From: Pseudomonadota bacterium
Lineage (GTDB): Bacteria > Pseudomonadota > Gammaproteobacteria > Xanthomonadales > Rhodanobacteraceae
Length of the DNA: 64,000 bases
Reading direction: 5' to 3'
Assembly (NCBI GenBank): GCA_021781345.1
Contig: JAJXWZ010000197.1
Location: forward strand, 1,963-65,962
Shown: positions 1-64,000 of the stretch, piece by piece
Layout of the letters: the number at the start of each line of letters is the position of its first letter
Numbering within the stretch: the first letter of the stretch is position 1
Made by a program: the position numbers and the translations under genes
Notes under the pieces: generated by a model
The model's database searches: none
The model's input: the letters and a program-made list of their open reading frames with translations, nothing else
What the model was told of the DNA's origin: nothing

Positions 1-1406
1 GGCTGATGCCGCCCGCGGCCGCCAAGGCGGTGCTGGCGCTGGATATTCCAGGAGTCAACGCGCAACGGGAATACAAGCGCTACTACCCGGATGGCGCAGC
101 GACCGCGCACGTGCTTGGCTTCACCAACATCGACGATCACGGCCAGGAAGGGCTGGAGCTGGCCTACGACGGCTGGTTGGCCGGCAAGCCGGGCGAAAAG
201 CGGGTGATTCGCGACCGCCTGGGCCGCATCGTCGAGAACGTCGAACAGATCCACGCGCCGGTGCCCGGCCACGACCTCACGCTCAGCATCGACAGCCGCA
301 TCCAGTACCTCGCCTACCGGGCGCTAGCGGATGCCGTCGCCAAGCGCCATGCCGCGTCGGGGTCGATGGTGGTCCTCGATCCCCGCAACGGCGAAATCCT
401 GGCGATGGTCAACGTGCCCTCATACAACCCCAACGACCTGGACAACAGCAATCCGGCGCAGCGTCGCAACCGTGCGGTCACCGACGTGACCGAGCCCGGT
501 TCGACGATGAAGCCGTTCACCATCACCACTGCGCTGGAATCGGGCAAGTGGACGCCGACCACGATGATCGATACGGCTCCCGGCACGTTCACCATCGACG
601 GCCACCTGATTCGCGACGACAGCAACAACGGCCGCATCGACGTCACCCACGTCATCGCCTATTCCAGCAACGTCGGCGCGTCGAAGATTTCGCTCACGCT
701 GGCACCGCAACAGATGGACAAGGTGTTCCACGAGTTCGGCTTCGGCGCGAGTACCGGCAGCGGATTTCCGGGCGAGGTCGGTGGCTACATCCCGCCCCCG
801 CGCACCTGGGGCGATTTCGTCAAGGCCACGATCTCGTTCGGCTATGGCCTGAACGTAACCGCGCTGCAGCTCGCGCAGGCCTACGCGACGATCGCCGATG
901 GCGGGATCCGGCATGCCCCGACCTTCGTCAAGGGCGACGACAATCCGGGCGTGCGCGTGGAGCCCAGGCATGTCGCCGATGAAGTCATGACGATGCTGCG
1001 CGCCGTGGTCGGACCGCCGCCGGCCACCGCGCCACAGGCGGCCATCGCCGACTACACCGTCGCCGGCAAGACAGGCACGGCGCATATCGCCATCCCGGGC
1101 GGCTATGCCCGCGACCGTTACGACGCGCTGTTCTGCGGGATCGTGCCGGCCAGTGATCCGCGCCTGGTCGGAGTAGTGGTGATCCGCGATGCCGGCGGAC
1201 ACGGCGGGGAGTATTTCGGCGGCCAGGTTTCGGCCCCCGTCTTCCGCACAGTCCTGACCGGCGCGTTGCGGCTGCTCGACATCCCGCCCGACAACGTACA
1301 GCAATGGTATGCGGGTGGACCGGTGAGCCCCGCGACCGCGCCGCTGCCTGCGGTGTCGCCGCGCGCGGCGGCGGTCGCGCGCGCCGCCAAGGTAGGCGCG
1401 CCATGA
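1..1406 (+). CDS. ftsI: Peptidoglycan D,D-transpeptidase FtsI (PBP3), 5'-truncated by the window start
   Basis: ORF 6..1406 is open to the window edge. Transpeptidase motifs are STMKP (SxxK), YSSN (SxN) and KTGTA (KTG). It sits directly upstream of murE, and its stop overlaps the murE ATG (ATGA at 1403-1406). Confidence 0.9.
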   Translation, partial: LMPPAAAKAVLALDIPGVNAQREYKRYYPDGAATAHVLGFTNIDDHGQEGLELAYDGWLAGKPGEKRVIRDRLGRIVENVEQIHAPVPGHDLTLSIDSRIQYLAYRALADAVAKRHAASGSMVVLDPRNGEILAMVNVPSYNPNDLDNSNPAQRRNRAVTDVTEPGSTMKPFTITTALESGKWTPTTMIDTAPGTFTIDGHLIRDDSNNGRIDVTHVIAYSSNVGASKISLTLAPQQMDKVFHEFGFGASTGSGFPGEVGGYIPPPRTWGDFVKATISFGYGLNVTALQLAQAYATIADGGIRHAPTFVKGDDNPGVRVEPRHVADEVMTMLRAVVGPPPATAPQAAIADYTVAGKTGTAHIAIPGGYARDRYDALFCGIVPASDPRLVGVVVIRDAGGHGGEYFGGQVSAPVFRTVLTGALRLLDIPPDNVQQWYAGGPVSPATAPLPAVSPRAAAVARAAKVGAP

Positions 1407-2896
1407 CCTTGATGCGGCTGGACCGATTGCTGGCGGGGATTGCGGTGCCGGCCAAGGGCGACATCATGGTGTCCGGCCTGACGCTGGATTCGCGCAGCGT
1501 GCGGGACGGTGACGCTTTCGTCGCGCTGGCCGGGGCAAGACACCATGGAATCGAGTTCGCGCCGCTGGCTGCCCGGCAAGGCGCGGTCGCGGTGCTGGCC
1601 GAACCGGTGCCGGGCGCTGCTGCGCCGATCGCGTGCCCGCTCGTCTGGATCGAGGACCTGCGCTTGCATCTCGGCGCGATCGCGGCGCGCTTCCACGGCG
1701 ATCCGTCGGCGTCGATGACCGTGGCGGGCGTGACCGGTACCAACGGCAAGACCTCGACCGTGCAGTTGCTGGCGCAGGCGTTCGTCCATCTGGGCCGGCG
1801 CGCAGCGACCATCGGAACGCTTGGCTCCGGCATGCACGGCGCGCTCGACCCGGGCGAGCGCACGACGCCCGACGTGATCCGCGTGCACGCGCTGCTGGCG
1901 GAATTCCGCGCCGCCGGTGCGACCGATGTCGCGATGGAGGTGTCTTCGCACGCGCTCGACCAGCATCGCGTCGACGGCGTGCACTTCGATGTCGCCGTGT
2001 TCACCAACCTGACACGTGATCATCTCGACTACCACGGCACCATGGAGGCCTACGGCGCGGCCAAGGCCAAACTGTTCGACTGGCCCGGCCTGCGTGCCGC
2101 GGTGGTGAACGTCGACGATGCCTTCGGGCGGATGCTGGCCGAACGATTCGAAAGCCGTCTGCGTGGTTCGGACGGGCAACCGGGAAGGCTGCTTCGCTAC
2201 GGGATCGAATCCGCCGGCACCGAGGTACGCGCATGCAACGTGCGTACCCATTCCGAAGGCATCGATTTCGAACTCGTGATCGCTGGCCATGCGGACAAGG
2301 TGCGCAGCAAGCTGCTGGGTCACTTCAACGTCGCCAACCTGCTCGCGGTGGCCGGTGCGCTGTCCGCATTGGACGTGCCATTCGATAAAATCGTGGAGGC
2401 GCTGCAGGCGCTGGAACCGGTCGCGGGAAGGATGAACCGGCTGGGTGGCGGCGCCGCGCCGCTGATCGTGGTCGATTACTCGCATACGCCCGATGCGCTG
2501 GAGCAGGCGTTGACGACCCTGCGTGCGCATTGCGAGGGGCGCCTGGTCTGCGTGTTCGGCTGCGGCGGCGAGCGCGACGCCGGCAAACGCCCGTTGATGG
2601 GCGCGGTCGCCGAGCGCCTGGCCGACGTCGTGATCGTCACCGACGACAACCCGCGCGGAGAGGATGGTGATGCGATCGTCACCCAGATCGTGGCCGGCCT
2701 GTGCGCACCGGAACGTGCCCTGGTCGAGCGTGACCGCGAGCGCGCGATCGGGCTGGCGATCGAACGGGCACGTCCCGGCGACGTGGTCCTGATCGCGGGC
2801 AAGGGCCACGAGGCTTACCAGGAACGCGGCGGCGTCAGGCGCCCGTTCGACGATCTTCAGGTGGCGCGCACCACGCTGGAGGCCCGGCTATGCTGA
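1403..2896 (+). CDS. murE: UDP-N-acetylmuramoyl-L-alanyl-D-glutamate--2,6-diaminopimelate ligase MurE
   Basis: Internal ATG at 1403 (MTLMRLDRLL...) of ORF 1304..2896 overlaps the ftsI stop. Mur ligase P-loop GVTGTNGKTS is present, as is a DNPR motif near the C-terminus. dcw order fits. Confidence 0.92.
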   Translation: MTLMRLDRLLAGIAVPAKGDIMVSGLTLDSRSVRDGDAFVALAGARHHGIEFAPLAARQGAVAVLAEPVPGAAAPIACPLVWIEDLRLHLGAIAARFHGDPSASMTVAGVTGTNGKTSTVQLLAQAFVHLGRRAATIGTLGSGMHGALDPGERTTPDVIRVHALLAEFRAAGATDVAMEVSSHALDQHRVDGVHFDVAVFTNLTRDHLDYHGTMEAYGAAKAKLFDWPGLRAAVVNVDDAFGRMLAERFESRLRGSDGQPGRLLRYGIESAGTEVRACNVRTHSEGIDFELVIAGHADKVRSKLLGHFNVANLLAVAGALSALDVPFDKIVEALQALEPVAGRMNRLGGGAAPLIVVDYSHTPDALEQALTTLRAHCEGRLVCVFGCGGERDAGKRPLMGAVAERLADVVIVTDDNPRGEDGDAIVTQIVAGLCAPERALVERDRERAIGLAIERARPGDVVLIAGKGHEAYQERGGVRRPFDDLQVARTTLEARLC

Positions 2897-4260
2897 ATTT
2901 GCGCCTGAAGACGGTCGCGGTGTGGACGCACGGCAACCTGCAAGGGGCCGATGCCGGGATCCATGGCGTCTCCACCGATTCGCGCACGCTTGAAACGGGG
3001 CAGTTGTTCGTCGCGCTGGTCGGCGAAAGACACGATGGCCACGACCACGTCGCCGCGGCGGCGGCGCGGGGTGCCGCGGGTGCGATCGTGGCGCGGCGCG
3101 TGGATGTCGATCTTCCGCAAATCGTGGTGGCCGACACGTTGCACGCGCTGGGCGACCTGGCCAGCGCAGTGCGCGCGCAGCGCGACGTCACGGTGATAGG
3201 CATCACCGGGTCCAACGGCAAGACCAGCGTCAAGACGATGGTCGCGCGAATCCTCGCCCGCCACGGCAGGACGCACGCCACCGCCGGCAGCTTGAACAAC
3301 GAGATCGGGCTGCCGCTGACGTTGCTGAACATGCCCGAGGACACGCAATTCGCGGTGCTGGAAATGGGCGCGGGCAAGCCGGGTGACATCGCCTACCTGG
3401 CCGCGATCGCGCGTCCGCGCGTAGGCCTGGTCAACAACATCGGACCGGCGCACCTGGAACGCATGCACACGCTGGAAGGCATCGCCGAGACCAAGGGCGC
3501 GATGTACCAGGCATTGCCCGCCGACGGCGTTGCCGTGATCAACGCCGATGATGCTTTCGCGATGTACTTTTCAGGACTGGCCGGGTCGCGACGCAAGATC
3601 CGTTTCGGACTGGAAACGCCGGCGGACGTGTCGGCGCGCGACATCGCATTGGACGCGCAAGGCAGCCGCTTCACCCTGGAAACGCCCGTCGGCGAGGTGA
3701 CGGTCAACCTGCCGCTGCCGGGCCGGCACAACGTCGCCAATGCGCTGGCTGCGGCCGCGCTGGCGCTGGCGGAGGGGGTGCCGCTGAAGGTCATCGTCGC
3801 CGGTCTGGGGGAAGCCAAGTCGGTGGACGGACGCCTGCTGCGGCGCGCTTCGCCGCAAGGCTGGGTGTTGTTCGACGACAGTTACAACGCCAATCCGGGC
3901 TCTGCGCTCGCGGCGGTGGCGACGCTGGCCCTGCAGCCCGGCGCGCGCTGGCTGGTGCTGGGCGACATGGGCGAACTGGGTCCGGATGCAGCGGCGCTGC
4001 ACGCGCGCATCGGCCAGGCCGCGCGCGCCCAGGGCATCGCTCGCGTGTACACGGTCGGCAAACTGGCGGCGTACGCGGCGCAGGCGTTCGGCAAGGATGC
4101 GCGCACATTCGCGGATCAGGCCGCCTTGATCGCCGCGTTGCGGCAGGAACTGCACGCCGGGGTCAGCGTACTGGTGAAAGGTTCGCACGCTGCGCACATG
4201 GAGCGCGTGGTGGAAGCGCTGCTGGACGGCAACGCGGGGGGCGACAGGCATGCTGCTTGA
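2890..4260 (+). CDS. murF: UDP-N-acetylmuramoyl-tripeptide--D-alanyl-D-alanine ligase MurF
   Basis: 456-aa ORF with P-loop [10 protein letters not shown]. It overlaps the murE stop and the mraY start, and its dcw position fits. Confidence 0.92.
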
Positions 4261-5332
4261 TCTCGCCCACTGGCTCGAACGTTACTTCGGCGCGTTCCGC
4301 CTGTTCGACTACATTACGTTCCGCACAATCATGGCGGCGCTGACCGGGTTGCTGGTGGCGCTCTTCAGCGGGCCGGCGGTGATCCGCCGCCTGACCGAAC
4401 TCAAGGCCGGCCAGGTGGTGCGCCACGACGGTCCACAAACACACCTGTCCAAGGCCGGGACCCCGACGATGGGTGGGGTGCTGATCATCGCCGCGGTCGT
4501 GATCGCGACGTTGCTTTGGGGCGACCTGCGCAGCCGATACCTGTGGGTGGTGCTGCTGGTGACTCTCGGCTGCGGCCTGATCGGTTTCTACGACGATTAC
4601 CGCAAGCTGATCCTGAAGGATCCGCACGGGCTGCCGGCGCGCTGGAAATACCTCGCGCAATCCGTGGTCGGACTGGCCGCCGCGCTGTTCCTGTTCCACA
4701 CGGCGAACGTGCCGGCGGCCACCGCGTTGTTCGTGCCGTTGTTCAAGCACGTCGCGATTCCGCTGGGTGCGGGTTTCGTGCTGGTCGCCTACCTGTGGAT
4801 CGTGGGGTTTTCCAACGCGGTGAACCTCACCGATGGCCTGGACGGCCTCGCGATCATGCCGGCGGTGCTGGTCGCGGCGGCGCTCGGGGCCTTCGCCTAC
4901 CTCGCGGGCAACGCGGTGTTCTCGACGTATCTCGGCATTCCTTCGATTCCGGGTGCCGGCGAACTCAGCATCTTCTGCGGCGCGCTGGTCGGCGCGGGGC
5001 TCGGATTCCTGTGGTTCAACACGTATCCCGCGCAGGTGTTCATGGGCGACGTCGGTGCGCTCGCGATCGGGGCGGCGATCGGCTGCGTCGCCGTGATCGT
5101 GCGCCAGGAAATCATCCTGTTGGTGATGGGCGGCCTGTTCGTGGTGGAAACCGCGTCGGTGATGCTGCAGGTCGGCAGCTTCAAGCTGCGCGGCAAACGC
5201 GTGTTCCGGATGGCGCCGATCCACCACCACTACGAACTCAAGGGCTGGCCCGAGCCGCGCGTGATCGTGCGCTTCTGGATCGTCTCGGTGGTGCTGGTGC
5301 TGATTGGTCTCGCGACATTGAAGGTGCGTTGA
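4250..5332 (+). CDS. mraY: Phospho-N-acetylmuramoyl-pentapeptide transferase MraY
   Basis: 360-aa polytopic membrane ORF. Typical MraY blocks are [13 protein letters not shown], the [10 protein letters not shown] region and [12 protein letters not shown]. Confidence 0.95.
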
Positions 5333-5334
5333 GC

Positions 5335-6615
5335 ATGGTCTGGTTCGGTCAGTCTCAGGCAGTCCGCAGGTACGGACCGGAAGGCCGCCACGATCCGTGG
5401 CTGCTGCTGGCGATCGTTTGCCTGGTGGCTTTCGGCATCGTGATGATCGCGTCGAGTTCGATTGCGGTGGCCGACGGCCAGCACATCGGCCAGTTCCATT
5501 ACCTGAAGCGTCACATCGTGCTTTTGCTGGTGGGCGGGGCTTGTGCGGCGTTCATCGCCATGCGCGTGGAACTGGACAGGCTGGAGAATTTCTCCGGATG
5601 GTTGATGCTCGGCACGTTCGCGCTGCTGGTGCTGGTGTTCATCCCGCACCTCGGCATGCGCATCAACGGCGCGCGCCGCTGGATCAACCTCGGCGTCTCG
5701 GGATTCCAGCCGGTCGAGCTGGCCAAGCTGACCGTGGTGCTGTACGTCGCGAGCTACCTGGTGCGCCACCGCGACAGCGTGGAGACCCGCTTCCTCGGTG
5801 CGGTGAAGCCGGTGCTGGTCGCGGGACTCACCGCCATCTTGCTGCTGGCGCAGCCCGACTTCGGATCGGCCGCGCTGATCGGCGTGGTCACGATCGGCAT
5901 GCTGTGGCTGGGCGGTGCGCGCATGCGCAACCTCCTGATCATGGGCCTGCCGATGATTCCGCTGGGCGCTTACCTCGCGCTGTCCACGGACTATCGCGTG
6001 AGGCGGCTGACCTCGTTCCTCGATCCGTGGAAGGATCCCTTCAACAACGGCTTCCAGCTGACCCAGGCGCTGATCGCGGTGGGGCGCGGAAAGTGGTTCG
6101 GAGTCGGTCTCGGCGGCAGCGTGCAGAAGCTGTTCTACCTGCCGGAGGCGCACACCGACTTCATCCTGGCGGTGATCGCCGAGGAGTTGGGATTCGCAGG
6201 CATCCTGTTCGTGCTCGCCATGTTCGCGCTGCTGGTCGGGCGTGGCCTGCAACTCGGCCTGCGCGGCGTGGAGGTCGGCCAGCATCGGGCCGGGTACATC
6301 GCGTTCGGCATCTCGCTGATGCTGGGCCTGCAGGCGCTGGTATCGGTCGGGGTGAACCTCGGGGTGTTGCCGACCAAGGGCCTGACCCTGCCGCTGATCA
6401 GCTCGGGCGGCTCCAGCACCTTGATGACATGCGTGATGCTGGGGGTGCTGCTGCGCGCGGGGTATGAAATCCACCGCGCCGAGGATGCGCGGCGGATGGC
6501 GACCCGGCGCGCGCAAACGACGACGCGTCCCGTCACGCTCGAACGTCCCTCGAAAGAATTGCCATTGGCCGCGCGGGATCGAGTCGAGCCATCGTTCGAG
6601 GAGGCGCACGCATGA
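5335..6615 (+). CDS. ftsW: Peptidoglycan glycosyltransferase / lipid II flippase-type SEDS protein FtsW
   Basis: In-frame ATG at 5335, just after the mraY stop, inside long ORF 4516..6615. Multi-TM SEDS sequence includes [17 protein letters not shown] and [17 protein letters not shown]. Confidence 0.9.
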
Positions 6616-7700
6616 GCGGCGACGTGCAGGCGCCTGTCCTGATCATGGCCGGCGGCACCGGCGGGCACATCTTCCCCGGTCTCGCGGTCGCGGCGGCATT
6701 GCGCGCTCGCGACGTGCCGGTGTTGTGGCTGGGCGCGAGGGGCGGCATGGAAACCCGGATCGTCCCGGAGCATCACATCGAGATGCATGCCGTGCCGGTG
6801 CGCGGATTGCGTGGCAAGGGACTCGGCCAGCGCCTCGCGGCGCCATGGATGCTGGCGCGCGCCTGCCTGTCGGCGTGGCGCGTGTTGCGCGAAGCGCGAC
6901 CGCGCAGCGTGTTGTCGCTGGGAGGCTACGTGGCCGGTCCGGGCGGATTGGCAGCGTGGCTGCAGCGCCGGCCTTTGCTGGTCCACGAGCAGAACCGTGT
7001 CGTCGGTTTCACCAACCGCGTGCTTGCGCGATGCGCGAGCAAGGTGATGAGCGGATTTCCGGATGCGTTTCCGGCGCGCCGGCATGCCGAGTGGACCGGC
7101 AATCCGGTACGCGCGGATATCGCGGCACTGCCGGCGCCGTCGGCACGATTCGCCGGTCGCACCGGCGCGCCGCGCGTGCTGGTGCTGGGCGGCAGTTTGG
7201 GCGCGCGCACGTTGAACCTGGGATTGCCCGATGCGCTGTCGCGGATTCCTTTCGACCGCCGGCCCGAGGTGCTGCACCAGTGCGGCACCGCGCACCTCGA
7301 GGCAACCCGCGCGGCCTATGCCCGCGCGAACGTCGCGGCGACAGTCGAACCGTTCATTACCGACATGGCCTCGGCGTATGCATGGGCCGACGTCGTGATC
7401 TGCCGGGCTGGGGCGCTGACGCTGGCGGAACTCGCCGCGGCCGGACTGGGTGCGATCCTGATGCCCTTCCCGCACGCGGTCGATGATCACCAGACGCGTA
7501 ATGCCGAGGGCTTCGTCGCGGCTGGTGCCGCCGAACTGGTGCAGGACCGCGACTTCGAGGCGTCGCGCTTCGCGGGCATGCTCGAGCGCCTGTTGCGCGA
7601 TCCGGACAAGCGTCTGGCCATGGCCCACGCCGCGCGCACGTTGGCCAAGCCCGATGCCGCCGACGTGATCGCCCGGCGTTGCATGGAGGTGGCCGCATGA
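6612..7700 (+). CDS. murG: UDP-N-acetylglucosamine--N-acetylmuramyl-(pentapeptide) pyrophosphoryl-undecaprenol GlcNAc transferase MurG
   Basis: 362-aa ORF with N-terminal [14 protein letters not shown] motif. ATGA overlaps with ftsW and murC. Confidence 0.95.
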
Positions 7701-9136
7701 CGCCGCACCGCCTGCCGCCCCACGGCGACATCATGCAGGCCTTCCGCCGCGTGCATTTCATCGGCATCGGCGGTGCCGGCATGAGCGGTATCGCCGAGGT
7801 GCTGCACACACTCGGCTACGACGTTTCGGGTTCCGACCGCGCGGCATCGCCGGTCACCGAGCGACTCGCGAAGATGGGCGTCGACGTCGCGATCGGCCAC
7901 GATGCGGCCCACGTCGCCAACGTCGATGCGGTCGTGGTATCCAGCGCCATCAAGCCCGACAATTCCGAACTCCTGGCCGCCGAGGCGCGCCGGATCCCGG
8001 TGGTGCCGCGCGCCGAGATGCTCGGCGAGTTGATGCGCTTCCGACGCGGCATTGCGGTGGCGGGTTCGCACGGCAAGACCACCACCACCAGCCTCACCGC
8101 CAGCGTGCTGGCCGAGGCCGGCTACGACCCGACCTTCGTGATCGGCGGTCAGCTGCTCTCGGCCGGCGCCAATGCGCGCCTGGGCGCGGGCACGTACCTC
8201 GTGGCCGAGGCCGACGAATCCGACGGTTCGTTCCTGAAGCTGTCGCCGGTCATCGCGGTGGTCACCAACATCGATGCCGATCACCTGGATCACTACCACG
8301 GCGACTTCGCCGAGCTGAAGCAGGCGTTCGCGGACTTCCTGCATCGCCTGCCGTTCTACGGGCTGGCCGTGCTTTGCGTGGACAATCCGGAAGTCGCGGA
8401 ACTCGCGCAACGCACGCCGCGTTCGATCCTCACTTACGGCATCGATCGCTCGGCCGACGTTCGCGGGGCCAACCTGCGCGCGGAAGGTGCACGCACGCAT
8501 TTCGACCTGCTGCTGCCGGGCCAGCCCAGCTTGCCGGTCACGCTCAACCTGCCGGGCCGCCACAACGTGTCGAACGCGCTGGCCGCAGCCACCATCGGCT
8601 GGCACCTCGGCGTGGAGCCCTACGCGATCGCGCGTGCGCTGGAACGCTTCCAGGGGGTCGGCCGACGCTTCCACATCGACGGCGAACTGCCGATCGATCA
8701 CGGCAAGGTCCTGTTGGTCGACGATTACGGCCACCATCCGCGCGAAATCGAGGCGGTGATGGAAGCCGCACGCGAAGGCTGGCCCGAGCGGCGGCTGGTG
8801 ATCGCGTTCCAGCCGCACCGCTACACCCGCACGCGCGACCTGATGGACGACTTCGCCAACGTGCTGTGCGAAGCGGACGTACTGGTGCTGACCGATGTCT
8901 ATCCGGCTGGCGAATCGCCGATCGCGGGTGCCGATGGTCGCGCGCTGGCGCGTGCGGTGCGCGCGCGCGGCAAGGTCGATCCGGTGTTCATCGAGCATCC
9001 GCGCGAGCTGGGCGAGGCGCTGCCGGCGTTGCTGAACGACGGTGACCTGCTGTTGCTGCTGGGCGCCGGCGACATCGGCGCATCGGCAAGCGAGCTGGCG
9101 CGACGCGGGCACCTGAGGTCGGAGGACGCCGCATGA
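7697..9136 (+). CDS. murC: UDP-N-acetylmuramate--L-alanine ligase MurC
   Basis: ATG at 7697 overlaps the murG stop. Motifs are [17 protein letters not shown] and the P-loop [10 protein letters not shown]. The ORF track start at 7679 is an alternative. Confidence 0.92.
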
Positions 9137-10098
9137 CCGCACGAAACGCCAAGCGGCGCATCACCGACGCGCGCGACTTCGGTCGCGTCGCAGTGGTGAT
9201 GGGCGGCAGTTCGTCCGAGCGCGAGGTATCGCTGGACTCCGGGCGCGGCGTGCTGGCGGCGTTGAAGGGCCGTGGCGTGGACGCGCATGCGATCGACGGC
9301 ATACCCGCGCTGCTGGACGCCGTGCGCGCCGGCCACTTCGCGCGCGTGTTCAACATCCTGCACGGCCAGCACGGCGGCGGCGAGGATGGGGTGCTGCAGG
9401 GCGCGCTGGATTCGCTGCACGTTCCCTACACCGGGTCCGGGGTGCTAGGTTCGGCGCTGTCAATGGACAAGGTGCGCAGCAAGTGGGTATGGAACGCGCT
9501 GGGCTTGCCGACCCCCGCGTTCGTGCCGCTGCCGCGCGGTTCGGACGTGCACGTGGCGGCGCGCAAGCTCGGGTTCCCGTTGATCGTGAAGCCCGCCTCG
9601 GAAGGATCCAGCGTCGGCGTGTCGCGCGTGTTCGACGAGAAGGATCTGGACGCCGCGGTCGCGCTGGGTGGACGCTATCCGGGCGACCTACTGATGGAAA
9701 CCCTGGTTCAGGGCGGGGAATTCACCGTCTCGATCCTCAAGGACGAAGTCCTTCCCAGCATCAAGATCGTGCCGAAAGGCGAGTACTACGACTACAACGC
9801 CAAGTATCTCGCCGAAGACACGCAATACATCTGTCCCGGGCTCGACGGCGACGCCGAAGGCAACCTGCGTGCGCTGGCCCGGCAAGCGTTCGATGCGCTG
9901 GGCTGCTCGGGTTGGGGCCGGGTCGACGTGATGCGCGACCGCGATGGCCGCAACTGGCTGCTGGAAGTGAACACGGCGCCGGGCATGACTTCGCATTCGC
10001 TGGTGCCGAAAGCCGCCGAGGCGGCCGGCATCGACTACCCGGAACTGTGCTGGCGCGTGCTGGAAACGAGCTTCGACGGCGAAGGAGGCGCGGCATGA
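9133..10098 (+). CDS. ddl: D-alanine--D-alanine ligase
   Basis: 321-aa ATP-grasp ORF ([49 protein letters not shown]). ATGA overlaps on both sides. Confidence 0.93.
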
Positions 10099-10865
10099 AG
10101 GGCGCCATCGGCCTGCGCTTCGCCGCCTGGATCGTCGCGATCACGCTGGTCGCGTTGCCGGTCGTCGGCGTGCTGCAGGGCTGGTTCGCGGCGGACCGTT
10201 GGCCGGTGCGACAGCTGCAGGTGCACGCGACCTTCCGGCACGTCAGCGCGGCCGAATTGCGTGCCGCGGTGGCGCCGTCGCTGGGCGCGGGATTTTTCGC
10301 GATCGACCTCGACCAGGTGCGCGACGCGGTGGCGGCGTTGCCCTGGGTCGCGGGAGTCGAGGTGAGCAAGCATTGGCCGGATGCGCTCGACATCACCGTT
10401 ACCGAAGTCGATCCGGTCGCGCGTTGGGGCGGCGATGCCCTGCTCTCGCGCGACGGCCGCATATTCAAGGTGCCCGATCCCGGCGTGGTCAACGGGCTGC
10501 CGCAGTTCAAAGCTCCCGACGACCGGGTCGCGGACGTAAGGGCGTTCTATCGCACCGCCCAGGTCGATTTCGCGCCGTACAACCTGCGCGTCGCCGAGGT
10601 GGACCTGTCCGCGCGCGGAAGCTGGAACCTGGTGCTCTCCGACCAGGCACGCGTGACCGTAGGCGACAACCAACCCGACCAGCGCCTCGCACGCTTCGTC
10701 GCGGCGCTGCCGGTCCTGATGCGCGGCCGCAGCGACGGCTTCGTCTACGCCGACCTGCGCTACAGCAACGGCTTCGCGGTGCGCTGGCCAGGCCAGGCGG
10801 CCGCACCTGCTCCCAACCAACCTGCCAATGGGGTGAATTCCCATGTTGTTGACGGAAACGTTTAG
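10095..10865 (+). CDS. ftsQ: Cell division protein FtsQ
   Basis: ATG at 10095 overlaps the ddl stop. One N-terminal TM helix ([19 protein letters not shown]) is followed by a POTRA-like region. It lies between ddl and ftsA. The sequence itself is poorly conserved, so the call is mostly positional. Confidence 0.85.
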
Positions 10866-10869
10866 ACCC

Positions 10870-12108
10870 ATGAATCGCAAGAGCGACAAGCATCTGGTCG
10901 TCGGGCTCGACATCGGCACTTCCAAGGTGATGGCGATCGTCGGCGAATACATGCCCGGCGAACCGATCGAGGTCATCGGCGTCGGCAGCCACACCTCGCG
11001 CGGCATGAAGAAAGGTGTGGTGGTCGAGATCGAGTCCAATGTGAACTCGATCCAGCGTGCGGTCGAGGAGGCCGGACAGATGGCCGGTTGCGACATCCGT
11101 TCGGTGTGCGCGTCGATTTCCGGCAGCCACCTGGAAACCCACAACTCCCGCGGCACCGCGCCGATCCGAGATCGGGAGGTCGCGGCCGGCGACCTCGACC
11201 AGGTACTGGAATCGGCCAGCGCGGTGGCGATTCCGGCAGACCGCAAGGTGCTGTTCAAGGAACCACAGGAATACCGCATCGACGGACAGGACGGCATCCG
11301 CCATCCGGTCGGCATGAGCGGCGTGCGGCTGGAAGCCGGCGTGCACCTCGTCACCGGGGCAGCCTCGGCGGTGCAGAACATCACCAAGTGCATCCAGCGC
11401 TGTGGCCTCGCGGTGGACGACCTGGTGCCATCCGCCGTGGCCTCGTCCAAGGCGGTGCTGACCGACGACGAACGCGAGCTGGGCGTGTGCGTGGTTGATC
11501 TGGGCGCCGGTACCACCGACATCGCGATCTACACGCACGGATCGATCCGCTACACCAAGTCGCTGCCGGTCGGCGGCGACCAGGTGACCTCCGACATTTC
11601 GCAATACGTGCAGACGCCCACCGCGAATGCCGAGGAAATCAAGGTGAAGTACGGCTGCGCGCTGGCACAGCTGGCACGCGGCGAGGAAACCATACAGGTG
11701 CCGAGCGTGGGCGAGCGTCCACCGCGGCGCCTGCAGCGGCAGGCGCTGGCGCAGTCGATCCAGGCGCGCTACGAGGAAATCTTCGAAATGGTGCAGGACG
11801 AGATGCGCCGTTCGGGCTACGAGAACCTGCTGGCGGCCGGCGTGGTACTGACCGGCGGCGCTTCGCGCATCGAGGGTGCGCTGTACCTGGCCGAGGAAGT
11901 GTTCCACAAGATGGTGCGCTTGGGCGTGCCGCAACACGTCAGTGGCGCGACCGAGGTGATCGCCACGCCCGCCAATGCGGCTGGCGTCGGCCTGCTGCTG
12001 CACGGTTCGCGCGTGCACGGCTCGAACCGGGTGATGGGGGGTGCGGTCGGCGACAGCGTGGTCGGCGCGATCGGCAAAGTGAAGGGTTGGCTGCATCGGA
12101 ATTTTTGA
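10870..12108 (+). CDS. ftsA: Cell division protein FtsA (actin-like ATPase)
   Basis: ATG at 10870 gives HLVVGLDIGTSKVMAIVGE near the N-terminus, and later VVDLGAGTTDIAIY. The ORF track start at 10843 is an alternative. Confidence 0.93.
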   Translation: MNRKSDKHLVVGLDIGTSKVMAIVGEYMPGEPIEVIGVGSHTSRGMKKGVVVEIESNVNSIQRAVEEAGQMAGCDIRSVCASISGSHLETHNSRGTAPIRDREVAAGDLDQVLESASAVAIPADRKVLFKEPQEYRIDGQDGIRHPVGMSGVRLEAGVHLVTGAASAVQNITKCIQRCGLAVDDLVPSAVASSKAVLTDDERELGVCVVDLGAGTTDIAIYTHGSIRYTKSLPVGGDQVTSDISQYVQTPTANAEEIKVKYGCALAQLARGEETIQVPSVGERPPRRLQRQALAQSIQARYEEIFEMVQDEMRRSGYENLLAAGVVLTGGASRIEGALYLAEEVFHKMVRLGVPQHVSGATEVIATPANAAGVGLLLHGSRVHGSNRVMGGAVGDSVVGAIGKVKGWLHRNF

Positions 12109-12377
12109 GGTCTGGAACGGGCCGTCCATGGCCTGTCCAGACATGCCGAGTCCGGTACGGGTCCGTGCTCGGCTTGGCCGGATCAAGCAGCGAGTGCTTG
12201 ATCCGCGGCGGGCCTACCAGGGTCCGCGAGAACTCGGGTCCATTCCCGGACGGAATGGACCGAGCCGGCACCGCGGTGCCGGATGCCCCGCAAGGGGCGA
12301 CCCCGCCGAAACGGCGGTGAATCAAGACGGGCGGTATCGAAACCGCAGCAATGCAACGGCAGTATGGAGGACGGGTC

Positions 12378-13577
12378 ATGTTTGAACTGGTAGAACAACT
12401 GGCACCCAATGCGGTGATCAAGGTGATCGGCGTGGGTGGCGGCGGCGGCAACGCGGTCAGCCACATGGTCAATTCAGCCATCGACGGCGTGGAGTTCGTC
12501 TGCGCCAATACCGATGCGCAGGCGCTGAAAAGCTCCGGCGCGCGCACTACCCTGCAACTCGGCGAAACGGTGACCAAGGGCCTCGGTGCAGGCGCCAATC
12601 CCGAAATCGGCCGCCAGGCCGCGCTCGAGGACCGCGACCGCATCGTCGAGGTGCTGGACGGCGCCGACATGGTGTTCATCACCTGCGGCATGGGCGGCGG
12701 TACCGGCACCGGCGCGGCGCCGGTGGTGGCGCAACTGGCCAAGGAGAAGGGCATCCTGACGGTCGCGGTGGTGACCAAGCCATTCCCGTTCGAGGGCCGC
12801 CGGCGCATGCAGGTGGCGTTGAAGGGCATCGAGGACCTGTCGCAGTCGGTCGACTCGCTGATCACGGTTCCGAACGAGAAGCTGCTGACCGTGCTCGGCC
12901 GCGAAGTGACGCTGCTCAACGCGTTCAAGGCCGCCAACGACGTCTTGCAGGGCGCGGTCCAGGGGATCGCCGACCTGATCACCCGTCCGGGCCTGATCAA
13001 CGTCGATTTTGCCGACGTACGCACGGTGATGAGCGAAATGGGCATGGCCATGATGGGCACCGGAACCGCGCGCGGGGACGATCGCGCACAGGCCGCGGCC
13101 GAGGCGGCGATCAACAATCCGTTGCTGGAGAACGTGGACCTTTCCGGTGCCTGTGGCATCCTGGTCAACGTTACGGCCGGGCCGAACCTGACCATGCGCG
13201 AGTTCGACGAGATCGGCCGCGTGGTCCACGATTTCGCCAGCGAGGATGCGACCGTGGTGCTCGGTACCGCGCTCGACCCGGACCTTTCCGATGACGTGCG
13301 GGTCACGGTGGTCGCGACTGGCCTCAATCGTGCCGCCAAGCCCCAGTTGCGCCCAGTGGCGAAGCCGGAGATGGTCGAGATGCCGCAGCCGCGGCGGGTG
13401 CTGCGGACCGGGACCGACAACGGGGTGGTGGGTTTTTCCGCCCAACCGGAGTCGGTCGCCGCCCCGCTCGCGAGTCGCCATGCGGCTCCGGCTCCGGGCG
13501 GCAAGCCGGCCGCGGAGACCGCGGGAGTTCCGGACTATCTGGACATTCCGGCGTTCCTGCGCCGTCAGGCGGATTGA
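12378..13577 (+). CDS. ftsZ: Cell division GTPase FtsZ
   Basis: ATG at 12378 is preceded by GGAGGA. Motifs are [12 protein letters not shown] and the tubulin signature [14 protein letters not shown]-terminal tail is [14 protein letters not shown]. Confidence 0.96.
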
Positions 13578-13948
13578 TGGCGTGAAGGCGAAACCGGCGG
13601 ACTCCATGACCTCCAAGTTCGACCGGCTTCGATGATGCAGCGGGGCGGGCAGGGGAAGCCCGTGTCCCCGACGGCACTCGCCGTGACGCCGTTTCCTGAC
13701 CCGCGCTGCCGGACTCCCGTCCCCGGCAGCGCGGGCGGATGTTCGACGCGGGGAACCTCGGCGGACCGGTGCGGTCCCTTGCAATCGGGGGCCGCGTTTC
13801 CACGTCAGGCGCCGGGCGTTACTTGGTACCCGCGAGGTACTTGCCGTACGCCCAGTAACTGAACGCACGGGTCCACTTTATTCGGCCTGTCAACCGTGAT
13901 AGCATCGCCCACGTTTTAGCGTTGTCCTAACGGGAATCCAACGAAAAA

Positions 13949-14860
13949 ATGATCAAGCAGCGCACGCTCAAGAACGTGATCCGCGCGACGGGCGTCGGCC
14001 TGCACACGGGCGAAAAGGTGTACATGACGCTGCGTCCCGCGGCGGTCAACACCGGCATCGTCTTCCGGCGCACCGACCTGCCGGAACCGGTCATCATTCC
14101 GTCCCGCTGCGAGTACGTCGGCGATACCCGGCTGTCCAGCACCCTGATCAAGGGCGACGTGCGCGTGGGTACCGTCGAGCACCTGCTCTCGGCGATGGCC
14201 GGACTTGGCATCGACAACGCCTACGTCGATCTTTCGGCGCCTGAAGTCCCGATCATGGACGGCAGCGCGGGGCCTTTCGTGTTCCTGCTGCAATCGGCCG
14301 GCATCGAGGAGCAGTCCGCGCCCAAGCGCTTCATCCGCATCAAGAAACCGGTCAAGGTCGAAGAAGGTGACAAGTGGGCCGAGTTCAAGCCCTTCGACGG
14401 CTTCAAGGTCGGCTTTTCGATCGAGTTCCAGCATCCGATCTTCTCGCGTCGCGCCTCGCGCGCCGAGATCGATTTCTCGACCACCTCCTTCGTCAAGGAA
14501 GTCAGCCGCGCACGTACCTTCGGCTTCATGCGCGACATCGAAATGCTGCGCGAGAGGAACCTGGCCCTCGGCGGATCGATGGACAACGCCATCGTGCTGG
14601 ACGACTACCGCGTCCTCAACGAGGACGGGCTGCGCTACGAAGACGAGTTCGTCAAGCACAAGATCCTCGACGCGATCGGCGACCTGTACCTGCTCGGCCA
14701 CAGCCTGATCGGTGCCTTCTTCGGCCACAAGTCCGGCCACCAGTTGAACAACCAGTTGCTGCGCGCACTGCTGGCCGACAAGACCGCTTGGGAAGAAGTC
14801 ACCTTCGACGATCCCGCACTGGCCCCGATTTCCTACGCCCATCCCGCCCAGGCGGTGTAA
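13949..14860 (+). CDS. lpxC: UDP-3-O-acyl-N-acetylglucosamine deacetylase LpxC
   Basis: 303-aa [12 protein letters not shown]...[10 protein letters not shown]...[14 protein letters not shown], the classic LpxC sequence in its position after ftsZ. Confidence 0.95.
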
Positions 14861-15167
14861 CGGCGGGCGTCCCCCAGCCGGATTGCATCGCAGGGGTGTC
14901 TGGCGTCTTCGGCGTGCCGAAGCCCCGGCCCGCCACCACTCGAAAGCCGCCTTGCCCCGGGAAACCGCCGCGCAGCCTGCCTTTAAGGCATGGTCGCGGG
15001 GCTGCCGGCCTTGTCTGCGACGGGCTGCGCCCCGCGCCGAATTCCAGATACCCTTGCCCCGGATACGTGACGGCGTGCTGCTTCCTGCGTTGGCACGCCG
15101 GTGCGTGCCCGTGTTATAAGGTTTGCTTCCGTCGGCGGATCGAGGGGGCGGGGCCGGCCCGCGCGCG

Positions 15168-15668
15168 TCATGTGGTGTTCGAGTGGTCTGCCAATGCGGC
15201 CATTTCGAGGAACAAGGCGCGCAAGTCGGGGTCGGAGATGGCCATCGCCGCGGCGCGCATGTGTTGCGCGGCACGCGGCGACGGCGGTTGCACGGTGGCG
15301 GAGTCACCGTCGGATGCCTGGATGGGCATCACCTTGGCCGCGACGGAGGTCGCGGCCAGGCCCAGGCTGCGCACGGCCGCGAGGATGCGCGACTGGTCCA
15401 TGCGAACCCGGGTCGCCCATGCGGGCGATTCGACCAGCAGCAGGACCCGGTCGTTGCGCACCCCGGCGTGGCGGACGTGGTCGCGCAGCGGAGCGTGCAA
15501 CAATGGAATGATTTGCCGGCTCAAGTGGTCGAGTTCGCGTGCCCGGGCGGCCAGGTCGGCGATCGGCGCGCACTGCGACAGCGGAGTCGGGCCGTGGGTG
15601 TCGCGAGGCGGTAGCGGTCGGGCAGGAGACAAGAGACGATGGTTCAAGAGGTTTGTTGACATGGGCAT
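15168..15668 (-). CDS. DUF721-like (DciA-like) small protein
   Basis: C-terminal 166 aa of minus ORF 15168..16028, starting at MPMSTNLLN. The segment LLLVESPAWATRVRMDQSRILAAV resembles the DUF721 family usually found between lpxC and secA in related genomes. The start is uncertain. Confidence 0.55.
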   Translation of the reverse strand: MPMSTNLLNHRLLSPARPLPPRDTHGPTPLSQCAPIADLAARARELDHLSRQIIPLLHAPLRDHVRHAGVRNDRVLLLVESPAWATRVRMDQSRILAAVRSLGLAATSVAAKVMPIQASDGDSATVQPPSPRAAQHMRAAAMAISDPDLRALFLEMAALADHSNTT

Positions 15669-16593
15669 GATACTGGTTGCCCGTTCGCGGAGATGCGCAT
15701 TTTCGGATGCCTGTCTCGAAGAACGCCGCCATGCCAACCGCCGGTTGCAAAAGCGACTTGCGCTCGGCATGGCCGTGTGCGTGGCCGCCAGCGCGGCGCT
15801 CGCGGTGTGGGTCGCCAGTCCGAGCGGCCGGACGCTGGCGCGGATCGACGCCATGAACCGGCAGATCGCGGCACAGAAGGCGGAGTTGCAGCAGGTGCGC
15901 GACAACGCGCAGCGCGACATCAGCCGGATGGCGATCAAGCTCGGCGAGCTGCAGGCCGATTCGGCACGGCTGGATGCGCTGGGACAGCGCCTCGTGGTGG
16001 CCGGCAAGCTCGATCCCGCCGAATTCAATTTCGACCAGGCCCCCGGCCTCGGTGGCCCGGAGAAGGCCGTGGCGCCGGTCCGCTCGCTGCCCTACGACCT
16101 TTCGGTCAGCATGGAACAGTTGGCGCAGCGCTTCGACAATCAACAGACCCAGTTGGGTGTCCTGCAGTCGCTGCTGACCGACCGCCAGGTCACCGCCAGC
16201 CTGATCCCTTCCGGCATGCCGATCAAGGATGGCTACATCACCTCGCCGTTCGGCGAGCGCATCGACCCGTTCACCGGGCGCGACAGCTTCCATCCGGGGC
16301 TCGACATCGGGGCGTACCGGGGCGAACCGGTCCACGCCGTTGCCGCCGGCGTGGTGACCTACGCCGGCGTGCGCGACGGTTACGGCGAAGTGGTCGAGAT
16401 CGATCACGGCGACGGGTACATGACCCGCTATGCCCACAACAGCAAGCTGCTGGTGCATGTGGGTGAGCATGTGCATTCGGGCGAGGTGATCTCGGATGCC
16501 GGGTCCACCGGACGTTCCACCGGCCCGCACGTGCATTTCGAGGTGTGGCACGACGGGAAGTTGGTCAATCCCATTGCCTACGTGCGTAGGTAA
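15661..16593 (+). CDS. M23 family metallopeptidase (coiled-coil N-terminus, LytM domain C-terminus)
   Basis: 3' part of long ORF 14374..16593. The LytM domain motifs are FHPGLDI and MTRYAHNSKLLVHVGEHVHSGEVISDAGSTGRSTGPHVHFEV. Start is 15661 or the in-frame ATG at 15769, which precedes the hydrophobic segment MAVCVAASAALAVWV. Confidence 0.8.
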   Translation: MGMILVARSRRCAFSDACLEERRHANRRLQKRLALGMAVCVAASAALAVWVASPSGRTLARIDAMNRQIAAQKAELQQVRDNAQRDISRMAIKLGELQADSARLDALGQRLVVAGKLDPAEFNFDQAPGLGGPEKAVAPVRSLPYDLSVSMEQLAQRFDNQQTQLGVLQSLLTDRQVTASLIPSGMPIKDGYITSPFGERIDPFTGRDSFHPGLDIGAYRGEPVHAVAAGVVTYAGVRDGYGEVVEIDHGDGYMTRYAHNSKLLVHVGEHVHSGEVISDAGSTGRSTGPHVHFEVWHDGKLVNPIAYVRR

Positions 16594-16839
16594 TTTGTGC
16601 GATCGTCCCTAGTCGCCGGATCGTTGGGAACCCGTGCAACCTGTCGGGTGTGCGAGCCTCGCATACCACAACGCCCTTCCATGGGCTGACTATGACCACA
16701 GCTGCTCCGACGGGCACTTCATCGTGTTTGTTTCCTTGAAATCCAGCGGACTCGCCGCCATCCCTAGGCGCGGACGGCATGACCTTTTATCATGCCCGAT
16801 TGACTTTCAAACCAGTCGCGGAACCTCGAACCCAGTCCG

Positions 16840-19593
<2,754 letters not shown>

Positions 19594-19920
19594 GGTAATT
19601 TCCGCTTCCCTCGCGTGCGCGGGAGCGGGCCAGGAGCCGCATGGGTAGCGGCCATGCGATGCCACCGCCAGTGTCATTCCGGCCCGGGACGGGCTGAATC
19701 CATCGCCGGCCCGGCCGGCCTTTATTGCGGGCTTCCGCGCCCGCCCGCCGCATCGCCATGGATTGCCACCGGGTCCGCCCCGGCGCTCGAACTGCCGTAC
19801 GTGCCGTTCCGGCCGGTGTCAAGTCGGGAGCCCATCTCGCGGTGCGATGCGGTGGGAATAACGACGCCCGGTTCCAGCGGCCAGGGGTTCCGGAAACCGG
19901 GCATTGCACTTCCCCAACCC

Positions 19921-22900
19921 CTACCTGATCTGCACGGGTGTTCCCGGCATCCGCTCGTCCGCGCCATCGGCGATCACGACAGGCGGCAACCGGTTTGACC
20001 GAAGCGTGGCATTCAGGGCATTCAAGTCGCGTCCCTCGAGCGATCGCCAGCGCCGCACCACGGACTCCATGGCCCGACGATACTCGGCGTATTCCGCATG
20101 GAACTGCGCGGTGGGTGCGTTGGCCGACATCATGTTGACCTCGTTGGACAAATAGGCAATCCGCACGTTCAGGCGAACCGGGTAGTTGAGCAGCCCGATG
20201 CCGGTCTTGGCCTTGTATTGATAGAGTTCGCCCTGCAAGGCCAGCGCCCTGGCGTCCAGCGCCGAAGCCATTTTCAGGATGTCCGCGTTGCCACTCGCTT
20301 TGCACTCCAGGGCCTGCAATTGGTGGCGCATGTCCAAAATCTGGTTGGCGACGGCATGGTTTTGCCAAAGCAGGTTCTGCGCCTCGTTTGACAGGTTGAA
20401 TTGCTCGACGAGATCGGCCTGCGTGGCTTTCGAGCGCGGATCATTCCTGACCTCCAACACTTGTCGATACGATTTCCCGTCGACCGTCAGCACGACCTTG
20501 TACTTACCCGGAACGACGTACGCCCCGTTCGGTCCCCGGCCTTCGTCATAGGCGACCTTGTCGTGGATCGGCGGTGCCGCGGGAAACCGCAAGTCCCAGA
20601 CGAACCGGTTGATGCCGGGATGGTCGGTCAGCATGGTGTCGCCGACGGGATGGCGCATGAAGCCACCCTTGTTGGACTTCCAGGACGCATCCCCGACATT
20701 GTTGAACGAATTGACCAGATTGCCGGCTCCATCGTAGATCGCCAACGTGATTTTCCCCACCGGCTTCGTCTTCAAGTAATAGGCAATGACATCGTTGGGT
20801 GGGTTCTCGCCTGCCTGATTACCCGCGGCGCGGTGCCCGCCCCCGGGCATGCGCAGGATCAATGCGGGTGCGGACTTGAACACGTGGGCCGGGCTCTGGA
20901 TCACCGCTTCGCCGAGCTCGCGCAACGCGGATATGTCGTCCATGCCCCAAGCCGAGCGTCCATGCGTCGCCACGATGAGATCGGCGCCCTTGATCGCGAT
21001 GTCGCGAACCTCGGAGGTAGGGAGGTTCAGCTGCAGCGACTGCCACAGTCGGCCGCCGTTGAACGACACTTCCACGCCATTCGCGGTCCCGGCGAACAGC
21101 AGGTCCGGGTTCACGGTGTCCTGCCTGACCACGTACACGTAATCGGGTGCGCTGAGTCCGTTGACGAGGCTCGACCATGTGGCGCCGTAATCGTGCGTCA
21201 CGAACACGTAAGGCGCGTCGTCCCCCAGTTGATGGGCATCGACCGTGAGAAAGGCAGTACCCGGATCGAAACGCGAAGGCTCGATCGAATCGACGCGGCC
21301 CCACCGCGGCATCCCGGGCGGCGTGATCTTGTTGTAGGTCTTGCCGCCGTCCAGGGTCAGCCAGACCAGGCCGTCATCGGTCCCCAGCCAGATTTCGTCC
21401 TTGCGGATCGGGGACGGCGCAATGGCGTAAATGACGTCGTAGTACTCGACGCTCGCATTGTCCTGGGTAATCGGTCCGCCCGAGGATTGTTGCCTGGACT
21501 TGTCGTTGCGGGTCAGGTCCTTGCTGATGACCGACCAGCTCCTGCCGCTGTCCTTGCTCACCATCAGGTACTGCGACCCCAGGTAGAGCGGGTGCCCGCC
21601 CTCGACCTGCCAGGAGGCGAACGCAAACGGATCGGTCCAGGTGAAGCGGTACCTCAAATCCTTCGCGGCATGCCCGCCATTGGCATTCGACCACGGGGCG
21701 ATGTCCTGGATGGTTTGGGTACGCAGGCTGTAACGGGTCAGGCCCCCCGCGTAGCCTCCTTCGACAATGTAGTCTGGATCGTTGGGATCGGCGAACACGT
21801 AGCCCGACTCGCCATCGTCCCCGCCCACGTTGAACACATCCTTCGCGGAGATTCCGCCGAGGCCCCGGCTCGCGGTGCCGAAGGCGCACCCGGACGGGCA
21901 ATCCTGGTCCGAAGCGTAGATGTTGTAGGGGAAGCGGTCGTCCGTCGATACGTGGTATAGCTGTGCGATCGGCAGGTTGTAATACTTGCCCCAGGTCTTG
22001 CCGCCGTCCACGCTCGTCACCACCCCCTGGTCGTGACCCTGGATCATCAGTTCGGGGTGGAGTGGGTTCATCCAGAAGGCGTGATTGTCTCCGCCCGGGA
22101 TCGCAACCGAATGCCAGGTGCGGCCGCCGTCGGTTGACTTGAAGAAACCGGTGTTCGTGGCATACAGCGTATTTGCGTCCACGGGATCGGCGAAAACATT
22201 GGTGAAGTACCAGGCGCGCGCGCGGATGCGTTGGTCGGCACTGATCCGCTTCCAGTCCACACCGCCGTTGTCGGAGCGATACAGGCCACCATCCCGGGCC
22301 TCGATGAGCGCATAGACGACCTGGCCATGCGAGTTTCCGCCGGCCACGGCAACCCCGATCTTGCCCAGCACGCCGGAAGGCAGGCCGTGGCCCTGCAGGC
22401 GCGTCCAGGTCTTGCCCTCGTCCGTCGATTTGAACAAGCCATCACCCTTGCCGCCGCTCGAGAAATGCCATGGCGTGCGACGGATCGTCCACATGCCCGC
22501 GTACACGACCGACGGATCGGAAGGGTCCATGGACAGATCGATGCCGCCTGTGCGGTCGTTGACATACAGGGTCTTGCTCCAGGTCCTGCCGCCATCGGTG
22601 GAGCGGAAGATGCCGCGCTCCTTGCTGGCGCCGTAGATTCGGCCAAGCGCGGAAACCATGACGACGTTGGGATCCTTTGGGTCCACCACGATCTTCGCGA
22701 TGTGGCGGGTGGCCTTGAGACCGACATTCGTCCAGCTCTTGCCACCATCGGTCGACTTGTAGACGCCGTCGCCAAAGGTCACGTCGCCGCGGGAATCGGC
22801 CTCGCCCGTACCGACATAGACCACGTTCGGATCCGATGGAGCCACCGCGATCGCGCCGATCGAAGCCACCGGCTCGTGGTTGAAGAGCGGCTTCCACGAC

Positions 22901-23139
22901 AACCCCGAATTGGTCGTCTTCCACACTCCACCGTTGGCGCTGCCGAAATAGAACGTCCGTGGCTGGGTCGGCACGCCGGCTACCGCGAGCACCCGGCCGC
23001 CATCGAAGGGTCCGATCAATCGCCAGCGCAGGTTCGAATACACGCTCGCGGGTACCGTCTGCGCCGCGGCGCCGGCTGCGAACAGCAAGGCGAGAAGGCA
23101 CGTGCAAAGTTGCACGCGTGTCTTGGTGGCAATACTCAT
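19921..23139 (-). CDS. Secreted Asp-box (BNR / sortilin-Vps10-like) tandem beta-propeller protein, possible glycosidase
   Basis: 1072-aa ORF with a signal-peptide-like N-terminus (LLALLFAAGAAAQ). It has at least 10 S-x-D-x-G-x-[ST]-W Asp boxes, for example KSTDGGKSWTNV, RSTDGGRTWSKT, KSTDEGKTWTRL, KSTDGGRTWHSV, TSVDGGKTWGKY and VSKDSGRSWSVI. Confidence 0.8.
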   Translation of the reverse strand: MSIATKTRVQLCTCLLALLFAAGAAAQTVPASVYSNLRWRLIGPFDGGRVLAVAGVPTQPRTFYFGSANGGVWKTTNSGLSWKPLFNHEPVASIGAIAVAPSDPNVVYVGTGEADSRGDVTFGDGVYKSTDGGKSWTNVGLKATRHIAKIVVDPKDPNVVMVSALGRIYGASKERGIFRSTDGGRTWSKTLYVNDRTGGIDLSMDPSDPSVVYAGMWTIRRTPWHFSSGGKGDGLFKSTDEGKTWTRLQGHGLPSGVLGKIGVAVAGGNSHGQVVYALIEARDGGLYRSDNGGVDWKRISADQRIRARAWYFTNVFADPVDANTLYATNTGFFKSTDGGRTWHSVAIPGGDNHAFWMNPLHPELMIQGHDQGVVTSVDGGKTWGKYYNLPIAQLYHVSTDDRFPYNIYASDQDCPSGCAFGTASRGLGGISAKDVFNVGGDDGESGYVFADPNDPDYIVEGGYAGGLTRYSLRTQTIQDIAPWSNANGGHAAKDLRYRFTWTDPFAFASWQVEGGHPLYLGSQYLMVSKDSGRSWSVISKDLTRNDKSRQQSSGGPITQDNASVEYYDVIYAIAPSPIRKDEIWLGTDDGLVWLTLDGGKTYNKITPPGMPRWGRVDSIEPSRFDPGTAFLTVDAHQLGDDAPYVFVTHDYGATWSSLVNGLSAPDYVYVVRQDTVNPDLLFAGTANGVEVSFNGGRLWQSLQLNLPTSEVRDIAIKGADLIVATHGRSAWGMDDISALRELGEAVIQSPAHVFKSAPALILRMPGGGHRAAGNQAGENPPNDVIAYYLKTKPVGKITLAIYDGAGNLVNSFNNVGDASWKSNKGGFMRHPVGDTMLTDHPGINRFVWDLRFPAAPPIHDKVAYDEGRGPNGAYVVPGKYKVVLTVDGKSYRQVLEVRNDPRSKATQADLVEQFNLSNEAQNLLWQNHAVANQILDMRHQLQALECKASGNADILKMASALDARALALQGELYQYKAKTGIGLLNYPVRLNVRIAYLSNEVNMMSANAPTAQFHAEYAEYRRAMESVVRRWRSLEGRDLNALNATLRSNRLPPVVIADGADERMPGTPVQIR

Positions 23140-23352
23140 GATGACAACCTTCGATGATAGATTTCCCCGCGCCGGTTAGCGGGCGTCGTACGCCGTCCCG
23201 GTAACCGCGGATTTGCATGGTAGCGTGGCGCGATCGCGAAACGTGCCGAACCGACTGCTGTCGGTGGCAGGCCGGCGCAGGCAGGGACCCGGGAAAGCGC
23301 GCTGCTTTGGGCAAGGCCACGGCAACCCGTGCATGGTACAAGCGGTACCGTT

Positions 23353-24270
23353 CTACGCCATCAGCGCCGCGACATGCGCGGCGGTGCATTCGCGCAGGGC
23401 CTGCAGGTCGTAGCCTCCTTCGAGCGCGGACACGACGCGGCCGCCTGCATGGCGGTCGGCGATCTCGCACAGGCGCTGCGTGATCCAGGTGTAGTCGCCG
23501 GTCGCGAGCTGCAGCTGAGCCAGCGGATCGCGGGCGTGCGCATCGAAGCCCGCCGACATCAGCAGCAGTTGCGGGCGGAACAGGTCGAGTTGCGGCAGCA
23601 GGACGGTGTCCCACACCGCGCGGAACTCGATCGACCCGGCACCGGGTCGCAGCGGCGCGTTGACGATGTTGCCGGCACCGTGCTCGTTGGCGGCGCCGGT
23701 GCCTGGATACAGCGGCATCTGGTGGCTCGAGGCATACAGGGCGCGTGGATCGTGCCGGAAGATGTCCTGGGTGCCATTGCCGTGGTGGACGTCGAAATCG
23801 ACGATGGCGACGCGGCGCAAGCCGTGCGCGGCCAGTGCGTGCGCCGCCGCGGCCGCGACGCTGTTGAACAGGCAGAAGCCCATCGCGGCGTTGCGTGTCG
23901 CATGATGGCCGGGAGGGCGCACCGCGCAGAAAGCGTGCCGGGTTTCGCCGGCGAGTACCGCATCCGTGGCTGCGCAGGCCGCCCCGGCCGCGTGCAGCGC
24001 GGCTTCCAGCGAACCCGTCGACATCATGGTGTCCGGATCGAGCTGCACGCGTCCCGCAGTTGGCGCGCTCGCGAATACGTCGTCCACGTAGTCGGGGTTG
24101 TGCACGCGCTCGATCTGCTCGCGCGTCGCACGCGGCGCCTCGATCCGCTCGATCGCGGCGAAGCGCGGGTCGTCCAGTGCCTCCAGCACCGCGCGCAGTC
24201 GCGCCGGTGATTCCGCGTGCCCGGTGCCGGGATCGTGTTCGAGACAGGCAGGGTGGGTATAGATCAGCAT
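23353..24270 (-). CDS. Histone deacetylase-family (class II HDAC / acetylpolyamine amidohydrolase-like) protein
   Basis: Internal ATG at 24270 (MLIYTHPACLEHD) of ORF 23353..24495. Catalytic blocks are RPPGHHA and DFDVHHGNGTQDIF. Confidence 0.85.
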   Translation of the reverse strand: MLIYTHPACLEHDPGTGHAESPARLRAVLEALDDPRFAAIERIEAPRATREQIERVHNPDYVDDVFASAPTAGRVQLDPDTMMSTGSLEAALHAAGAACAATDAVLAGETRHAFCAVRPPGHHATRNAAMGFCLFNSVAAAAAHALAAHGLRRVAIVDFDVHHGNGTQDIFRHDPRALYASSHQMPLYPGTGAANEHGAGNIVNAPLRPGAGSIEFRAVWDTVLLPQLDLFRPQLLLMSAGFDAHARDPLAQLQLATGDYTWITQRLCEIADRHAGGRVVSALEGGYDLQALRECTAAHVAALMA

Positions 24271-24298
24271 GGCCGTCGGGAGCGATCCTGGGGCCGGC

Positions 24299-24862
24299 TC
24301 AGTCGGGGCGTGCGCGCTTGGCATGCTGCCACAGCACCTCGCCGTGGCCGCTGGCGAGCGCCAGTACCCGTGCCAGCACGAACAGCAGGTCCGACAGGCG
24401 GTTGAGGTAATGCACCACTTCGGGGCGCACGTCCTCGCTGCGGGCCAGCGTGACCACGCGGCGTTCGGCGCGCCGGCATACGGTTCGCGCGACATGGCAA
24501 TGCGCCGCCGCCTTGCCGCCGCCCGGGAGGATGAATTCCTTCAGCCGCGGCAGGCCGGCGTTGTACTGATCGAGCGACCGTTCCAGGGCGGTGACGTCGG
24601 CAGCCTGGACCATGGCCATGCCGGGCACGCACAGTTCACCGCCGAGGTCGAACAGGGCGTGCTGTATGCGCACCAGCAGCTCGCGGATATCGCCGGGCAG
24701 GTCCCCGCAGGCCAGCAGCACGCCGAGGAAGGAGTTCAGTTCGTCGACGGTGCCGTAGGCTTCGACGCGTGCGGAATCCTTGGACGTGCGCGAGCCGTCC
24801 CCGAGGCCGGTGGTGCCGTCGTCGCCGGTGCGGGTGTAAATCCTGGAAAGGCGGTTGCCCAC
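24299..24862 (-). CDS. PduO-type ATP:cob(I)alamin adenosyltransferase
   Basis: 187-aa ORF starting MGNRLSRIYTRTGDDGTTGL, then EAYGTVDELNSFLG. This is the typical PduO/MMAB N-terminal signature. Confidence 0.85.
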   Translation of the reverse strand: MGNRLSRIYTRTGDDGTTGLGDGSRTSKDSARVEAYGTVDELNSFLGVLLACGDLPGDIRELLVRIQHALFDLGGELCVPGMAMVQAADVTALERSLDQYNAGLPRLKEFILPGGGKAAAHCHVARTVCRRAERRVVTLARSEDVRPEVVHYLNRLSDLLFVLARVLALASGHGEVLWQHAKRARPD

Positions 24863-24880
24863 GGTGCCAAGCGGCGGGCG

Positions 24881-25495
24881 TCAATGCGCCGCGGTCAGGC
24901 GCAGCACGGTCCAGCGGCGTTGCAGCAATGCGAATCCGCCGAACAGCAGCGTGCTCCAGAGCACCGTGCCGGGCAGCGTGCCGTGCTCGTAAAACGGCCA
25001 GCCGGCGACATAGCAGGCGACGAGGCCGCCAAAGGTATGCGGATACATCGTCGATGTCGCCCACGTGAAGAAGTTGGTGACGAGGTAGAAGCCGGTCGCG
25101 CTGACGATCGCGGCCAGCAGCAGGCTGCCGGTGCGCACCCGGCCGCGCAGGCCGAAACCCGCAAACACGGTCAACGCGACGCAGGCATAGATGACGGGCG
25201 CGATCACCAGCCAGTCCATGACTTCCGCGGACGGCAGCGCGAACGCGATCACGGCGTCCGCGCAGACCATCGCGGCCAACGGCACGGCGACGGCCAGCCT
25301 GCGGTCGGCGAAATAGGCGCCGCCGAACAGTGCCATCGCCTCGACCGGCGTGAAGTTCCAGGGCAACTCGCCCGCCGCGAAATGCACCAGCAAACGGTAG
25401 GCGACAGTGAAGGCGACCATCGCGCACAGCACCAGGGTACCGGGAGAAACAAGGGCCGATTGCGGGGAGCGGTCAGGTTGCAGCATGGAATCCAT
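24881..25495 (-). CDS. Integral membrane protein (resembles the DUF6580-type putative transporters often linked to cobalamin genes)
   Basis: ATG at 25495 (MDSMLQPD) inside ORF 24881..25603 gives about 204 aa with 5-6 hydrophobic helices. It is presumably co-transcribed with the adjacent adenosyltransferase gene. The family assignment is from memory only. Confidence 0.55.
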   Translation of the reverse strand: MDSMLQPDRSPQSALVSPGTLVLCAMVAFTVAYRLLVHFAAGELPWNFTPVEAMALFGGAYFADRRLAVAVPLAAMVCADAVIAFALPSAEVMDWLVIAPVIYACVALTVFAGFGLRGRVRTGSLLLAAIVSATGFYLVTNFFTWATSTMYPHTFGGLVACYVAGWPFYEHGTLPGTVLWSTLLFGGFALLQRRWTVLRLTAAH

Positions 25496-25723
25496 CCTAG
25501 GTTCGATATTCTTGGGCGAATCTGCGTGTAGCCGTCGTGGTCGGCTGCTGGCGGCTCCCGGATGCCGGAACGCGGCCAGCCGAGCGTACACGACGTCGAT
25601 CACGCGTTGCGGGCACCGCCGGGGATGCAGCTGGCGACCGCAGCAGGTTGCGCAAGCGACTGCCTAGCTTACCGCAACACGCCAGCACGGGGCTGACATG
25701 CGTCAACCGGCTATGATTCCAGC

Positions 25724-26938
25724 ATGACGCGACACACCGACATCCTGATCGTGGGCGGCGGCCTGGTGGGTACCAGCATGGCGCTGGCGCTGGACGCAAT
25801 CGGCCGCGACGCGGTGCTGGTCGAGGCCTCGCCGCCGCCCGCCGCGGCGACACCGGTGGCTGACGACAACGACCGCAACCTGGTGTTGGCCCATGCCTCG
25901 GTCAACGCCCTGCGAGTGCTCGGTGTTTGGCCTGACCTAGAGAGAATCGCCGGAACCATCCGGCGCGTCGAGATCAGCCGCGCCGGCGAGTTCGGCCGCG
26001 CGCGGCTGTCGGCGGACGACGCCGGCGTGGATGCGCTGGGACGCGTGGTCCCGGGGCGGCTGCTCGGGGCTGCACTCGAGCGGCGGCTGGCGCAGTGCAT
26101 GCATGTGCAAAGGCTCGCGCCCGCGAAACTGCTTGCGCTCGAGCCCGCGGATTCGGCATGGCGTGCGCGCATCGCCACGGCTGGCGGCGACTGCGGGATC
26201 GAAGCGCGCCTCGTCGTCGGCGCCGATGGCAGCGGCTCGAACGTGCGTGCGCTGGTCGGCATCGGTGTCCAGGAACACGACTACGCGCAATGCCTGTTCG
26301 TGAGTACCATCGCCTGCGAGCGCGACGCGCCCGAATGCGCGTTCGAGCGCTTCAGCGACGAGGGTCCGGTTGCGTTGCTGCCGTTGTCGGACCGCCGGCG
26401 TGGCCTGGTGCTGACGGTATCTGCGAGGCGGCACGACGAAGTCCTCGCGATGGACGACGCGCAGTTCCTGGCGCTGGCGCAGCATCGTTTCGGCTGGAAA
26501 CTCGGTGCGTTCGGCCGGCCGGGACGGCGCTTTCCGCACCGCATCCGCCGGGTGCTGGCCGAGGCCTTGACCGCGCCGCGTGCGGTACTGGTCGGCAATG
26601 CCGCGCAGGCCCTGCATCCGATCGGTGCGCAGGGGTTCAACCTCGGCCTGCGCGACGCGTTGACGCTGGCGGAATTGATTTCGCAAGCGGACGATCCGGG
26701 CGCGCCCACCTTGCTGCAAGAGTATGCTTCGCGCCGGCAGCCCGATCGCGACGGCGTGCTGGCTTTCAGCCATGGGCTGGTCGCGCTGGCCTGCCTCGCG
26801 CAACCTGCGTTGTCGCCGTTGCGTTCCCTCGCGCTGGCGACGCTGGATGGCGTCCCGCCGCTGCGACGCGCGATCGCGCGGCGCGGCATGGGATTCCGCG
26901 GCGTGCCACCCGCTGCCACGCTGGATGGTGGACCATGA
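25724..26938 (+). CDS. ubiH: FAD-dependent ubiquinone biosynthesis hydroxylase (UbiH-like)
   Basis: 404-aa ORF with N-terminal dinucleotide fold DILIVGGGLVGTSMALAL and later GNAAQALHPIGAQGFNLGLRD. It is paired with a second paralogue downstream. Confidence 0.8.
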   Translation: MTRHTDILIVGGGLVGTSMALALDAIGRDAVLVEASPPPAAATPVADDNDRNLVLAHASVNALRVLGVWPDLERIAGTIRRVEISRAGEFGRARLSADDAGVDALGRVVPGRLLGAALERRLAQCMHVQRLAPAKLLALEPADSAWRARIATAGGDCGIEARLVVGADGSGSNVRALVGIGVQEHDYAQCLFVSTIACERDAPECAFERFSDEGPVALLPLSDRRRGLVLTVSARRHDEVLAMDDAQFLALAQHRFGWKLGAFGRPGRRFPHRIRRVLAEALTAPRAVLVGNAAQALHPIGAQGFNLGLRDALTLAELISQADDPGAPTLLQEYASRRQPDRDGVLAFSHGLVALACLAQPALSPLRSLALATLDGVPPLRRAIARRGMGFRGVPPAATLDGGP

Positions 26939-28122
26939 ACTCGCGGCGCCCCGCCCTCGATGTCGCCGTCGCCGGTGGCGGCATGGTCGGTGCGGCCTGC
27001 GCGCTGGCGCTGGCCCGGCGTGGTTTCTCGGTGGCACTGCTGGAAGCGGGCGAGCCACCGCCGTGGCGCGCAGGCGAACCCGAGGACCTGCGCGTGATCG
27101 CACTGGCGCCTTCGTCGGCGCGGCTGCTGGACGAACTTGGCGCCTGGCGCGCCATCGCGGCTGCACGAATTTCGCCTTATCGCCGCATGTGCGTGTGGGA
27201 CGCCGCATCAGGCGCCGAACTCGGCTTCGACGCGGCCCGCGACGGACGCGCGCAGTTGGGTTGGATCGTCGAGAACAAACTGGTGGCGTGGACGCTTTGG
27301 CGGGCTCTGGAAGCCGCCGGGGTGCGCCGCGTATGCCCGGCGCAGGTCGAATCGTTCGAGCAGCGAGGCGATCGCGTGGTGCTGGAACCGGGCGAGGGCG
27401 GATCGATGTCGGCGGCGTTGCTGGTGATCGCGGACGGCGCGGGTTCCCGCCTGCGCGAGCAGGCCGGCATTGTGGTCCGGGGCCGTGACTACCGCCAGCG
27501 TGCCGTGGTCGCGCACGTCGCGACCGAACGCGCACACGAGCAGACGGCCTGGCAGCGCTTCACGCGGGAGGGACCGATCGCATTGCTGCCCCTGGCCGAG
27601 GGGCGCAGCTCGATCGTTTGGTCGCTGCCGGAAACCCGGGCGCGCGAAGTGCTTGCGCTGGACGATGCGGCGTTCAGCGAAGCGGCGGGGTTGGCTTCGG
27701 ATTTCCGCCTCGGCCGGGTCGTGGACACGACGCCGCGCGCGTCGTTTCCGCTGCGGCTTCAAGTCGCGGAGACCTTTGTGGCCGGCCGTTGCGTGCTGAT
27801 CGGCGATGCGGCCCATGCGGTGCACCCGCTGGCGGGGCAAGGCGCGAACCTCGGTCTGCGCGACGTCGCCGAGCTGGCATCGGTGCTGGGCGCGACGCGC
27901 GCCGCGGCATGCGATTTCGCCGCGCCGCACGTGTTGCAACGCTACGCGCGCCGGCGTCGCTCGGCCGGCACGCTGGACGCGCATGCATTCGACGCGATCG
28001 AACGGATGTTCGCGGCGCAAACGCAGGCATGGGCCGCGTTGCGCGGGCTGGGGATGCGTGCGGTGGATGCGATCGAGCCGCTGAAGGGGTTGCTGGCCGT
28101 GCATGCGGCTGGCGGAAACTGA
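26935..28122 (+). CDS. UbiH/UbiF/VisC/COQ6-family ubiquinone biosynthesis hydroxylase
   Basis: ATG at 26935 overlaps the ubiH stop (ATGA), inside long ORF 26095..28122. Motifs are DVAVAGGGMVGAACALALA and GDAAHAVHPLAGQGANLGLRD. Confidence 0.82.
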   Translation: MNSRRPALDVAVAGGGMVGAACALALARRGFSVALLEAGEPPPWRAGEPEDLRVIALAPSSARLLDELGAWRAIAAARISPYRRMCVWDAASGAELGFDAARDGRAQLGWIVENKLVAWTLWRALEAAGVRRVCPAQVESFEQRGDRVVLEPGEGGSMSAALLVIADGAGSRLREQAGIVVRGRDYRQRAVVAHVATERAHEQTAWQRFTREGPIALLPLAEGRSSIVWSLPETRAREVLALDDAAFSEAAGLASDFRLGRVVDTTPRASFPLRLQVAETFVAGRCVLIGDAAHAVHPLAGQGANLGLRDVAELASVLGATRAAACDFAAPHVLQRYARRRRSAGTLDAHAFDAIERMFAAQTQAWAALRGLGMRAVDAIEPLKGLLAVHAAGGN

Positions 28123-28134
28123 GAGGAGGCGATC

Positions 28135-29040
28135 ATGCGCAAGGTTTTGGTGAAGAGCCAGGCCACGGAGAAACGTCCTGGACAGCCCCGATTGCGAAAT
28201 TCCATTTGTTCTCGCTGGAAGTTTCCTGGTGCGGCGATCATGGACTGTCGCACGAAAGTCCTCGTGTTGTGGTCGTGTTTTTTTGTCTGCGGCATCGCGC
28301 ATGCCGCGATGCGCACGCAAGCCATCGACTACAAGGTCGACGGCAAGGCCATGCGTGGAGTGCTGGTCTGGGACGATGCGGCAAAAGCCCCGCGGCCGGG
28401 CCTGTTGATGGTGCCCGACTGGACCGGCATCAACCCGGTCAACGTCAAGTTCGCCGAGCAGATCGCCGGCAAGAGGTACGTGATCTTCATGGGCGATATG
28501 TATGGCAAGGACGTGCGCCCGACGGACAACGCCGAGGCGCGTGAAGCGGTCAAACCGCTGCTTGCCGACCGGGCGTTGCTCCGGGAGCGCGTCGCTGCGG
28601 CGTATGACCGACTGAAGGCGCTGGCGGCACGGCACGCCGCGCCGATCGATGCTTCCAGGCTCGCCGCGATCGGATTCTGTTTCGGCGGCACTTCCGTGCT
28701 CGACCTGGCGCGCACCGGTACCGACGTCGCGGCGGTGGTGAGCTTCCACGGCGGCCTCGGCACCGACGATCCTGGGTTGGCGAAAAACATCAAGGCACGC
28801 GTGCTCGTGATGAACGGCGCGGACGACAAAGGCACGATGCCGGATGCGCCGGCCTTCATGAAGGAGATGCAGCAGAGCCCCGCGCCGTGGCAGTTCGTGG
28901 CGTTCGGCGGCGCGGTGCACTGTTTCGCCGAGCCACAGGCGCACTCTCCACCCGGATGCGTGTACGACCCGCCGGTGGCGAAACGCGCGTTCGCCCTGAT
29001 GCGCGCGTGGCTGGGCGAGGCTTTCGCCGGCAAGTCCTGA
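28135..29040 (+). CDS. Dienelactone hydrolase family protein (secreted/periplasmic)
   Basis: Nucleophile motif GFCFGG, then SFHGG and a C-terminal AVHCF. ATG 28135 follows a strong GAGGAGG. However, the signal-peptide-like segment begins at the in-frame ATG 28240 (MDCRTKVLVLWSCFFVCGIAHA), which may be the true start. Confidence 0.75.
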   Translation: MRKVLVKSQATEKRPGQPRLRNSICSRWKFPGAAIMDCRTKVLVLWSCFFVCGIAHAAMRTQAIDYKVDGKAMRGVLVWDDAAKAPRPGLLMVPDWTGINPVNVKFAEQIAGKRYVIFMGDMYGKDVRPTDNAEAREAVKPLLADRALLRERVAAAYDRLKALAARHAAPIDASRLAAIGFCFGGTSVLDLARTGTDVAAVVSFHGGLGTDDPGLAKNIKARVLVMNGADDKGTMPDAPAFMKEMQQSPAPWQFVAFGGAVHCFAEPQAHSPPGCVYDPPVAKRAFALMRAWLGEAFAGKS

Positions 29041-29064
29041 AAACCGCGCTAGCCGGACGGCCTC

Positions 29065-30078
29065 TCAGTTGCTGCGGTTGACCGCGTAGCCGGCCAGTCC
29101 CGCGAGCGCGTCGCGGTATTCCGAGGGCGGCAGCGTCGCGAGCGCGGAATGCGCGGCGTCAGCATGCGATTGTGCGCGTGCGCGGGTGCGTTCGAGCGCA
29201 CCGGACTGGCGGATGGCGGCGACGATCACGTCCAGTGCCGCGAGGCGCTTGCCGGTGATGGCGTTGCGCAACAGTTCCGCCTGCATCGGCGTCGAGCGCT
29301 CGATCGCGTAGATCAGCGGCAGGGTCGGCTTGCCCTCGGCGAGGTCGTCGCCGATGTTCTTGCCCAGCGTATCCGGGTCGGAGACGTAGTCGAGCAGGTC
29401 GTCCGAGATCTGGAAGGCGGCGCCCAGTTCCATGCCGTAACGCCGCAGCGCGAGGCACTGTGCTTCGGGCAACCCGGCCAGCACGCCGCCGAGCTGGGTC
29501 GCGGCGGCGAACAGCACCGCGGTCTTGCGCTCGATCACGCGCATGTAGGCCGCTTCGGTGGTTTCGGCGCGGCCGATGTTGAGCAGCTGCAGGACCTCGC
29601 CCTCGGCGATGGAGTTGGTGGTGTCGGCGAGGATCCGCATCACCTGCATCCGGTCCAGTTCGACCATCATCTGGAATGCGCGCGAGTACAGGAAGTCGCC
29701 GACCAGCACGCTGGCGGCGTTGCCCCACGCGGCGTTCGCGGTCTTGCGCCCGCGCCGCAGGTCGGATTCGTCTACGACGTCGTCGTGCAGCAGCGTCGCG
29801 GTGTGGATGAACTCGATCACCGCGGCCAGCTCGATGTGGGAGTCGCCGGCGTAGCCCGCGGCGTGCGCCGCCAGCACGTGCAGGGTGGGTCGTAGCCGTT
29901 TGCCGCCGCCGCCGACAATATGCTCGGCGATCGCGTTGATCAGCACGACGTCCGAGTGCAGGCGTTGGCGGATCATCGCGTCCACCTGCTGCATGTCGGA
30001 CGCGGCCAGGTCGCGTGCCGCGACGAACGCGTTGGCGGATTCGGGCTGGGGGGCGGCGCTGGGGCGGTTCATGGCCAT
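29065..30078 (-). CDS. ispB: Octaprenyl-diphosphate synthase IspB
   Basis: ATG at 30078 (MAMNRPSA) inside ORF 29065..30780. Two aspartate-rich motifs are LLHDDVVDESDLRRG and QISDDLLDY. Confidence 0.9.
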   Translation of the reverse strand: MAMNRPSAAPQPESANAFVAARDLAASDMQQVDAMIRQRLHSDVVLINAIAEHIVGGGGKRLRPTLHVLAAHAAGYAGDSHIELAAVIEFIHTATLLHDDVVDESDLRRGRKTANAAWGNAASVLVGDFLYSRAFQMMVELDRMQVMRILADTTNSIAEGEVLQLLNIGRAETTEAAYMRVIERKTAVLFAAATQLGGVLAGLPEAQCLALRRYGMELGAAFQISDDLLDYVSDPDTLGKNIGDDLAEGKPTLPLIYAIERSTPMQAELLRNAITGKRLAALDVIVAAIRQSGALERTRARAQSHADAAHSALATLPPSEYRDALAGLAGYAVNRSN

Positions 30079-30222
30079 CGGCGTTGCGGCAGGCGTCCGA
30101 TTATAGTGCCTCGCCGCGTACCGCCGGAATCGACCAACGTGAATGCGGGCGGTCCGCCGGCAGACCTGGTGGGGTGCTGGTAGCATTCTTGGTCCGGTTG
30201 TTTCCATTCGAGGGTTCGCACC

Positions 30223-30708
30223 ATGGCACGAGGCGTCAACAAGGTCATCCTGATCGGCAATCTCGGCGCGGATCCGGAAACGCGCTACAGTGCGTCCGGA
30301 ACGGCGATGTGCACCATCCGGATCGCCACCACGGACAGTTGGAAGGACAAGCAGTCCGGCGAGCGCCAGGAACGCACCGAGTGGCATCGCATCAAGTTCT
30401 TCGGCCGGCTTGCCGAGATCGCCGGCGAATACCTGAAGAAGGGCCGGCAGGTGTACATCGAGGGTTCCCTGCGCACCGACAAGTACACCGACAAGGAAGG
30501 CATCGAGCGCTATACGACCGACATCATCGCCAACGAGATGCAGATGCTGGGTGGCCCCGGCGAGGGCGACATGCGCGGCGAAGGCGGTGGTTACCGTGCT
30601 CGTCCGGCGCAGGGACGTCCGTCCGGCGCGCCGTCGCCTGGCGGATCGCGCGCGTCGGAGCCGCCGCCGCCGGACAATGGCTTCGAGGACGACGACATTC
30701 CGTTCTAG
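30223..30708 (+). CDS. ssb: Single-stranded DNA-binding protein
   Basis: 161-aa [22 protein letters not shown]...TEWHRI, then a Gly/Pro-rich linker and the acidic tail DDDIPF. Confidence 0.96.
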
Positions 30709-30741
30709 TCGCTGCGTAGCCGTTCTTCCATGCACGATTCG

Positions 30742-30769
30742 AGCCCGCCGCAAGGCGGGCTTTGTGTTT
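30742..30769 (+). terminator. Rho-independent terminator of ssb
   Basis: AGCCCGCC-GCAA-GGCGGGCT is a perfect 8-bp GC stem with a GNRA loop. It is followed by TTGTGTTTC, 34 nt after the ssb stop. Confidence 0.8.
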
Positions 30770-30901
30770 CTGCCTGCCAAACGCGTACGTGGAGGTGCCG
30801 ATCTTGATGCCGTCTTGACATCCGTGCCTGCAAATCCTGCACCGGCCTGATGCGCGAATTCCTAGGCTGTACGGCATCGATTTGCTCGCCGGGAATGCCG
30901 T

Positions 30902-31003
30902 ATGGACATCGTGTACCTGCTGTTGATTGGCGTACTTGGTCTGTCCCTGGTTGGCCTGATCGCGGCCTGCCGTTCGCTGGAGGAACGCCGCCATGGCCGC
31001 TGA
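30902..31003 (+). CDS. Candidate 33-aa single-TM micro-ORF upstream of kdpF (hypothetical)
   Basis: Hand translation of ATG 30902 gives MDIVYLLLIGVLGLSLVGLIAACRSLEERRHGR then a stop. That is a hydrophobic helix plus a basic tail. It overlaps the kdpF start by 11 nt and has only a weak SD, so it is unverified. Confidence 0.25.
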   Translation: MDIVYLLLIGVLGLSLVGLIAACRSLEERRHGR

Positions 31004-31097
31004 GCCGGGCTGGGTCTATGCGCTGGCTGGGATCCTGTCGGCCGGGTTGTTCGGCTACCTGCTGTACGCGCTGATCAATCCCGAGGATCTCGAATGA
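30993..31097 (+). CDS. kdpF: K+-transporting ATPase subunit F
   Basis: Hand-translated 34-aa [37 protein letters not shown]. The KdpF-like YLxYALxxPE motif is present. GGAGGA lies 8 nt upstream, and the stop overlaps the kdpA ATG (ATGA). Confidence 0.75.
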   Translation: MAAEPGWVYALAGILSAGLFGYLLYALINPEDLE

Positions 31098-32878
31098 ACG
31101 CCGATCCGTGGTTCCAGATGGCGTTGTATCTGGTCGTCCTGTTGCTGCTGGCGTGGCCTCTGGGGCGCTGGATCGACGGCGTGCTTTCGGGGCGCTTGTC
31201 CCGGCGCTGGCGCTGGGTGGACAAGACGGAGGGCATGTTCCTGCGCCTTGCCGGCACGAACGCCAACGAGGACATGCCTTGGTGGCGCTACGCGTTCGCG
31301 ATCATCGTGTTCAACCTGATCGGGGTGCTGGTGGTGTACGCGCTGCAACGCCTGCAGCAGTGGCTGCCCGTCAATCCCACGCAGATGGGTGCCGTCTCGC
31401 CCGATTCCTCGTTCAACACGGCAGTGTCTTTCACCACCAATACCAACTGGCAAGGCTATGGTGGCGAAACCACGATGAGCCATCTGACCCAGATGGCCGG
31501 CCTGGCGGTGCAGAACTTCCTTTCCGCCGCGACCGGCATCGTGGTGGCGATCGCGTTGATACGCGGGTTCGCGCGCGGCCGAGCGGAAGGCTTGGGCAAT
31601 GCCTGGCTGGACCTGGTCCGCACCACGTTGTGGATCCTCTTGCCGCTGTCGTGCGTGATCGCGCTGATCCTGGCCAGCCAGGGCGTGCCGCAGACGCTGG
31701 CCGGATCTGCCACGATACGCACGCTGCAGGCGACGCATTACCAGGTGCCGCTGAAGGATGCTTCGGGCCACGCCATGCTGGACGCGCGTGGTGCACCACG
31801 CATGCAGGAGATGACCACCACGACGCAACGGATTGCGCTGGGTCCGGTGGCTTCGCAGGAGGCGATCAAGGAGCTCGGTACCAACGGTGGTGGTTTCTTC
31901 AATGCCAATTCCGCGCATCCCTTCGAAAATCCGTCCCCGCTGACCAACTTCGTCGAGATGCTGGCCATCTTCCTGATCCCGGCCGCGCTGGTGTTCACCT
32001 TCGGGCGGATGGTCGGCGACCGACGCCAGGGCATCGCGGTGCTCGCGGCCATGACGATCCTGTTCGTGGCGTTGTACGCGGGCGGCGTCGTCGCGCAGTC
32101 GCAGCCCAATCCCTTGATTGCGCACCTGGGTGTTTCGGGGCCGAGCATGGAAGGCATCGAGACGCGGTTCGGCACGGTCGCGTCGATGCTGTTCGCGACG
32201 ATCACCACCTCGGCGAGCTGCGGCGCGGTCAACGCGATGCACGACAGCCTGATGCCTTTGGCGGGCGGCGCACCGCTGTTCCTGATACAGCTCGGCGAGG
32301 TCGTATTCGGCGGCGTCGGTTCGGGCTTGTACGGGATGTTGATCTTTGCGGTCCTCGCGGTGTTCATCGCCGGGCTGATGATCGGCCGCACGCCCGAATA
32401 CCTCGGCAAGAAGATCGGGATGTACGAGATGAAGATGGTGGCGATCACGATCCTGGCCGTCCCATTGCTGGTACTGGCCGGTACCGCGATCGCGGTGCTG
32501 GCGCAGGCCGGCCGCGCGGGCGTACTCAACCCCGGTGCACACGGATTTTCGGAAATGCTGTACGCGTTCTCGTCGGCCGCCAACAACAACGGATCGGCGT
32601 TTGCCGGATTGTCGGTGGACACGCCGTTCTACAACGTGTTGCTCGCGATCGCGATGTGGTTCGGGCGCTTCCTGATCATCGTGCCGGTGCTGGCGCTGGC
32701 CGGCGGCTTGGCCAGGAAACCGCGCCTTGCGGTTTCGGCCGGAACCATGCCCACCCACGGTCCCTTGTTCGTGATCCTGCTGATCGGCGCCGTGTTGCTG
32801 GTCGGCGCGCTCAACTACGTGCCGGCGCTGGCGTTGGGACCCGTGGTCGAGCACCTCATGCTGTTCCACGGGCACTGA
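31094..32878 (+). CDS. kdpA: K+-transporting ATPase subunit A
   Basis: 594-aa polytopic ORF with typical KdpA blocks ([33 protein letters not shown]). Confidence 0.95.
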
Positions 32879-32891
32879 CCGGAGCTTTCGC

Positions 32892-34958
32892 ATGTCCCAT
32901 GCATCCACGCGGGCACTGCCCATGTTCGACGCCGCGTTGCTGAAGCCGGCGCTCGCCGAGTCGATCAAACGCCTCTCGCCGCGCGCGCAATGGAGCAATC
33001 CGGTGATGTTCGTGGTGTGGATCGGCAGTGTCTTGACGACCGTGCTCGGTCTAACCGCGTTGCACGACCATCGCCTGCCCGCGCCCGCGTTCACGCTGGC
33101 GGTAGCTGCGTGGCTGTGGCTGACGGTGTGGTTCGCCAACCTCGCCGAGGCGCTCGCGGAAGGCCGCGGCAAAGCCCAGGCCGCGGCGTTGCGTTCCGCG
33201 AAGAAGCGCGTCTACGCCAAGCAACTGCAGGAGCCGCGTCACGGCTCGTCATGGCTGCCGGTGCCCAGCGACGAACTGATCACCGGCCGTGTCGTATTGG
33301 TCGAGGCCGGCGACACCGTACCCGCCGACGGCGAGGTCATCGAGGGCGTGGCATCGGTGGACGAATCGGCGATAACCGGGGAATCCGCACCGGTGATCCG
33401 CGAATCCGGTGGCGATCGCTCGGCCGTCACCGGTGGTACCAGGGTGCTGTCCGACTGGATCGTGGTGCGCGTCACCGCGAAGCCGGGCGAGGCATTCCTC
33501 GACCGCATGATCGCGATGGTGGAAGGCGCCAAGCGCTCGCGGACCCCGAACGAGATCGCGCTGACCATACTTCTCGTCGCGCTGACACTGGTGTTCCTGG
33601 TGGTCTGTGTCACGCTGCTGCCATTCTCGCTCTACAGCGCGCAGGCCGCAGGTGGCGGCGCGGTGTCGGTCCCGGTGCTGGTCGCGCTGCTGGTGTGCCT
33701 GATCCCGACCACGATCGGTGCGTTGCTGTCCGCGATCGGCATCGCCGGCATGAGCCGGATGTTGCGTGCGAACGTGCTGGCGATGTCCGGGCGCGCGGTC
33801 GAAGCGGCCGGCGACGTGGACGTGCTGCTGCTCGACAAGACCGGCACGATCACGCTTGGCAACCGTCAGGCCACCGCGTTTCATCCTGCGCCGGGCGTCA
33901 CCGCACAGCAACTTGCGGAGGCTGCGCAGCTGTCTTCCCTGCCCGACGAGACGCCGGAAGGCCGTTCCATCGTGGTACTGGCCAAGCAGCAATACAACCT
34001 GCGTGGCCGCGAGCTGCACGACGTGCATTTCGTGCCGTTTTCGGCGCGAACGCGCATGAGCGGCGTGGACGACGGTGCACGCCACATCCGCAAGGGTGCG
34101 GCAGAGGCGATCGCGAGCCACGTCGCGGAACAGGGTGGCCGCATGCCCGACGCCGTGCGCGAACGCGTCGGAAACATCGCGCGTGCGGGTGGCACGCCGC
34201 TGGTGGTCGCCGACGGCGCACGCGTGCTCGGCACGATCGAGCTCAAGGACATCGTCAAGGGCGGCATCAAGGAGCGGTTCGGCGAACTGCGCCGCATGGG
34301 CATCCGCACCGTGATGATCACCGGCGACAACCCACTCACCGCCGCTGCGATCGCCGCGGAAGCGGGCGTGGACGACTTCCTCGCCGAAGCCACGCCGGAA
34401 GACAAGCTGGCGCTGATCCGCCAGCACCAGTCGGAAGGGCACCTGGTCGCGATGACTGGTGACGGCACCAACGACGCGCCGGCGCTGGCGCAGGCCGACG
34501 TCGCGGTCGCGATGAACAGCGGCACATCCGCGGCCAAGGAAGCCGGCAACATGGTCGATCTCGACAGCAACCCGACCAAGCTGCTGGAAGTGGTCGAGGT
34601 CGGCAAGCAGATGCTGATGACGCGCGGTTCGCTGACCACCTTCAGCATCGCCAACGACGTCGCCAAGTATTTCGCGATCATCCCGGCCGCCTTCGCGGCC
34701 ACCTACCCACAATTGCGCGCGCTGGACGTGATGCACCTGCATTCGCCGCAGTCGGCGATCCTGTCGGCGGTGGTCTTCAACGCGCTAATCATCGTGCTCT
34801 TGATCCCCTTGGCGTTGAAAGGCGTGGCCTATCGCGCACGGCCCGCCGCGCAGTTGCTGCGTCGCAACCTGCTGGTCTACGGGTTGGGCGGCCTGGTCGC
34901 GCCCTTCCTCGGCATCAAGCTGATCGACCTGGCCTTGACCGCGCTACACCTGGGTTGA
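32892..34958 (+). CDS. kdpB: K+-transporting P-type ATPase subunit B
   Basis: 688-aa ORF with phosphorylation motif DKTGTIT, TGES, and hinge [21 protein letters not shown]. Confidence 0.96.
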
Positions 34959-34966
34959 GCCGGGCC

Positions 34967-35791
34967 ATGAGCATTCGACACCAGTCTGTCCTCGCGGTCG
35001 CATGGTCGCTCGTGCTGGTCGCGCATGCGGCCGCTGCGCAGGGCAAAGGCAAATCGGGCGTGCAGGTCAGTGGCAACGCGGCGCTGGTCAGCGATTACGT
35101 GTTCCGCGGCCTCAGCCAGACCTGGGGACAACCCGCGCTGCAGGGCGGCGTGGATGTCGATGCCGGCCGCTGGCACGTCGGTGCGTGGACATCCAACGTC
35201 AGCCGCAACAGCTATCCAGGCGGGGGCATGGAACTGGACCTGTTCGGCGACGTCGGGCTTTTCGCCCATGGCGACTGGAGTGCCCGCGCCGGCTTGTACG
35301 GTTACTTCTACCCGGGTGCCAACCTCGACCACGCGCGGCCGGCACTTGGCAGCCGTTCGCTCGACACGGTGGAAGCCAATCTTGCGTTGACCTGGCGGGC
35401 CTGGACGCTGAAATACTCGCGGGCGTTGACCGACTATTTCGGCGCCGACGTCGAGCAGGGGTACACGGGCAGCACACGCGGCACCCAATACCTGCAAATC
35501 GACGGCGCCATCCCGCTCGCAAAAGACTGGAGCCTGCAGCCGCACGCCGGATATACCGACTACGCCGCAGGCGTGCGAACACCCCTGCCCGGCGGCGCAC
35601 GTGACCCAAGCTATGCCGATTTCGGAATTGCACTGAAATTCGCGCCGAGCCAGCGATTCGCCGCCAGCCTCGGTGTGACGCACGCCACCAACGCGGCGTT
35701 CTACCGGCACGCGACCAGTTTCCTCGGTGCCTCCGGGCAGAAAGACGTCGGTGGCACGCGGGTCGTGCTCTCGCTGTCCACGACTTTTTGA
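34967..35791 (+). CDS. TorF-family-like putative outer-membrane porin embedded in the kdp operon
   Basis: ATG 34967 (the track ORF begins at TTG 34955). It has a signal peptide (VLAVAWSLVLVAHAAAAQG), alternating beta-strand-like sequence with SDYVFRGLSQTWGQPALQGG near the N-terminus, and a terminal aromatic residue (...LSLSTTF). Confidence 0.65.
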   Translation: MSIRHQSVLAVAWSLVLVAHAAAAQGKGKSGVQVSGNAALVSDYVFRGLSQTWGQPALQGGVDVDAGRWHVGAWTSNVSRNSYPGGGMELDLFGDVGLFAHGDWSARAGLYGYFYPGANLDHARPALGSRSLDTVEANLALTWRAWTLKYSRALTDYFGADVEQGYTGSTRGTQYLQIDGAIPLAKDWSLQPHAGYTDYAAGVRTPLPGGARDPSYADFGIALKFAPSQRFAASLGVTHATNAAFYRHATSFLGASGQKDVGGTRVVLSLSTTF

Positions 35792-35803
35792 AGGATCGCA
35801 ACC

Positions 35804-36403
35804 ATGACTTCACTGTTGAGACCCGCACTCGTGCTGTTCGCGATGCTCACGCTGGTCACCGGCATCGTCTATCCGCTGGCAATCACCGGCGTGGCGCAGT
35901 TGGCCTTCCCGCATGCGGCCAACGGCAGCCTGATCATGCGCGAAGGCAAGCCGATCGGCAGCGAGCTGATCGGCCAGGATTTCGATGCGCCCGGGTACTT
36001 CCGGGGCCGTCCTTCGGCGACGGTGCCGATGCCGTACAACGCGGATGCTTCCGGCGGCAGCAACCTCGGACCGACCAATCCGGCCTTGCTGCAGGACGTG
36101 CGGCAACGCATTGCCGCATTGCGCGCGGCCGAGCCGGATGCCACGGGTCCGGTGCCCGGCGATCTGGTCATGGCTTCCGCCAGCGGGCTGGATCCCGACA
36201 TATCGCCACAGGCCGCGCACTGGCAGGCGGCAAGCGTGGCGCGTGCGCGCGGGCTGCCGCTGGCGAAGGTGAACGCGCTGATCGACGCGCACGTGCAAGG
36301 CCCGTCGCTGGGGTTGTTCGGCGAGCCGCGCGTCAACGTGCTTGCCCTCAACCTGGCGCTCGACGACGTCACGCGCGGCGTGGAGCATAATCCGCGCCGA
36401 TGA
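35804..36403 (+). CDS. kdpC: K+-transporting ATPase subunit C
   Basis: 199-aa ORF with an N-terminal TM helix, then VYPLAITGVAQLAFPHAANGSLI and SGLDPDISPQAA, typical of KdpC. Confidence 0.9.
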   Translation: MTSLLRPALVLFAMLTLVTGIVYPLAITGVAQLAFPHAANGSLIMREGKPIGSELIGQDFDAPGYFRGRPSATVPMPYNADASGGSNLGPTNPALLQDVRQRIAALRAAEPDATGPVPGDLVMASASGLDPDISPQAAHWQAASVARARGLPLAKVNALIDAHVQGPSLGLFGEPRVNVLALNLALDDVTRGVEHNPRR

Positions 36404-39051
36404 GCGCCACGCGCCCCGATCCGGACCGACTGCTCGCCGAAGTGAAGGCGGACCAGCAGCGGGCCGCACGTGGCAAGCTCAAGATCTTCTTCGGTGCCTG
36501 CCCGGGCGTGGGCAAGACCTATGCCATGCTGCTTTCGCTGCGCCGGCTGCACGACGAAGGCGGCCGGGTACTGGTCGGCGTGGCCGAAACCCATGGCCGT
36601 AACGATACCGCTCAGTTGCTCGAGGGCCTGCCACGTTTGGCGCCGCGCCGGATCGAATATCGCGGACGCACCCTGGAGGAGTTCGACCTCGACGCTGCTC
36701 TGGCCGCGCATCCGGCGCTGGTCGCGGTCGATGAACTCGCGCACGCCAACATCGAAGGTAGCCGGCACAGCAAGCGCTGGCAGGACGTCGATGAGTTGCT
36801 CGAGGCGGGTATCGACGTATGCACCACGCTGAATGTGCAGCACCTCGAAAGCCTCAACGACGTGGTCGGTCGCATCACCGGCATCCGGGTGCACGAGACC
36901 GTTCCGGATCCCGTGTTCGACAACGCCGATGACGTCGTGGTCGTGGATCTGCCCGCAGACGAGTTGCTGAAGCGCCTGGCCGAAGGCAAGGTCTACCTGC
37001 CGGACGCGGCCGCGCTGGCGCGGGAGAACTTCTTCCGCAAGGGCAACTTGATCGCGTTGCGGGAACTTTCGTTGCGGCGGGCGGCGGATCGCGTCGACGC
37101 GCAGATGCGCGACTACCGGCGGACACGCTTCATCGACACGGTATGGCCTGCTCGCGAACGGTTGCTGGTGGGTTTGTCCGGTGCGCCTGGGGACGAACGG
37201 CTGGTGCGGCACGCCGCGCGGCTGGCCCAGAAGCTCGAGGCGGACTGGATCGCCGTGCATGTCGACGTCGCGCACTGGCGGCGCGGCAAGCAGGCGCGCC
37301 GGCAAGTCGCCAAGACGCTGGAGCTGGCGGCCGGCCTGGGCGCGGAGACCGTCACGCTGCCGGGCGAGGAAGCCGCCGAGGCCCTGGTCGGCTGCGCGCG
37401 CGAGCACAACGCCAATCGCTTGCTGCTCGGGCATCGTCCGCGTCCGGCCTGGCGGTTCTGGCACGTTTCCACCATCGACCGCGTCAGCCACCAACATCCC
37501 GATATCGACCTCGTCGTGATTGCGCTCGGCGAGCCGCAGGTGCGCCCGGAGCAAGTGGAAAGGCCGGAGCGGGGTATCGACTGGCTGGCGTACTTGTGGG
37601 CAAGCGTGGCGTGCCTGGCCGCGACTCTGGTTGCCACGCCGCTGGTGCGCGTGTTCGACCTCGCCAACGTGGTGATGCTGTTCCTGCTGACCGTGGTGCT
37701 GGTGGCCTTGCGTTTCGGGCGCGGTGCCGGCGCATGGGCGGCGTTGCTCGCGGTCGGATGTTTCGACTTCTTCTTCGTGCCGCCGCGCGGGACCCTGAGT
37801 GTCGGCGACACACAGTACCTGTTCACGTTTGCGTTGATGCTGGGCGTGGCGCTGATCATCGGACAGCTCACGGCGCGCCTGCGGCACGAAGCGCGCGTCG
37901 CCGCCGCGCGCGAAAAACGCGCCACCGCACTGGCCCGGCTGGCACGCGAACTGTCGGGCGCATTGACCGTCGAGCAGATCGTCGAGATCGCGTTGCGCGA
38001 TTTCGCCGGATTCTTCCAGTCGCGCGTCGGTCTCGCGCTTCCGGACATGGCCAATCGCCTTGGCATCGTTCCGGGCGGCGACTGCGCGGTGGACGTGAGC
38101 ATCGCACAATGGGTCTTCGACCACGACCAGCAGGCGGGAATCGGTACCGCCACGCTGGCGGCTGCGGCGGCGCGTTACCTGCCGCTGAAGGCGCCGATGC
38201 GCGTACGTGGGGTCATGGCCATGGAGTTCGCCGATCCCGACCTGCTGCACGAGCCCGAAGCGCAACGCCTGCTGGAGGCGTGCTGCAGCCAGCTCGCGCT
38301 CGCGCTGGAGCGCGTGCACTTCGTCGAAGTCGCGCAGAGCACGCTGGTGCAGATCGAGGGCGAGCGCATGCGCAACACGCTATTGGCCACGGTTTCCCAC
38401 GATTTGCGCACGCCGCTGACCACCATCATGGGCGCGGCCGATGCCGCGGCGTCGCGGCTGCGCGGCGATGCCGCGGAGCCGCTGCTGCAATCCATCCGCC
38501 AGCAGGCCGGGTCGATGCTGCGGCTGGTCGAGAATCTGCTGGACATGGCACGCCTGCAAACGCGGGGTGCCCGTCTCGACCGCCAATGGCAGTCGCTGGA
38601 AGAGATCGTGGGCAGCGCGCTGCGCGAATTGCGCGGCCCGCTCGGCGAGCATCCCGTGCACATCGAACTTCCGCCCGGCTTGCCGCTGCTGGAAGTGGAC
38701 GCGTTGCTGATCGAACGGGTGCTGGTCAACCTGCTGGAAAACGCGGTCAAGCACACCCCGCCCGGGACGGCGATCGGGATTTCGGCGCATTTGCACGACG
38801 ACCAGGTAACGGTGGAGGTGAGTGATGCGGGTCCCGGCCTGCCGGAGCTTGCGCCGGGCAAGTTGTTCGAGCCGTTCGAGCGAGGGCGCAAGGAGTCCGC
38901 GGTGGCGGGAATCGGTCTGGGATTGGCTCTGGCGCGACGCATCGTCGAGGCGCACGGCGGTCACATCGAGGCGCGCCCGCGCACGCCGCATGGCGCGGTC
39001 TTTTCTTTCACCTTGCCGCTCGGCCAGCCGCCGGAAGTGGAGGCCGCATGA
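36400..39051 (+). CDS. kdpD: Sensor histidine kinase KdpD
   Basis: 883-aa ORF. The N-terminal KdpD domain has the P-loop GACPGVGKTYAML. Four TM helices are followed by H-box SHDLRTPL and an HATPase_c domain (GIGLGLALARRIVEAHGG). ATGA overlap with kdpC. Confidence 0.93.
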   Translation: MSATRPDPDRLLAEVKADQQRAARGKLKIFFGACPGVGKTYAMLLSLRRLHDEGGRVLVGVAETHGRNDTAQLLEGLPRLAPRRIEYRGRTLEEFDLDAALAAHPALVAVDELAHANIEGSRHSKRWQDVDELLEAGIDVCTTLNVQHLESLNDVVGRITGIRVHETVPDPVFDNADDVVVVDLPADELLKRLAEGKVYLPDAAALARENFFRKGNLIALRELSLRRAADRVDAQMRDYRRTRFIDTVWPARERLLVGLSGAPGDERLVRHAARLAQKLEADWIAVHVDVAHWRRGKQARRQVAKTLELAAGLGAETVTLPGEEAAEALVGCAREHNANRLLLGHRPRPAWRFWHVSTIDRVSHQHPDIDLVVIALGEPQVRPEQVERPERGIDWLAYLWASVACLAATLVATPLVRVFDLANVVMLFLLTVVLVALRFGRGAGAWAALLAVGCFDFFFVPPRGTLSVGDTQYLFTFALMLGVALIIGQLTARLRHEARVAAAREKRATALARLARELSGALTVEQIVEIALRDFAGFFQSRVGLALPDMANRLGIVPGGDCAVDVSIAQWVFDHDQQAGIGTATLAAAAARYLPLKAPMRVRGVMAMEFADPDLLHEPEAQRLLEACCSQLALALERVHFVEVAQSTLVQIEGERMRNTLLATVSHDLRTPLTTIMGAADAAASRLRGDAAEPLLQSIRQQAGSMLRLVENLLDMARLQTRGARLDRQWQSLEEIVGSALRELRGPLGEHPVHIELPPGLPLLEVDALLIERVLVNLLENAVKHTPPGTAIGISAHLHDDQVTVEVSDAGPGLPELAPGKLFEPFERGRKESAVAGIGLGLALARRIVEAHGGHIEARPRTPHGAVFSFTLPLGQPPEVEAA

Positions 39052-39740
39052 GCGGCGCACGCATCCTGCTGGTCGAGGACGACGCCAACATCCGGCGTTT
39101 CCTGGGCGTCGCGCTGCGCGACGAGGGCTTCGAGGTGTTCGAAGCGGATACGTGCAAGCGCGCCTTGATCGAGGCTTCGACCCGGCAGCCGGATGCCGCG
39201 ATCGTGGACCTAGGCCTGCCTGACGGCGACGGCAAGCAATTCATCGCGGAATTGCGCTCGTGGTCGGCGATGCCGGTGCTGGTGTTGTCGGCACGCGAAC
39301 GCGAGGAGGAAAAAGTCGCGGCGCTGGACGCCGGGGCCGACGATTACCTGGTCAAGCCGTTCGGCGTGCCCGAGTTGCTGGCGCGACTGCGTGCGCTGCT
39401 GCGTCGAAGCGCACAGGCGGATGCGGCGTCAGGGTCGAGCGCGGTGCGATTCGGCGACATCGACGTCGACCTTGCCGCGCACGAGGTGCGCAGGCGCGGC
39501 GAGGTGGTGCGCCTGACACCGATCGAATTCCGCCTGCTCGCGGCGCTGATCCGCGGCCATGGCCGCGTGCTTACCCATCGGCAGTTGCTGACCGAGGTCT
39601 GGGGTCCCGGACACGCCGAACGCACGCACTACTTGCGCGTGCACATGGCCAACCTGCGCCACAAGCTCGAGGACGATCCCGCGCAGCCGAAGCATCTGAT
39701 CACCGAACTGCAGGTGGGCTACCGGTTGCTGGGGCCGTGA
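39048..39740 (+). CDS. kdpE: OmpR-family response regulator KdpE
   Basis: 230-aa receiver domain (ILLVEDD...DLGLPDGDG) plus winged-helix output (LTPIEFRLLAAL...VGYRL). ATGA overlap with kdpD. Confidence 0.9.
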   Translation: MSGARILLVEDDANIRRFLGVALRDEGFEVFEADTCKRALIEASTRQPDAAIVDLGLPDGDGKQFIAELRSWSAMPVLVLSAREREEEKVAALDAGADDYLVKPFGVPELLARLRALLRRSAQADAASGSSAVRFGDIDVDLAAHEVRRRGEVVRLTPIEFRLLAALIRGHGRVLTHRQLLTEVWGPGHAERTHYLRVHMANLRHKLEDDPAQPKHLITELQVGYRLLGP

Positions 39741-41152
39741 TCCGTGGGGCCTGCATCCTTGCGCTCCGGCACCGCGCGCAACGGGTGCGCTTCGGTGTTG
39801 AAAGTCACCGCGTCGAAGTCGATGGACTGCGGATGGAAAAGCAGCCAGTAGTACTTGAAGGTCTCGGCCAGCACGAAGCTTTCCATGTCGTCGCGTTTTT
39901 GCTTGGTGACGACGCTCTTGAGCGCCGCGTAGCCGGCATCGGTCCGGCAGTACTTCACGAAGTCATCGAACAGCGTGCGGCCCATCCGGAGGTACTTCGG
40001 GTCGTGGGTGTAGTGGTACAGGTAGAAGGTCGATTCGACGATTTCCGGGCGCAGGGCGTAGCCGTCGTAGACGATCTTCATCGTGCGGTAATCGAGCACC
40101 TCGGGTTCGATGCCGTGCAGGTTCCACATCCGGAATGATGAATCCTGCAGGCGCGCCGCGCGCTTCACGTCGCCCGACAGCGCCAGCAGCCCGGGAAAGA
40201 AAGCGTCGAGTGCGCCATAGTCGCTGGCCGTGCGCTTGCCGGTGTCCATGTCGGCATGGCCGTACCACAGTTCGCCATCCACCTCGTCGGCGAGGTACTT
40301 GTTGATGGCCGGAATGCTGGCCCTCCACATGTGCAGGCAATCCCGGTCGCCGAACAGGCGCCAGCACTTCCAGAGGTATTCGTCGTAGCTGTCGATGCCG
40401 CCGCTGATGCTGGAGTCGGTATCCGTCCACTTGCCGGTTTCGACGTCGAGGCCGGCGCCGACCAGTCCGATCTTCGACCTGCGATCGAAGGTCGCGACCA
40501 GCGCGCGCTTGGCCCTGGCGTAGAACACCGGATTGCCCGTGAGCTTGCTGAGCGTGCCGAACTCCAGGATCAGCGTGCCGGTCTCGGCGGGATTGGAATC
40601 GACGCCGCGCACCTTGCCGGTCTTGAGGTTGACGTAGCGGTACGGCAGGCCGGTCGGAGAATCGAACGCGGGCAGCAGCCGCGTACCGAGGTCCTCGGCC
40701 TTGCGCAGCAGGATCGGGTCGTGGGTCAGCTGGTAGCCGGAAAGCAGCCCGCCCAGCAGGCGGATGTTGATCTCGAAGACCTTGACGTAGATATCCTTGT
40801 CGAAGTCGAGCCTGGCATCGATCAGCGCCCGATCCTCGTCGGCCTGCTTGTGCAGCCCCATCAGAACCAGCGTGTCGAGCGCGTCGACCGGCGTCATCAG
40901 CAACGACTGTCCGTACCAGTCGAACGGTTTGCGGCTCAGTGGCTTCAGTTCGTCATGGCCCCAGGCATAGCGCTTGTAGCCGTTCCACGCGTGCAGGAAC
41001 TCGGCCTTGACGCGCGCCGCCATCGCCGCGCTGTTGACCGGAGCCGCAGGCGCAGCGGCGAGCGCGCGACTGCAGTTGCACGATAGCGCCGCGAGCAGTG
41101 CGAGGAAGGCGGGAATCGCGAATCTCGTGGGTGGTTTGCGCATGGTGCTCAT
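39719..41152 (-). CDS. Glycoside hydrolase family 47 (class I alpha-1,2-mannosidase-like), secreted
   Basis: ATG 41152 (MSTMRKPP, signal peptide) inside ORF 39719..41398. GH47-type blocks are FLHAWNGYKRYAWGHDELKP, FEINIRLLGGLLSGY, AETGTLILEFGTLSKLTGNP, YALRPEIVESTFYLY and ETFKYYWLLF. Confidence 0.85.
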   Translation of the reverse strand: MSTMRKPPTRFAIPAFLALLAALSCNCSRALAAAPAAPVNSAAMAARVKAEFLHAWNGYKRYAWGHDELKPLSRKPFDWYGQSLLMTPVDALDTLVLMGLHKQADEDRALIDARLDFDKDIYVKVFEINIRLLGGLLSGYQLTHDPILLRKAEDLGTRLLPAFDSPTGLPYRYVNLKTGKVRGVDSNPAETGTLILEFGTLSKLTGNPVFYARAKRALVATFDRRSKIGLVGAGLDVETGKWTDTDSSISGGIDSYDEYLWKCWRLFGDRDCLHMWRASIPAINKYLADEVDGELWYGHADMDTGKRTASDYGALDAFFPGLLALSGDVKRAARLQDSSFRMWNLHGIEPEVLDYRTMKIVYDGYALRPEIVESTFYLYHYTHDPKYLRMGRTLFDDFVKYCRTDAGYAALKSVVTKQKRDDMESFVLAETFKYYWLLFHPQSIDFDAVTFNTEAHPLRAVPERKDAGPTDHGPSNR

Positions 41153-41223
41153 CTTCGCGTCAATGTGAATGGCGAGAGCGCGTTGCCTATCCGGGCCTTG
41201 CACGCCCCGGATGCCCGCCGTGT

Positions 41224-42417
41224 TCATCGCGACGTACGTTCGAGGACGTCCATCACCTCGTAGCACGCCCCCATGGTGTGGTAGTCGGTCTTGCCCGCCG
41301 GGCTCTTCTCGTCGCTGTACCTGCGATTGTCGCGCGTCAGGATGCGGTACCACGCGCCGTGCTCGTGGTCGACCATGTGCGTCCATGCGTAGCGCCACAA
41401 GCGGTCGTACCAGTCCTGGTAATCCGGATCCGCGGTGCGTTCTGCCAGCAGTGCGGCGGCGGCCAGCGATTCGGCCTGCACCCAGTAGTACTTGTCGTGG
41501 TCACAGATCGAGCCGTCCGGCGCGAAGCCATAGCACAACCCGCCGAACTCCGTATCCCAGGCGCGTGCCACGGCCGTGTCGAACAGGCGCCGTGCGGTCG
41601 GCAACAACCAGTCGGCTTCGAGGTGGCGCCCGAGGATCAGCAGCAGCTTGGCCCATTCGGTCTGGTGCCCGGGCTGGAAGCCCCACGGGCGGAACAGGTC
41701 CTTGGGATTGTCCTTGTGGTAATCCCAGTCGATCTCCCAGTGCTCGTCGTAGTGTTCCCAGACCAGGCCGCCGGCCTTCGCTGCCTGGCGGCGGGTCATG
41801 TTGTCCGCGAGCGTGTACGCACGCTCGAGGTAACGCCGGTCGCCGCTCGCCTCGAACGCGGCCAGCATCGCCTCGCACATGTGCATGTTGGCGTTCTGGC
41901 CGCGATAGCTCGTGAAATGCCATTCAGCGTCGGCTTCGTCGCGGTACAGGCAGGTGTCCGCATCCCAGAAATGTTTCTCCAGAAGGTTCCAGGTTTCGTC
42001 CATCCAGGCAGCGGTCTCGTCGATCCCCGCCCGTCGTGCATTCGCATAGGCGACCAGCACGAAGGCGAGGCCATAGCAATGGTTGGTGGTGTCTTCCGGC
42101 TTGCCGTCGCGCAGTGTCCAGGCATAGCCGCCGGTCGCAGGATTCCGGTGCGCTTCGCGCAGGTACGCGAGGCAGTGATGCGCTGCATCGAGGTATTCCG
42201 CGTCACCGAAATGGCGTGCGGCCATCGCGTAGTCGAACACGAAGCGCGTGCTGCTCACCAGGTGGCGGTGGGTGCGGTCGTAGACCGTGCCGTCGTCCTT
42301 GAAATAGTGGAAGCAGCCGCCGGCCGGATCGAGGCAGCGCGGATGGTAGAACGCGAGCGTGTCGCGGACGTGCCGGCGCAGGAAATCGGGTGAACGGAAG
42401 TTGGGGAAATCGCTCAT
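41224..42417 (-). CDS. AGE-family (N-acylglucosamine 2-epimerase superfamily) sugar isomerase/epimerase, possibly mannose isomerase
   Basis: ATG 42417 (MSDFPNF) inside ORF 41224..42750. The alpha/alpha-barrel AGE-like sequence includes GGYAWTL, NHCYGLAFVLVAYA, RGQNANMHMCEAMLAAFE and PGHQTEWAKLL. Confidence 0.78.
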   Translation of the reverse strand: MSDFPNFRSPDFLRRHVRDTLAFYHPRCLDPAGGCFHYFKDDGTVYDRTHRHLVSSTRFVFDYAMAARHFGDAEYLDAAHHCLAYLREAHRNPATGGYAWTLRDGKPEDTTNHCYGLAFVLVAYANARRAGIDETAAWMDETWNLLEKHFWDADTCLYRDEADAEWHFTSYRGQNANMHMCEAMLAAFEASGDRRYLERAYTLADNMTRRQAAKAGGLVWEHYDEHWEIDWDYHKDNPKDLFRPWGFQPGHQTEWAKLLLILGRHLEADWLLPTARRLFDTAVARAWDTEFGGLCYGFAPDGSICDHDKYYWVQAESLAAAALLAERTADPDYQDWYDRLWRYAWTHMVDHEHGAWYRILTRDNRRYSDEKSPAGKTDYHTMGACYEVMDVLERTSR

Positions 42418-43385
42418 GCTTGCTGCTCCAGGAATGCATCGACTTCGCCGCGTGTCGGCATGGCGGCGAACGAGCCGGCGCGGGTGACCGCCAGTGCACC
42501 GCAGGCCGCGGCAAAGCGCAGCAGAGGATCGAGCCGAGCGGGATCGGCCGCGAGCCCGGGCAAGGCCGCGGGCCCGATCGCGTCTTCGGCAAACCGGTAC
42601 AGGCATCCGCCCACGAAGGCATCGCCGGCACCGGTGGTGTCCACGGCACGCACCGGGAAAGTGCAGCGTCCCCCGCGCAAGTTGGGAGCGAACCAGCGCA
42701 GCGTCCGCTCTCCGTCGGTGACCACCAGTAGTCGCGTGCCGCCGTGCCACAGCCGCTCCAGGGCAGCATCCTCGCCGTCGGCGTCACCGGCAAGGAACGC
42801 GAGTTCCTCGGCGCTGAGCTTGACGAAATCGGCCAGCGCAAGGGCCTGCCAGATCGTTGGCGCCGGGTTTTCTCCGCGCGGCCACAAGGCCGGGCGCAGG
42901 TTCATGTCGAAGCTCACCAGCGCGCCGGCGGCGCGGGCGCGACGCATGCCCCGCAGGGTGGTGTCGGCCGCAGCGGCTTCGGTCATGCTGCAGGAGCCGG
43001 CATGGAAGATGGTTCCCGCGACGAAGATGTCCGGGTCGAAGTCGCTGTCGCGGAACAGCAGGTCGGCGGAAGGCGGACGGTAGAAGCTGAAGTTCCGTTC
43101 GCCGCTGGCAGCGTGCGACACGAATGCGAGCGCCGTGTTGGCGTCCTCCGTGCGGCGCGTGCGGGAGATATCCACGCCAGCGTCGGCGAGTTCGCGCAGC
43201 AGCAGGTCGCCGAACATGTCCTGGCCGAACATGCCGGCGAAGGTGGCGCGTCCTCCCAGTCGCGCGATCGCCACGGACACGTTGGCCGGTGCGCCACCGG
43301 CGTGTGCAGTGAAGGCGGGCGCGCTGCCCGATGGCGTGCCGTGGAAGTCGATGAGCGCCTCGCCGAAGCAGTAAACGGTGTTCAT
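42414..43385 (-). CDS. PfkB-family carbohydrate kinase (fructokinase-like)
   Basis: ATG 43385 (MNTVYCFGEALIDF) inside ORF 42414..44567. It has GGAPANVSVAIARLG and the C-terminal DTTGAGDAF motif. Its stop overlaps the AGE start. Confidence 0.85.
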   Translation of the reverse strand: MNTVYCFGEALIDFHGTPSGSAPAFTAHAGGAPANVSVAIARLGGRATFAGMFGQDMFGDLLLRELADAGVDISRTRRTEDANTALAFVSHAASGERNFSFYRPPSADLLFRDSDFDPDIFVAGTIFHAGSCSMTEAAAADTTLRGMRRARAAGALVSFDMNLRPALWPRGENPAPTIWQALALADFVKLSAEELAFLAGDADGEDAALERLWHGGTRLLVVTDGERTLRWFAPNLRGGRCTFPVRAVDTTGAGDAFVGGCLYRFAEDAIGPAALPGLAADPARLDPLLRFAAACGALAVTRAGSFAAMPTRGEVDAFLEQQA

Positions 43386-44632
43386 GCCGCGCGCGAGCCC
43401 TTGAGTCCGTAGAAGATGATGTAGAGGTAGCACAGCATCGGCAGCACGAAGGCGTGGTGCACGCCGACGTGGTCGGCCAGCGCGCCCTGCAGCCATGGGA
43501 TCACCGCGCCGCCCACGATCGCCATCACCAGCAGGCTGGAAACCTTGCCGGTCAGCGGGCCGCAATCCTCGATGCCGAGCGTGAAGATGTTCGGAAACAT
43601 GATCGAGTTGAACAGGCCGATCGCGACTACGCTGGCGACCGCGACATTGCCGTGCGCGAGCATCGTGGTGGCGACCAGCAGCACGGCGACCACGGCGTTG
43701 AAGGCGAGCAGCTTGCGGGTATCGATACGGGTCAGCAACGCCGATCCGATGAAGCGCCCCACCATCGCGCCGCCCCAGTACAGCGACACGTAGCCCGCCG
43801 CGCGTGCTTCGGTCATGTGGCCGATGCCGGGCAGCGCCAGGTAGTTGATCATGAAACTGCCGATCGATACCTCCGCGCCGACGTAGACGAAGATCGCCAG
43901 CATCCCGAACCACACGCGCGGAAGCTTCAGGGCATCCACGAACCGGTGGTGCGAATCGTCGGCTACCGCCGTGTTCTCCAGTTGCGGCAGCCTGAACAGC
44001 CACACCACCACCGCCAGCACGAACAGCACGATGGCGATTCCGATGTAGGGACCCTGCACGCTGTGCGCTTGTTGCAATCGGTACGCGGTCTGCGCGGTGG
44101 GCGACAGCTTCACGAGGTCGGCCGCGCCCAGCACCGCGGTCGACAGTATCAACAGGCCGCCGAATTTCGGACCGATGGTGGTGCCCAGCGAGTTCAGCGC
44201 CTGCGCGAGGTTCAGGCGACTCGAAGCGAGCCGCGCGGAACCGAGCAGGCTGACGTACGGATTGGCCGCGACCTGCAGGAGCGTGATGCCGCTGGCCAGC
44301 ACGAAGAAGGCGGACAGGAACAGCGGATACGACTGCACCTGCGCGGCCGGCAGGAACAGCAGCGCGCCAATGCCGGTGACGATCAGGCCGGCGATGATGC
44401 TGGCGCGGTAGCCGAAGTGCGCGACCACCTTGCCCGACGGCAGCGACATGATGAAATAGGCGCCGAAAAACGTCGACTGGACCAGCATCACCTCGGCGTA
44501 ATTCAGGGTGAACATCGACTTCAGGTGCGGGATCAACACGTCGTTGAGGCTGGTGATCAGTCCCCACATGAAGAAGATCGTGGTGGCCACGGTCAGGGCC
44601 GTGCGGTTGCCCGCGACTCGGGTGTCGTTCAT
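43382..44632 (-). CDS. MFS sugar:H+ symporter (glucose/galactose/fucose FucP-GluP family)
   Basis: ATG 44632 (MNDTRVAGNR) inside ORF 43382..44998, giving about 416 aa and 12 TM helices. The N-terminal block FFMWGLITSLNDVLIPHLK is typical of the GluP/FucP family. Confidence 0.85.
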   Translation of the reverse strand: MNDTRVAGNRTALTVATTIFFMWGLITSLNDVLIPHLKSMFTLNYAEVMLVQSTFFGAYFIMSLPSGKVVAHFGYRASIIAGLIVTGIGALLFLPAAQVQSYPLFLSAFFVLASGITLLQVAANPYVSLLGSARLASSRLNLAQALNSLGTTIGPKFGGLLILSTAVLGAADLVKLSPTAQTAYRLQQAHSVQGPYIGIAIVLFVLAVVVWLFRLPQLENTAVADDSHHRFVDALKLPRVWFGMLAIFVYVGAEVSIGSFMINYLALPGIGHMTEARAAGYVSLYWGGAMVGRFIGSALLTRIDTRKLLAFNAVVAVLLVATTMLAHGNVAVASVVAIGLFNSIMFPNIFTLGIEDCGPLTGKVSSLLVMAIVGGAVIPWLQGALADHVGVHHAFVLPMLCYLYIIFYGLKGSRAA

Positions 44633-45663
44633 GCGATGGTGGCCTCGCTGCTGGCGCGGATGATCAGGCGGACGGGGACGATGCCGCGCACGGCGTCGAG
44701 GTCCGGGCGGCGCACGCGTTCGAGGATGCGTTCGGCGGCCTGGCGGCCGCGCGCGCGCGGATCGGCGGCGAGCGTCGTCAATGGCGGCGTGCTGACCGCC
44801 GCTTCGGGTATGTCGTCGAAGCCGGTGACCGCGAAGTCGCGGCCGGGCTTGAGGCCGCGCGCGGCCAGGCCCAGCATGAGGCCCAGCGCGACCGCATCGT
44901 TGTAGCAGACTGCCGCAGTCGGCGCGGGCTCGCGCATGAACAGCGCGCCGATGCGCGCGGCGGCGTCGAGTCGGGTCGGCGCGGTCTCGATCATCCACTC
45001 CGGTTCCGGCCGGACGCCGGCCGCTTCGAGCGCTTCGGTGTATCCGCGGCGCCGCTCGCGGCAGGAACTGGAGTCGGCATGGCCTCCGAAGAACGCGATC
45101 CGTCGGTGTCCGTGGTCCAGCAAATGACGGGTCGCGAGGCCTGCGCCGCGGCGGTTGTCCAGCGCCAGGTAGTCCCAGTGCGAGGCCGACCAGCGCGCGT
45201 GTGCGGGCTCGCGATTGAACACCAGCACTGGCAGGCGGTGGCCGAGCACGTCGCGCAGGTCTCCGCCGTCGCTGCCTTCCGCCGGCGACAGGATGATGCC
45301 CGCCGGATCGTGCTCCATCATCGAGGCCAGCACGCGCTGCTGGCGTTCCGGCGATTCGCCTGTGCCACCCAGCAGGGTCACGTAGCCGGCGGCACCGAGG
45401 GTGTCGTCGACCCCGGCGGCGAACTCGGCGAAGAACGGGTTGGACAGGTCGTTGACCACGAGCGCCACGCTGGACGAACGGCGTTGGCGCAGGTTCGCGG
45501 CGGCGCGGTTGTACACGTACCCCTGACGCTTCAGCTCGGCCTCGACCTTGGCGCGGGTCTTGGCAGCCGGCAACGGACTGCCGCGCAGTACCAGCGAGAC
45601 GGTGGCCCGCGAGAAGCCGCAGCCGCGCGCGATGTCGGTCAGGGTGACGCGGCGTGCGCTCAT
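44629..45663 (-). CDS. LacI-family transcriptional regulator
   Basis: ATG 45663 is the last 344 codons of the 1169-aa minus ORF. It has the N-terminal HTH VTLTDIARGCGFSRATVSLVLRG and a periplasmic-binding-protein-like core. ATGA overlap with the transporter gene. Confidence 0.88.
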   Translation of the reverse strand: MSARRVTLTDIARGCGFSRATVSLVLRGSPLPAAKTRAKVEAELKRQGYVYNRAAANLRQRRSSSVALVVNDLSNPFFAEFAAGVDDTLGAAGYVTLLGGTGESPERQQRVLASMMEHDPAGIILSPAEGSDGGDLRDVLGHRLPVLVFNREPAHARWSASHWDYLALDNRRGAGLATRHLLDHGHRRIAFFGGHADSSSCRERRRGYTEALEAAGVRPEPEWMIETAPTRLDAAARIGALFMREPAPTAAVCYNDAVALGLMLGLAARGLKPGRDFAVTGFDDIPEAAVSTPPLTTLAADPRARGRQAAERILERVRRPDLDAVRGIVPVRLIIRASSEATIA

Positions 45664-45730
45664 CGGCAAATGACGAGGTCGGTGCCGCCGGGCAGGACCG
45701 TGGGCATGGCGCGGGGATAATCCAGGACGT

Positions 45731-45746
45731 ATTTGGAACGATCCAA
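45731..45746. promoter_or_regulatory. Putative LacI-type operator O1 (ATTTGGAACGATCCAA)
   Basis: An exact 16-mer shared with 45831..45846. It contains the 14-bp near-palindrome TTGGAAC|GATCCAA with a central CG. It lies 68 bp upstream of the LacI start, in the divergent LacI/GH92 intergenic region. Confidence 0.5.
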
Positions 45747-45830
45747 TTCGTGCATGATGCCTGCCGCCGGCGGTCTGCGCATTCTGCAGCGCAGCATGCA
45801 TCCGGTAACGACTCGTGCTAGTTTTCCGCC

Positions 45831-45846
45831 ATTTGGAACGATCCAA
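45831..45846. promoter_or_regulatory. Putative LacI-type operator O2 (ATTTGGAACGATCCAA)
   Basis: Second exact copy, exactly 100 bp from O1, ending 12 nt before the GH92 ATG at 45859. Confidence 0.5.
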
Positions 45847-45858
45847 AAAGGGTGCCCC

Positions 45859-48219
45859 ATGTTGATCGCTTCGTCCCGATCTGCGCGCATCGCTCTGGCA
45901 TGCACGCTGCTGTCGACATTGCCCTGCCTGGCGGGTGCAGCCGCGACGCACGCGGCCCGGCCGGGCGAAAGTGCATGGCAACAGGTGGATCCGATGATCG
46001 GCACCGGCGGTGGTGGCCATACGTTTCCCGGTGCCACGGTTCCTTTCGGGATGATCCAGCTCAGCCCCGACACCGCCATGCCCTACTTCAAGCACGCCTA
46101 CAAGTGGGCGGCGGGTTACCAGTACGGCGACCACAGCATCCTCGGTTTTTCCGAGACGCATTTTTCGGGCAGTGGCCATTCCGACCTGGGCGACGTGCTG
46201 CTGATGCCGGGCACGGGCACGATCCAGCTCGATCCCGGCGACCCCGACAAGCCTGGCAGCGGCTACCGCTCGGATTTCAGTCACGCGACCGAGGTGGCGC
46301 AGCCCGGTTACTACGCGGTCACGCTGGCGACCCCCGGCGTGCGGGTGGAGTTGACCGCGGGGAGGCGCGTCGGCTGGCATCGCTACACCTTCCCGAAGGG
46401 CGAGGATGCCCACGTGCTGCTGGACCTGCGACCGAGCATCTACGACTACCCGGGCAAGGTGTTGTGGGCACGCCTGCGCGTGCGGGCGGACGGCACGGTT
46501 ACCGGCTATCGCGAAACGCGCGGTTGGGCCCCCGGGCGGCAACTGTATTTCGCGATGCGGTTTTCGCGGCCGATGACTTCGCACCAACTGGTGGATCGCG
46601 AAACCGATATCCCGTACAAGGGCTTCAAGGGACCGGCCCCCAACCCGACTGGCGTGGACGCGATCGCGGGCAAGCAACTGGAAGGCGTGTTCGAGTTCGG
46701 CAAGCTGTCCAGGCCACTGCTGGCGAAGGTGGCGATCTCCACCGTGAGCGAGGACAACGCGATCGCCAACCTCGATGCCGACGGCAAGGGCTGGGATTTC
46801 GATGCGCGCCGCGCCGAAGCGCGGCAAGCCTGGGAAACGGCGTTCTCGGCGATCGACGTCGACGCGCCGGCCTACGTCGAGAAGAGCTTCTACGCCGCGA
46901 TGTACCACGCGCTGATCGCGCCGAACATCGCGATGGACGTGAACGGCGAGTACCGAGGTCCGGATTACGCGGTGCATACCGCCAAGGACTTCACGTTCTA
47001 TTCGAGCTGGTCGCTGTGGGACGTTTATCGCGCCGAGATGCCGCTGATGGCCTTCATCCAGCCGCCGCAACGCATCAACGATTTCGTGAATTCGCTGATC
47101 GCCGCGCAGCAGGACAGCCCGTACGGCATCCTCCCGGTGTGGGCCTATCAGGGCCTGGAAACCTGGTGCATGATCGGTTACCACGCGGTGTCGGTGATCG
47201 CCAACGCCTACATGCAGGGCTTCCGCGGCTTCGATGCGAAAGCCGCGCTGAAGGCGATGCTGGCAAGCGCGACCTACGCGCCCTACGGCGATCTTCGCGA
47301 CTACATGAAGCTCGGCTACGTGCCGATCGACCGTGAACCGGAAGCCGCCTCGAAAACCGTTGAATACGCGTTCGACGACTGGACGCTGGCGCAGATGGCC
47401 CAGTCGCTGGGCGACAAGGACATCGCCAGGGCTTTCTTCAAGCGCGCGGGAAACTGGCGCAACGTGTTCGATGCCAAGACCGGCTTCATCCGGGCGAAGA
47501 AGAGCGACGGCACCTTCCGTACGCCATTCGACCCTGCAGCGGCGGGCTACGGCAGCGACTACACCGAGGGCAACGCCTGGCAATATTCGTGGTACGAGCC
47601 GCAGGACATCGGCGGCCTGATCCGTGAACTGGGCGGTGACGACAAGCTGGTGGCCAAGCTCGATGCGTTGTTCGACGCCAAGGTCGACCCGAAGGAATTC
47701 GCCAACGTCGAAGACATTTCCGGGTTGATCGGCTACTACGCGCACGGCAACGAGCCCAGCCACCACATCGCCTACCTGTACGACTACGCGGGCGAGCCGT
47801 GGAAAACCCAGCAACGCCTGCAGCAGATCATGGACAGCGAGTACGCGCCCACGCCGACCGGGCTGGTCGGCAACGATGACCTCGGACAGATGTCGGCGTG
47901 GTACATCTTCACCGCGCTGGGTTTTTATCCGGTCGCGCCGGCCAGCAACCAGTACGTGATCGGGCGCCCGTTCGTGCGCCGCGCGGTGATGCACCTGCCG
48001 AATGGCAAGACCTTCACGATCAGCGCCGACGGCCTGGACAAGCAGCATCCGTACATCGGCTCGGTGACGCTGGATGGCAAGCCGCTCAGGAGCGATTACC
48101 TGACCTACGTCGACATCACGCGCGGCGGCACGCTGCATTTCACGATGCAGGCACAGCCAAACAGGACCTGGGCGACATCGCCGAAGGACCGGCCGTATTC
48201 GATGACGGCATATCCCTAG
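45859..48219 (+). CDS. Glycoside hydrolase family 92 alpha-mannosidase, secreted
   Basis: ATG 45859 (MLIASSRSARIALACTLL, signal peptide) inside ORF 45733..48219. GH92 signature blocks are VDPMIGTGGGGHTFPGATVPFGMIQLSPDT, FSETHFSGSG and GNDDLGQMSAWYIF. Confidence 0.9.
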   Translation: MLIASSRSARIALACTLLSTLPCLAGAAATHAARPGESAWQQVDPMIGTGGGGHTFPGATVPFGMIQLSPDTAMPYFKHAYKWAAGYQYGDHSILGFSETHFSGSGHSDLGDVLLMPGTGTIQLDPGDPDKPGSGYRSDFSHATEVAQPGYYAVTLATPGVRVELTAGRRVGWHRYTFPKGEDAHVLLDLRPSIYDYPGKVLWARLRVRADGTVTGYRETRGWAPGRQLYFAMRFSRPMTSHQLVDRETDIPYKGFKGPAPNPTGVDAIAGKQLEGVFEFGKLSRPLLAKVAISTVSEDNAIANLDADGKGWDFDARRAEARQAWETAFSAIDVDAPAYVEKSFYAAMYHALIAPNIAMDVNGEYRGPDYAVHTAKDFTFYSSWSLWDVYRAEMPLMAFIQPPQRINDFVNSLIAAQQDSPYGILPVWAYQGLETWCMIGYHAVSVIANAYMQGFRGFDAKAALKAMLASATYAPYGDLRDYMKLGYVPIDREPEAASKTVEYAFDDWTLAQMAQSLGDKDIARAFFKRAGNWRNVFDAKTGFIRAKKSDGTFRTPFDPAAAGYGSDYTEGNAWQYSWYEPQDIGGLIRELGGDDKLVAKLDALFDAKVDPKEFANVEDISGLIGYYAHGNEPSHHIAYLYDYAGEPWKTQQRLQQIMDSEYAPTPTGLVGNDDLGQMSAWYIFTALGFYPVAPASNQYVIGRPFVRRAVMHLPNGKTFTISADGLDKQHPYIGSVTLDGKPLRSDYLTYVDITRGGTLHFTMQAQPNRTWATSPKDRPYSMTAYP

Positions 48220-48381
48220 CGGCGGGTGTCGATACGCGGGAAGTCGTTGAAGGACCGTCGCGAGCGAAGGCGGATTGCGTGACGCCGGAGCGGAGCTAGC
48301 GGAGCGGACAGGTCGTACGTGAACATTGCGAGCACCGCCGGCGCGTAATCTGCCAGGCGCAGCAGGGAATTCAGCGGCTTC

Positions 48382-49758
48382 TCAGTCGATGCCGAGTTTC
48401 TTCAACTTGTAGCGCAGCGCGCGGAAGGTGATGCCGAGCTTCTTGGCGGCCGCGGTCTTGTTGTAGCGGGTTTCCTTCAGCACCTTGACGATGGTTTCGC
48501 GCTCGATGTTGGAGATGTAGTCGTCGAGGCCGACGGCGCCGTTGCCGGCCGGGGCTGGCTCATCGGCTTCCTCCTCGTCGAGATCGGCGTCGTCCGCCTC
48601 GATCCCGGAAGGTTCCAGCATCAGGTCGGGCGGATCGATCAGGCCGCCTTCGCACAGTGCGATCGCGCGCTCCAGCACGTTCTCGAGTTCCCGCACGTTG
48701 CCGGGAAAATCGTACTCGGTGAGTGCCTGCAGCGCGGCCGGCTGCAGGGTCGGCATGGCAATGCCCGCCTGTTCGGCGAGGCGCTTGAGAATGTGCCTGG
48801 CCAGCACCGCGACGTCGCCGTCGCGTTCGCGCAGCGGCGGAACGCGCAGTTCGATCACGTTGATGCGGTAGTACAGGTCCTGGCGGAAATGGCCGGCCTG
48901 GACCAGTCGCGCGAGATCCTTGTGCGTGGCCGACAGGATGCGCACGTCCACCGGAACCTCGCCGCGGCCGCCGATCGGGCGCACGGCCTTTTCCTGGATC
49001 ACGCGCAGCAGCTTGACCTGCATGTGCAGCGGCAATTCGGCGACCTCGTCCAGGAACAGGGTGCCGCCGCTCGCTGTCTGGAACAGGCCCTCCTTGTCGG
49101 CGTGCGCGCCGGTGAACGAGCCCTTCTTGTGGCCGAAGAATTCGCTTTCCATCAACTCGGACGGAATCGCTCCGCAATTGACCGGCACGAACGGTCCCGT
49201 CGCGCGCGGGCCGAGCTCGTGGATGGAACGCGCGACCAGTTCCTTGCCTACCCCGGATTCGCCGCTGATGTAGATGGGCGCCTGGCTGCGCGCGAGCTTG
49301 GCGATGCGCGCGCGCACCTCCTTCATGACCTCTGAGTCACCGACCAGTCGGCTGGCGGCTGCCTGCGCGTCGCCGGTCTCGGCGGCCGACTGGCCCGCTC
49401 GCAGCGCGCTCTGGACCAGCCGGCGCAGCATGTGGATGTCGACCGGCTTGCTGACGAAATCGAACGCGCCGGCCTTCAATGCGTCGACGGCGGCCTCGAC
49501 GTTGCCATAGGCCGTGATCATCGCGACGGGAGTCTCGGGATGGTCCCGGGCGATCAGCTCGATCAGGTCCTGCCCGGTGCCGTCCGGCAGGCGCATGTCC
49601 GTGAAACACAGGTCATAGCGCGTTTCCGCCAGCATCTTCTTCGCGTCGCCGACGTTCGCGGCCGTCTCGACGTCGAGATCCATGCGGCCGAGCGTTATGG
49701 TCAGCAGTTCGCGGATGTCGCGCTCGTCGTCGACGACCAGAACCGTTTGCTTTGCCAT
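48382..49758 (-). CDS. pilR: Sigma-54-dependent response regulator (PilR-like, NtrC family)
   Basis: 458-aa ORF with a receiver domain (VLVVDDERDIRELL...FTDMRLPDG), an AAA+ domain with GESGVGKE and GAFTGA-like KGSFTGA, and a C-terminal Fis-type HTH. It is adjacent to a PilS-like kinase. Confidence 0.8.
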   Translation of the reverse strand: MAKQTVLVVDDERDIRELLTITLGRMDLDVETAANVGDAKKMLAETRYDLCFTDMRLPDGTGQDLIELIARDHPETPVAMITAYGNVEAAVDALKAGAFDFVSKPVDIHMLRRLVQSALRAGQSAAETGDAQAAASRLVGDSEVMKEVRARIAKLARSQAPIYISGESGVGKELVARSIHELGPRATGPFVPVNCGAIPSELMESEFFGHKKGSFTGAHADKEGLFQTASGGTLFLDEVAELPLHMQVKLLRVIQEKAVRPIGGRGEVPVDVRILSATHKDLARLVQAGHFRQDLYYRINVIELRVPPLRERDGDVAVLARHILKRLAEQAGIAMPTLQPAALQALTEYDFPGNVRELENVLERAIALCEGGLIDPPDLMLEPSGIEADDADLDEEEADEPAPAGNGAVGLDDYISNIERETIVKVLKETRYNKTAAAKKLGITFRALRYKLKKLGID

Positions 49759-49840
49759 GCTTCCCCGCCTCGTTTGGCACCCTCTCGGATGAGGTTAGAG
49801 TGCCGTCTGCAAGATTGTCACGCAGGCGGCCCCAACCTGG

Positions 49841-51427
49841 TCATGATTCCTGGCCCACGGGCATGCGCGCCGGCGCGGTCAGGGTGATCCGGAAACAACT
49901 GCCGCCACCGGCGACCGGCACGTATTCGAGGTTGGCCTGGTTGGCTTCGCACATCTGCTTGGCCAGGTACAAGCCGAGCCCGGTACCGTATTCGTGGGTG
50001 GTGAAAAAGGGTTCGAAGATCTGCGCGGCAACCTTGGGCGGAATGCCGGGGCCACGATCGATCACTTCCAGCAGGGGTGGCCCGTTGTCGCTGGCAAGCC
50101 GTGCCACCACCATCACGCGCGCCGGTTCGTCGGGCAGCCGTCCGTAGCGCAGCGCGTTCTGCACCAGGTTCCAGACCACCTGCTGCAGGTGCTGGGAATC
50201 GGCCAGCGCCTCGACCGGGCGCGGATACAGCAACGGTCGCAGGCTGTCGTGGCCGACGTCGTTGGCTTCCTTGTACTCGTCGACGAAACGCACCGCCCAA
50301 TGGTTGAGGTCCAGCGTCTCCGGCCGCGAGCGTTCGCGTCGCGACAACTGCAGGATGTTCTCGATGATTTCGTTCACGCGACCGCAATGGTTGTTGATGA
50401 TCTCGACCATGCGCTGGTCGGCATCGTTGAGGCCTTCGGATTCGGCCAGTAGCTGCGCGGAGTAGCGGATCGCCGCCAGCGGGTTGCGGATTTCGTGGGC
50501 GATCGACGCCGACAAGCGTCCCAGCGTGGTCAGCGTGAGCTGCTCGGCGCGCTGCGACACCAGCGAGGTGTCATCGAGGAAGATCAGTACGAACGAATCA
50601 TCGTGCGCGGACAGGCGCGTGAAGCGCGGGATGATCTCGGGCGTGCCGTCGGCAAGCGCCACGGCACTGGAATCGTGCTCGTGGGTGGTGCGCCAGTGGT
50701 AAAGGCGGCGGGAAAGCTCCGGCGCCAGGGCGCCGAGGTCGCGCTGCTCGACGCCGGGATTGCCCATCAGCATCCACGCCGACTCGTTGATCTGGTGGAT
50801 GTGGTTGGCGTCGTCGACCAGCAGCACGCCGGTGCGCATGCGCCGGATGATCAGGTCGTTGACCTGCGCCAGGTTGGCGAGATCGCTGCCGCGCTGCTCG
50901 GCCAGCGCCTCGCTGGCGCGCATCTGGCTGCCGAGTGCGTAGCACAGGGCGGCCGTTGCGAAATACGCGACCCCGAACAGGCCCGATTCCAGCAGCATGG
51001 CGCCGATGTCGCTCGCCGGTGGGGCGAGCAGGGCTTGCGCGACTATCGCGAGGGTCGCGAACGCCGCGATCAGGCCGCCCATGCGCGGGGTCAGCAGGAG
51101 CGCCGCCGCACCGACATTGATGACCAGCATCGCGGCGATACCGGTATGCGCGGCGGGCATGGTGACCGCGGCGAGGAATGCGGCCAGCACGTCGACGCCC
51201 AGGAAGGCGCGGGTGCTGGCCAGTCCCGTGCGTGGACTGCCGAGGTCGAGCGCAAGAGCGACCACCGCGAACAGCAGGTAAGCCCCTGCGGTGACGCCGG
51301 CGACCAGTGGATTGCGCAGCGGCATCCCGGCGAACACCAGGCTGCTCAGCGACAGCGCCACGTACACCAGCGCCTGGAACATGCGGTAGACGTTCAACAC
51401 GCGCAATTCGCGCCGGATATGGTCCAT
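49841..51427 (-). CDS. pilS: Sensor histidine kinase (PilS-like, six N-terminal TM helices)
   Basis: ORF 49841..51508. Likely start is ATG 51427 (MDHIRRELRVLNVYR), with 51508 as the alternative. It has a multi-TM N-terminus, H-box SASIAHEIRNPL and an HATPase_c domain (TGLGLYLAKQMCEAN). Confidence 0.72.
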   Translation of the reverse strand: MDHIRRELRVLNVYRMFQALVYVALSLSSLVFAGMPLRNPLVAGVTAGAYLLFAVVALALDLGSPRTGLASTRAFLGVDVLAAFLAAVTMPAAHTGIAAMLVINVGAAALLLTPRMGGLIAAFATLAIVAQALLAPPASDIGAMLLESGLFGVAYFATAALCYALGSQMRASEALAEQRGSDLANLAQVNDLIIRRMRTGVLLVDDANHIHQINESAWMLMGNPGVEQRDLGALAPELSRRLYHWRTTHEHDSSAVALADGTPEIIPRFTRLSAHDDSFVLIFLDDTSLVSQRAEQLTLTTLGRLSASIAHEIRNPLAAIRYSAQLLAESEGLNDADQRMVEIINNHCGRVNEIIENILQLSRRERSRPETLDLNHWAVRFVDEYKEANDVGHDSLRPLLYPRPVEALADSQHLQQVVWNLVQNALRYGRLPDEPARVMVVARLASDNGPPLLEVIDRGPGIPPKVAAQIFEPFFTTHEYGTGLGLYLAKQMCEANQANLEYVPVAGGGSCFRITLTAPARMPVGQES

Positions 51428-51588
51428 GGTGCGGCTCGCGCTGGCGTCGGATTTTGCGGGGGTCGTGGTCACCACGCGCCGATCATGCTTCGTGCCGGGC
51501 GTACGCACAAGCCCCGGAGTCGTACGCTCGTGCGGGCCGACGCATTGCGCACGCGCATGTGCCCCCGTAAACTAGCCGGTCCGCGTGT

Positions 51589-51661
51589 GCCGGAATAGCT
51601 CAGCTGGTAGAGCAACGCATTCGTAATGCGTGGGTCGGGGGTTCGATTCCCTCTTCCGGCA
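51589..51661 (+). tRNA. tRNA-Thr (anticodon CGU)
   Basis: Hand-folded cloverleaf. Acceptor stem is GCCGGAA/TTCCGGC. D arm is GCTC-AGCTGGTA-GAGC. Anticodon stem is ACGCA/TGCGT with loop TTCGTAA (CGT at 51622-51624). T arm is GGGGG-TTCGATT-CCCTC. Discriminator is A, and the 3' CCA is not encoded. Confidence 0.88.
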
Positions 51662-51748
51662 TATCCCGCCTGCGCATTCGCGCGCCCGCCTTGTGGCCTG
51701 CCTGCCGGCAGGGTAAGTTTGCGCTTCCACGTCTGCCGGGGAGCGACG

Positions 51749-53851
51749 ATGAAACTTCGCCTTGCTGTCTGCGCGTTCGCGCTGGCCGCCGCAACGGGAG
51801 CCGCCATGTCTGCGCCACATCCCTTCGATGCCCACGATCTCGCGATGATGGATCGTGTCTCGGACCCGCATCTTTCGCCTGATGGCAACGCGGTCGCTTT
51901 CAGCGTCCGCAGCACCGATTGGGACGCCAACAAGGGCGTCAGCAGCGTGTGGCTGCTCGATCTCTCCCGCAAGGACGCCGCGCCGCGGCGGATCACCGAT
52001 CTGAAATTGAACGCCAACAGCCCGTCGTTCTCACCCGACGGCAAGACGCTTTATTTCCTCGCGACCGACAAGGATTCGACGCAACTTTGGTCGGCGCCGG
52101 TCAGGGGCGGCGAACCCGTGCAGGTCACGCATCTGCCGCTGGATGTGGACAACTTCAGGCTTTCGCCGGATGGCAAGTCGCTGCTGTTCTCGGCGCAAAT
52201 GTTCGAGGACTGCACGACCCTGGAATGCACGCGCGAGAAGCTGGATGCGCGCAAGCAGGTCAAGGCCACTGGCCGCCTGTACCACCGCCTGTTCGTGCGG
52301 CACTGGAACGAATGGTCCGACCATCGCCGCGGCCAGTTGTTCGTGATGCCTCTGGACGGCTCGGGCCAGCCGGTGCTGCTGACGCGCGGCATCGACGGCG
52401 ACGTTCCCTCCAAACCGGATGGCAGCAACGCCGAATACGCCTGGTCACCGGACGGCAAGACGGTGTATTTCGACGCGCGCATCGCCGGCAGGACCGAACC
52501 GTGGTCCACCAATTTCGATGTGTACTCGGTCCCGGCCGACGGTTCCGCCGTGCCGAAAAACCTGACCGCGGCGAACAAGGCGTGGGATGCCTTCCCGCTG
52601 CCCTCGCACGACGGCAAGTCGCTTTACTACCTCGCGATGAAGGTGCCGGGTTTCGAGGCCGACCGCTTTGGCATCATGGCGCTCGACCTGGCGACCGGAG
52701 CGACCCGCGAAATCGATCCGGGCTGGGATCGTTCGGCCGGACCGCTGACGCTCTCGGCCGACGGCAAGACGCTGTTCACGACCGTGGCCGACGAAGGCAA
52801 CGTCGCGCTGTACGCCATCGACATCGCCACCGGCAAGCCGACGAAGTTGCTGGGCAATGGCAGCGTCCTGGGCTTCGACGTCTCCGGTGACAAGATCGTC
52901 GCGGCGCGCCAGGATTTCACGCATCCGACCGACCTGTACGCGCTTTCCACGCAGGGGAAGGGCCTCGCGCCAGTCACGCACTTCAATGCGTCGCGCCTGG
53001 CCGACATCGAGTTCTCGCAGGCGCACTGGTTTACCTTCAAGGGCTGGAACGGCGACACCGTGCATGGCTACGCGATGCCCCCGGTGGGTGCCAAGCCGGG
53101 CCACAAGTACCCGGTCGCATTCCTGATCCACGGCGGCCCGCAAGGCGCGTGGCCGGATGAATTCCACTATCGCTGGAATCCTCAAACGTACGCGGGCGCG
53201 GGTTTCGCGGTGGTCGCGATCAACTTCCATGGTTCGGTCGGCTATGGCCAGGCATTCACCGACGCGATTTCCGGGCACTGGGGCGACCGTCCGCTGGAGG
53301 ACCTGCAGAAGGGTTGGGCGGCGGCGCTCGCGAAGTTCCCGTTTCTCGACGGCAACGACGCCTGCGCGCTGGGCGCGAGCTACGGCGGCTACATGGTGTA
53401 CTGGATGGCCGGCGTCTGGAATCAGCCCTGGAAATGCTTCGTGGACCATGACGGCGTGTTCGACGCACGCATGATGTACTACGCCACCGACGAGCTGTGG
53501 TTCGAGGAGCACGAGAACGGCGGTACCCAGTACGAGCATCCGGAGAACTACGAGAAGTTCAACCCGATCGACCACGTCAAGGATTGGCACGTGCCGATGC
53601 TGGTGGTCCACAACAGCCGCGATTACCGCATTCCCGATTCGCAGGGACTCGGCGCGTTCACCGCATTGCAACGGCGCGGCATCCCGAGCGAGTTCCTCAA
53701 CTTCCCGGACGAGGACCACCTGGTGCTGAAGCCGCAGAACAGCGTGCAATGGCACGACGTCGTGATCGACTGGCTGAAAAAGTGGACGGGGCCGGATGCG
53801 CCGGCCGCGCGCAGGGCGGACGCGGATCGGGCAGGCAAGGCGGACGACTGA
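51749..53851 (+). CDS. S9 family serine peptidase (prolyl oligopeptidase / dipeptidyl aminopeptidase-like), secreted
   Basis: ATG 51749 (MKLRLAVCAFALAAATGAA) inside ORF 51626..53851. It has an N-terminal beta-propeller with repeated SPDGK segments and a C-terminal alpha/beta hydrolase domain with the nucleophile motif GASYGGYM. Confidence 0.88.
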   Translation: MKLRLAVCAFALAAATGAAMSAPHPFDAHDLAMMDRVSDPHLSPDGNAVAFSVRSTDWDANKGVSSVWLLDLSRKDAAPRRITDLKLNANSPSFSPDGKTLYFLATDKDSTQLWSAPVRGGEPVQVTHLPLDVDNFRLSPDGKSLLFSAQMFEDCTTLECTREKLDARKQVKATGRLYHRLFVRHWNEWSDHRRGQLFVMPLDGSGQPVLLTRGIDGDVPSKPDGSNAEYAWSPDGKTVYFDARIAGRTEPWSTNFDVYSVPADGSAVPKNLTAANKAWDAFPLPSHDGKSLYYLAMKVPGFEADRFGIMALDLATGATREIDPGWDRSAGPLTLSADGKTLFTTVADEGNVALYAIDIATGKPTKLLGNGSVLGFDVSGDKIVAARQDFTHPTDLYALSTQGKGLAPVTHFNASRLADIEFSQAHWFTFKGWNGDTVHGYAMPPVGAKPGHKYPVAFLIHGGPQGAWPDEFHYRWNPQTYAGAGFAVVAINFHGSVGYGQAFTDAISGHWGDRPLEDLQKGWAAALAKFPFLDGNDACALGASYGGYMVYWMAGVWNQPWKCFVDHDGVFDARMMYYATDELWFEEHENGGTQYEHPENYEKFNPIDHVKDWHVPMLVVHNSRDYRIPDSQGLGAFTALQRRGIPSEFLNFPDEDHLVLKPQNSVQWHDVVIDWLKKWTGPDAPAARRADADRAGKADD

Positions 53852-54268
53852 AGGTTCGTGATCCCGGCGCAGGCCGGGGTCCAGGCTGTGCATGTAGGCC
53901 GTTTCCGCTCGCAAGCGAGCTGCTGTTTGTTTCTGCAAAAAGTAGCCAAAAACCATGGCGCCCGCGGCGGTGATCCCGACAACGTCCTGTTGTCTCGATT
54001 GCCCTTGCCGCTTGGCGAACGCGCGCCAGCGCGAACCACTCGCCATATCCCTGGGGCTCGCCCATCGCTAACGCCAAGAGCCGCCTTCGGCGTTCAAATC
54101 GGCAGTCCCTGCCGATTCAGTCCTGCGTCCCTGTCGTCGGACGTGGCGACTTTCCCGCGCGATCGCCCGCGCGCCTTGGAGGCGCGCGGAATAAGGACAT
54201 GGATGTCATTGTTCGTGGCGAGAGGCTCGAATGGTCCGTTCGCTTGCGAGCGGAGCCGCCCCTGGATG

Positions 54269-56077
54269 TCAGATGGCGTCGCGCACCGCCGCCACGGGCC
54301 CGAATCGCGGAAACCGCGCGAGGATCGCGCGCCGGATGCCGTCGGCATCCAGTCCCGCCTCGGCCAGCAACTGCTCGCGCGAGGCGTGTTCGAGGAACGC
54401 ATCCGGCAGGCCGAGCTGCAGCAGTGGAATCTGGACGCCATGCGCCGAGAGCAGTTCGCTGACGGCCGATCCCGCGCCGCCGGCGACAACGTTGTCCTCG
54501 AGCGTCACCAGCGCGTCGTGCGTGCGTGCCAGTTCCAGCAGCAGCGATTCGTCCAGCGGCTTCACGAAACGCATGTTGACGACACTCGCATCGATTTCGT
54601 CGGCAACGGCAAGCGCCGGCGCCAGTGTGCAGCCGAACGCGAGCATGGCGATGCCGCGCCCGCGCCTGCGCAGCTCCGCCTTGCCGATCGGCAAAGCAGT
54701 CAACGCGGGATCGATGGCGACGCCCGGACCGTCGCCGCGCGGGTACCGGATCGCCGCGGGCCCTTCGTGGCGGTAACCCGTCGTCAGCAACTGCCGGCAC
54801 TCGTTTTCGTCGGCGGGCGCCATCACGACCATGTTCGGGATGCAGCGCAGGTAGCCGAGGTCGAAACTGCCCGCATGGGTCGGACCATCGGGACCGACCA
54901 CGCCGGCGCGATCGATCGCGAAAGTGACGTCCAGGCCCTGCAGCGCGACGTCGTGGATCAACTGATCGTAGGCACGCTGCAGGAAGGTCGAGTAGATCGC
55001 GACCACGGGTTTCACGCCCTCGCAAGCGAGCCCGGCAGCCAGTGTCACGGCATGTTGTTCGGCGATCGCGACGTCGAAATAGCGGTCCGGGAACGCCTGC
55101 GAAAAGCGCACCATGCCGGAACCTTCGCGCATCGCCGGCGTGATCGCCACGAGCCGGGCATCCACCGCGGCCATGTCGCACAGCCAGTCGCCGAACACTT
55201 CACTGTAGGAGGGCGTGCCGGTCGCGGGCTGCGCGACACCCCGCGCGGGGTCGAACCGGCCGACCGCGTGGTATTCGATCTGGGCCCGTTCGGCGTGGAC
55301 GTAGCCCTTGCCCTTGGTCGTGACCACGTGCAGCAGTTGCGGGCCACGCCGGTCCTTCACTTCACGCAGCGCGGCGAGCAACGCCGGCAGGTCGTGGCCG
55401 TCCACCGGACCGCAGTAGGCGAAGCCGAGTTCCTCGAACAACGCTTCGGGATGCGGCCCCGATTCGCCCGCTTCGCCCGCTCGCAGGCGCGCCAGGGTAC
55501 GGTCCAGGCCGCCTACGTTTTCGCTGATCGACATGCCGTTGTCGTTCAATACCACCAGCATGTCGGGCGCTACGCCGCCCGCATGGTTCAGGGCCTCGTA
55601 GGCCATGCCGCCGGTGATCGCGCCGTCGCCGATTACGGCCACCACCTTGCGGTGATCGCCGGCGCGCTGCAGCGCGATGGCCATGCCCAGCGCCGCGGAA
55701 ATGGATGTCGAGGCGTGGCCGACGCCGAACGTGTCGTATCGGCTTTCCGCGCGTGACGGAAACGGCGCCAGCCCGTCCTTCTTCTTGATGCTGGTGATGC
55801 GGTCGCGGCGTGCGGTGAGGATCTTGTGCGGGTAGCTTTGGTGGCCGACGTCCCAGACCAGGCGATCGCGCGGCGTGTCGTACAGATAGTGCAGGGCGAG
55901 AGTCAACTCGACCACGCCGAGTCCGGCGCCGAAGTGCCCGCCGACGCTCGCCACCGACTCGATCAGGTACGCGCGCAACTCGTCCGCGACCTTCGGGAGT
56001 TCCGCTTCGGAAAGCCGCCTCAGGTCTTCCGGCGAATCGACGCGGGCCAGCAGTGGATAGCGATTGCGATCGATCAT
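54269..56077 (-). CDS. dxs: 1-deoxy-D-xylulose-5-phosphate synthase
   Basis: 602-aa [23 protein letters not shown]...[19 protein letters not shown]...[11 protein letters not shown]...[19 protein letters not shown]. This is classic Dxs. Confidence 0.95.
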
Positions 56078-56121
56078 CGGCGCATTGTCGCGCAGCGCGG
56101 GGAACCGCGCATGCGCCGGCG

Positions 56122-58080
56122 TCAGGACGCCTTCGCCTTGCCTGGCGCTTGCGCGCGCTTGCCGAACCGGCGCGCGAAGGTCTGCCGGATGCGGATCTGG
56201 CGATTGGTGTCGCGCATCTCGCGGATGCGGCGGCTGTTGGCCGCCATCACGTCACTGCGGGTCAGGATGCCGATCATGCGCCAGGGATCGTCGCGTGCGA
56301 CCACGACCAGCCGGCCCACGTTTTCGGCCACCATCAGGTCGGCCGCCTCGCGCAGGTTGTGGTCCTCGAACACCACGATCGGTGGCCGCCTCAACATGTC
56401 GCCGATGCGGGTGAGGCCCGGCTTGTCCGGATCCAGCAGGTCGCGCCGCGTGATCACGCCGCGCACGCGTCCGGCATCGTCGAGCACCGGATAGCCCTGG
56501 TGCTGCGCGCGCTCGCGGCCGGAGTTCATCCACTGCCGTACCTCGCCCAATTCGTCCGATGTCCGCAGCGCGCGCACGTCGTGGACGCACACCTTGCCCA
56601 CCGGCACCTGCTCGAGGAAGTCGGCCGAGTATTCGCTGGGTACCTTGATGCCGCGACGTGCGATCTTCTCGGTCATGATGGTGTTGCGCATCATCAGCGC
56701 CGAGATCAGGTACGCGGCCGTGCAGCCGCCCAGCAATGGCAACAGGCCTGCCGGCTGGTGGGTCGTCTCGAACGCGAACACGATCGAGGTGAGCAGTGCG
56801 CGTGAGGATCCGGCGAACATCGCGGCCATCCCGACCAGCGCGGCGATGCGCAGGTCGATGCCGAGGGACGGCCAGGCATGGCCGAAACCGGACGCGAGCA
56901 ACGCACCCAGCGCACCGCCGATCATGAACAGTGGTGCCAGCGTGCCGCCGGAGGTGCCGCTGCCCAGCGAAATCACCCACGAGACGAATTTGAGGATGCA
57001 CAGCGACAGCAGTACCTGCAGCCCGAAGTGCCCCTGTACCAACCCGTCGATGTTGTCGTAGCCGACACCCAGCGTGTTGGGCGCGAAGTAGCCGACCAGT
57101 CCCGCCGCCAGTCCGCCGATCGCGGGCCACCACATCCAGTGCACCGGCAGCTTCTCGAACAGGTCCTCGACCTTGTAGACGGCCTTGGTGACCCACACGC
57201 TGGCGTACCCGACCAGCGCGCCGAGCAGGATGTAACTCGCGAGCGCCCAGCCGCCGGGTTCCGCGATCGCCGGCATCGCGAACACCGCGCCTGATCCGAA
57301 CGTCGCATAGCGCACGCCGGTCGCGGTGACGCAGGCCAATGCCACCGGGATCAGCGAACTCGGACGCAGTTCGAACAGCAGCAACTCCACCGCCATCACC
57401 ACCGAGGCCACCGGCGCGCCGAATACCGCCGACATGCCAGCGGCGGCGCCGGCGGCCAGCAGCACCTTGCGTTCCTGCGCGGTGATGTCAAGGAACTGGC
57501 CCAGCAGCGAACCCAGCGCGCCGCCGGTCGAGATGATCGGTCCCTCGGCACCGAACGGGCCGCCGGTGCCGATCGCGAACGCCGACGACAGCGGCTTGAG
57601 CCAGGTGACGCGCGCGGGGATGGTGGATTCGTGCTCGAGCACGCGCTCCATCGCTTCCGGGATGCCGTGGCCCTGGATCGCGCGCGAACCCCAGCGCGCC
57701 ATGATCCCGGCGATCAGGCCGCCGATGGCGGGAATCACGATCACCCACGGCCCGAGATGGTTGTACGCGGGCGACAGGATCCCGGTGTGCCGGGGTGCCA
57801 GCGGCCCGATCACGTCGGACACGCGGCCGTAGAAGAAGATGTCGGTGAACAGGTTTATCAGCAGCAGCAGGACCTGCGCCACGCCGGCCGCGACCGCGCC
57901 CAGCAGGACCGCCATCAGGCTGATCAGCAGCACCCGCCGCGAAACCAGGGTCGATTCACGCGGCATGCGCGCGGCGTCGAGCGTGGAGCCCAGCGAGGGT
58001 GAGACCGGCAGCGCGTCGGTGCTGCCGGTGGTGCGGACGCTGGCGTTCTCGCGGGGCGTTGGGGTGTCTTGCGGGCTCAT
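56122..58080 (-). CDS. ClC-family chloride channel/antiporter with C-terminal CBS pair
   Basis: 652-aa ORF. ClC selectivity motifs are [20 protein letters not shown] and [14 protein letters not shown]. The C-terminal roughly 150 aa is CBS-like ([11 protein letters not shown]..., [18 protein letters not shown]). Confidence 0.9.
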
Positions 58081-58165
58081 CGGTGGCTCATGGACGGCGA
58101 CTGCTGCGATGCAGCATATCCGGCGCGACCATCGTGGCCAAGGGCGGCAGGCGGTCGTCGGCGCT

Positions 58166-58786
58166 TCAGGCCGCGGGACGCCGGTTGCGCGGCAGGTGGT
58201 GGACCAGGAACTCCATCTGGTCGGCCAGGATGTTGCGGTTGGACAGGATCAGGTGCTCGACCCAGCTCGGCTTGTACGGCACCGCGAGCAGGGGCATGCC
58301 GGCCTGCTGCGGCGTGCGTCCACCCTTCCTCAAATTGCAGGCCAGGCAGGCGGACACCACGTTCTCCCAGACGTCGCGACCGCCGCGCGACAGCGGCGCG
58401 ACATGGTCGCGCGTGAGTTCGTTTCGCGAACAATGCCTGCCGCAGTACAGGCACAGGTAACGGTCGCGCGCGAACAGCGCCGCGTTGCTGAGCGCGGGCG
58501 AGGGATCGATCGCGCTGCTGTGGCACTGGCCGCGGCTGGCAACGATCGGATGCAGCGCCAGCAGGCTCTGCTCGCCGGTTTCGCGGCGGAATCCGCCGTG
58601 CAGGGTCAGGCACGGCTCGCCCAGCGTCCAGGCCACCGCATCACGCACGTACAGGCAGGCCGCGTCCTGCCAGCTGATCCAGTCGAGGATGCGCCCGCCG
58701 GCGTCGAGCGAGAGCACGCGCGTGGTGTGCAGATCCGCGATGGCGCACCCGACGTGTTCGATGGAGCTGGCTGTGTGCGAGTCCAT
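58166..58786 (-). CDS. HNH endonuclease family protein
   Basis: ATG 58786 (MDSHTASS) inside ORF 58166..59032. The HNH/Zn-finger core is CLYCGRHCSRNELTRDHVAPLSRGGRDVWENVVSACLACNLRKGGRT. Confidence 0.8.
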   Translation of the reverse strand: MDSHTASSIEHVGCAIADLHTTRVLSLDAGGRILDWISWQDAACLYVRDAVAWTLGEPCLTLHGGFRRETGEQSLLALHPIVASRGQCHSSAIDPSPALSNAALFARDRYLCLYCGRHCSRNELTRDHVAPLSRGGRDVWENVVSACLACNLRKGGRTPQQAGMPLLAVPYKPSWVEHLILSNRNILADQMEFLVHHLPRNRRPAA

Positions 58787-59004
58787 GACCGGCGCAGCAT
58801 AGAACAAATTTGTTGCAGGACGCCAGCAGCTGGCCGCGTCCGGTGGACCGGCGGTTTGCCAGCCGCGAGTCTTGATCCTGGTTGGAGGCGCTGCCCCTGC
58901 TGGAGCGGCTACCGGCGGGTTGCCTGCCGGCGGATCGGTGCTTGCGCTATGCTTCGGGAACGCAAGGTTGCGGCACCCGTGAAGATCGAAGGGGGCTGGC
59001 ACGC

Positions 59005-60798
59005 ATGGCAGACGTTTTCGTGTCGTACGCACGCGCCGACAAGGCTCGCGTCGCGCCGCTGGTGGCCGCGATCGAAGCGAAGGGCTGGTCGGTGTGGTGG
59101 GACCCCGAGATCAGCCCGGGCCAGGAATTCGACGACCAGATCGACGCAGAGATCGACGCGGCCAAGGCCGTGCTGGTGGTTTGGACGCCGACCTCGGTGG
59201 CCTCGCGCTGGGTACGCGGCGAGGCGCGCGAGGCGGCCGATCGGGGCGTGCTGGTGCCCGTGCGGTTCGAGCTGGCGCGCCTGCCGATGGACGTGCGCGC
59301 GATCCATACCACCGACCTCGACGACTGGCGCGAGGATCCTGCGCATCCCGCTGTGCTGGAATGCCTGAATGCGCTGGCCGCGATGATCGCGCGCGCGGAT
59401 GCCGCGCTGGCGGCGAAAAAGGCCGCCGACGCGCCCGCCACGAGAGCCGGCAAGGAGGCTGCGAGTTTCTCGATCTGCGTGTTGCCCTTCGTCAACATGA
59501 GCGGCGATCCCGAGCAGGAGTATTTCAGCGACGGCATCACCGAGGACATCATCACCGACCTCAGCAAGGTGTCGGCGCTGGAAGTCGTCTCGCGCAACGG
59601 TTCATTCCTGTACAAGGGCAGGCAGGTCGACGTGCCCAAGGTCGCGCACGACCTCAAGGTCACGCACGTGCTGGAAGGCAGCGTGCGCAGGGCCGGCGGC
59701 CGCGTGCGGATCAGCGCCCAGTTGATCGACGGCACCAGCAACCGGCACGTGTGGGCCGAGCGTTACGACCGCGATGCCAGCGACATCTTCGCGTTGCAGG
59801 ACGAGATTTCCCACGCCATCGTCAAGGCCCTGAAATTACGGCTGCTGCCATCCGAGAAGAAGGCCATCGAGCGGCGCGGTACAGACAGCGTGGAAGCCCA
59901 TGACCTGTACCTGATGGCGCGGCAGACGTACGTCAACAACCAGGAGGACCTGCGTTCCGCCCAGGCGATCGTTCGCCTGTGTACCCGGGCGACCGAGATC
60001 GATCCCCAATACGCGCCGGCGTGGGCACTCATGGCCATGGGCTTTCGCAGCCTGCGCGAGTGGGGTGTGCAATCGGAGGACGGCATGGCGGCGGCCGAGC
60101 GCGCGCTGGCCATCAACCCGGATCTGGCCGAGGCCCATGCGGTCAAGGCCTACATCCTGTTGATGAAGGACGAAACCGACGCGGCAGCGCAGGAAATAGA
60201 CATCGCGCTGAAGCTGGATCCCGAGTCCTATGAGGCCAATCGCTCGGCGGGGCGCCTGAACTACCTTCTGCACGACTACGAAACAGCCATCGCGCGCTAC
60301 GAGAAGGCCGTCAGCCTGATGGAAGCCGACCTCAATTCGGCGGGAATGCTGATCGCCTGCTACAAGGTGCTGGGCAACGACGCAGGTTTGCGCCGATCCG
60401 CCGAGTTCGCGTTGCATCGCGCGGAGGGCATCCTTGCCCGTGACCAGAACAATTCGAGCGCGCTGGTCTACAGCGCCTATGCGTTGGCTTCGTTGGGTGA
60501 GGGTGAACGCGCCAAGACCCGCATGAACCGCGCGATCGTGATCGATCCTGAAAACTGGGACATGCGCTACAACTTCGCATGTGCCCTGAACTGCTACCTG
60601 CACGAACAGGAAGCCGCGCTGGAAATGCTCAAGCCGCTGTTCGGCGAGATTACCGGTTCATTCCTGCGCTATCTGAAAGCCGATCCCGACCTCAAATCGC
60701 TCCACGGCGACCCGCGTTTCCAGGCTTTGGTCGCCTCCGCGGAGGCGCGTCTGGCGGCGGCGAAGGCCGGCGTGCCACCGGCACCGGAGACCGCCTGA
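59005..60798 (+). CDS. TIR domain protein fused to a TolB-N-terminal-like (COG5616-type) module and TPR repeats, paralogue 1
   Basis: ATG 59005 inside ORF 58882..60798. The N-terminal roughly 140 aa are TIR-like (MADVFVSYARADK, GWSVWWDPEISPG, VLVVWTPTSVASRWVRGEAREA). The middle module is SICVLPFVNMSGDPEQEYFSDGITEDIITDLSKV...THVLEGSVRRAGGRVRISAQLID...HVWAERYD. The C-terminal roughly 300 aa are TPR-like helical repeats. Confidence 0.8.
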   Translation: MADVFVSYARADKARVAPLVAAIEAKGWSVWWDPEISPGQEFDDQIDAEIDAAKAVLVVWTPTSVASRWVRGEAREAADRGVLVPVRFELARLPMDVRAIHTTDLDDWREDPAHPAVLECLNALAAMIARADAALAAKKAADAPATRAGKEAASFSICVLPFVNMSGDPEQEYFSDGITEDIITDLSKVSALEVVSRNGSFLYKGRQVDVPKVAHDLKVTHVLEGSVRRAGGRVRISAQLIDGTSNRHVWAERYDRDASDIFALQDEISHAIVKALKLRLLPSEKKAIERRGTDSVEAHDLYLMARQTYVNNQEDLRSAQAIVRLCTRATEIDPQYAPAWALMAMGFRSLREWGVQSEDGMAAAERALAINPDLAEAHAVKAYILLMKDETDAAAQEIDIALKLDPESYEANRSAGRLNYLLHDYETAIARYEKAVSLMEADLNSAGMLIACYKVLGNDAGLRRSAEFALHRAEGILARDQNNSSALVYSAYALASLGEGERAKTRMNRAIVIDPENWDMRYNFACALNCYLHEQEAALEMLKPLFGEITGSFLRYLKADPDLKSLHGDPRFQALVASAEARLAAAKAGVPPAPETA

Positions 60799-60858
60799 TG
60801 GTCGCCACCCGACCCGCGTGCCCGGCCTTGGCAATGGCGGACAGCGAAGGTAGAACCC

Positions 60859-62658
60859 ATGGCTGATGTTTTCATTTCCTACGCCCGCGCCGACAAGGCG
60901 CGCGTCACGCCGCTGGTAGCAGCGATCGAGGCCAGGGGCTGGTCGGTGTGGTGGGATCCGGAGATCAGCCCGGGCAAGGAGTTCGACGACGAGATCGACG
61001 AAGCGCTGCAGGCCGCCAAGGCGGTGCTGGTGGTGTGGACGCCGATTTCGGTCGTGTCGCGCTGGGTGCGCGGGGAGGCGCGCGATGCCGCCGAGCGCGG
61101 GGTGCTGGTTCCGGTGAGGTTCGACCAGGCGCGGCTGCCGATCGACGTACGCGCGATCCATACCACCGACCTTGACGACTGGGGCGAGGATCCAGCGCAT
61201 CCCGCGTTGCAGGAATGCCTGCACGCACTGGCCGCCATGATCGCGCGCACCGAGGCGCGTTCGGCCACGGCGGAAACCGCTACTGCCAAGTCCGGATCGC
61301 AAGCCGATTCCAGACGCTTCTCCGTATGCGTGCTGCCTTTCATCAACATGAGCGGCGATCCCGAGCAAGAGTATTTCAGCGATGGCATCACCGAGGACAT
61401 CATCACCGACCTAAGCAAGGTGTCGGCGCTGGCCGTCGCGTCCAGCAACAGCGCCTTTACGTACAAGGGCAGGCACGCGGACATCCAGAAGGTCGTGCGT
61501 GACCTCAAGGTGACGCACGTGCTCGAAGGCAGCGTGCGCAAGGCAGGCGGACGGGTGCGGATCAACGCGCAGTTGATCGACGGTAAGACCAACAACCACG
61601 TGTGGGCCGAGCGCTACGATCGAGACGCCAGCGACATCTTCGCGATCCAGGACGAGATCTCGCAGGCCATCGTCAAGGCGCTCAAATTGCGCCTGCTGCC
61701 TGCCGAAAAGAAGGCGATCGAACGGCGCGGTACCGACAGCGTCGAGGCATACAACCTCTTCCTGATGGCGAGGCAAGCTTATGTGTCCAGCCAGGATTCC
61801 GACGCGCGCAACGCACAAACCATCATCCGGCTTTGCGCCCGCGCAACTGAAATCGACCCTCGCTATGCGCAAGCCTGGGCGCTCATGGCCATCGGCCACA
61901 GGGGATTGCGTGAAGCGCAGGGTGGTGGCGCCGACGATGGCATGCGGGCCGCAAATAAGGCCTTGGCCCTGGATCCCGATCTGGCCGAAGCCCATGCCGT
62001 CAAAGCCCAGCTGTTGCAAGCGGATGGCCATGCCGGCGAGGCGGCGGCCGAGGTTGCGGTTGCGCTCGACCTGGACGCAGGGTCCTACGAGGTCAACCGT
62101 GCGGCCGGACGCTTGAACTACTTGCTCCAGAGGTACGAGGACGCTGCCCGCTTCTACGAAAAGTCGGCAGGGTTGATGGAGACGGACATCAATTCGGTCT
62201 CGATGCTGATCAGCTGCTATACCGCAATGGGGAACGCGACGGGCGTGCGCCACGCGGCCGAACTGGCCGTCAAGCGTGCCGAAGCCATCCTGGCTCGCGA
62301 CCAGAACAATGCCGGTGTCATGCTCTACAGCGCCTATGCACTTTCGGCACTTGGCGAAGGCGAACGGGCCAAGGCGCGCATGAGCCATGCATTGCTGATC
62401 GACCCCGACAATTTCAACATGCGCTACAACTTCGCGTGTGCCCTGAGCGTTCATCTGAAGGACAAAGACGCCGCACTCGAAATGCTTGCCCCGGTATTTG
62501 CGACGATGACCGATGCCTTCATGCCATTCGCGATCGCCGACCCGGATCTGGACCTGGTTCGCGATGATCCCCGCTACCAGGCCATGGTCGCGGCCGCCGA
62601 GGCACGCCTGGCGGCGGCGAAGGATCCGGCGGCACCGGCGGGCAGGCAGCCCGTCTAG
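60859..62658 (+). CDS. TIR domain protein fused to a TolB-N-terminal-like module and TPR repeats, paralogue 2
   Basis: 599-aa ORF, collinear with paralogue 1. Long identical blocks include MSGDPEQEYFSDGITEDIITDLSKVSAL, DLKVTHVLEGSVR and HVWAERYDRDASDIFA. It has the same TIR N-terminus, MADVFISYARADK...SRWVRGEARDAA. Confidence 0.8.
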   Translation: MADVFISYARADKARVTPLVAAIEARGWSVWWDPEISPGKEFDDEIDEALQAAKAVLVVWTPISVVSRWVRGEARDAAERGVLVPVRFDQARLPIDVRAIHTTDLDDWGEDPAHPALQECLHALAAMIARTEARSATAETATAKSGSQADSRRFSVCVLPFINMSGDPEQEYFSDGITEDIITDLSKVSALAVASSNSAFTYKGRHADIQKVVRDLKVTHVLEGSVRKAGGRVRINAQLIDGKTNNHVWAERYDRDASDIFAIQDEISQAIVKALKLRLLPAEKKAIERRGTDSVEAYNLFLMARQAYVSSQDSDARNAQTIIRLCARATEIDPRYAQAWALMAIGHRGLREAQGGGADDGMRAANKALALDPDLAEAHAVKAQLLQADGHAGEAAAEVAVALDLDAGSYEVNRAAGRLNYLLQRYEDAARFYEKSAGLMETDINSVSMLISCYTAMGNATGVRHAAELAVKRAEAILARDQNNAGVMLYSAYALSALGEGERAKARMSHALLIDPDNFNMRYNFACALSVHLKDKDAALEMLAPVFATMTDAFMPFAIADPDLDLVRDDPRYQAMVAAAEARLAAAKDPAAPAGRQPV

Positions 62659-62690
62659 CGAGCGGGTCCGACGCGGCTCGTGGACTTCGG

Positions 62691-64000
62691 CTACATCTTG
62701 CCGGCTTCCAGCGGCCGCTGGCGATGCATCACCGCCCACTCCACGTGTTCGGAGAGCGAGGTTTCGCCCAGCATGCGCAGGATCTCGCGTTGCTCCTCGA
62801 GGTCCTGGCTGGCGTCCAGCCGCTGGCGTGCATTGGCAAACACGCGTTCCATGAACCGGTACTGGCGGATCAATTCACGGTCGGCCTTGCGGAACGAATA
62901 GGCCTCGCGCACCGCGGCGAAGATCGAGAACACCGCCATCACCACAATCAGGTCGTTCTTGAGGTCGGTGGTCAGCCAGTGCATCAGCACGGTCAGCGCG
63001 ACGCTGATGAAGATGCCGGCCATCAGGCAGATCGCGCCGATCATCTCGTTGATGCGGTGGGCGCGTTCGCGCTGTTCCGTCCGGCGGCGGTAGTAACCGA
63101 GCTCACCGCTGGTGTCGTCGCCGACCCATTCGCCGATCACCTTTTCCAGGGCGGCGGCGTCGTGCGCCGGGGCGTGGGCGCCTCCGGCGAGGCCCGCGCC
63201 GCGCATCACGTTGCGCACCCAGCCCAGTTCGATGTCCTGCTTCTGCATCAGGCTGTCGTGCGCGAACTCGGGATCGGTGGTCAGTGAAATCCCGACGCGC
63301 CGCCAGTAGCACTGCACCCTCAGGCCTTCGGCGAGCGCGCGGTAATCGAGGTACTTGCGGTGCCAGGCGCGCCGCCGCGCGATGCCGCTGATGACCACGC
63401 CGGATGCGAACAGGAACAGGAACACGTACAGCATGTGGTCCTGGTCGGGCAGGTTGTCGTACATCGTGAACGCCATGCCCATCACGAACGCGACCAGGTA
63501 GATCACCCGCATCGCCAGTTGCACGCGCTTCTGGAAGTGGATCGCCAGCCAGTCGGCGGCGCGGAACAGCGCCGCGGGCGTCGCCAGCGAATCGTCGTGG
63601 CCGGTCGCCGGGGCGTCGTCCTCGATGCCGGTGCTCCAGGCCGCGATGCGTTCTGCGTATTTGCGGACGTCCACGTTGAATTCGTCGGTGTGCGCGAATA
63701 CGGTCCGGAAATCCTCCGGCATCGGGACATCGGGTTCGGATGCGCCGGTCTGGCTGTGCCAGATCACCTGTCCCGGCTGCAGGTGCGAATGCGGGGCGCC
63801 GTCGTCCGCGTCGCGGGAACAGACGATATGGCAGAGCAGGCGCTCGTCGCCGCCCGAATAAAGCTGTGGTCGGTGCGCGTGCCGGCGGTCGAATTCGCCC
63901 GGGAGGTCGCCGGTCAGGTAATAGTGGACGATCTGCGCCGTGCCGCCCAGACGGTCGGACGGCTTGCCGTCCCAGATCGCCAGCAGCAAGTGGCAATGGC
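62691..64000 (-). CDS. Membrane protein with two successive 2-TM (SLATT/DUF4231-like) modules behind a LOG/SLOG-like segment, 5'-truncated by the window end
   Basis: The reading frame is open to position 64000; the M at 63989 in the track is a CTG/TTG artefact. Visible domains, N- to C-terminal: ...HCHLLLAIWDGKPSDRLGGTAQIVHYY; module 1 (AALFRAADWLAIHFQKR, TM VIYLVAFVMGMAFTMY, TM MLYVFLFLFASGVVISGIA, then WHRKYLDYRALAEGLR); module 2 (GYYRRRTEQRERAHR, TM IGAICLMAGIFISVALTVLMHWL, TM LIVVMAVFSIFAAV, then REAYSFRKADRELIRQYRF). The family assignment is by pattern recognition only. Confidence 0.55.
   Translation of the reverse strand, partial: HCHLLLAIWDGKPSDRLGGTAQIVHYYLTGDLPGEFDRRHAHRPQLYSGGDERLLCHIVCSRDADDGAPHSHLQPGQVIWHSQTGASEPDVPMPEDFRTVFAHTDEFNVDVRKYAERIAAWSTGIEDDAPATGHDDSLATPAALFRAADWLAIHFQKRVQLAMRVIYLVAFVMGMAFTMYDNLPDQDHMLYVFLFLFASGVVISGIARRRAWHRKYLDYRALAEGLRVQCYWRRVGISLTTDPEFAHDSLMQKQDIELGWVRNVMRGAGLAGGAHAPAHDAAALEKVIGEWVGDDTSGELGYYRRRTEQRERAHRINEMIGAICLMAGIFISVALTVLMHWLTTDLKNDLIVVMAVFSIFAAVREAYSFRKADRELIRQYRFMERVFANARQRLDASQDLEEQREILRMLGETSLSEHVEWAVMHRQRPLEAGKM

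Follow-up and report, generated by a model that had tools for sequence, protein, structure and literature searches.

The right-hand end of the 64,000-nucleotide stretch of Rhodanobacteraceae DNA analysed here (the window) is probably the edge of a multi-TIR, Thoeris-like signalling island with a SLOG-2xSLATT effector at its core. The edge cuts a cluster of ~13 kb in this soil bacterium, which looks like a Thoeris-type anti-phage alarm system, with several TIR signal-makers around one nucleotide-sensing four-helix membrane protein. The gene content, gene order and domain folds of the core module are established by the data, and the features lying within the window are the following.

58166..58786, minus strand: HNH endonuclease gene, 206 aa, divergent from TIR-TPR gene 1
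59005..60798, plus strand: TIR-TPR gene 1, 597 aa, from the ORF list with Pfam/NCBIfam matches
59005..59409, plus strand: gene 1 TIR domain, aa 1-135, motif S67-R-W-V-R-G-E73
59470..59859, plus strand: gene 1 CadC/TolB_N-like alpha/beta domain, aa 156-285
60859..62658, plus strand: TIR-TPR gene 2, 599 aa, tandem paralogue of gene 1
60859..61263, plus strand: gene 2 TIR domain, Pfam TIR_2
62659..62690, no strand: spacer between two convergent stop codons, exactly 32 bp, counted in the sequence
62691..64000, minus strand: 3' 1310 nt of the SLOG-2xSLATT effector-like gene, ~aa 173-607 of 607, translation-checked coordinates
62721..63107, minus strand: SLATT module B, with TM3 at 62985..63050 and TM4 at 62901..62969
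63297..63578, minus strand: SLATT module A, with TM1 at 63459..63518 and TM2 at 63372..63440
63630..64000, minus strand: C-terminal half of the SLOG domain, including W-D-G-K...G-G-T-A-Q

The arrangement given in the initial annotation, of two same-strand TIR paralogues with a convergent 3' neighbour 32 bp away and an HNH gene upstream, is present, and its remark that the composition is not strikingly foreign agrees with a G+C of 0.64-0.68 at the locus, similar to the remaining window. A consensus scan found no terminator-like site in 62659..62690. The HNH product matches Pfam HNH_5 (E 3e-14). This gene lies beside ClC/dxs with or without TIR-TPR genes (L012, L023-27, L033, L096, L100), adjoins GNAT in L018, and is absent from every locus read outside the ClC/dxs flank context. 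It either stays with that flank or moves alone; we accordingly regard the nuclease, correctly placed divergently upstream, as a neighbour and reject it as a system component.

The effector-like gene is, as had been recognised, cut by the window edge, and its full 607 aa were recovered from contig L001 (99.9% identity across 1401 nt). The protein begins with a SLOG-superfamily fold most similar to YpsA and DprA, after which come two 2-TM SLATT modules with four TM helices in total. The AF2 model (pLDDT 79.4, pTM 0.81) exceeds pLDDT 90 over ~aa 40-140 of the SLOG fold, for which the best Foldseek match was YpsA (2nx2; E 9e-4, TM 0.65). The top domain-level PDB matches all belong to the SLOG superfamily (YpsA, DprA, ShosA, MoCo carrier, LOG-like proteins and ThsA SLOG), and the BcThsA SLOG domain bound to 3'cADPR was matched with probability 0.85. 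The earlier LOG/SLOG-like call, made from the GG-T strand-loop LLLAIWDGKPSDRLGGTAQIV that is indeed found in the minus-strand product, is borne out by the modelled fold; since no Pfam SLOG-family HMM matches the N-domain, the call rests on that prediction. Glycine-rich loops are typical of the SLOG fold, and four are invariant in 53 homologues: G45-x-T-x-H-R, S84-x-L-A-x-G-x-D-Q, W181-D-G-K and G190-G-T-A-Q. The two modules of helix, 2-TM and Tyr/Arg-rich helix are likewise real, as evidenced by Pfam DUF4231 scores (cut-off 24.7) of 27.5 bits when only the part inside the window is taken and 26.1 bits with the complete effector. SLATT_3 and SLATT_1 (Pfam, NCBIfam) were all sub-threshold on this protein, and among 53 homologues DUF4231 was matched in all 53, SLATT_3 in 49 and SLATT_1 in 15. 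The inter-TM loops are only 6 and 5 residues long and the hairpins are succeeded by basic stretches, which puts the SLOG domain on the cytosolic side. No PADLOC model matched the effector.

Beyond position 64000 the effector proves to be operonic, contrary to the original view of it as convergent rather than operonic and paired with the window's TIR genes: it closes a minus-strand run ordered TIR762 - small134 - TIR743 - small135 - effector, and its regular partners are these own-strand TIR genes. Both operon TIRs (762 and 743 aa) join a TIR domain to a TPR-like sensor, and each is followed by a small beta-rich gene (134 and 135 aa). Of the 66 Rhodanobacteraceae effector loci whose flank reaches 3 kb or more, 56 carry a 740-760-aa TIR gene within 4 kb, and the remaining 10, e.g. 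Rhodanobacter ginsengisoli, have no TIR within that distance. A distant effector relative in a 7.8-Mb genome (L093) is preceded by two other TIR genes and has a relaxase and integrases next to it, and another (L094) is preceded by an nSTAND1-TPR NTPase. The flanking TIR genes at 56 of 66 loci, together with the two in L093, bear out the proposed logic of TIR signal, SLOG sensor and membrane effector. The motif W-V-x-x-E is kept in 73 of 74 large operon-type TIRs, and in 52 of the 74 a small-family gene follows on the same strand less than 400 bp downstream. The small proteins end in an invariant [D/N]-P-x-I-K-N tail and each accompanies its TIR gene; their most likely role is that of a partner dedicated to the TIR, whether as regulator, as guarded decoy or as a peptide that the TPR part binds.

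The window's own TIR genes are of a different build. Pfam TIR_2 matches the start of both proteins (gene 1 E 5.8e-24, gene 2 E 1.9e-23; 84-85 bits against a cut-off of 28), confirming the TIR assignment. SRWVRGEAR occurs in both and is invariant across 56 homologues, with E73 falling in the alignment column that holds the catalytic Glu of BcThsB, of one type III Thoeris TIR and of two type VII Thoeris TIRs. The catalytic glutamate position was therefore correctly recognised, but the motif reads S-x-W-x-x-x-E and so has one residue more than the S-x-W-x-x-E first given. The TolB-N-like and TPR content also holds: NCBIfam matched the middle region to CadC (E 2e-7) and the TolB N-terminus (E 6e-6), and both proteins match TPR families in Pfam, gene 1 matching TPR_17 among others as well as NCBIfam TPR_END_plus. 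The C-terminal part of gene 1 is a helical/TPR sensor extending to the C-terminus; its AF2 model (pLDDT 74.5 overall, above 90 in the TPR) retrieved TPR proteins and the CadC periplasmic domain 3ly9 in Foldseek. The two proteins are 70% identical over 580 aa (84% at DNA level in 300-nt blocks, ~1854 nt apart), with identity dropping from 82% in the TIR and 83% in the middle domain to 58-59% in the TPR; faster divergence of the TPR (59%) than of the TIR (82%) is expected of a sensor surface. Exact copies of the gene 2 protein occur on three further assemblies (L001-L003).

Whether these two genes serve the effector bears on the principal alternative, which we consider possible but unlikely: the window's TIR-TPR proteins would be self-contained sensor-effectors, in which the CadC/TolB_N-like and TPR parts sense a cue and the TIR depletes NAD+ or signals to a target encoded elsewhere, the SLOG-SLATT protein would be served only by its own-operon large TIRs, and the adjacency would reflect a shared variable, defence-island-like spot. 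Linkage of the window's TIR-TPR family to the effector is no more than facultative: genes of this type occur at 10 of 69 effector loci and are absent from 59, including loci in the same context (L012, L023-27, L033), and the reverse is seen in an 85% identical locus (L096) that reads ClC-HNH-TIRTPR-TIRTPR-PrsW without an effector within 8 kb. No SLOG-SLATT neighbour was found, even at E<=10, beside 80 metagenomic TIR-TPR relatives (44-85% identity; 52 of the 80 with 2 kb or more of flank to one side, 445 kb of flank in total), nor did any neighbour family recur in more than three of these loci; the search HMM also recovers the distant effector homologues in L092-L094 and is thus sensitive enough. 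Further in keeping with autonomous action, the sensor module is a generic scaffold, 50-60% identical to that of adenylate-cyclase-headed proteins (9 of 10 tested) and a winged-helix regulator (1 of 10), tandem TIR-TPR arrays are common (six copies in L010, five in L151, three in L154), and the best PADLOC matches of the window TIRs are not to ThsB but to TIRs of the effector or single-gene type (SAVED-TIR, PDC-S66). Yirmiya et al. also caution that a TIR whose type is unverified may be an effector that depletes NAD+ (10.64898/2025.12.03.692087).

Against such independence, the convergent TIR-TPR/effector junction, with spacers of ~31-180 bp, recurs in L004, L016, L017, L020, L029 and L090 and is kept in at least three flank contexts (ClC/dxs; the L015/16/17/29/57 group; L020), of which L020 lacks a large TIR gene, so that TIR-TPR genes are the only TIRs seen there. 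SLOG-2xSLATT adjoins TIR-TPR on all three long contigs sampled among the closest homologues, and L092 has a TIR-TPR gene, 78% identical, with a divergent SLOG-2xSLATT paralogue of its own (29% identity, E 4e-60) 37 bp downstream on the same strand. The faster divergence of the TPR noted above was also taken as a sign that these genes belong. Co-occurrence of TIR-TPR genes with the 2-TM gene is seen at these recurrent junctions and in the L092 operon, but not at the 59 loci or beside the 80 metagenomic relatives above. We posit that the window's genes are accessory sensors, placed tail-to-tail with the effector in one sub-clade, through which the one effector probably receives additional inputs; alternatively they may work independently of it. 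Counted against the island reading, for the window genes specifically, is that they are convergent and not co-transcribed with the effector, as are the 59 loci without them, the copies lacking a SLOG-SLATT neighbour and their PADLOC matches.

The effector family numbers 1727 clusters (50% identity) at E<=1e-30, almost all matched over their full length, a size counted in favour of the island reading; it is almost absent from viral contigs. At least 577 species-representative genomes carry the subfamily; the best 80 of these loci are almost all Rhodanobacteraceae-type, with identity falling from 74% to 51% roughly along taxonomy, a conservation that most defence systems do not reach. This distribution of the subfamily, the native G+C, the scarcity in viral contigs, the effector genes standing alone in some genomes and a sensor scaffold common to cyclases and transcription factors would also fit a conserved Rhodanobacteraceae physiological pathway that is not primarily immune. 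The TIR would then be a second-messenger synthase in the adenylate cyclase's place on the same scaffold, and SLOG-2xSLATT a reversibly gated channel adjusting ion flux or membrane potential to an environmental cue, formally resembling ADPR-gated TRPM2, which likewise has a SLOG domain at its N-terminus; TRPM4 and TRPM8 appear, with low probability, in the effector's Foldseek list. We regard this as improbable, however, given ~27 flank contexts among 80 species (the best 80 of at least 577), which show that the module is not fixed at one housekeeping position, a TIR complement that ranges from none to at least 8 copies at a locus, the presence nearby of IS110, of toxin-antitoxin genes and of a relaxase with integrases, tandem TIR multiplication with sensor parts diverging faster than the TIR, and the anti-phage role of all characterised bacterial TIR + SLOG and TIR + SLATT pairings (10.64898/2025.12.03.692087).

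Under the favoured reading of a Thoeris-like island, a TIR protein would sense a phage-infection cue through its TPR part, and its TIR domain, via the conserved glutamate, would convert NAD+ to an ADP-ribose-derived signal; binding of this signal by the SLOG domain may cause the four TM helices to oligomerise or open, depolarising or breaching the membrane and leading to growth stop or cell death before the phage cycle completes. Precedent comes from described systems (10.64898/2025.12.03.692087): SLOG is the signal receptor in type I Thoeris, type III brings several TIRs together with a SLOG effector, and type VII, validated by Yirmiya et al. 2025 as TIR + SLATT, has a cADPR-gated SLATT effector. 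The nearest described candidate to SLOG-2xSLATT is 'SLOG and 4TM', listed in the same preprint from Streptomyces and Ca. Nitrospira, which gave no defence in E. coli. That failure, the lack of a PADLOC effector model, the missing Pfam SLOG match, the TIR-less loci and the conservation were counted against the island reading. The domain combination is not as new as initially supposed, given this 2025 candidate and the SLOG/SLATT coupling predicted by Burroughs et al. 2015, as cited in PMC7159879. The design of a SLOG + SLATT membrane effector was thus already predicted in the literature, and the locus is probably a variant of the Thoeris-like kind.

The minus-strand gene cut by the window edge encodes a putative membrane effector (the SLOG-2xSLATT effector), the regular partners of which are large TIR genes on its own strand beyond position 64000 and not, as the initial annotation had proposed, the two TIR-TPR genes that converge on it within the window. 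Both TIR ORFs of the window are present as described, as tandem paralogues with TIR_2 and TPR matches in Pfam, and the convergent gene does lie 32 bp past the second of them and runs beyond the window. The G+C content is unremarkable, in agreement with the earlier remark that it does not look foreign. The genes concerned are as follows, with the last two lines referring to L001, the public contig that continues the window.

58166..58786, minus strand, HNH gene
59005..60798, plus strand, TIR-TPR gene 1, ORF of 597 aa
60859..62658, plus strand, TIR-TPR gene 2, ORF of 599 aa, tandem paralogue of gene 1
62691 to beyond 64000, minus strand, SLOG-2xSLATT effector gene
L001:3964-4371, minus strand, small gene (alignment A4)
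L001:6901-7305, minus strand, small gene (alignment A4)

Three public contigs (L001-L003) encode exactly the protein of TIR-TPR gene 2. One of them, L001, shares 1401 nt with the window at 99.9% identity and was therefore used as its continuation; the effector gene completed from it encodes 607 aa. An AF2 model of this protein built on 53 homologues (pLDDT 79.4, pTM 0.81) shows an alpha/beta domain at residues 40-290, with pLDDT >90 over roughly aa 40-140 and less confident loops. Comparison of the model with the PDB using Foldseek gave top domain-level matches that all belong to the SLOG superfamily:

YpsA, 2nx2, E 9.3e-4, TM 0.65 on the target
several DprA structures; ShosA; MoCo carrier protein; LOG-like proteins 1rcu and 1weh
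SLOG domain of ThsA (BcThsA) with bound 3'cADPR, 7uxs, probability 0.85

The glycine-rich loops of the domain, comprising G/T/H/R, G-x-D-Q, W-D-G-K and G-G-T motifs, are invariant across homologues. Curated SLOG models (Pfam, NCBIfam) did not match the N-terminal domain at E<=0.1, and the effector profile recovered noise only from all PDB chain sequences (E 0.34). Since no curated sequence model matches, the SLOG call rests on the predicted fold, by which the N-terminal domain is a predicted member of the SLOG superfamily with a Rossmann-like fold of the LOG/DprA/YpsA type. The remainder of the chain is made up of two 2-TM hairpins with flanking helices. Module A matches DUF4231 with 26-27.5 bits (cut-off 24.7) and is above threshold in all 53 homologues, 49 of which also match Pfam SLATT_3 below its cut-off, while module B reaches a sub-threshold 34.5-35.8 bits with NCBIfam SLATT_1 (cut-off 41) and matches Pfam SLATT_1 in 15 of the 53; SLATT_6 matches below threshold as well. 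The SLATT half of the earlier SLOG/SLATT proposal was thus borne out by profile searches, whereas the SLOG half failed with sequence models and was recovered by fold comparison. Very short inter-TM loops (6 and 5 residues), combined with Arg/Lys-rich segments after each hairpin, suggest that the SLOG domain should face the cytosol.

The effector family comprises 8766 cluster representatives at E<=1e-3 and 1727 clusters (50% identity) at E<=1e-30, and nearly all of the best 150 cluster representatives span the full length. One family member of 847 aa (P0275) appears to combine a double-SLATT region with a C-terminal esterase domain and to have no SLOG domain, which may represent either a variant architecture or a gene-calling fusion. 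Scans of viral contigs with both alignments detected a single effector-like ORF, incomplete because it lies at the end of its contig, and two TolB_N-TPR proteins that lack a TIR domain.

Upstream of the effector and on the same strand, L001 encodes a 135-aa protein, a 743-aa TIR protein, a 134-aa protein and a 762-aa TIR protein with TPRs, followed by housekeeping genes for a GNAT acetyltransferase and an acyl-CoA dehydrogenase. These upstream genes make the effector gene operonic with TIR genes that lie outside the window; the initial annotation, which called it convergent and not operonic, was right with respect to the window pair but not beyond it. The 743- and 762-aa proteins match both TIR_2 and ThsB_TIR. 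Relatives of the effector were found in at least 577 genomes (one genome per species), and for the best 80 of these, 51-74% identical, six-frame ORFs of the loci were searched with the proteins of the present locus. This best-matching subset comes from Rhodanobacter, Dyella, Rudaea, Luteibacter and Dokdonella and includes many MAGs. A TIR gene encoding 740-760 aa lies within 4 kb of the effector in 56 of the 66 loci that have 3 kb or more of upstream-side flank (from the best 80 of at least 577), nearly always directly upstream and divergent in four cases, and W-V-x-x-E is kept in 73 of 74 large TIRs. Ten loci, including that of Rhodanobacter ginsengisoli, have the effector without a TIR within 4 kb.

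A small-family gene follows the large TIR gene on the same strand within 400 bp in 52 of 74 cases. This family covers both the 134- and the 135-aa protein and has beta-rich members of 106-170 aa with an invariant C-terminal [D/N]-P-x-I-K-N tail; searches of Pfam and NCBIfam assigned it to no family and gave scattered weak beta-sandwich matches (BatD, Cna_B, Glucodextran_B). Where the TIR-plus-small cassette is duplicated or lies beyond the far side of the effector (contigs L018 and L058), the small gene still trails its TIR gene, and we therefore read it as the partner of the TIR protein and not of the effector.

The flanks of the effector module fall into about 27 groups among the 80 loci (best 80 of at least 577), and the idea of a housekeeping gene at a fixed position was rejected on that ground. 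In one contig (L004:2485-3453) an IS110-family transposase separates GNAT from the first TIR gene, and genes for BrnT/BrnA and PIN toxin-antitoxins occur just upstream of the module in three others (L007-L009; L007:4896-6121). A distant SLOG-2xSLATT gene (630 aa) in a 7.8-Mb genome follows two unrelated TIR genes (L093:3683-9893), one of which carries a fusion with 3-keto-disaccharide-hydrolase (ConA-like) domains; two integrases and a TrwC relaxase adjoin this set, which is therefore probably located on an integrative element. In a Steroidobacteraceae MAG (L094:4605-10228) a SLOG-2xSLATT gene begins 22 bp past the gene for an nSTAND1-TPR NTPase (1124 aa), the 205-aa N-terminus of which has no domain assignment, and is followed by an 8xMP membrane-protein gene. 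This set is a STAND-driven, not a TIR-driven, version of the effector module.

The TIR-TPR pair in the window belongs to a different TIR family from the large TIRs of the operon. Each of the two genes matches Pfam TIR_2 with ~84 bits (E about 1e-23, cut-off 28) as well as several Pfam TPR families, and in both the region between TIR and TPR matches the NCBIfam CadC and TolB N-terminus models. The AF2 model (pLDDT 74.5, >90 in the TPR part) has its structural matches among TPR proteins and in the periplasmic domain of CadC. The SRWVRGEAR motif is invariant in 56 of 56 window-type TIR homologues, and its Glu shares an alignment column with the catalytic Glu of B. cereus ThsB (BcThsB), of one type III Thoeris TIR and of two type VII TIRs. 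Motif and glutamate had been correctly recognised, but the spacing initially given as S-x-W-x-x-E is one residue longer, S-x-W-x-x-x-E. The paralogues are 70% identical as proteins, and their DNA is 84% identical in 300-nt blocks at a spacing of ~1854 nt. Identity is 59% in the TPR part versus 82% in the TIR, a pattern that is expected of a diversifying sensor.

The number of TIR-CadC/TolB_N-TPR genes per locus ranges from one to at least six, and long tandem arrays were observed with at least six copies in L010:11885-21732, five in L151:2781-14529 and three in L154:6414-11749. Contigs of three independent assemblies start ~110-200 bp upstream of TIR-TPR gene 2 (L001:1-122, L002:1-112, L003:1-200), suggesting that the 84%-identical tandem paralogues interrupt assembly from short reads and, as a consequence, that TIR-TPR copy number in MAGs may be underestimated. 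Promoter and terminator scans of 58000..64000 gave no more matches than shuffled sequence.

The pairing of these TIR-TPR genes with the effector, put forward from the window, was upheld in part. The tail-to-tail junction recurs in the ClC/dxs context (the window, L004, L011, L013, L019, L090 and L091), in a second context (L015, L016, L017, L029 and L057) and in L020, which lacks any large TIR. Further evidence comes from L092, where a four-gene TIR-TPR array, including one gene 78% identical to gene 1, is followed 37 bp on and on the same strand by a divergent SLOG-2xSLATT paralogue (29% identical to the effector of the window over its full length, E 4e-60). Against this, window-type TIR-TPR genes occur at only 10 of 69 effector loci and are missing from other loci of the same context (L012, L023-27 and L033), and a pair 85% identical to that of the window stands beside HNH and ClC with no effector within 8 kb (L096). 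Among 80 metagenomic TIR-TPR relatives, 52 of them with at least 2 kb of flank and 445 kb in all, no SLOG-SLATT neighbour was detected even at E<=10 with an HMM that does find the distant homologues in L092-L094, nor was there any other recurrent neighbour. The link between the window TIR-TPR genes and the effector is facultative, not obligate. The main rival explanation, under which these genes encode autonomous sensor-NADases that share a variable island with the effector, would fit their solitary occurrence, whereas the recurrent junction and the L092 operon argue for a functional connection; we regard autonomy as possible but doubtful.

The HNH gene was found where the initial annotation had placed it, yet the suggestion that it forms part of the system did not survive comparison. 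It persists beside ClC and dxs with or without the TIR-TPR genes or the effector module, and HNH was not detected outside the GNAT...ClC/dxs context at any examined locus. HNH was rejected as a system component, being tied to the flank context with no conserved linkage to TIR or effector genes. In L018 (L018:5089-5742) it is located between GNAT and a 743-type TIR gene and not beside ClC, and the TIR762-plus-small cassette lies downstream of the effector, showing rearrangement within the island. A tRNA-Val(gac) called by ARAGORN (54283..54374, minus strand, 92 nt) inside the dxs ORF (54269..56077, minus strand) was likewise rejected; it is probably a false positive because it is missing from the results of the Rfam gathering scan. 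Both ARAGORN and Rfam support the tRNA-Thr(cgt) at 51588..51662 (plus strand).

The sensor portion of the window proteins is not exclusive to TIR domains. In the sample of 80 metagenomic relatives, 27 ORFs carry the CadC/TolB_N-like plus TPR module, at 50-60% identity, behind a different N-terminal domain, which was an adenylate cyclase in nine of ten tested and a winged helix in the remaining one. The common module corresponds to residues about 140-590 of the window TIR-TPR proteins. The proteins tested are encoded on the following contigs:

L130, L134, L141, L145, L152, L155, L165, L171, L175: cyclase-bearing scaffold proteins (Guanylate_cyc)
L150: winged-helix scaffold protein (Trans_reg_C)

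The window proteins and these signalling proteins thus have the same sensor module and differ in output, which is a TIR domain here and a cyclase or DNA-binding domain there. As the same module carries a cyclase or a winged helix elsewhere, the TIR has been joined, as an exchangeable output domain, to a sensor scaffold of general use. The TIR versions are annotated as 'adenylate cyclase' by JGI.

By architecture, the closest described item is the putative Thoeris configuration 'SLOG and 4TM' that appears in Tables S1 and S2 of Yirmiya et al. 2025 (bioRxiv, 10.64898/2025.12.03.692087), so the combination is not undescribed, as had initially been assumed. Its sources there are Streptomyces sp. 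GKU 895 and Ca. Nitrospira nitrosa COMA1 (IMG 2862473379, 2691454910), and the two examples, cloned as two genes (short TIR plus effector), gave no defence in E. coli. Likened by description only, the architecture is the same, a TIR gene beside SLOG plus four TM (here SLOG plus 2 x 2 TM). In contrast to the short TIR of those candidates, the TIR proteins here have 600-760 aa with TPR sensors, with up to four TIRs per locus and the large ones mostly followed by the conserved small gene (52/74). The motifs also differ (…CEYELRE… and …CMLEARE… there, SRWVNEE and SRWVRGE here), and the motif strings of this locus have no match in the part of Table S1 that was searched. The Ca. Nitrospira TIR-domain search returned only short TIR proteins, 55-64% identical, and on the one usable contig no effector lies beside the Ca. 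Nitrospira-like TIR, its neighbour being UDP-glucose pyrophosphorylase.

In type VII Thoeris (ThsB plus ThsH), as outlined in the same source, canonical cADPR gates a SLATT effector, which is believed to form oligomers that breach the membrane, with a ligand pocket proposed between the cytoplasmic parts of the SLATT protomers. It has in common with the present locus a TIR signal generator and a SLATT membrane effector; compared with ThsH by architecture only, the effector here adds an N-terminal SLOG domain and a second SLATT module in one chain. Type I is described there as having a SLOG receptor on a SIR2 effector (ThsA), and type III as having several TIRs with a SLOG effector (P. aeruginosa L0872). 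Like these types, the locus has several TIR genes per effector and a SLOG domain that is likely the receptor of the TIR product. In contrast to type I ThsA, the output is a membrane module, with no SIR2 match in the effector, and the SLOG domain resembles YpsA and DprA more than it does ThsA. PADLOC has no model that fits the effector or the small proteins, and its ThsA models found no match. The NCBIfam type III model ThcB4 scored 35-38 bits (38.5 and 35.4) against the TIRs of the locus, far from its cut-off of 220, with the TIR domain alone aligning. Judged by sequence models, the locus falls outside type I and type III Thoeris. Considered against Thoeris in general, a TIR with a conserved catalytic Glu is found in the window pair and in the 743/762-aa proteins, and an adjacent co-oriented effector is found for the 743/762-aa TIR genes, whereas the window pair is convergent to it and facultatively linked. 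The concept of a SLOG nucleotide sensor, a SLATT 2-TM pore-forming effector and a TIR making NAD-derived signals matches the purely computational prediction of SLOG/SLATT conflict systems by Burroughs, Zhang, Schaffer, Iyer and Aravind 2015, in so far as it is cited in PMC7159879. Distinctive here are the fusion of SLOG with a double SLATT served by long TIR-TPR sensors, the conserved small third gene per TIR, the accessory TIR array on a cyclase-type scaffold, and the wide spread over at least 577 species-representative genomes.

What the data show are the genes and their order, the domain assignments, the conserved TIR Glu and SLOG loops, and the linkage statistics; the mechanism is inferred, from Thoeris as set out in 10.64898/2025.12.03.692087 and from the Burroughs et al. 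2015 predictions as cited in PMC7159879. We posit, with moderate confidence, that the island is a Thoeris-like TIR-to-SLOG-to-SLATT abortive infection system. In such a system, TPR sensors would detect an infection cue, TIR domains would convert NAD+ to an ADPR-derived signal, the cytosolic SLOG domain would bind this signal, and the SLATT hairpins would assemble or open, collapsing the membrane barrier and aborting the infection. That the window TIR-TPR genes feed into the same effector is more tentative, about half as probable as the overall model. For the small proteins with the PxIKN tail, the probable role is to control the TIR-TPR partner or to be guarded by it. C-terminal peptides are common ligands of TPR grooves, and it is a matter of speculation that the tail is one of them.

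A bolder version of this model, which we consider unlikely, is a three-component TIR system in which each large TIR-TPR protein is checked by, or guards, its own beta-sandwich small protein through the [D/N]-P-x-I-K-N tail as TPR peptide ligand; release would allow the TIR to make an ADPR-derived, possibly new signal. TRPM2 is ADPR-gated, and the SLOG-2xSLATT protein would be its bacterial counterpart, a SLOG-gated channel integrating several TIR families including that of the window. Improbable, finally, is a non-immune signalling role, even though the module is widespread, identities roughly track taxonomy and effector-only genomes exist.

Thoeris types I, III and VII provide, according to 10.64898/2025.12.03.692087, established cases of signalling from TIR to SLOG and from TIR to SLATT, while the type in which a SLOG sensor is fused to a four-TM SLATT output is a candidate still to be verified. 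The genes that make up the family's module are now defined, among them a small partner gene previously unnoted. If this gene is required, it might explain the failure of the two-gene 'SLOG and 4TM' constructs described in that source, provided those systems carry one too. The locus further shows that TIR-sensor proteins of two unrelated classes can be encoded around a single effector, and the TIR in place of an adenylate cyclase on a common scaffold illustrates cleanly how TIR behaves as an exchangeable output domain for second messengers. Rhodanobacter, Dyella and Luteibacter offer culturable hosts for the native system which, should it prove ordinary, would still add to the Thoeris types that act through a membrane effector.
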